Part shown: one piece after another, positions 1 to 11,859 of the stretch
How positions within the stretch are numbered: position 1 is the stretch's first letter
Layout: each line of letters opens with the position of its first letter
Virus genome (UHGV): UHGV-1565572
Reading direction: 5' to 3' (one strand)
DNA from: a virus
Length of the DNA: 11,859 nt
Program-made: the position numbers and the translations under genes
Notes under the pieces: model-generated
Seen by the model: only the letters and a program-made list of their open reading frames with translations
Databases searched by the model: none
Told to the model about the DNA's origin: nothing

Positions 1-355
1 GGTCGATAGCCTGACGGATATCACCGCGATCAATCATCGGCAAAGCGCCACGCTCCTTAATCTGCTGCAATGCAACAGCATCCTGGCTTTTAGGAGAGAA
101 GTCTTTCAGGCCAAGCTGCTTACGGTAGGCGTCCCACCAACGGGAAAGAAGCTGGTAACGTCCGGCAGCTGTTGATTTGAGTTTGGGGTTTAGCGTGACA
201 AGTTTGCGAGGGTGATCTGAGTAATCAGTGAATAGCTCTCCGCCAACAATGACGTCATAACCATGATTTCTGGTTTTCTGACGTCCGTTATCAGTTCCCT
301 CTGACCACGCCAGCATATCGAGGAACGCCTTACGTTGATTATTGATTTCCACCAT
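1..355 (-). CDS. R: Endolysin R (lambda R-type lytic transglycosylase); only the N-terminal ~118 codons are in the window, the 3' end runs off the window edge
   Basis: Reverse translation from the ATG at 353-355 reads [24 protein letters not shown]..., which matches recalled lambda R. The start overlaps the end of S as in lambda. Confidence 0.9.
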
Positions 356-662
356 CTTCTACTCCGGCTTTTTTAGCAGCGAAGCGTTTGATAAGCGAAC
401 CAATCGAGTCAGTACCGATGTAGCCGATGAACACGCTCGTTATATAAGCGAGATTGCTACTTAGTCCGGCGAAGTCGAGAAGGTCACGAATGAACCAGGC
501 GATAATGGCGCACATCGTTGCGTCGATTACTGTTTTTGTAAACGCACCGCCATTATATCTGCCGCGAAGGTACGCCATTGCAAACGCAAGGATTGCCCCG
601 ATGCCTTGTTCCTTTGCCGCGAGAATGGCGGCTAACAGGTCATGTTTTTCTGGCATCTTCAT
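339..662 (-). CDS. S: Holin S (class I holin) with the dual-start motif Met1-Lys2-Met3
   Basis: The 107-aa [25 protein letters not shown]... is essentially recalled lambda S. ATG codons sit at 660-662 and 654-656, and the upstream sequence is GGGGGTAAGAC-ATGAAGATG as in lambda. Confidence 0.95.
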
Positions 663-1083
663 GTCTTACCCCCAATAAGGGGATTTGCTCTATTTAATTA
701 GGAATAAGGTCGATTACTGATAGAACAAATCCAGGCTACTGTGTTTAGTAATCAGATTTGTTCGTGACCGATATGCACGGGCAAAACGGCAGGAGGTTGT
801 TAGCGCAACTTCTTGCCACCCGCTTTCACGAAGGTCATGTGTAGAAGGCCGCAGCGTAACTATCACTGATGAGTTCAGGATAGCCAGTGGCTACGGCTCA
901 GTTTGGGTTGTGCTGTTGCTGGGCGGCGATGACGCCTGTACGCATTTGGTGATCCGGTTCTGCTTCCGGCATTCGCTTAATTCAGCACAAAAGGAAGAGC
1001 GCTAGTCTACCTCTATCGATTAACGGGCTTGTGGGGCAGTATCGCCGATTCACCTAACGCTCTTCCCTTTGTGATTGTAACGC

Positions 1084-1112
1084 AAAAAGCCCCGAGCTAT
1101 TAACTCAGGGCT
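1084..1112 (-). terminator. Intrinsic terminator in the late leader (tR'-like)
   Basis: On the minus strand a 9-bp stem (AGCCCUGAG / CUCGGGGCU, one G-U pair) with a 7-nt loop is followed by UUUUU. It lies about 55 nt downstream of the pR' -10. Confidence 0.6.
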
Positions 1113-1147
1113 TTATTTAACGAGTGCATTTATCCATCGTTGGGTCA

Positions 1148-1176
1148 AATTTACCCAACTTTATTCAAAAAGTCAA
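1148..1176 (-). promoter_or_regulatory. Late promoter pR' with adjacent Q-utilisation region
   Basis: On the minus strand TTGACT (1171-1176), a 17-bp spacer and TAAATT (1148-1153), followed by TGACCCAACGATGG, which matches the recalled lambda pR' early transcribed region. It lies directly downstream of Q. Confidence 0.8.
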
Positions 1177-1218
1177 TATCATGCCGTTAATATGTTGCCA
1201 TCCGTGGCAATCATGCTG

Positions 1219-1842
1219 CTAACGTGTGACCGCATTCAAAATGTTGTCTGCGATTGACTCTTCTTTGTGGCATTGCACCACCAGAGCGTCATACAGAGGC
1301 TTAACAGTGCGTGACCAGGTGGGTTGAGTAAGGTTTGGGATTAGCATCGTCACAGCGCGATATGCGGCGCTTGCTGGCATTCTTGAATAGCCGACACCTT
1401 TGCATCTTCCGCACTCTTTCTCAACAACTCTCCCCCACTGCTCCGTTTTGGCAATATCAACCGCCCGACCTGTACCGTGGCAATCTCTGCATCTTGCGCC
1501 CGGCGTCGCGGCACTACGGCAATAATCCGCATAAGCGAATGTTGCGAGCACTTGCAGTACCTTTGCCTTAGTATTTCCTTCAAGCTTTGCCACACCACGG
1601 TATTTCCCCGATACCTTGTGTGCAAATTGCATCAGATAGTTGATAGCCTTTTGTTTGTCGTTCTGGCTGAGTTCATGCTTACCGCAGAATGCAGCCATAC
1701 CGAATCCGGCTTGTGATTGCGCCATCCCCATAGCAGCCATCACATCAGTACCGGAAAGAGAGTCAGAAGCCGTGGCCCGTGGTGAGTCACTCATCATCGG
1801 GCTTTTTGGCGAATGAAATTTAGCTACGCTTTCGAGTCTCAT
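1219..1842 (-). CDS. Q: Late-gene antiterminator Q
   Basis: 207 aa, [28 protein letters not shown]...; near-identical to recalled lambda Q in length and sequence. The start forms an ATGA overlap with the upstream phosphatase stop. Confidence 0.95.
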
Positions 1843-2504
1843 GCGCCTTCTCCCTGTACCTGAATCAATGTGAGGTTTCCGCAGAACACTGCGCCGGTAT
1901 CGATATACATCTGGTTGGCAAATTTGAGTGGTTTCACTGCTGGCGTATGACCAAAGATGAACGTGTCCGCGCCTTTGATTTCTTTCACGATCCCGTCTTG
2001 TGAGTTGCTGATTCGTTCGCGGTTCCAGATTACCTGCTGATGATCAACTGGCTTTCCAAACTCGTATTCGTCACAAGGATAATCGGCGTGGCAGATGACA
2101 TATTTTTTATCTTTACTCACCAGTTCGATGATTAACGGAAGTTCATCTGCTTTATGGGCAAGAGCTTTAGCCAGAATTTCTTTGTCGTAATCGAGATTAA
2201 AGAACCAGCCACCGCCATTAAGCAGCCAGTGATTGACGTTTCCGCGCTCTGATAAGCCATCAATCATCATTTGCTCATGGTTTCCACGTACAGCTCTGAA
2301 CCAGGGGAATGTGATTAATTCCAGGCATTCAACGTTCTCTGTACCGCGATCGACCAAATCGCCAACCGAGATAAGAAGGTCTTTTTTGGTGTCGAATCCT
2401 ATCGTCTCCAGTTTTTTCATCAGGTTCGTGTAGCATCCGTGCAGATCGCCAACTACCCAAATATTTCGGTATTTGCTGCCATCAATTTTTTCGTAATAGC
2501 GCAT
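1839..2504 (-). CDS. ninI: Ser/Thr protein phosphatase (lambda PPase / NinI, calcineurin-like metallophosphatase)
   Basis: 221 aa from the ATG at 2502-2504 ([24 protein letters not shown]...), with the GDLHG, GDLVDRG and GNHE metallophosphatase motifs. A GGAG RBS precedes this ATG; the longer 246-aa ORF in the track is an upstream extension. Confidence 0.9.
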
Positions 2505-2688
2505 CTCTTTCACTCCATCCGCGATGAACCATGAGAACGTCGTTGACGATGGCGTGCATTTTCCCGTCTTTATCATCAACGTATTTTCTGACCGTACCGC
2601 GACTACATTTCAGTCTGCGTGCTACTTCTGTCTGGTTTCCGTATGCTTCAACGAGCATGTCTGGAATGGTTTTTACTGAGAACGTCAT
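2482..2688 (-). CDS. ninH: NinH
   Basis: 68 aa, [36 protein letters not shown]...; matches recalled lambda NinH. ATGA overlap with the ninG stop. Confidence 0.85.
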
Positions 2689-3296
2689 GCGGCCTCACTT
2701 CTGCTATTTCGCAGGTCTTTGAGTTTCTGTTGGTACTCTGCCTTGATCGCCTTGCACTCTTCGACAGTCCAGCGATGGCGGCTATGGTTTGATTCGATTT
2801 CGTCTACTGCTTCCTGCCCGATGCGGTTAATCAGTTCGACGCGATACGGAACGAGATTTCCGCTTTTGTGCTGGTTGCACACCACGCATTGCTTGTGAAT
2901 ATTGCGTTCATCAAATCGGAGTTGAGGTGCCGCAGCAGTTGTCCGGTAATGTCCGGCATCCCACTGAGCAGACGTGAGCGTTCCGCACGAGATACATGGT
3001 AAGTCGCGGTCTCTTTCTCTGATGAAGGCGTTTACAGCTTGTTGGGCTTGTTTAATCCAGTAACTGCGGGGCTTTAAGGCGAGTTTTCGAATCTTCAGTT
3101 TATCTTTCTGTTTCTGCTCCTCTCGTCGTCGTTTCTTCTCTGCTGCTTTTTCCGCTTTTTCGCGTTCTTTGCTTCGTCGTTCGAGTGCTATCTTTGTTCC
3201 ACACTCTGGAGAGCACCACCACTGATTAGCGAATGCAGGGTGAAACCATTCCCGACATTCATCGTTTTTACATCGTCTTCGCGCTGGTTTAGCCAT
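2685..3296 (-). CDS. ninG: NinG / Rap recombination endonuclease
   Basis: 203 aa with cysteine clusters (CKNDEC...CSPEC, CISC, CVVC) and a basic KR-rich linker; matches recalled lambda NinG. Confidence 0.9.
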
Positions 3297-3465
3297 CGTC
3301 TTCTTCCTCGTACATTGAGCTATTCGGATCGCTCATCAGTTCTGCGCAACAGTGCTCACATACGTGAACTTCCAGCACATGCAGCTTCTGACCGCAGTTA
3401 GCGCACGTTAAAGCTCGCTCGACGCTTTCTTTCTGGTATTGAAGGGATTGGGATGGGCTAAGCAT
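3289..3465 (-). CDS. ninF: NinF (58 aa; below the ORF-track length cutoff)
   Basis: Manual minus-strand translation from the ATG at 3463-3465: [58 protein letters not shown]. Its stop overlaps the ninG start. Confidence 0.8.
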
Positions 3466-3811
3466 TATTGGCGTCCTGCATCATGAGAAAGACAATCATG
3501 GCAGCGCGGAGTGGGTTTTCATCTTGAGTCATATGATATGGGGTACTATCACTGCCAACTTTTCTATGCGCTGCCTTCCATAATCCATTTTCTGGCGCAG
3601 GAATAATGCCAATTCTGTTCTCTACGATAATAGGCTCTGCATCTTCAGGATTATTGCAGTAGTCGTACCATCGATAATTACCATTTGATTCATTGCCGAC
3701 AGACCGTCCATCTGCGTTGTGCGGATAACCTAATGGTTTTGCCCCAACTATCGCTTTAAATACTCGCTTGTTAATTTCAAAATCACTTAACTGTGAATAA
3801 TCCATTGTCAT
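3458..3811 (-). CDS. Conserved nin-region protein of unknown function, NinX-like by position (between ninE and ninF as in P22)
   Basis: 117 aa from the ATG at 3809-3811 ([35 protein letters not shown]...). ATGA overlap with the ninE stop, and a GAGGA upstream. The family assignment is from memory. Confidence 0.6.
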
Positions 3812-3984
3812 TTCCTCGCACGATGTCTTAGCCACCGGATATCCCACAGGTGAGCCGTGTAGTTGAAGGTTTTTACGTCAGATTCTTTTGGGATTGGCTT
3901 GCGTTTATTTCTGGAGCGTTTCGTTGGAAGGTATTTGCAGTTTTCGCAGATTATGTCGGTGATACTTCGTCGCTGTCGTCTCAT
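3808..3984 (-). CDS. ninE: NinE
   Basis: 58 aa from the ATG at 3982-3984 ([52 protein letters not shown]...), with an AGGAGGG RBS; matches recalled lambda NinE. The longer 88-aa track ORF is an upstream extension. Confidence 0.85.
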
Positions 3985-4506
3985 GCCGCCCTCCTGACGC
4001 CCTGCCCGATCGCCATCAATGCCGCTTTGGATACGGTAGTAAACATCCGTCGAGGACTGATGAACGGTCGCCAAATCAGCAGCATGGAGCCTTTGCTGTT
4101 TCCCTTCTTCTCCAACCCTGTCGATGGTTCGATAAAATTAATCCGTCCATCAGTGATAATGCGAACTTCGTCGACACTCTCCAGCCTTGCTGAACCATCC
4201 GACTGACATATCCTCTGGCACAAGCATAACTACCGTCTGTCGCTGTTGTATGCACTGCTCAGCGGCTTTTTCCACCCACGGCCTGATATTGCTGTACGGT
4301 GGGTTATTCCAGATTGCACCGTGGCTTATCCACTCAGAATTTAGCGCGTCGTCGGCCTCAGTTAACCAGTGAGCGCACAGAGCATTTTTGTCGCTCGCTG
4401 CCGAATCCAGCCAGAATCCAAACTCAATATCCAGTGCATCAAAAAGCCAAAGCGGCGTTTGCCAGCAGTCCTTGTCGTGTGCTGGCGTATTTGATTTGAT
4501 AGTCAT
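3981..4506 (-). pseudogene. Phage Dam-like DNA N6-adenine methyltransferase, split by a +1 frameshift near 4150-4223
   Basis: The N-terminal frame (4506 to a stop at 4150) reads MTIKSNTPAHDKDCWQTPLWLFDALD...WNNPPYS...MLVPEDMSVGWFSKAGECRRSSHYH*. The C-terminal frame (about 4223 to a stop at 3981) reads ...[44 protein letters not shown]...GQGVRRAA*. The N-terminal start is ATGA-coupled to ninB and the C-terminal stop is ATGA-coupled to ninE. The NPPY motif marks an amino-methyltransferase. Confidence 0.7.
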
Positions 4507-4943
4507 GCAGCCCGATCTCCCCATCGCGCTTTCCATTCGAGAGCCAGTCGTGCTTCGTCTGACCACTTAACGCCACGCTCTGTACCGAATGCCTGTATAA
4601 GCTCTAATAGCTCCGCAAATTCGTTTACACGCATCCTGCTGGTTGACTGGCCTATTACCACAAAGCCATTCCCGGCAAGGTTAGGAACAACATCCTGCTG
4701 CTTTAATGCTGCGGTAAACACACACTTCCAGCTTTCTGCATCCAGCCAGCGACCATGCCATTCAACCTGACGAGAGACGTCACCAAGGCAAGCCCAAAGC
4801 TTTCGATTCTGGTCTAAGCTGCGGTTGCGTTCCTGAATGGTTACTACGATTGGTTTGGTTGGGTCTGGAAGAATTTGCTGTATCGCGTGAATAGCGTTTT
4901 GCTGATGAATGGGGCTTCTTAGTTCAAACGTTAGTTTCCTCAT
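4503..4943 (-). CDS. ninB: NinB (Orf recombination mediator family)
   Basis: 146 aa, MRKLTFELRSPIHQQNAIHAIQQILPDPTKPIVVTIQERNRSLDQNRKLWA...; matches recalled lambda NinB in length and sequence. Confidence 0.9.
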   Translation of the reverse strand: MRKLTFELRSPIHQQNAIHAIQQILPDPTKPIVVTIQERNRSLDQNRKLWACLGDVSRQVEWHGRWLDAESWKCVFTAALKQQDVVPNLAGNGFVVIGQSTSRMRVNEFAELLELIQAFGTERGVKWSDEARLALEWKARWGDRAA

Positions 4944-5178
4944 GGCTCACCTTCTGCACGCATGGATTAATTAACGCCAAAATAGCTTCTGGTTTCTCAA
5001 TAACATCGAACCGCTCACCACTTGCCATTCTTACAATCGTAAATCCGGCATCAAATAGGGTTTCGATGTTGTCAGAGTTAACGTACAAGGGCTCATATGC
5101 ACTTCTGGTGCTTTCTATCGCGCTTGTGCTTGGTGGCTGATAGATGCTGCATCGCATGGTTAATTTGATAAATGACAT
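4924..5178 (-). CDS. Hypothetical protein (84 aa) immediately upstream of ninB
   Basis: ATG at 5176-5178 preceded by an AGGAG RBS; its stop overlaps the ninB start. I do not recognise the family. Confidence 0.5.
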   Translation of the reverse strand: MSFIKLTMRCSIYQPPSTSAIESTRSAYEPLYVNSDNIETLFDAGFTIVRMASGERFDVIEKPEAILALINPCVQKVSHEETNV

Positions 5179-5435
5179 ATACTCACTCCTTCACTTTGAT
5201 TCCAGCGGCGCGGATGGCGTCAGCGCAATAATCGATAGCGCAGTTGTGTCCTTTGTCGAAATCATCCTCAGCCATCACTTTGTCATCGAGTTTTATCTCG
5301 ATAGCTGCGCGAGACTTAACTCATGACTGCCAGGCAATCATCTTGATGGCCTGAACGTGAAGTTCTTCGCTGCTGTTAATAGACTCGAACTCTTCACCAA
5401 ACCACTCCAAAAACTGCTTTCTTGATTCGTCCATA

Positions 5436-5651
5436 TCAATCCCCGTTAGTCGTTTCACTCACGAATCTGACAAAACCAGCCATGTTAATTTGCATGAGTT
5501 TTTTCAACACTTTGTCTCGCCGGCTACGTTTTGGTTTTGGCCTGTGGTTGAATCTTTCACAAACTGGAAGGTTTGATGATTTCCAGTACCTATTACGCCT
5601 TGCTCCATCTTCCGCCATATCGGCATGAATAAGGTCTGCGAGTGTGCTCAT
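5436..5651 (-). CDS. Hypothetical basic protein (71 aa from the ATG)
   Basis: ATG at 5649-5651 with GGAGAGG five nt upstream; the track ORF starts two codons earlier at a GTG. It contains a basic stretch RPKPKRSRRDK. Function unknown. Confidence 0.45.
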   Translation of the reverse strand: MSTLADLIHADMAEDGARRNRYWKSSNLPVCERFNHRPKPKRSRRDKVLKKLMQINMAGFVRFVSETTNGD

Positions 5652-5665
5652 ATTCACCTCTCCAG

Positions 5666-5848
5666 TTACATTGGTTTTGTAATGTTGCTAGTCATCTTGC
5701 GAATAAAAAGATGCGTACGTAGCTTTGCTTCCCACATGTAAATCTCCTCAAGGCGAGATAAATCTACGAATACCGGACCTTTGTAATCTGGTCTTGATGC
5801 CCTTATGTATGAGCTAATAGTTTGTGCATCTTGCTCGTCAAGATTCAT
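5666..5848 (-). CDS. Hypothetical protein (60 aa) just downstream of the tR2-like terminator
   Basis: ATG at 5846-5848 preceded by GGGGGAGAGGG (MNLDEQDAQTISSYIRASRPDYKGPVFVDL...). The longer 128-aa track ORF would run through the terminator and into the helicase gene, so the short form is preferred. Confidence 0.5.
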   Translation of the reverse strand: MNLDEQDAQTISSYIRASRPDYKGPVFVDLSRLEEIYMWEAKLRTHLFIRKMTSNITKPM

Positions 5849-5864
5849 GAATTCCCTCTCCCCC

Positions 5865-5896
5865 AAATAAAAAGGCCTGCGATTACCAGCAGGCCT
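5865..5896 (-). terminator. Intrinsic terminator downstream of the helicase gene (tR2-like position)
   Basis: On the minus strand a perfect 8-bp GC-rich stem (AGGCCUGC / GCAGGCCU) with an 8-nt loop is followed by UUUUAUUU. It sits between the replication genes and the nin region, where lambda has tR2. Confidence 0.65.
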
Positions 5897-5924
5897 GTTA
5901 TTAGCTCTGTGATGTAGATGGTCA

Positions 5925-7361
5925 TCAGAATCCTCCTTTCTTCTTGGACTGCGGTTCCTCGCGTTCACGGCGGCGCATTTCAGCAGACTGTTGGTCTGTG
6001 TCATAAATAGCGCCATTTGCCTGAATGCAATACACCGTGCCGGTATTGCCATGACGATTGAGACGAAGGATTAGTTCGGTTTCACCAGGCGGAACGCTGT
6101 CATCAAAAGCACCTTCACGATGGATCCCCACCCAATAATCGCAATCCTGTTCAATCTGCCCTGTATCGCGCGAGTCACTTGGTAATGGGCGTTTATTGGT
6201 TCGGCTTTCCAGTGCGCGGTTAAGCTGCGTCAGAAGCACAACAACGCAATCAAGCTCTTTGGCAAGGTTCTTCAGTCCTTTGGTGATCATGCCGTAAGCA
6301 AGGTCGTTACGATCGGCTTTCTCAGCGGTCATTAGTGTCAGGTAATCGACCAGAATCATCCCAACACATCCTTTTTCTCGCTTGATTCGACGGCTTTCGC
6401 TGACGATTTGAGCCAGAGATAATCCCGGCGTGTCGTCGATGTAAAGCAGGTCGATTTCACTCAAGCGATTGGCTGTTTCGATCGCCCTGTTGAAGTCACC
6501 ATCGTAATCACCCTGATAGCCGTCATCAGCGTCATTTGTCGCCGGAAGGTAAAAAATATTCGGGTTAACACCAGACTTCTGCCCTACCAGTTTTTCCAGT
6601 ATCTGATCACCTGGCATTTCAAGGCTGAACATCAGAGCGGGCTTTTTCTCATGCACTGCGCAGTTGATTGCCATCTGGCTGTATAGCGTCGTTTTCCCCA
6701 TCTTAGGGCGAGCGCCAATGACAAACAGAGAGCCTTTCACCAGGCCTTTCGGTGACAGCATCCTGTCCAGCGATGGGATCCCTGTGCTCATTCCTCGTTG
6801 TTCGCCTGACGGGTCAAATCGCTTCTCAAGGTCGCTAACCCAGTCTTCCATGACCTCACCAAATGAGCGAAGGCCGCGACGCGATCCGGTTTTTGCATGG
6901 TCTGTCAGTTGCGTGAAAATCGACTGAATAGCTTCGTACTTCTGCGTTGCAGTCATTCCGTTGCGGGAATAGAGCAATTCCGTCGCTTCAGTCATGCGGT
7001 TGATGGCGTAGCGTTCCATTGCGGTTTCGCAAACCTGCATTGCATAAGCAACGATGTTTGCTGCGCTTGGCGTGTTCTTTGCGATCTCAGCGATATAAGC
7101 AAAACCGCCAACAGACACCGTTAACGATTTACGCTCCAGTTCATCGAAAAGCGTCAGGCCATCTACTGGCTTTTGCTCACGGTGCATTCTGGTTATTTCT
7201 TCGAAAATGATTTTGTGTGGTCGGCTGTAAAATGAATCAGGCTTCAGCATCGCCAGGACTTTCTGGACGCGCTCACTGCTGTCATCATCCAGAAGCAATC
7301 CACCAATCACCGCCTGCTCTGCCTCGATGCTATGGGGCGGCGCATAAAAATTATCGGTCAT
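5925..7361 (-). CDS. Replicative DNA helicase, DnaB family (phage-encoded, P22 gene 12-like)
   Basis: 478 aa from the ATG at 7359-7361. Walker A GARPKMGKTT, a DnaB-like N-terminal domain (SIEAEQAVIGGLLLD) and a RecA-like C-terminal domain. Its start overlaps the 3' end of the O-like gene. Confidence 0.9.
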   Translation of the reverse strand: MTDNFYAPPHSIEAEQAVIGGLLLDDDSSERVQKVLAMLKPDSFYSRPHKIIFEEITRMHREQKPVDGLTLFDELERKSLTVSVGGFAYIAEIAKNTPSAANIVAYAMQVCETAMERYAINRMTEATELLYSRNGMTATQKYEAIQSIFTQLTDHAKTGSRRGLRSFGEVMEDWVSDLEKRFDPSGEQRGMSTGIPSLDRMLSPKGLVKGSLFVIGARPKMGKTTLYSQMAINCAVHEKKPALMFSLEMPGDQILEKLVGQKSGVNPNIFYLPATNDADDGYQGDYDGDFNRAIETANRLSEIDLLYIDDTPGLSLAQIVSESRRIKREKGCVGMILVDYLTLMTAEKADRNDLAYGMITKGLKNLAKELDCVVVLLTQLNRALESRTNKRPLPSDSRDTGQIEQDCDYWVGIHREGAFDDSVPPGETELILRLNRHGNTGTVYCIQANGAIYDTDQQSAEMRRREREEPQSKKKGGF

Positions 7362-8241
7362 CGTGTTCACCCTCACGAACTTTCAGGTAGGTATTATCGT
7401 TAAGCAGGAAATCAAATCCCTTTTTGTGCCAGACGGTTCCGCGTTGATGGTTTGGACGCTCTTCGAACATCCATCGGCAATTTTCGCCTACGTAGCTCAA
7501 ATAATTTCTCCAGTCCTGCATCGTGAACCCATGCCCGTCAAGCTGGCGGGTTATCACTCCGGCTTTGCGCCAGAACGTTCGGATCTGGTTTTTACGCTTG
7601 TCATTCAGTGCGCGGATTTTTGGCGCTTCAGGAAGGATTTCGTGGTAAGCATCGACAACATCCTGACAGCTAACGGAAGGTTTTTTCTTGTCAGACTTTT
7701 TGTCTGCTGTGGCACTCTCTAATACGTCAGTATTAGAGATATTATTTATATTATTGTTTATGGACAACCGTTGGACAGCCGTTGGACAATCTCCGCTGAG
7801 AGCCGCGCCATTACTGGTGTTTGCGTTGGACAACCGTTGGACAACCGTTGGACAATTTTTTGCCTGAAAATCGTCATATTTAACGATTGTAAACAGGCTA
7901 AATTTCTTCCCCATCGAGCAAATATTAAGCATCCCTTTCGACTCAAAAGTCCGTAATAAGCTCCGAACTTTGTTGTCGGGGATGAATGTTTCTCTGACCA
8001 GAGACGGGCGTCCAGTTATCATCTGACCGCGATCAACAGTTATCGGACCGATATCCGTATTGACGACAGTAGATTCGTGATTAGCCTTGAGGATTAAGTG
8101 AAGCCAAAGATGTACTGCCTGAGAGTCCTTATAGAGCCTGCTGTCCATAAACTGGCGGTGTATAGAGACATACCCCATACTGGATGCCTCCTGATGTTGT
8201 ACAGGGTTATGCCTGTAATCAGCTAACTTAACGACGCCCAT
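7351..8241 (-). CDS. Replication initiator protein (lambda O / P22 gp18-like) containing the origin repeats
   Basis: 296 aa from the ATG at 8239-8241 with an AGGAG RBS; an alternative ATG at 8176-8178 also has an RBS. The ori repeats encode a repetitive linker (CPTVVQRLSN...CPTAVQRLS) followed by an Asn/Ile-rich stretch. It sits directly upstream of the helicase. Confidence 0.8.
   Translation of the reverse strand: MGVVKLADYRHNPVQHQEASSMGYVSIHRQFMDSRLYKDSQAVHLWLHLILKANHESTVVNTDIGPITVDRGQMITGRPSLVRETFIPDNKVRSLLRTFESKGMLNICSMGKKFSLFTIVKYDDFQAKNCPTVVQRLSNANTSNGAALSGDCPTAVQRLSINNNINNISNTDVLESATADKKSDKKKPSVSCQDVVDAYHEILPEAPKIRALNDKRKNQIRTFWRKAGVITRQLDGHGFTMQDWRNYLSYVGENCRWMFEERPNHQRGTVWHKKGFDFLLNDNTYLKVREGEHDDR
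7715..7860. repeat. Origin of replication: iteron clusters plus an AT-rich region inside the initiator gene
   Basis: Six copies of CGTTGGACA, as two clusters of three tandem ~11-bp units (7762-7790 and 7824-7856). An AT-rich stretch (7720-7757) lies next to them, with a 9-bp palindrome CTCTAATAC-N4-GTATTAGAG at 7717-7738. Confidence 0.75.
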
Positions 8242-8389
8242 GTTTCACTCCTGCTTTGGCTAGTCTGTAAACACCAACAAGGCGTTCTGCGAACGCCCTG
8301 TTATTTGCTGCGGCTACCACTAATCCCTCAGGTGAATCAGGGTGTCGAATCTCTTCTTTTTCCTGGTATTTCTTACGACGTTTTGTCAT
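8228..8389 (-). CDS. Hypothetical small basic protein (53 aa) between cII and the initiator gene
   Basis: ATG at 8387-8389 with AGGAG six nt upstream: MTKRRKKYQEKEEIRHPDSPEGLVVAAANNRAFAERLVGVYRLAKAGVKHGRR. It overlaps the initiator start by 14 nt if that gene starts at 8241. It is below the ORF-track cutoff. Confidence 0.35.
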   Translation of the reverse strand: MTKRRKKYQEKEEIRHPDSPEGLVVAAANNRAFAERLVGVYRLAKAGVKHGRR

Positions 8390-8391
8390 AA

Positions 8392-8467
8392 TTACTCCTG
8401 TGGATTGATCCAGTCTTTCTACATCAGGCCTCGAAGAATTCGCCGTTCTTCGGGGCTTTTTCTTTTG
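8392..8467 (+). ncRNA. oop: OOP-like antisense RNA, antisense to the 3' end of cII
   Basis: A plus-strand intrinsic terminator (10-bp stem 8429-8438 / 8446-8455, then CTTTTTCTTTTG) overlaps the cII 3' end. A CATAAT -10-like hexamer at 8387-8392 lies about 70 nt upstream. Partial similarity to recalled lambda oop (GATCCAGT). The 5' end is approximate. Confidence 0.45.
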
Positions 8468-8702
8468 TCAGCATTCTGGCTACTTTCTTAGCCAGTTCCG
8501 CCAACTCCTCGTCTTCAACACCCCATTCAAGAACAGCCAGAAGCATTCCCATTTTTGGGATGAAGCTGTCTTTCCATCGCGAAATTTGCGATTCATTAAT
8601 CCCTAACGCGTCGGCAACCTTTCGCTGGCCACGTACAGCAATTCGATTCAGGATGTTGCTTGTAATTGCATTCGCTTTCTTGCGAGTACTTGTAAGTTGC
8701 AT
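8424..8702 (-). CDS. cII: cII-like transcriptional activator
   Basis: 92 aa from the ATG at 8700-8702. The core ESQISRWKDSFIPKMGMLLAVLEWGV aligns to recalled lambda cII (KSQISRWKRDWIPKFSMLLAVLEWGV); the N- and C-termini diverge. The track ORF is an upstream extension. Confidence 0.8.
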   Translation of the reverse strand: MQLTSTRKKANAITSNILNRIAVRGQRKVADALGINESQISRWKDSFIPKMGMLLAVLEWGVEDEELAELAKKVARMLTKEKAPKNGEFFEA

Positions 8703-8716
8703 ATGTAAGTATTTCC
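8680..8716 (+). promoter_or_regulatory. PRE (promoter for repressor establishment) with cII-binding repeats
   Basis: TTGC-N6-TTGT at 8680-8693, followed by ATATGTAAGTATTTCC, which matches the recalled lambda PRE -10 region. It is oriented antisense to cro and reads toward cI. Confidence 0.6.
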
Positions 8717-8719
8717 TTA

Positions 8720-8781
8720 GATAACAATTGATTGAATGTATGCAAATAAATGCATACACCATAGGTGTTGTTTAATTTGAT
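8720..8781 (-). terminator. tR1 region (Rho-dependent terminator in lambda) between nutR and cII
   Basis: Near-identical to the recalled lambda tR1 region, including the palindrome TGTATGCAAATAAATGCATACA (8738-8759). Rho dependence is inferred from lambda, not visible in the sequence. Confidence 0.5.
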
Positions 8782-8813
8782 GCCCTTTTTCAGGGCTGGG
8801 ATGTGTAAGAGCG
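8782..8813 (-). promoter_or_regulatory. nutR (boxA + boxB N-utilisation site)
   Basis: On the minus strand CGCTCTTAC (boxA, 8805-8813) and GCCCTGAAAAAGGGC (boxB hairpin, 8782-8796), 9 nt after the cro stop. Matches recalled lambda nutR. Confidence 0.85.
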
Positions 8814-8821
8814 GGAATGTC

Positions 8822-10174
<1,353 letters not shown>

Positions 10175-10223
10175 TCCCCACCTCAATCTCGATAACCAAA
10201 AACAAACTATTTTTCATTTAAAA

Positions 10224-10296
10224 ACAATGGAGTTTGTTTTTCACGCCCCTTTTTACAATATTTCTTGTTTACAACATACAATCTTTCTTGTAATTT
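10224..10296 (+). promoter_or_regulatory. Left operator OL3-OL2-OL1 (434 type) with PL
   Basis: 14-mers ACAATGGAGTTTGT (10224-10237), ACAATATTTCTTGT (10255-10268) and ACAATCTTTCTTGT (10278-10291). Candidate PL: -35 TTTACA (10268-10273), a 17-bp spacer, then -10 TAATTT (10291-10296), reading toward N. Confidence 0.8.
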
Positions 10297-10335
10297 TAAG
10301 CCATCAGCAGGACGCACTGACCACCATGAAGGTGA

Positions 10336-10366
10336 GGCTCTTAAAAATTAAGCCCTGAAGAAGGGC
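10336..10366 (+). promoter_or_regulatory. nutL (boxA + boxB)
   Basis: GGCTCTTAA-AAATTAA-GCCCTGAAGAAGGGC; the boxB hairpin is at 10352-10366. Matches recalled lambda nutL except for the first base of boxA. Confidence 0.85.
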
Positions 10367-10634
10367 AGCATTCAAAGCAGAAGGCTTTGGGGTGTGGTGA
10401 AGCCAGCTAGTCACTGGCAAGTGCTTACCTACTGTTGAGCGGTGAAGCGCTCCCAACGCTAGCAATAGCGTGGACGAGATGGGGAGCCGCGGGCGATAAG
10501 GCCGCCATAACGCGCACGTTGTCGCATGGAAAAATCGCTGGGGTGCCGGTTATACCCCTCCGAATGAGACTCAACAAGCTGGAGCTAGACTACCAGCCAC
10601 CACACCACCAAAGCTAACTGACAGGAGAATCCAG

Positions 10635-10967
10635 ATGGATGCACAAACACGCCGCCGCGAACGTCGCGCAGAGAAACAGGCTCAATGGAAAGCAGCAAAT
10701 CCCCTGTTGGTTGGGGTAAGCGCAAAACCAGTTAACCGCCCTATTCTCTCGCTGAATCGCAAACCGAAATCACGAGTAGAAAGCGCACTGAATCCGATAG
10801 ACCTTACGGTACTGGCTGAATACCACGAACAGATTGAAAGCAACCTGCAACGTATTGAGCGCAAGAATCAGCGCACATGGTACAGCAAGCCACGCAGTGA
10901 AATGGGTGTGACTTGTGTTGGTCGCCAGAAAATGAAATTAGGCAGCAAACCACTGTATGAGGGGTGA
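10635..10967 (+). CDS. N: Antitermination protein N (lambda N-like, with the arginine-rich boxB-binding N-terminus)
   Basis: 110 aa, MDAQTRRRERRAEKQAQWKAANPLLVGVSAKPVNRPILSLNRKPKSRVESALNPIDLTVLAEYH...; matches recalled lambda N over about 85 residues and diverges at the C-terminus. RBS ACAGGAGAA. Confidence 0.9.
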   Translation: MDAQTRRRERRAEKQAQWKAANPLLVGVSAKPVNRPILSLNRKPKSRVESALNPIDLTVLAEYHEQIESNLQRIERKNQRTWYSKPRSEMGVTCVGRQKMKLGSKPLYEG

Positions 10968-10970
10968 TAT

Positions 10971-11222
10971 ATGGAATTTCATGAAAGTGCGATTTATGAT
11001 TTTCGCGCTAACGCAAATTCAGTAAAACCACAGCCAATTGCAGTTCTTTTTAAAACAATGGGGGCGTGGGCTGTTTTATGCTTCGCCGCTGATGACACTG
11101 ACGCAAGAATGGCAATAGGCCAAGAGATGGAGATGGACCCGACAAACGATGAATTCATAATTTATGGCGCTCCATCTAATTACTTACTTGATACCTGCAA
11201 CATTTACAACAAGGCTGCCTGA
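10971..11222 (+). CDS. Hypothetical protein (83 aa), first gene after N in the PL operon
   Basis: ATG at 10971, 3 nt after the N stop, with a GAGGGG RBS. No recognisable motif. Confidence 0.5.
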   Translation: MEFHESAIYDFRANANSVKPQPIAVLFKTMGAWAVLCFAADDTDARMAIGQEMEMDPTNDEFIIYGAPSNYLLDTCNIYNKAA

Positions 11223-11241
11223 TGGTGGCCTTTATTTTTGG
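11211..11241 (+). terminator. Candidate intrinsic terminator (tL1-like position)
   Basis: A 9-bp stem AAGGCUGCC / GGUGGCCUU (two G-U pairs) with a 4-nt loop, followed by UAUUUUUGG. It overlaps the stop of the 83-aa gene. Confidence 0.4.
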
Positions 11242-11261
11242 CATAAACAACAGAGGCTAAC

Positions 11262-11558
11262 ATGGAATTTAAAGGTACTGAAGGTAAGTGGGAAATAATG
11301 ATGGATGGCGATGAGATTAAAATCATCCAGGCAGACTCACTTGAAAATGGCGCAGGCTGGCGTTCGTATATTGCAATCTGTGAGGAAGTTCAATGCATTG
11401 AAGATGCCAATCTAATAGCGGCAGCACCAGACCTTCTCGAAGCACTTCAGTTATTACTTAAGCAATCCAAAAATAGAACAACGACAACATATCCAGAATG
11501 GTATGGAGCTGTTAATAAAGGTCTTGCAGCAATCAGCAAGGCTCTGGTAGGTGAGTGA
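11262..11558 (+). CDS. Hypothetical protein (98 aa)
   Basis: ATG at 11262 with an AGAGG RBS (MEFKGTEGKWEIMMDGDEIKIIQADSLENGAGW...). Its stop overlaps the next start (TGATG). Function unknown. Confidence 0.5.
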   Translation: MEFKGTEGKWEIMMDGDEIKIIQADSLENGAGWRSYIAICEEVQCIEDANLIAAAPDLLEALQLLLKQSKNRTTTTYPEWYGAVNKGLAAISKALVGE

Positions 11559-11758
11559 TGTGCGAGTTTTATGAAGCAGATATCAAACGCCCAGAAATGG
11601 CAAGTGATGCGACATTACGTGATTACTTCGCGGCAAAGGCTATGCAAGCAATGATTAGCAATCCATCGATTATCGATAATGATTCTGATGGAGCTGTTAA
11701 TTATGCAGCAAGCGCTGCATATAAGTTTGCAGACGCAATGCTCAAAGCTCGCGAATAA
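11558..11758 (+). CDS. Hypothetical protein (66 aa), alanine-rich
   Basis: ATG at 11558-11560 overlapping the upstream stop (MCEFYEADIKRPEMASDATLRDYFAAKAMQAMISNPSI...). A 9-bp inverted repeat GTGTATTCA-N10-TGAATACAC follows at 11764-11791. Confidence 0.45.
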   Translation: MCEFYEADIKRPEMASDATLRDYFAAKAMQAMISNPSIIDNDSDGAVNYAASAAYKFADAMLKARE

Positions 11759-11859
11759 GCACTGTGTATTCATTCCAACGAGTGAATACACGGAGCAATG
11801 TCGCTCGTAACTAAACAGGAGCCGACTTGTTCTGATTATTGGAAATCTTCTTTGCCCTC

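Follow-up and report, generated by a model that had tools for sequence, protein, structure and literature searches.

The dam-type gene located between ninB and ninE of the prophage analysed here represents, with a probability of about 90%, a recently inactivated pseudogene of the small N6-adenine DNA methyltransferase of many lambdoid phages. The analysed stretch of 11,859 nucleotides (in the following the window) represents the early region, read leftwards, of a prophage resembling lambda. The reading frame of dam is broken into two fragments, which are arranged with their neighbours as follows:

Plus strand of the window: N and cI
Minus strand: cro, cII, an O-like gene, a gene for a DnaB-like helicase, ninB, dam, ninE, ninX, ninF, ninG, ninH, a phosphatase gene, Q and a holin gene
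4943-4503, minus: ninB, 146 aa, intact (PF05772 NinB, E 2.1e-54, profile positions 2-131 of 131)
4506-4503, minus: ATGA overlap formed by the ninB stop codon TGA (4505-4503) and the dam start codon ATG (4506-4504)
4506-4150, minus: dam 5′ fragment, ATG at 4506-4504, 118 codons, stop codon at 4152-4150
4305-4294, minus: NPPY catalytic motif (AAC CCA CCG TAC), residues 68-71
4182-4185, minus: site of a 2-bp deletion, GCTCTGG of the intact gene reduced to GCTGG
4184-3981, minus, +1 frame: dam 3′ fragment, residues 109-175 of the intact protein, stop codon at 3983-3981
3984-3981, minus: ATGA overlap formed by the dam 3′ stop codon (3983-3981) and the ninE start codon ATG (3984-3982)
3984-3808, minus: ninE, 58 aa, intact (PF05322, E 7e-44, profile positions 1-58 of 58)
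5 nt upstream of the ninE ATG, minus: Shine-Dalgarno sequence AGGAGG of ninE

This layout agrees with the preliminary description of the DNA, which had proposed a Dam-family methyltransferase with an NPPY motif, an N-terminal part of 118 codons starting at an ATGA overlap with ninB, a C-terminal part in the +1 frame ending at an ATGA overlap with ninE, and ninB and ninE themselves as the neighbours, both of which are intact. The first 108 codons of the 5′ fragment match the intact Dam and the final 10 (GECRRSSHYH) form an out-of-frame tail, while the +1 frame is open from position 4229, directly after a TAG at 4232-4230, with TTG at 4223 as its first start-like codon. All remaining genes of the window are full length. 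The site of dam between ninB and ninE, with overlapping start and stop codons, is that of the lambdoid nin-region dam module, and the same gene order with the same start/stop overlaps is also found in mEp332 and HK544. A scan for promoters and terminators in the part of the window from 3700 to 5000 revealed nothing that exceeded the expectation from shuffled sequences. Directly upstream of ninB, an ORF of 84 aa (4927-5178, minus strand) showed a sub-threshold match to the Pfam family FlbD (23.8 bits compared to a cutoff of 24.7), which is probably due to chance.

Judged by profile scores, the gene belongs to the family PF05869/TIGR01712, the phage N-6-adenine-methyltransferases. The 5′ fragment scored 143 bits on PF05869 (cutoff 28, E 8e-42, profile positions 1-106 of 169) and 175 bits on TIGR01712 (cutoff 97, positions 1-106 of 165), while the 3′ fragment scored 60 bits on PF05869 (E 3e-16, positions 107-167) and covered positions 106-165 of TIGR01712, i.e. 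the two fragments abut on both family profiles at approximately position 106/107. When the missing CT is put back, the repaired ORF reaches 264 bits on TIGR01712 (cutoff 97) and spans profile positions 1-165. The curated score cutoffs are thus exceeded and the (D/N)PPY motif is present, but instead of the one continuous ORF of about 165-185 aa typical for the family, which encodes the whole single domain, the window contains a frame that is interrupted at codon 108/109. It consequently holds a pseudogene of PF05869/TIGR01712 and no working member. Furthermore, we compared 44 full-length homologues chosen from the search, which extend down to 56% identity. Each of them is one continuous ORF of approximately 170-190 aa, which refutes the case, considered in the preliminary description, that the two ORFs are normally separate genes. 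The homologues share 44 invariant columns, among them N68, P69, P70 and Y71 of the NPPY motif; ten invariant columns (D113, E114, R116, F125, K139, G140, I145, W146, R147 and P148) are situated after the break.

The lesion itself could be located by comparison with close relatives. A megablast search with the 526-nt gene as query matched 244 phage records at ≥80% coverage and ≥95% identity, and every phage match listed spans 528 nt in its own record. In the alignment with the intact 528-nt genes of mEp332 and HK544, one 2-bp gap is found, the sequences being otherwise 99.4% identical; at this position the intact relatives read AAGGCTCTGGAGAG and the window reads AAGGCTGGAGAG, which is exactly the break site that had been suggested before from the letters alone. 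At codon 108-109, a (CT)2 repeat has been shortened by one CT, the exact position of the loss inside the repeat being ambiguous. Regarding the repair, the expected size of about 175 aa for the continuous protein proved correct, but its direction had been reversed in the preliminary description, because a 2-bp gain or a 1-bp loss is needed (526 nt to 528 or 525 nt) and not a 2-bp loss or a 1-bp gain. With the CT put back, an ORF of 175 aa is obtained, the protein product of which is identical to that of 13 intact copies in IMG/VR, and the repaired DNA differs by only 1 nt from five intact alleles. Hence, the copy shows no further decay and its inactivation should be recent, which makes a recent inactivation the best supported of the explanations put forward earlier.

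The deletion allele is rare. A 71-nt probe across the junction gave hits at 1,174 places, distributed over 1,038 of the 5,426 complete E. coli genomes, and none of these hits reached 99% identity. The allele was likewise not seen among the matches listed for the 244 phage records, and the exact (CT)1 junction gave 0 matches in the GTDB representative genomes, IMG/VR and the JGI metagenomes, compared to at least 120 matches of the intact (CT)2 junction in IMG/VR. However, two metagenome contigs of the ENA were found to code for exactly the 118-aa product of the window. One of them, scaffold_2304 of BRIT16-1_SAMN02334042, is 100% identical to positions 1079-10506 of the window, and the other, k119_118425 of ERZ27229748, carries the same deletion together with 5 SNPs elsewhere (7208, 7197, 7179, 4625 and 4624). 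The contigs come from different ENA analyses, the samples of which may or may not be independent. An assembly or sequencing error, in which the real phage would possess the intact 528-nt gene and the gap would be an artefact, had been offered as an alternative, and it is in line with the finding that the allele occurred in metagenome assemblies only, none of the isolate genomes and phage records that were searched containing it. Such an error is nevertheless unlikely, because the same deletion is present on two contigs that are not identical, and 8.2 kb of the window could be aligned to a finished E. coli chromosome with no gaps, all other genes of the window being full length. Moreover, the loss of 2 bp within CTCT is not typical of short-read errors. 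On the basis of the two non-identical contigs and the gapless alignment, the deletion is treated here as a real mutation, with a small residual chance of an artefact.

In other readings, the split gene would still be functional. A programmed +1 (or -2) ribosomal frameshift, or transcriptional slippage, would yield the full-length methylase at a controlled level, and it would be served by the fact that both frames are open across 4229-4150 and by two rare CGA codons after the lesion (TGT CGA CGA), which could pause ribosomes. However, the 80-nt overlap of the frames at 4229-4150 contains neither a slippery heptamer or homopolymer run nor a CUU-UGA of the prfB type preceded by a Shine-Dalgarno sequence, and the gene shows neither the slippery site and stimulator nor the conserved split of genes with programmed ribosomal frameshifts. 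The split is not conserved at all, given that the phage matches listed span 528 nt and that 93 of 99 IMG/VR copies and all 44 homologues are continuous; a putative recoding site that exists in one lineage and is one mutation away from an in-frame gene provides no programmed signal. We consider it very improbable that the gene is read in this way, and the slippage-controlled gene of the preliminary description is rejected. Even less credence is given to a phase-variable methylase, in which the CT repeat would be a contingency tract for on/off switching of the gene. The lesion is indeed the loss of one repeat unit, and two further single-base deletions exist in the same CTCT among relatives (see below), but the tract comprises only two units, and phase-variable methylases use much longer tracts. 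In addition, IMG/VR contains at least 120 matches to (CT)2 but none to (CT)1 and 0 to (CT)3, and a looser probe, AAGG-N{0,3}-GGAGAG, had no match in the GTDB representatives, IMG/VR or the JGI metagenomes. The long tract and the length polymorphism in close relatives that mark phase-variable methyltransferases were consequently not found. A split enzyme made from two separately translated pieces was also considered and rejected: the sole start-like codon of the 3′ frame, TTG at 4223, is not preceded by a good Shine-Dalgarno sequence and would add 14 junk residues, and no homologue is split in this manner.

The sequence around the lesion is affected in other genomes as well. Single-base losses convert GCTCTGG into GTCTGG on a Logan E. 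coli contig (SRR17680783) and into GCCTGG on 18 contigs of a prophage of the Salmonella arizonae type, while the homologous gene of E. coli CP027544.1 is interrupted by an IS629-like element with a 3-bp target duplication, AGG, directly before CTCT. The sites of lesions in or beside the heptamer are the following:

4182-4188: window
approximately 1835-1845: L126
approximately 1820-1830: L127
approximately 2820-2830 and 4125-4135: L125

Three independent small deletions and an IS629-type insertion within 7 nt could mean that GCTCTGG (codons 108-110) is a true mutational hot spot, for which the quasi-palindrome CTCT-GG-AGAG, scars left by IS excision, or selection acting repeatedly against the methylase in lysogens could be responsible. 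We regard a hot spot as rather improbable, because the list of truncated products was ranked by the match to the N-terminal query and clustered at 90% identity, by which the visible breakpoints are biased, because no microhomology suits a join by excision, and because none of the short alleles turned up in three large collections. Less probable again is that the 2-bp loss itself represents the scar of an imprecise excision of an IS629-type element that was once inserted at this site. The insertion at the adjacent AGG in CP027544.1 would fit to such an event, as would the microhomology-mediated end-joining activity of the IS-excision enhancer protein (PMC9943667). However, the flank that ends in AAGG and the downstream CTGGAG share no microhomology by which the observed join could be accounted for, and a simple slip in CTCT explains this join; furthermore, no IS sequence is left in the window, and nothing ties the phage lineage of the window to the lineage that carries the IS element.

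For the inactivated gene, we therefore prefer the loss of one unit of CTCT at codon 108-109, for which replication slippage would be the likeliest cause, judging from the CTCT context. Translation from the normal ATG would then run through 10 codons out of frame and end at the stop at 4150. The resulting product of 118 residues would keep the NPPY motif, but the final three beta-strands of the single-domain methyltransferase fold and its terminal helix would be lost. This picture is based on an AlphaFold (AF2) model of an intact homologue, which forms one domain (pLDDT 89, pTM 0.87) and in which the strands 114-119, 141-146 and 155-160 as well as the helix 161-174 are all located after the break. 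A match of this model to the methyltransferase domain of CAPAM/PCIF1 extends over approximately 178 columns (E 7e-5, TMq 0.58); a search by sequence for a solved structure of the family gave no significant match, the best hit (E 0.18) being at chance level. Since part of the core sheet would be missing, the 118-residue product should be inactive, as conservation and the model both suggest. The downstream 67 codons would remain as an untranslated relic, while translation of ninE could still begin at the ribosome-binding site of this gene. The translational coupling to the neighbours at both ends, which had been assumed earlier, can hence be upheld only in part: the ATGA overlaps exist at both ends, but ribosomes would stop at 4150, 166 nt before the start of ninE, so that the dam/ninE overlap would be a relic and no working coupling.

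The loss of dam should have cost the phage little. In lambda, the genes of the nin region can be dispensed with, and transcription modified by N is resistant to polarity. The N protein is encoded in the window, and with dam being part of an N-antiterminated pR operon and of a dispensable nin region, only minor consequences are expected. Other inactivating lesions were found in six of 99 full-length IMG/VR copies (approximately 6%; L066, L069, L116, L079, L006 and L023), the remaining 93 being one continuous ORF. Their kinds comprise a change from A5 to A6, with one additional A in GACAAAAATG, an insertion of 4 bp close to codon 17, and a nonsense mutation at codon 35. In the closest relative with a finished genome, E. 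coli XYEH3934 (L130, 3773-4362, compared with 3808-4943 of the window), ninB is directly followed by ninE, and both dam and ninX are missing, which characterizes dam as a mosaic module that is optional among phages of this group; some lambdoid phages possess no dam gene. Taken together, the broken copies in IMG/VR and the dam-less closest relative indicate that the loss of the gene is common and tolerated. As a separate observation, four homologue products (P0016, P0019, P0020 and P0022) leave the Dam sequence after residue 92 (...QRQTV), which corresponds to approximately position 4230 of the window, and run into four unrelated sequences. This shared divergence could result from prophage deletions, from mosaic joins formed at a single site or from chimeras of the assembly.

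The prophage lineage of the window probably no longer makes its own Dam-type methylase, while the Dam of the host would go on methylating GATC. The loss would be relevant only for predicting the methylation of the phage, or its resistance to restriction blocked by GATC methylation, in a Dam-less host. For a dispensable gene such an event is ordinary and of little importance, and the gene, its family and its location are all already known. For the annotation it follows that both ORFs should be joined as one frameshifted pseudogene and not be listed as two genes. Independently of this, GATC is about two-fold depleted over the whole window (1-11859), with 25 sites compared to 49.7 ± 6.5 in dinucleotide-preserving shuffles (n=200; 0 of 200 had fewer than 25 sites). 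The avoidance of GATC is already known in enterobacterial phages.

In comparison with known systems, the window resembles phasevarions and the prfB-type +1 frameshift in that a methylase gene changes its frame at a short repeat, but unlike them it has neither a long tract and a length polymorphism in the population nor a slippery site, a stimulator and a conserved split. The Dam of the host E. coli (PF02086) shares the reported GATC target and the N6-adenine chemistry (PMC6602927), but represents a different sequence family, and the AlphaFold model of the intact homologue matched E. coli Dam only weakly (E 0.04, approximately 113 columns). T1 Dam and HP1 Dam, which are probably small GATC-specific enzymes of the same family as the window Dam, are encoded in genomic contexts unlike that of the window. 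VT-2 and HP1 are listed among the phages with Dam-like genes in PMC7556043, which also cites the original paper on the cloning of M.EcoVT2Dam. M.EcoVT2Dam, the reference enzyme of the family and the product of dam of the Stx2 phage VT2-Sakai, is stated to target GATC (PMC6602927), and the window dam DNA is 98.1% identical to the VT2-Sakai gene. In Phi24B, the same 528-nt gene was found to be expressed by lysogen cultures (PMC3342100). The closest likeness is to M.EcoVT2Dam and the genes of mEp332, HK544, Sf6, Sf101 and Phi24B, which share with the window the locus, the 4-nt overlaps, the family and the NPPY motif, and whose DNA is 98-99.4% identical to the window dam. Compared to M.EcoVT2Dam and these near-identical lambdoid and P22-like copies, the copy of the window is 2 bp short, and the 175-aa enzyme can no longer be made from it.

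Follow-up and report, generated by a model that had tools for sequence, protein, structure and literature searches.

Four gene cassettes, one of them a pseudogene, between the tR2-type terminator and ninB of a lambda-like Escherichia coli prophage

In phage lambda, ren lies upstream and the terminator tR2 leads straight to ninB; the nin region, with its delayed-early genes from tR2 to Q, is the part lost in the nin5 deletion. Other lambdoid phages carry additional genes at this position: genes 45 to 50 of Sf6 (NinA-like with tR2, gp46, gp47, gp48, gp49 and NinB) and genes 58 to 61 of HK022 show the same slot and strand logic as the cluster described here. Viable isolates of Sf6 lose part or all of genes 46 to 58, including those for gp48 and gp49 (PMC5630979). 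One gene of the cluster also leads to systems outside the phage world, namely SwrD/FlbD (PF06289), a swarming factor of Bacillus and Borrelia that forms a hexameric ring, and RemA, a biofilm regulator of Geobacillus and Bacillus that forms a DNA-wrapping octameric ring. Here, we have analysed such a cluster in the virus genome UHGV-1565572; the whole stretch of DNA that was analysed, 11,859 nucleotides, is referred to as the window.

Layout and mosaic origin of the cluster

The cluster is located on the minus strand of a lambda-like E. coli prophage, in a variable slot between the ninA/tR2 boundary and ninB (Table 1). Genes for N (PF11438, with the N36 peptide), a cI-like repressor, CII, the DnaB helicase, NinB, NinX, NinG and Q follow the lambda order, and the cluster has the position of a nin region: it lies in the pR operon, between tR2 and Q, and in the same orientation. 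Very probably, it represents the ninA-ninB accessory slot of such a prophage, placed after tR2 and filled with four cassettes: B, C, a broken PHROG 343 gene and F. A previous reading based on the letters of the DNA (hereafter, the sequence-only reading) had listed five minus-strand ORFs in this slot, and all of them are present (5848..5666, 5651..5436, 5434..5321, 5275..5183 and 5178..4924), as small, tightly packed and co-oriented as it had described. Their matches to PHROG families are far above chance (E 1e-40 for B, 7e-35 for C, 1e-25 for the repaired D+E gene and 6e-39 for F). The plus-strand ORFs at 5144..5326 and 5422..5628 gave no PHROG match, and the substitutions favour the minus-strand frames. 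In the same region as the cluster, the dam gene is frameshifted.

The tR2-like terminator, also proposed in the sequence-only reading, is confirmed by a hairpin followed by a T-run, and the Sf6 record labels the same sequence "terminator, homology to phage lambda tR2". It is situated inside ORF A, an ORF of about the 25 aa typical of NinA that directly follows the helicase gene; the counterpart of ORF A is annotated as NinA-like/bsq6 in Sf6 and as NinA in SE1. Hence, ninA is found just upstream of the cluster, as had been implicitly assumed. The dN/dS of ORF A is 0.58, which suggests that what is conserved is probably the DNA or the terminator. The segment containing ORF A (5925-5852) is common to nearly all related loci and constitutes a "boundary sequence" after the helicase gene.

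The stop codon of ORF A overlaps the start codon of ORF B (ATGA), the spacers between the cluster genes are 1-14 nt, and the last 20 nt of ORF F overlap the start of ninB; with this arrangement the genes would be translated as a coupled string. The sequence-only reading had also given most of the ORFs a plausible ribosome-binding site and little spacing. This is correct for B, C, D and F, whose Shine-Dalgarno (SD) duplex energies are -8.4, -7.3, -5.7 and -8.3 kcal/mol, respectively, but not for the 30-aa ORF E, which has no SD before its start.

Table 1. Features of the cluster and its surroundings (positions in the window).
Feature	Position	Strand	Remarks
DnaB-type helicase	7376..5925	minus	Upstream flank of the cluster
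ORF A, 26-aa NinA-like hydrophobic mini-ORF, MTIYITELITGLLVIAGLFIWGRGNS	5845..5925	minus	PHROG 5907, E 3e-19
tR2-type intrinsic terminator	5866..5896	minus	Terminator scan; stem AGGCCTGC/GCAGGCCT at 5896..5873, then T-run TTTTTATTT
ORF B, 60-aa conserved hypothetical protein	5666..5848	minus	PHROG 21123
ORF C, 71-aa DUF7301 protein	5436..5651	minus	Pfam PF23975; PHROG 1785
Mosaic junction, conserved stretch of ~38 nt (end of C, RBS, first PHROG 343 codons)	5411..5448	minus	blastn of the window against 167 loci
Pseudogene D+E, 83 codons, phiTE_015/PHROG 343 family	5183..5434	minus	In-frame TGA at codon 38 (5323..5321)
ORF F, 84 aa, predicted SwrD/FlbD-type fold	4924..5178	minus	Identical to Sf6 gp49; HK022 gp60 homologue; PHROG 8458
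ninB, recombination mediator	4503..4943	minus	Downstream anchor; Pfam NinB, E 2e-54
Q, antiterminator	1842..1219	minus	Co-oriented with helicase, tR2 and ninB

Comparison with 167 loci revealed that the cluster is mosaic. Positions 5860-5411 of the window match one set of phages and 5448-4503 another, with 5448-5411 being common to both. The module formed by B and C is of the type present in Stx phages, and that formed by D/E, F and ninB is of the PEC408/Sf6 type. Each pair of adjacent genes is found elsewhere, the full order is present only in two contigs (L169 and L170), and no database record covers at least 80% of the stretch. As read from these alignments, recombination has assembled the cluster from known cassettes, with conserved boundary sequences at the joints.

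A PHROG 343 gene interrupted by a stop codon

The sequence-only reading had taken the five ORFs as separate genes. However, the 37-aa ORF D and the 30-aa ORF E lie in one frame of 83 codons with a lone TGA between them. This TGA is codon 38, which is TGG in intact alleles, and the intact allele of PEC408 differs from the gene in the window only by W38 and N20. The D and E fragments match the PHROG 343 profile at successive positions (36-76 and 99-125), and the repaired 83-aa protein matches the family end to end (residues 1-83, E 1.4e-25) and is 98-100% identical to intact alleles; what separates it from an ordinary family member is the interruption of its frame. D+E is a pseudogene, a PHROG 343 gene inactivated by a TGG to TGA change, and the number of gene cassettes in the cluster is four rather than five. 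The ORFs D and E represent an annotation trap, in which one nonsense-disrupted gene is read as two small ORFs. The product of the broken gene would be no more than an N-terminal peptide of 37 aa, accompanied by traces of the full-length protein via natural read-through of the UGA codon.

Two other explanations have to be weighed against inactivation. If D and E were independent small genes, it would fit that each opens from an ATG, that the SD of D is moderate, and that the 37-aa product has been called by a gene caller on two ENA contigs. This explanation is effectively refuted, and we regard it as next to impossible: in addition to the shared frame and the matches of both pieces to successive parts of a single profile, the exact W38 version, intact over 83 aa and changed only at codon 38, is present on 53 contigs, ORF E lacks an SD and its exact sequence is absent from the public protein collections searched, and the conservation comparison revealed no other locus or family member with a stop at codon 38. 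The second explanation holds that the 83-aa gene is functional, the TGA being either a sequencing or assembly error or efficiently recoded. The TGA is one base away from the common allele; moreover, UGA is the leakiest stop codon in E. coli, and misreading by tRNA-Trp would restore the tryptophan. The TGA allele was not found in 5,426 complete E. coli genomes. However, the same TGA is present in L170, a metagenome contig of a different ENA assembly with five other differences from the window; the allele is therefore real and not a one-off error. L169 was rejected as independent support: its sequence and coordinates agree fully with those of the window (100% identity), of which it is probably the source, and only L170 counts. 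A functional gene is further opposed by the absence of a stop at this position in other family members and of a recoding signal, as Rfam gave only sub-threshold chance matches in region 4400-6200. The nearby dam gene is broken as well, which fits relaxed selection. We consider a functional 83-aa gene highly improbable, and retain inactivation.

The PHROG 343 family as a whole comprises 14 types of N-cassette and 9 types of C-cassette in 29 combinations, with exchange at three constant islands, although the choice of query introduced a bias into this sampling. The gene therefore illustrates lambdoid mosaicism in compact form, and is a candidate for a gene evolving in an arms race.

Conserved genes of the cluster: ORFs B, C and F

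The conservation comparison recommended in the sequence-only reading showed that related phages keep the reading frames of B, C and F, synonymous changes being in excess. Their dN/dS values are 0.13-0.30, versus 0.08 for ninB, which was taken as the control, and their exact sequences are present on 93-277 public contigs. The opinion that none of the ORFs belongs to a recognised family did not survive database searches: ORF C is a DUF7301 protein, ORF F is identical to Sf6 gp49, the four cassettes correspond to PHROGs 21123, 1785, 343 and 8458, and there are counterparts in gp48 and gp49 of Sf6 and gp59 and gp60 of HK022.

ORF B matches PHROG 21123 with E 1.4e-40, and its exact sequence occurs on 277 public contigs of E. 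coli and Salmonella. The homologous stretches are intact in 79 of 99 cases, with a dN/dS of 0.28, and one lineage carries E35*. No match was found in Pfam (which also gave none for D, E or repaired D+E), NCBIfam, PADLOC or PDB. ORF B falls into a 90%-identity cluster with proteins of 122 aa, but a relationship to NinX/DUF2591 was rejected as a clustering artefact because the blastp E value is 10.

ORF C is a full-length, high-scoring member of DUF7301/PHROG 1785: it aligns to positions 1-64 of the 65 positions of PF23975 with E 2.6e-31 and 108 bits, well above the gathering threshold of 27, and no difference from the family was found. It is intact in 97 of 97 cases (dN/dS 0.13). A search of PDB sequences with the family profile gave no relative, and a literature search on DUF7301 retrieved no papers. 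The protein has the conserved motif RYW-SS-LP...RRD(K/R)VL. It is very basic (pI 10.4), which makes binding to nucleic acid or to an acidic partner its most likely, albeit tentative, activity.

ORF F is intact in 27 of 27 cases, with a dN/dS of 0.30. All loci inspected place it between a PHROG 343 gene and ninB, not in a flagellar (fla/che) operon. With 23.8 bits it falls just below the PF06289 cutoff of 24.7; 12 of the 13 members of its subfamily match this profile at E<=0.01 (best, 1.9e-8). Judged from these profile matches, ORF F is probably a distant relative of FlbD/SwrD. All 133 matches of the family profile are from Enterobacterales, and no bona fide flagellar FlbD was reached among them; a literature search combining FlbD with prophage gave nothing relevant. 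Relatives of ORF F with the predicted SwrD/RemA fold may be widespread in prophages of Enterobacterales, though Escherichia is said to lack SwrD.

A model of ORF F generated with AlphaFold2 (AF2) from 13 sequences (pLDDT 83) replaced one made from 4 near-identical sequences, which was unusable (pLDDT 48). It predicts strands at residues 3-14 and 23-34, a turn at 35-37, strands at 38-43, 47-51 and 56-59, and a helix at 63-76, in agreement with the SwrD fold order of beta1-beta2, a short 3-10 turn, beta3-beta5 and a C-terminal helix. The best structural neighbours of the model are RemA and LytTR domains, at only 17% and 13% identity. A preprint on SwrD describes the same topology, RemA, AgrA-LytTR and ComK as neighbours, and an Asn-xxx-Ile ring motif (PMC13232269). 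With positions taken from the Pfam match, in which residue 21 falls on profile position 2, rather than from a direct alignment to SwrD, the Asn15-xxx-Ile/Leu19 pore motif is kept in ORF F as N34-S-D-N-I38, with I38 invariant in the subfamily; Glu23 of SwrD corresponds to F42, and the surface motif Pro26-Asp27-Thr28 to G45-F46-T47, in which only the Thr is retained. ORF F shares with SwrD/FlbD a distant homology at the family level, the order of secondary structures, the pore motif and the structural neighbours, but it differs by a long beta1-beta2 hairpin insertion of about 18 residues, by the lack of the PDT motif and Glu23, by its score below the Pfam cutoff and by its location in a prophage nin operon. 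It should be noted that beta3 and beta4 of the model are linked by no more than residues 44-46 and that the Arg-bearing helical insertion of RemA is absent; with some three residues at RemA's DNA-contacting site, DNA binding is not implied for ORF F. Foldseek against PDB gave nothing at E<=0.001, and the matches in BFVD were no more than suggestive (E 0.007-0.2). When PDB was searched by sequence, no match had an E value below 0.18, whether the query was B, repaired D+E, F or the profile of the C or F family.

Expression, possible functions and related phages

A scan limited to the consensus found no sigma-70-like promoter in region 4400-6200, versus 2.8 expected. Without a promoter of its own, the cluster should be N-dependent and delayed-early, and not expressed from the lysogen; we infer that its genes would be transcribed only when N lets RNA polymerase pass tR2 during lytic development. 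The cluster also differs from a moron, which has its own promoter, usually together with a terminator, and can thereby be expressed from a repressed prophage: no promoter was found here, and the genes are coupled to their neighbours. The sequence-only reading had suggested functions in host interaction or exclusion. Exclusion from the lysogen is unlikely given the lack of a promoter, the location downstream of tR2 in the pR operon, the coupling of the genes to their neighbours and the absence of credible PADLOC matches (none for B, C or D/E; for F only a chance-level E of 0.026 to a REase/MTase model of 1359 positions), whereas host interaction or counter-defence during lytic growth may apply, the hints being confined to Lar in the same slot of other phages and to the hypervariable PHROG 343 gene. 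In NCBIfam, neither the ORFs nor the repaired gene had a credible match, the one chance match being to BglG (E 0.063; 12.6 bits versus a cutoff of 322). The Sf6 deletions suggest that the region of B, C and F would be dispensable in the laboratory. In line with this view, B and the PHROG 343 gene both show recurrent nonsense alleles, and dam is frameshifted. The cluster genes would have dispensable, accessory functions in lytic growth on certain hosts or under certain conditions.

For ORF F, the most likely reading, at about even confidence, is that the predicted fold represents a SwrD/RemA-like ring scaffold rather than a flagellar part; it would form an oligomeric beta-ring, a small scaffold that binds or regulates a partner from the host or the phage. 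A true flagellar motor modulator, altering host motility or stator power and, for example, blocking flagellotropic phages, would also agree with the family-level homology to PF06289, with the SwrD-like topology and ring motif, and with the "flagellar" label given by PGAP and PHROG. However, these labels were transferred by homology alone, the surface motif Pro-Asp-Thr of SwrD, proposed to bind a partner, is G-F-T here and its Glu23 is Phe, and ORF F lies in a recombination/nin operon, overlapping ninB. The weak same-fold matches in BFVD include phages of Mycobacterium, Gordonia and Enterococcus, hosts that we take to be non-flagellated. Moreover, Escherichia has no SwrD, and an interaction between SwrD and MotA could not be validated (PMC13232269). 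A flagellar role is therefore improbable, and the pipeline label "flagellar FlbD family protein" on prophage proteins similar to Sf6 gp49 is probably misleading as to function. Conversely, these phage homologues are relevant to the open question of which partners SwrD-type rings bind. With regard to the whole cluster, the genes may encode counter-defence proteins (anti-restriction or anti-abortive infection) made early in the lytic cycle, with the PHROG 343 gene as an arms-race factor. The slot of F upstream of ninB is occupied in other phages by the restriction alleviation gene lar, and a Lar-type fusion ends in ...DEETNV; furthermore, the PHROG 343 cassettes are hypervariable, delayed-early timing would suit such a role, and the genes, though conserved, would be dispensable in the laboratory. 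Against this, the argument is one of guilt by association, as none of the proteins is homologous to a known anti-defence protein, the window carries the hypervariable gene only in an inactivated form, the sampling of its cassettes was biased by the query, and shuffling at conserved islands is also expected from neutral "boundary sequence" mosaicism. We therefore consider counter-defence rather unlikely as the role of the cluster. A narrower proposal, to which we attach similarly little weight, is that the two genes adjoining ninB form a host-interface pair in which F would act on DNA, recombination intermediates or a host target, not on flagella, and the PHROG 343 protein would be a hypervariable arms-race factor, for example in counter-defence; if true, the window carries only a dead copy of the PHROG 343 member.

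Apart from the broken gene, the cluster consists of lambdoid accessory genes that are already catalogued; their recombinant order is new but unremarkable. Its closest counterparts are in Sf6 and HK022: F is Sf6 gp49 and a homologue of HK022 gp60, the broken gene belongs to the Sf6 gp48/HK022 gp59 family, and the 20-nt overlap into ninB is the same. The locus differs from Sf6 in that B and C take the place of gp46 and gp47, and in that its gp48-family gene has another pair of N- and C-cassettes and is truncated by a nonsense codon. With the nin region of lambda it shares the tR2-type terminator, N, NinB, NinG, Q and the probably non-essential character of the region (PMC5630979), but B, C, D/E and F are all without a lambda counterpart.

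Operon setting and expected expression

The DNA belongs to a temperate, lambda-like E. coli phage, whose closest complete-genome relative is a prophage of E. coli XYEH3934 (79% coverage, 98.6% identity). All five small ORFs that the sequence-only reading had placed between 4924 and 5858 were found exactly there, downstream of a NinA-like mini-ORF, ORF A, which contains a strong intrinsic terminator. In Sf6 the equal sequence is annotated as NinA-like, "boundary sequence bsq6" and "terminator, homology to lambda tR2", and in SE1 the equivalent ORF is named NinA. ORF A encodes a strongly hydrophobic product (GRAVY 1.16) and is preceded by the best Shine-Dalgarno interaction of the region (-11.6 kcal/mol). 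Its codons include the tR2 hairpin, and its stop codon shares an ATGA with the start codon of ORF B; its translation could in principle affect terminator folding or be coupled to that of B.

Features of the rightward early operon and of the cluster; intactness and dN/dS refer to unique sequences from 167 related IMG/VR loci
Feature	Coordinates	Strand	Match or type	Intact	dN/dS
cI-like repressor; lambda-type N gene		plus			
CII	8762..8424	minus			
Replication initiator	8241..7351	minus			
DnaB-type helicase	7376..5925	minus			
ORF A, 26 aa, directly after helicase stop	5925..5845	minus	PHROG 5907	50/113	0.58
Intrinsic terminator inside ORF A	5896..5873 + T-run				
Universal NinA/tR2 boundary	5925-5852		shared segment		
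B+C module	5860-5411		Stx-converting and many Salmonella/E. coli prophages		
ORF B, 60 aa		minus	PHROG 21123, E 1.4e-40	79/99	0.28
ORF C, 71 aa		minus	Pfam DUF7301, E 2.6e-31	97/97	0.13
PHROG 343 gene + F + ninB module	5448-4503		PEC408/Sf6 type		
ORF D, 37 aa	5434..5321	minus	PHROG 343, positions 36-76		
ORF E, 30 aa	5275..5183	minus	PHROG 343, positions 99-125		
ORF F, 84 aa		minus	PHROG 8458	27/27	0.30
NinB (control)	4943..4503	minus	Pfam NinB	28/31	0.08
Dam, NinE, NinX, NinG	after NinB	minus			
dam, broken	3981..4566	minus			
dam piece	4566..4150	minus	Pfam Dam, positions 1-106 of 169		
dam piece, different frame	4223..3981	minus	Pfam Dam, positions 107-167, E 2.9e-16		
Q	1842..1219	minus			

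The cluster lies downstream of tR2 and is tightly packed, with spacers of 14 nt (B-C), 1 nt (C-D) and 4 nt (D/E-F) and a 20-nt overlap between F and ninB, and a consensus scan of 4400-6200 found no sigma-70-like promoter (2.8 expected). By analogy with lambda, these genes would be N-dependent and delayed-early, serving the lytic cycle rather than being morons expressed in the lysogen. Because of this expected expression, the exclusion half of the earlier suggestion of host-interaction or exclusion roles is weakened; a PADLOC search of the cluster proteins gave no credible match.

Four genes, one of them broken

The homologous stretch of each family was taken from the related loci, and intactness and Nei-Gojobori dN/dS were computed. 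Variable sites in B, C and F cluster at third codon positions, and these three are genuine conserved genes. The high dN/dS of ORF A suggests that it is conserved at the level of DNA or the terminator. Plus-strand ORFs of the cluster region had no matches, and an Rfam scan of the region returned no family above threshold. ORF C is very basic (pI 10.4), with invariant residues R18, R21, Y22, S26, L28, P29, E32, R45 and D46; we found no structural lead for it and no literature lead for DUF7301. ORF B had no match in Pfam, NCBIfam or PDB sequence searches, and its kinship to NinX, with which it co-clustered, was rejected as a clustering artefact. In XYEH3934, PGAP leaves the B and C homologues (4876..5367) unannotated, although the DNA there is 99% identical to that of the window; small nin genes are annotated inconsistently in RefSeq.

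The five ORFs do not correspond to five genes. D and E lie in one frame of 83 codons (5434..5183), whose sole internal stop is a TGA at codon 38, and they match consecutive stretches of PHROG 343; with the TGA read as Trp, the repaired product matches this family end to end (E 1.4e-25). The intact 83-aa "phiTE_015 family protein" of E. coli PEC408 differs only in W38 (TGG) and in N20 versus S20, and the W38/S20 protein occurs exactly in 53 public contigs. A Shine-Dalgarno sequence precedes B, C, D, F and NinB and is missing before E, whose exact sequence is absent from the public protein collections searched. The cluster thus comprises four genes, and one of these is disrupted.

The TGA allele was not found among 5,426 complete E. 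coli genomes, where an 81-nt probe gave three full-length matches with one mismatch in each. It is present on two ENA metagenome contigs: L169 (ERZ28573252, BRIT16-1_SAMN02334042_METAG scaffold_2304) matches the window at 100% identity along 6,114 nt, at the same coordinates in reverse complement, and L170 differs from it at five further sites along 4,665 nt. L169 is thus probably the window's source or a re-assembly of it, and this points to a metagenomic origin. Since the non-identical L170 carries the same TGA, the mutation is real and is passed on within a small lineage.

One lineage, with about nine distinct IMG/VR contigs, has ORF B with an E35-to-stop allele, so this gene too is lost recurrently; the loci concerned are L042-L050, L103, L106, L107, L112, L113, L115, L116, L118 and L121. 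The frameshifted dam is a second disrupted gene of this nin region, beside the PHROG 343 gene. The recurrent nonsense alleles in the B and PHROG 343 genes and the broken dam just downstream are signs of relaxed constraint. When Sf6 was evolved experimentally, 61 of 82 isolates had viable deletions of part or all of genes 46-58, including gp48 and gp49; one of the nin genes of Sf6 itself contains a premature nonsense codon, and each phage carries about 10 genes from a nin pool of 30-50 (PMC5630979).

Mosaic order and cassette exchange

In the phage and E. coli collections searched, no record covers 80% of 4900-5930. Comparison with the fetched IMG/VR loci resolves the cluster into the three segments of the table, and it is a case of classic lambdoid gene-boundary mosaicism. 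The B+C and 343+F+ninB modules overlap by a conserved stretch of ~38 nt (where C ends, followed by the RBS and the initial codons, MDESRKQF), which is likely the crossover site. The commonest orders at other loci are A-B-C-[PHROG 343]-NinB and A-x-[PHROG 343]-F-NinB; the order seen here, A-B-C-[343]-F-NinB, was seen in L169 and L170 only. The slot just upstream of ninB, occupied here by F, holds Lar-family restriction-alleviation genes (as in E. coli MB64), HNH or AP2-domain genes in other phages; a Lar-type ORF, a 152-aa fusion, overlaps ninB by the same ...DEETNV end.

Three near-invariant islands mark the PHROG 343 family (loci L052-L099 and others; window 5183..5434): MDESRKQF at the N-terminus, WQASRAAIEI in the centre and AIRAAGIKVKE at the C-terminus, at least the last being near-invariant also in DNA. 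Between them lie two hypervariable cassettes; the N cassette occurs in 14 types and the C cassette in 9, and we counted 29 combinations of them, with seven N-types paired with at least two C-types, and vice versa. All these counts come from a sampling biased toward the window's alleles. This variation is combinatorial cassette exchange. ORF E matches the C-termini of four PHROGs (343, 16785, 13778 and 1138), and the 120-aa protein P0024 is a natural fusion of an ORF-F (FlbD-like) domain to a tail "...NLAIRAAGITVRGDR" with the C-terminal motif of the PHROG 343 gene; from both, the ~30-aa tail has the look of a promiscuous module or a boundary for recombination.

The earlier statement that none of the ORFs matches a recognised family does not hold: all components are catalogued (Pfam DUF7301; PHROGs 5907, 21123, 1785, 343 and 8458; Sf6 gp45, gp48 and gp49; HK022 gp59 and gp60), the exact protein sequences are public, and the order of the genes is new, as a recombinant of a well-known type. 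What is mainly added here is the correction of two "genes" to one pseudogene and a structural reading of the gp49-like protein; of further interest are the SwrD-like fold predicted for a protein of a phage recombination operon and the cassette shuffling of the PHROG 343 gene.

ORF F and the SwrD/FlbD proteins

ORF F has exactly the protein sequence of Sf6 gp49, with HK022 gp60 as a homologue. Alone it scores 23.8 bits against Pfam FlbD (threshold 24.7); an exhaustive HMMER search places it in a subfamily of small proteins, 12 of whose 13 members match FlbD (best 1.9e-8). A profile search gave 133 relatives, all from Enterobacterales genomes and metagenomes, and in BFVD small proteins from a wide variety of phages matched weakly (E 0.007-0.2). 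Some of these phages infect non-motile hosts. A confident AlphaFold2 model from the 13-sequence alignment (pLDDT 83) predicts that beta1 and beta2 form a long hairpin, which is followed by a short helical turn, strands beta3-beta5 and a helix at the C-terminus.

According to the preprint PMC13232269, Escherichia lacks SwrD, and validation of the predicted contact between SwrD and MotA did not succeed. The absence of SwrD from Escherichia, the comparison of fold and motifs and the matches in phages of non-motile hosts lead us to read F as a putative SwrD/RemA-fold scaffold, probably ring-forming, with a non-flagellar partner; as far as function goes, its "flagellar" label is an artefact of homology transfer. 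SwrD/FlbD proteins form hexameric rings, and the predicted fold of F has the topology described for them (preprint PMC13232269). With residues mapped by the Pfam-match offset rather than by direct alignment to SwrD, F keeps the pore-building Asn-xxx-Ile (N34...I38), whereas Glu23 (F42) and the surface Pro-Asp-Thr (G45-F46-T47) are absent, and, unlike RemA, F does not have the DNA-binding insertion.

Follow-up and report, generated by a model that had tools for sequence, protein, structure and literature searches.

The DNA analysed here (the window, 11,859 nucleotides of UHGV virus genome UHGV-1565572) is a lambdoid early-right region encoded on the minus strand. It showed approximately 99% identity to Sf6, mEpX2, Huey and HK542, and the gene order of these four phages matched that of the window. 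The features identified between the replicative helicase gene and cII are listed in Table 1. The cII gene ended with a TGA stop codon at 8426 bp–8424 bp on the minus strand. The distance from cII to the initiator gene, given as about 180 bp in an earlier reading made from the sequence alone (the sequence-only reading), measured 182 nt with the initiator starting at 8241 bp and 245 nt with the start at 8178 bp.

Table 1. Features of the window between the helicase gene and cII
Feature	Position (bp)	Strand	Basis
DnaB-like replicative helicase gene, downstream of the initiator	5925–7376	-	ORF translation; HK629, HK75 and Stx2-1717 annotations; blastp classification
Replication initiator gene, 296 aa, Sf6 gp43 type, internal iteron origin	7351–8241	-	PHROG 345, E = 4.9e-85
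Origin iterons CCGTTGGACAA in two clusters (11-bp register) within the initiator gene	7761–7867		Repeat search; Sf6 rep_origin annotation
Candidate internal initiator start, AGGAGG (8192–8187) and ATG (8178–8176)	8176–8192	-	Nucleotide invariance
Gene for a 53-aa basic protein, HK97 gp53/Sf6 gp42/ES18 gp58 family	8228–8389	-	PHROG 1331, E = 1.4e-37; dN/dS
Conserved stem-loop in the rightward mRNA, within the gp53 ORF	8276–8302	-	22 distinct homologues
Predicted pO promoter	8363–8392	+	Homology to lambda pO, same TTTGTCATAAT; corresponding 'oop promoter' in the P22 record
Predicted OOP-like antisense RNA, about 66 nt	8400–8466	+	Fold; terminator scan; alignment to the 5′-end of lambda oop
cII-like transcriptional activator gene, 92 aa	8424–8702	-	Pfam Phage_CII, E = 1.8e-42; PHROG 191; Sf6 gene 41 annotation

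For both features of the gap, the OOP antisense RNA and the HK97 gp53-type gene, descriptions from close relatives already exist. Hayes et al. (2012, PMC3349717) reported the arrangement cII-oop-'orf'-O-P in lambdoid phages, Sf6 and HK97 among them; the layout found here is therefore a correct re-discovery and, as such, adds little. The small ORF is missing from several public records, in which the stretch is covered only by an O or replication protein annotation.

The predicted OOP-like RNA and its promoter

The sequence-only reading had placed an intrinsic terminator on the opposite strand over the 3′-end of cII, and a terminator scan located it as a 14-pair GC-rich stem on the plus strand (8426 bp–8458 bp) followed by TTTTTCTTTTGT. 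The predicted RNA consisted of a 5′ stem-loop (8400 bp–8422 bp), this terminator stem-loop and a U-tract, its 5′-end being taken from the alignment with the 5′-end of lambda oop. Its complement comprised the final ~43 nt of cII and the cII-gp53 spacer; the RNA came to within 1 nt of the gp53 SD, covered the last ~14 codons of cII and, by position, reached cII codons up to 8466 bp. The size of about 70 nt and the 3′-end near 8462 bp that had been expected were close to our prediction of 8400 bp to ~8465 bp. The 69 nt between 8400 bp and 8468 bp folded at -27.2 kcal/mol (z = -5.1), and none of 200 shuffled sequences was as stable. A hairpin directly preceded the T-run in all 23 sequence variants, with GC, CG, AT and TA pairs alternating at stem positions as compensatory changes. 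This comparison used per-sequence folds anchored on the T-run, as the stems were misaligned by MAFFT with RNAalifold and the resulting consensus was poor.

The resemblance to lambda OOP extended beyond the layout that the sequence-only reading had pointed out to the sequence itself. The window sequence CTGGATCAATCCACAGGAGTAATTATGACAAA aligned with the 5′-end of lambda oop, the -10 box of pO and the start of O, and a conserved block of approximately 33 bp, CTGGATCAATCCACAGGAGTAATTATG, aligned with lambda CTGGATCTATCAACAGGAGTCATTATG. This oop/pO block of lambdoid phages has been described previously (PMC3349717), and a degenerate pattern of it matched at least 120 viral contigs. The P22 record carries an 'oop promoter' and an 'oop terminator' at the same place, and the HK629 record an 'oop RNA' adjoining its gp53 homologue. 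The P22 oop RNA was detected by RNA-seq and its first 30 nt are identical to 8403 bp–8432 bp of the window (PMC13397905); OOP-BTP1 was annotated from transcriptome data of the Salmonella prophage BTP1 (PMC7067206). An Rfam scan of the entire window returned nothing at E ≤ 1, and no Rfam family covers the OOP-like RNA. From these alignments the plus-strand element is a homologue of lambda and P22 oop, the RNA itself being predicted.

The predicted pO promoter had an extended -10 element, with TG at 8384 bp–8385 bp and CATAAT at 8387 bp–8392 bp; this box is the reverse complement of the start codon region of the 53-aa ORF, its CAT being the complement of the gp53 ATG. The -35-like sequence CTGGTA (8363 bp–8368 bp) was weak (three of six matches, 18-nt spacer), and a simple generic promoter scan did not flag pO. 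Such a weak promoter, together with the lack of an Rfam match, would fit a reading in which pO is too weak to produce a discrete RNA and the hairpin is either mere structure at the 3′-end of cII or a terminator of stray leftward transcription. However, the -10 box and its TG extension were identical to those of lambda pO, and in P22, which shares the same -10 and 5′ region and differs only in the hairpin sequence, the RNA is made. Furthermore, a -10-like box abutted the start codon of the small ORF in 20 of 21 diverse loci, in which box and terminator co-occurred at a fixed spacing of 60–75 nt, and the distant loci carried better -35 boxes (TTGAAT, TTGAAA or TTGAGT). The sense strand had no T-run after the hairpin, so the hairpin is not a terminator for cII. 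We consider it highly unlikely that the hairpin is structure or a stray terminator alone, and prefer a pO-driven antisense RNA.

As in lambda, the predicted RNA is antisense, begins immediately upstream of the SD belonging to the gene that follows cII and ends within the 3′-end of cII at an intrinsic terminator with a U-tract. The -10 is identical to that of lambda pO (TGTCATAAT, at 8384 bp–8392 bp here) and there is homology between the 5′ sequences (GUGGAUUGAUCCAG versus GUUGAUAGAUCCAG). The RNA is, however, predicted to be ~11 nt shorter than lambda oop because this cII allele does not have the C-terminal extension of lambda cII, and its terminator has a different, longer stem (14 pairs compared to 8–10). 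Additionally, the -35 lies in the gp53 gene rather than in O and is weaker, and the gene start that overlaps pO is that of the 53-aa ORF and not that of the initiator. The pO promoter would fire leftward from ~8400 bp, yielding an RNA of ~66 nt that ends at the intrinsic terminator in the last cII codons, and its transcription would run head-on into that from pR; interference between pO and pR is known in lambda (PMC3985674). RNase III-dependent down-regulation of cII by oop is likewise known in lambda (Krinke and Wulff, as cited in PMC7067206 and PMC3349717) and, by analogy, we infer that the OOP-like RNA of this phage would act on cII in the same way.

The 53 amino acid ORF

The basic 53-aa ORF claimed by the sequence-only reading was present, preceded by an SD (AGGAG, 8399 bp–8395 bp) five nucleotides before its ATG, and the protein, which is strongly basic and begins MTKRRKKYQEKEE, would be read from the pR transcript. 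Residues 1–53 matched positions 1–53 of the 53-position PHROG 1331 profile; this full-length match, like the hairpin and T-run in all 23 variants, far exceeds what chance would give. The protein was 100% identical to HK97 Gp53 and Sf6 gp42 and to those of HK446, mEp213 and many Stx phages, in which position and overlap are also the same. It is thus a member of the HK97 gp53/Sf6 gp42/ES18 gp58 family (annotated 'function unknown'), from which it showed no difference. The family was represented by 20 distinct Enterobacterales proteins (Escherichia, Salmonella, Cronobacter, Erwinia, Enterobacter, Serratia, Rahnella and Brenneria), with dN/dS values of 0.04–0.27 at a dS near saturation; conservation of the frame, which had been proposed as a check, was therefore found.

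Part of this conservation could be explained by three nucleic acid signals that overlap the ORF, namely pO (codons 1–9), an mRNA hairpin (codons 30–38) and the SD and start of the initiator (codons 45–53). Lambda does not have the 53-aa ORF, P22 and CP-1639 have an unrelated 48-aa ORF in the same slot, and the protein showed no homology to any known domain. These points would suit an ORF that is not a functional protein, being a spacer left behind by mosaic recombination or a leader that delivers ribosomes to the initiator, with an irrelevant amino acid sequence. However, the gp53 core, defined as the ORF minus its promoter and overlap parts, was under purifying selection, with a dN/dS of 0–0.26 and synonymous sites near saturation. 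Third codon positions were the most variable (55 of 56 columns, compared to 37 for first and 30 for second positions), motifs free of overlapping signals such as HPDSPEGLVVAA were kept from Escherichia to Serratia and Brenneria, and all indels in the family were in frame. A spacer or leader of irrelevant sequence is very improbable given this pattern of substitution, which argues that the 53-aa ORF is a real, conserved protein-coding gene.

Searches for the function of the protein gave no match in Pfam or NCBIfam and only a chance match to PDB sequences (E = 1.4). A simple AF2 model of low confidence, built from a 34-sequence alignment (pLDDT 69), had disordered residues 1–20 followed by helices at residues 21–29 and 31–49, and a Foldseek search of this model against the PDB returned 0 matches. 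An exhaustive profile search of 1.84 billion representatives identified 24 relatives, all of 84 aa or less and with no fusions that hinted at function. The literature search for HK97 gp53 returned unrelated gp53 proteins only, and that for P22 orf48 returned mentions of the layout and no functional study. Homology of gp53 to P22 orf48 (MPKQLSPDQDKLHK...) or to the N-terminus of lambda O was considered and rejected, as no sequence similarity was seen.

A new side observation was a conserved hairpin in the mRNA within the gp53 ORF, with the core GGCGTTC-GCA-GAACGCC at 8297 bp–8281 bp. Across the 22 distinct homologues 92.4% of cells were paired, compared to 85.8 ± 1.5% in shuffled alignments (0 of 500 reached this value) and 32–50% when the structure was slid along the alignment. 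Two pairs covaried, and the G·U pairs fitted the sense strand only. A terminator-like match on the plus strand at 8281 bp–8297 bp was rejected as a leftward terminator because the G·U pairs, which are numerous, can form on the minus (mRNA) strand alone.

The start of the replication initiator

The 296-aa initiator matched PHROG 345, 'replication initiation O-like', and DnaD-like PHROGs, and no Pfam family, including Phage_rep_O, was found above threshold. Judged from these matches and from the iterons within its gene, the initiator works like O but belongs to a different family, the Sf6 gp43/HK022 type.

The sequence-only reading had left the start codon between 8241 bp and 8178 bp. The longest initiator ORF begins with the ATG at 8241 bp, which has an SD (AGGAG, 8252 bp–8248 bp) and lies 14 nt before the gp53 stop; a -14 overlap was found in over 100 loci, nearly all of those examined. 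As the gp53 stop lies 14 nt past the initiator ATG, gp53 and the initiator are probably translationally coupled. Codons 1–10 (8241 bp–8212 bp) encode a conserved N-terminal peptide, MGVVKLADYR, and the same overlap together with the pattern M-[GSNA]-V-[VA]-[KR]-[LI]-[ASE]-D-Y-[RQ] preceded at least three types of initiator.

The ATG at 8178 bp has a strong AGGAGG 9 nt before it, and the DNA motif CAGGAGGCA...ATGGGG was unchanged across 7 distinct Sf6-type sequences, while the linker codons beside it had non-synonymous changes. The linker (8211 bp–8179 bp) evolved as a non-coding spacer would, and alignments of the initiator to PHROG 2514 and PHROG 186 began at residues 18–22. All of this would agree with an initiator that starts only at 8178 bp, the frame from 8241 bp being open by chance or its product unimportant. 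Against this, codons 6–10 after the ATG at 8241 bp, which lie beyond the gp53 stop, had a pS of 0.70 and a pN of 0.10, and in the HK97-type and ES18-type initiators the same decapeptide is the sole possible start. Close relatives of the initiator that are coupled to orf48 have a lysine in place of the methionine at the second site, with the frame open from the upstream ATG, and the length of the linker varies by 6 nt with the frame kept. A start at 8178 bp alone is consequently unlikely. Because the first ten codons are under purifying selection, we assign the start of the initiator to 8241 bp; the AGGAGG and ATG at 8178 bp may also serve, as a second start giving a shorter product.

Taken together, we are confident that the stretch between cII and the initiator forms a compact and conserved part of the early-right operon of lambdoid phages, in which oop on the plus strand overlaps the 53-aa gene on the minus strand, and that the initiator starts at 8241 bp.

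P22 (NC_002371; PMC3349717) has the same organisation, with a cII-like gene, the oop terminator and promoter, a small ORF at the same ATG, an initiator that overlaps the stop of the small ORF and then a DnaB-type helicase. Its small ORF and initiator, however, overlap by 8 nt compared to 14 nt here, and its initiator begins MSNLATVT rather than MGVVKLADYR.

The N-terminus of the initiator, (M)GVVKLADYR, may be a degron like the ClpX N-motif-1. GVVKL lies at the extreme N-terminus of a phage initiator, as does the N-motif-1 of lambda O (TNTAKILNFGR), and with its variants SVVKL, NVAKL, SVARI and GVARL it resembles the N-motif-1 examples Dps STAKL, AtpD ATGKI and lambda O TNTAKI, which are listed in PMC9775585. 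By eye, GVVKL and its variants appeared compatible with the N-motif-1 pattern (polar/hydrophobic-hydrophobic-basic-hydrophobic), with some homologues having no basic residue (AVVSL). The initiators of P22 and CP-1639, which are coupled to orf48, differ from that of the window in having no such motif. If the N-terminus is a degron, the starts at 8241 bp and 8178 bp would yield an unstable and a stable initiator, respectively.

The small ORF and the phage-encoded helicase

In this data set a small ORF filled the slot only where the module encoded its own helicase. Among modules sharing the boundary sequence, a phage helicase was present in all 57 with a small ORF, and a loader of the lambda P or DnaC type in all 39 without one. 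This association could be plain linkage within a few mosaic modules, as it represents approximately nine combinations with the small ORF and two without.

We know of no loader for these phage helicases. As the slot is filled only in modules with their own helicase, we tentatively suggest, as one possibility, an accessory role for the 53-aa protein in such modules; the slot protein could, for example, assist in loading of the phage helicase, or act on the initiator by protecting or adapting it. The hairpin in the gp53 mRNA may tune the coupling between gp53 and the initiator. A joint reading, in which the slot holds an accessory factor (of the gp53 type, or of the unrelated orf48 type in P22) for modules with their own DnaB-type or primase-helicase, GVVKLADYR is a degron, two starts give an unstable and a stable initiator and the hairpin tunes coupling, is doubtful as a whole.

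The link between the slot and the helicase is a concrete hypothesis that is open to deletion and complementation. The start of the initiator and its possible second isoform are relevant to the annotation and expression of such replication proteins, and the gp53 family, which is clearly under selection, occurs widely among Stx-converting and P22-like phages.

The cII-initiator interval and its relatives

The elements that the sequence-only reading had placed between cII and the initiator gene were all recovered at the same positions, which confirmed the observation and supported its interpretation. The cII stop (8424) was 182 nt from the initiator ATG at 8241, in agreement with the roughly 180 bp proposed. 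A 53-aa ORF, beginning MTKRRKKYQEKEE, was preceded by AGGAG (8399-8395), five nucleotides ahead of its ATG. On the opposite strand the 3′ end of cII was overlapped by an intrinsic terminator, with a 14-pair plus-strand stem (8426-8458) followed by TTTTTCTTTTGT. As the layout cII-oop-orf-O-P has already been published, by Hayes et al. (PMC3349717), the finding is a correct re-discovery; oop is the lambda-type antisense RNA gene and pO its promoter. In 23 phages, Sf6, HK97, ES18 and CP-1639 among them, those authors described a conserved oop/pO block of 33 bp, and the Sf6 record names this boundary sequence bsq5.

Features of the early-right and immunity regions of UHGV-1565572
Feature	Coordinates	Strand	Remarks
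434-type cI	9141-9773	+	immunity region
cro	about 9036-8822	-	
nutR-like boxA/boxB	boxA CGCTCTTA 8812-8805; boxB GCCCTGAAAAAGGGC 8796-8782	-	between cro and cII; lambda-like
cII	8702-8424	-	Pfam Phage_CII, E=1.8e-42
53-aa ORF	8389-8228	-	PHROG 1331
initiator, 296 aa	8241-7351	-	11-bp iterons inside
iterons, 11-bp	7761-7867		within initiator gene
DnaB-like helicase	7376-5925	-	

Between 8150 and 8720 the window showed 99.1-99.7% identity with phages Huey, mEpX2, HK542 and Sf6, in which the equivalent stretch is annotated as cII, a hypothetical protein and a replication protein. The Sf6 record also annotates nutR, tR1 and P_RE in the stretch equivalent to 8782-8812. The immunity region (8822-9773) is of the phage 434 type; its operators are noted as identical to 434 O_R in the Sf6 record, and the N-terminal sequences of cI and Cro match those of the 434 repressor and Cro. 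A 158-aa ORF (9698-10174), also on the plus strand, comes directly after cI and has a hydrophobic signal-like segment; it occupies the position of lambda rex and may be an accessory gene, either for a lipoprotein expressed in the prophage or of the exclusion type. The iterons were adjoined by an AT-rich inverted repeat of 10 pairs (7716-7739), TCTCTAATAC...GTATTAGAGA and then TATTATTTAT, which resembles the AT-rich portion of a lambda-type origin more than it does a terminator.

The 53-aa ORF and its mRNA stem-loop

The whole of the small ORF matched PHROG 1331 (E=1.4e-37), and its product was 100% identical to HK97 Gp53, Sf6 gp42 and the product of the same ORF in many Stx-converting, HK- and P22-like phages. 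Database and genome searches returned 28 distinct DNA versions encoding 20 distinct proteins, from Escherichia, Salmonella, Cronobacter, Erwinia, Enterobacter, Citrobacter, Yokenella, Edwardsiella, Chimaeribacter, Serratia, Rahnella and Brenneria. The frame, whose conservation the earlier reading had proposed as a check, was under constraint: relative to the window sequence, dN/dS was 0.06-0.30 for the whole ORF and 0-0.26 for the core (without the parts overlapping promoter and initiator), where synonymous sites were near saturation, and 55 of 56 third codon positions in the alignment were variable. With these values, neither an ORF open by chance nor a mere spacer is tenable; sequence comparison makes the small ORF a genuine gene, in a family that is known but uncharacterised.

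Public records describe this gp53 family as 'function unknown; similar to HK97 gene 53', and annotate it inconsistently; in those of IME10, 2851, YYZ-2008 and ENT47670 only the O/replication-protein gene is listed under the match. Searches of Pfam, NCBIfam and PDB gave no match to the protein. An AF2 model (pLDDT 69) predicted a disordered basic/acidic tail (residues 1-20) and two helices (21-29 and 31-49), and had no Foldseek match in the PDB. Among 1.84 billion representatives, searched exhaustively with a profile, only 24 matched, all ≤84 aa and none fused to another domain.

A predicted mRNA stem-loop within the small ORF, AACAGGGCGTTC-GCA-GAACGCCTTGTT (8302-8276, minus strand; codons N-R-A-F-A-E-R-L-V), was also conserved. 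Among 22 distinct homologues 92.4% of cells could pair, compared to 85.8±1.5% for shuffles (0/500); sliding the partner gave 32-50%. Six of the nine pairs, however, are fixed by invariant F-A-E-R codons. Two pairs covaried: the first nucleotide of an Ala/Pro/Ser codon with the third of an Arg codon (GC 8, CG 7, GU 4, UG 2; the Pro-containing sequences are possibly one clade), and the third nucleotide of an Arg/Lys/Gln codon with the first of a Leu/Phe codon. The stem was rich in G·U pairs, which the opposite strand would have as A·C; the strand that folds is therefore the rightward mRNA. The plus-strand 'terminator-like' element called here by a terminator scan was rejected as a leftward terminator on the same grounds.

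The oop gene and its predicted promoter

In an alignment with lambda, the homologue of CTGGATCAATCCACAGGAGTAATTATGACAAA was the block in which the oop 5′ end, the -10 box of pO and the beginning of O lie. This bears out the OOP-like arrangement noted in the sequence-only reading and identifies the plus-strand element, by homology, as the phage's own oop gene, with a predicted 5′ end at G8400. The pO -10 box, CATAAT (8387-8392) with a TG extension (8384-8385), was the same as in lambda, and its CAT complements the small-ORF ATG. The -35 region was weak (CTGGTA, 8363-8368, spacer 18 nt), which explains why a generic promoter scan did not flag pO; more distant family members carried TTGAAT, TTGAAA or TTGAGT plus TATAAT at the same position. 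A -10-like box adjoined the start codon in 20 of 21 diverse loci, with a GC hairpin and T-run 60-75 nt further on.

Folded as RNA, 8400-8468 formed two hairpins (-27.2 kcal/mol, z=-5.1), a value equalled by none of 200 shuffles. The terminator hairpin, always abutting a T-run, was present in all 23 sequence variants, and its stem positions switched among GC, CG, TA and AT pairs, indicating compensatory change across different cII alleles. The P22 reference record places an 'oop terminator' and 'oop promoter' at the equivalent spot, and the HK629 record notes 'similar to lambda oop RNA' immediately ahead of the gp53 homologue. P22 oop, identical to window 8403-8432 in its first 30 nt, has been seen by RNA-seq as a 63-nt RNA (PMC13397905), and OOP of Salmonella prophage BTP1 was annotated from transcriptome data (PMC7067206). 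By analogy, the window RNA is predicted to start at 8400 and end near 8465; at ~66 nt it would fall about 11 nt short of the 77-nt lambda oop, because the C-terminal extension of lambda cII is absent from this allele. As in lambda, it would pair antisense with the cII 3′ end and lead to RNase III cleavage (Krinke & Wulff, as cited in PMC7067206 and PMC3349717), and transcription from pO and pR would interfere (PMC3985674).

Initiator start and replication module type

The sequence-only reading had left the initiator start between ATG 8241 and ATG 8178. ATG 8241 overlapped the small-ORF stop by 14 nt, as in nearly all of more than 100 loci (17 nt in two). The first ten residues (MGVVKLADYR, 8241-8212, minus strand) followed the pattern M-[GSNA]-V-[VA]-[KR]-[LI]-[ASE]-D-Y-[RQ] ahead of initiator bodies of at least three unrelated types, namely Sf6, HK97/P22-gp18 and the lambda-O type of ES18, the latter two of which had no alternative start. 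Codons 6-10, beyond the small-ORF stop, gave pS 0.70 vs pN 0.10, which argues that the N-terminal peptide is translated and selected. Close relatives of the window initiator behind orf48, a P22-type small ORF in the same slot without similarity to the 53-aa protein, read ...GGKGFALIHRQFMDS..., with Lys at the position of the window's second Met. Together, the overlap, decapeptide, pS/pN and Lys-for-Met evidence shows that ATG 8241 is a real start.

ATG 8178 lay within CAGGAGGCA-N9-ATGGGG (8192-8176, minus strand), an AGGAGG-N9-ATG motif in the initiator frame. Every nucleotide of it was invariant among seven distinct Sf6-type sequences, and the linker ahead of it varied by non-synonymous substitutions and a 6-nt indel. 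Since this pattern fits a conserved internal ribosome-binding site, a second, shorter product from ATG 8178 is tentatively suggested, though somewhat doubtful. The window N-terminus, GVVKL after Met removal (variants SVVKL, NVAKL, SVARI and GVARL), also resembled ClpX N-motif-1 degrons, of which lambda O TNTAKILNFGR is the model (PMC12723719) and Dps STAKL and AtpD ATGKI are further examples (PMC9775585). By this likeness it is a possible degron, in which case the product from 8241 and that from 8178 would not be equally stable.

Matches to other phages broke at ~8380, right past small-ORF codon 3, and at ~8211, past initiator codon 10, so the small ORF travels as a unit with initiator codons 1-10. 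The orf48 type behaved alike, with MSNLATVT or MSNISNLAEAR recurring ahead of different initiator bodies. Modules were then classified in 120 viral contigs carrying the boundary sequence (loci L111-L230). A small ORF was present in 57 classifiable modules (37 gp53 type, 20 orf48 type), every one of which encoded a phage helicase, DnaB-like or an ES18-type primase-helicase, and all 57 classified phage-helicase modules had a small ORF. Where the initiator started directly at the boundary, all 39 classifiable modules encoded a loader, lambda-P (35) or DnaC-type (4), and none had a small ORF. The same association was found in the annotated phages Stx2-1717, HK629 and HK75, and diverse genomic small-ORF loci agreed, the next gene having a DnaB-like N-terminus. 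It could be plain linkage within a few module types (about nine combinations against two), but is still the only functional lead for the gp53 and orf48 small proteins of helicase-encoding replication modules.
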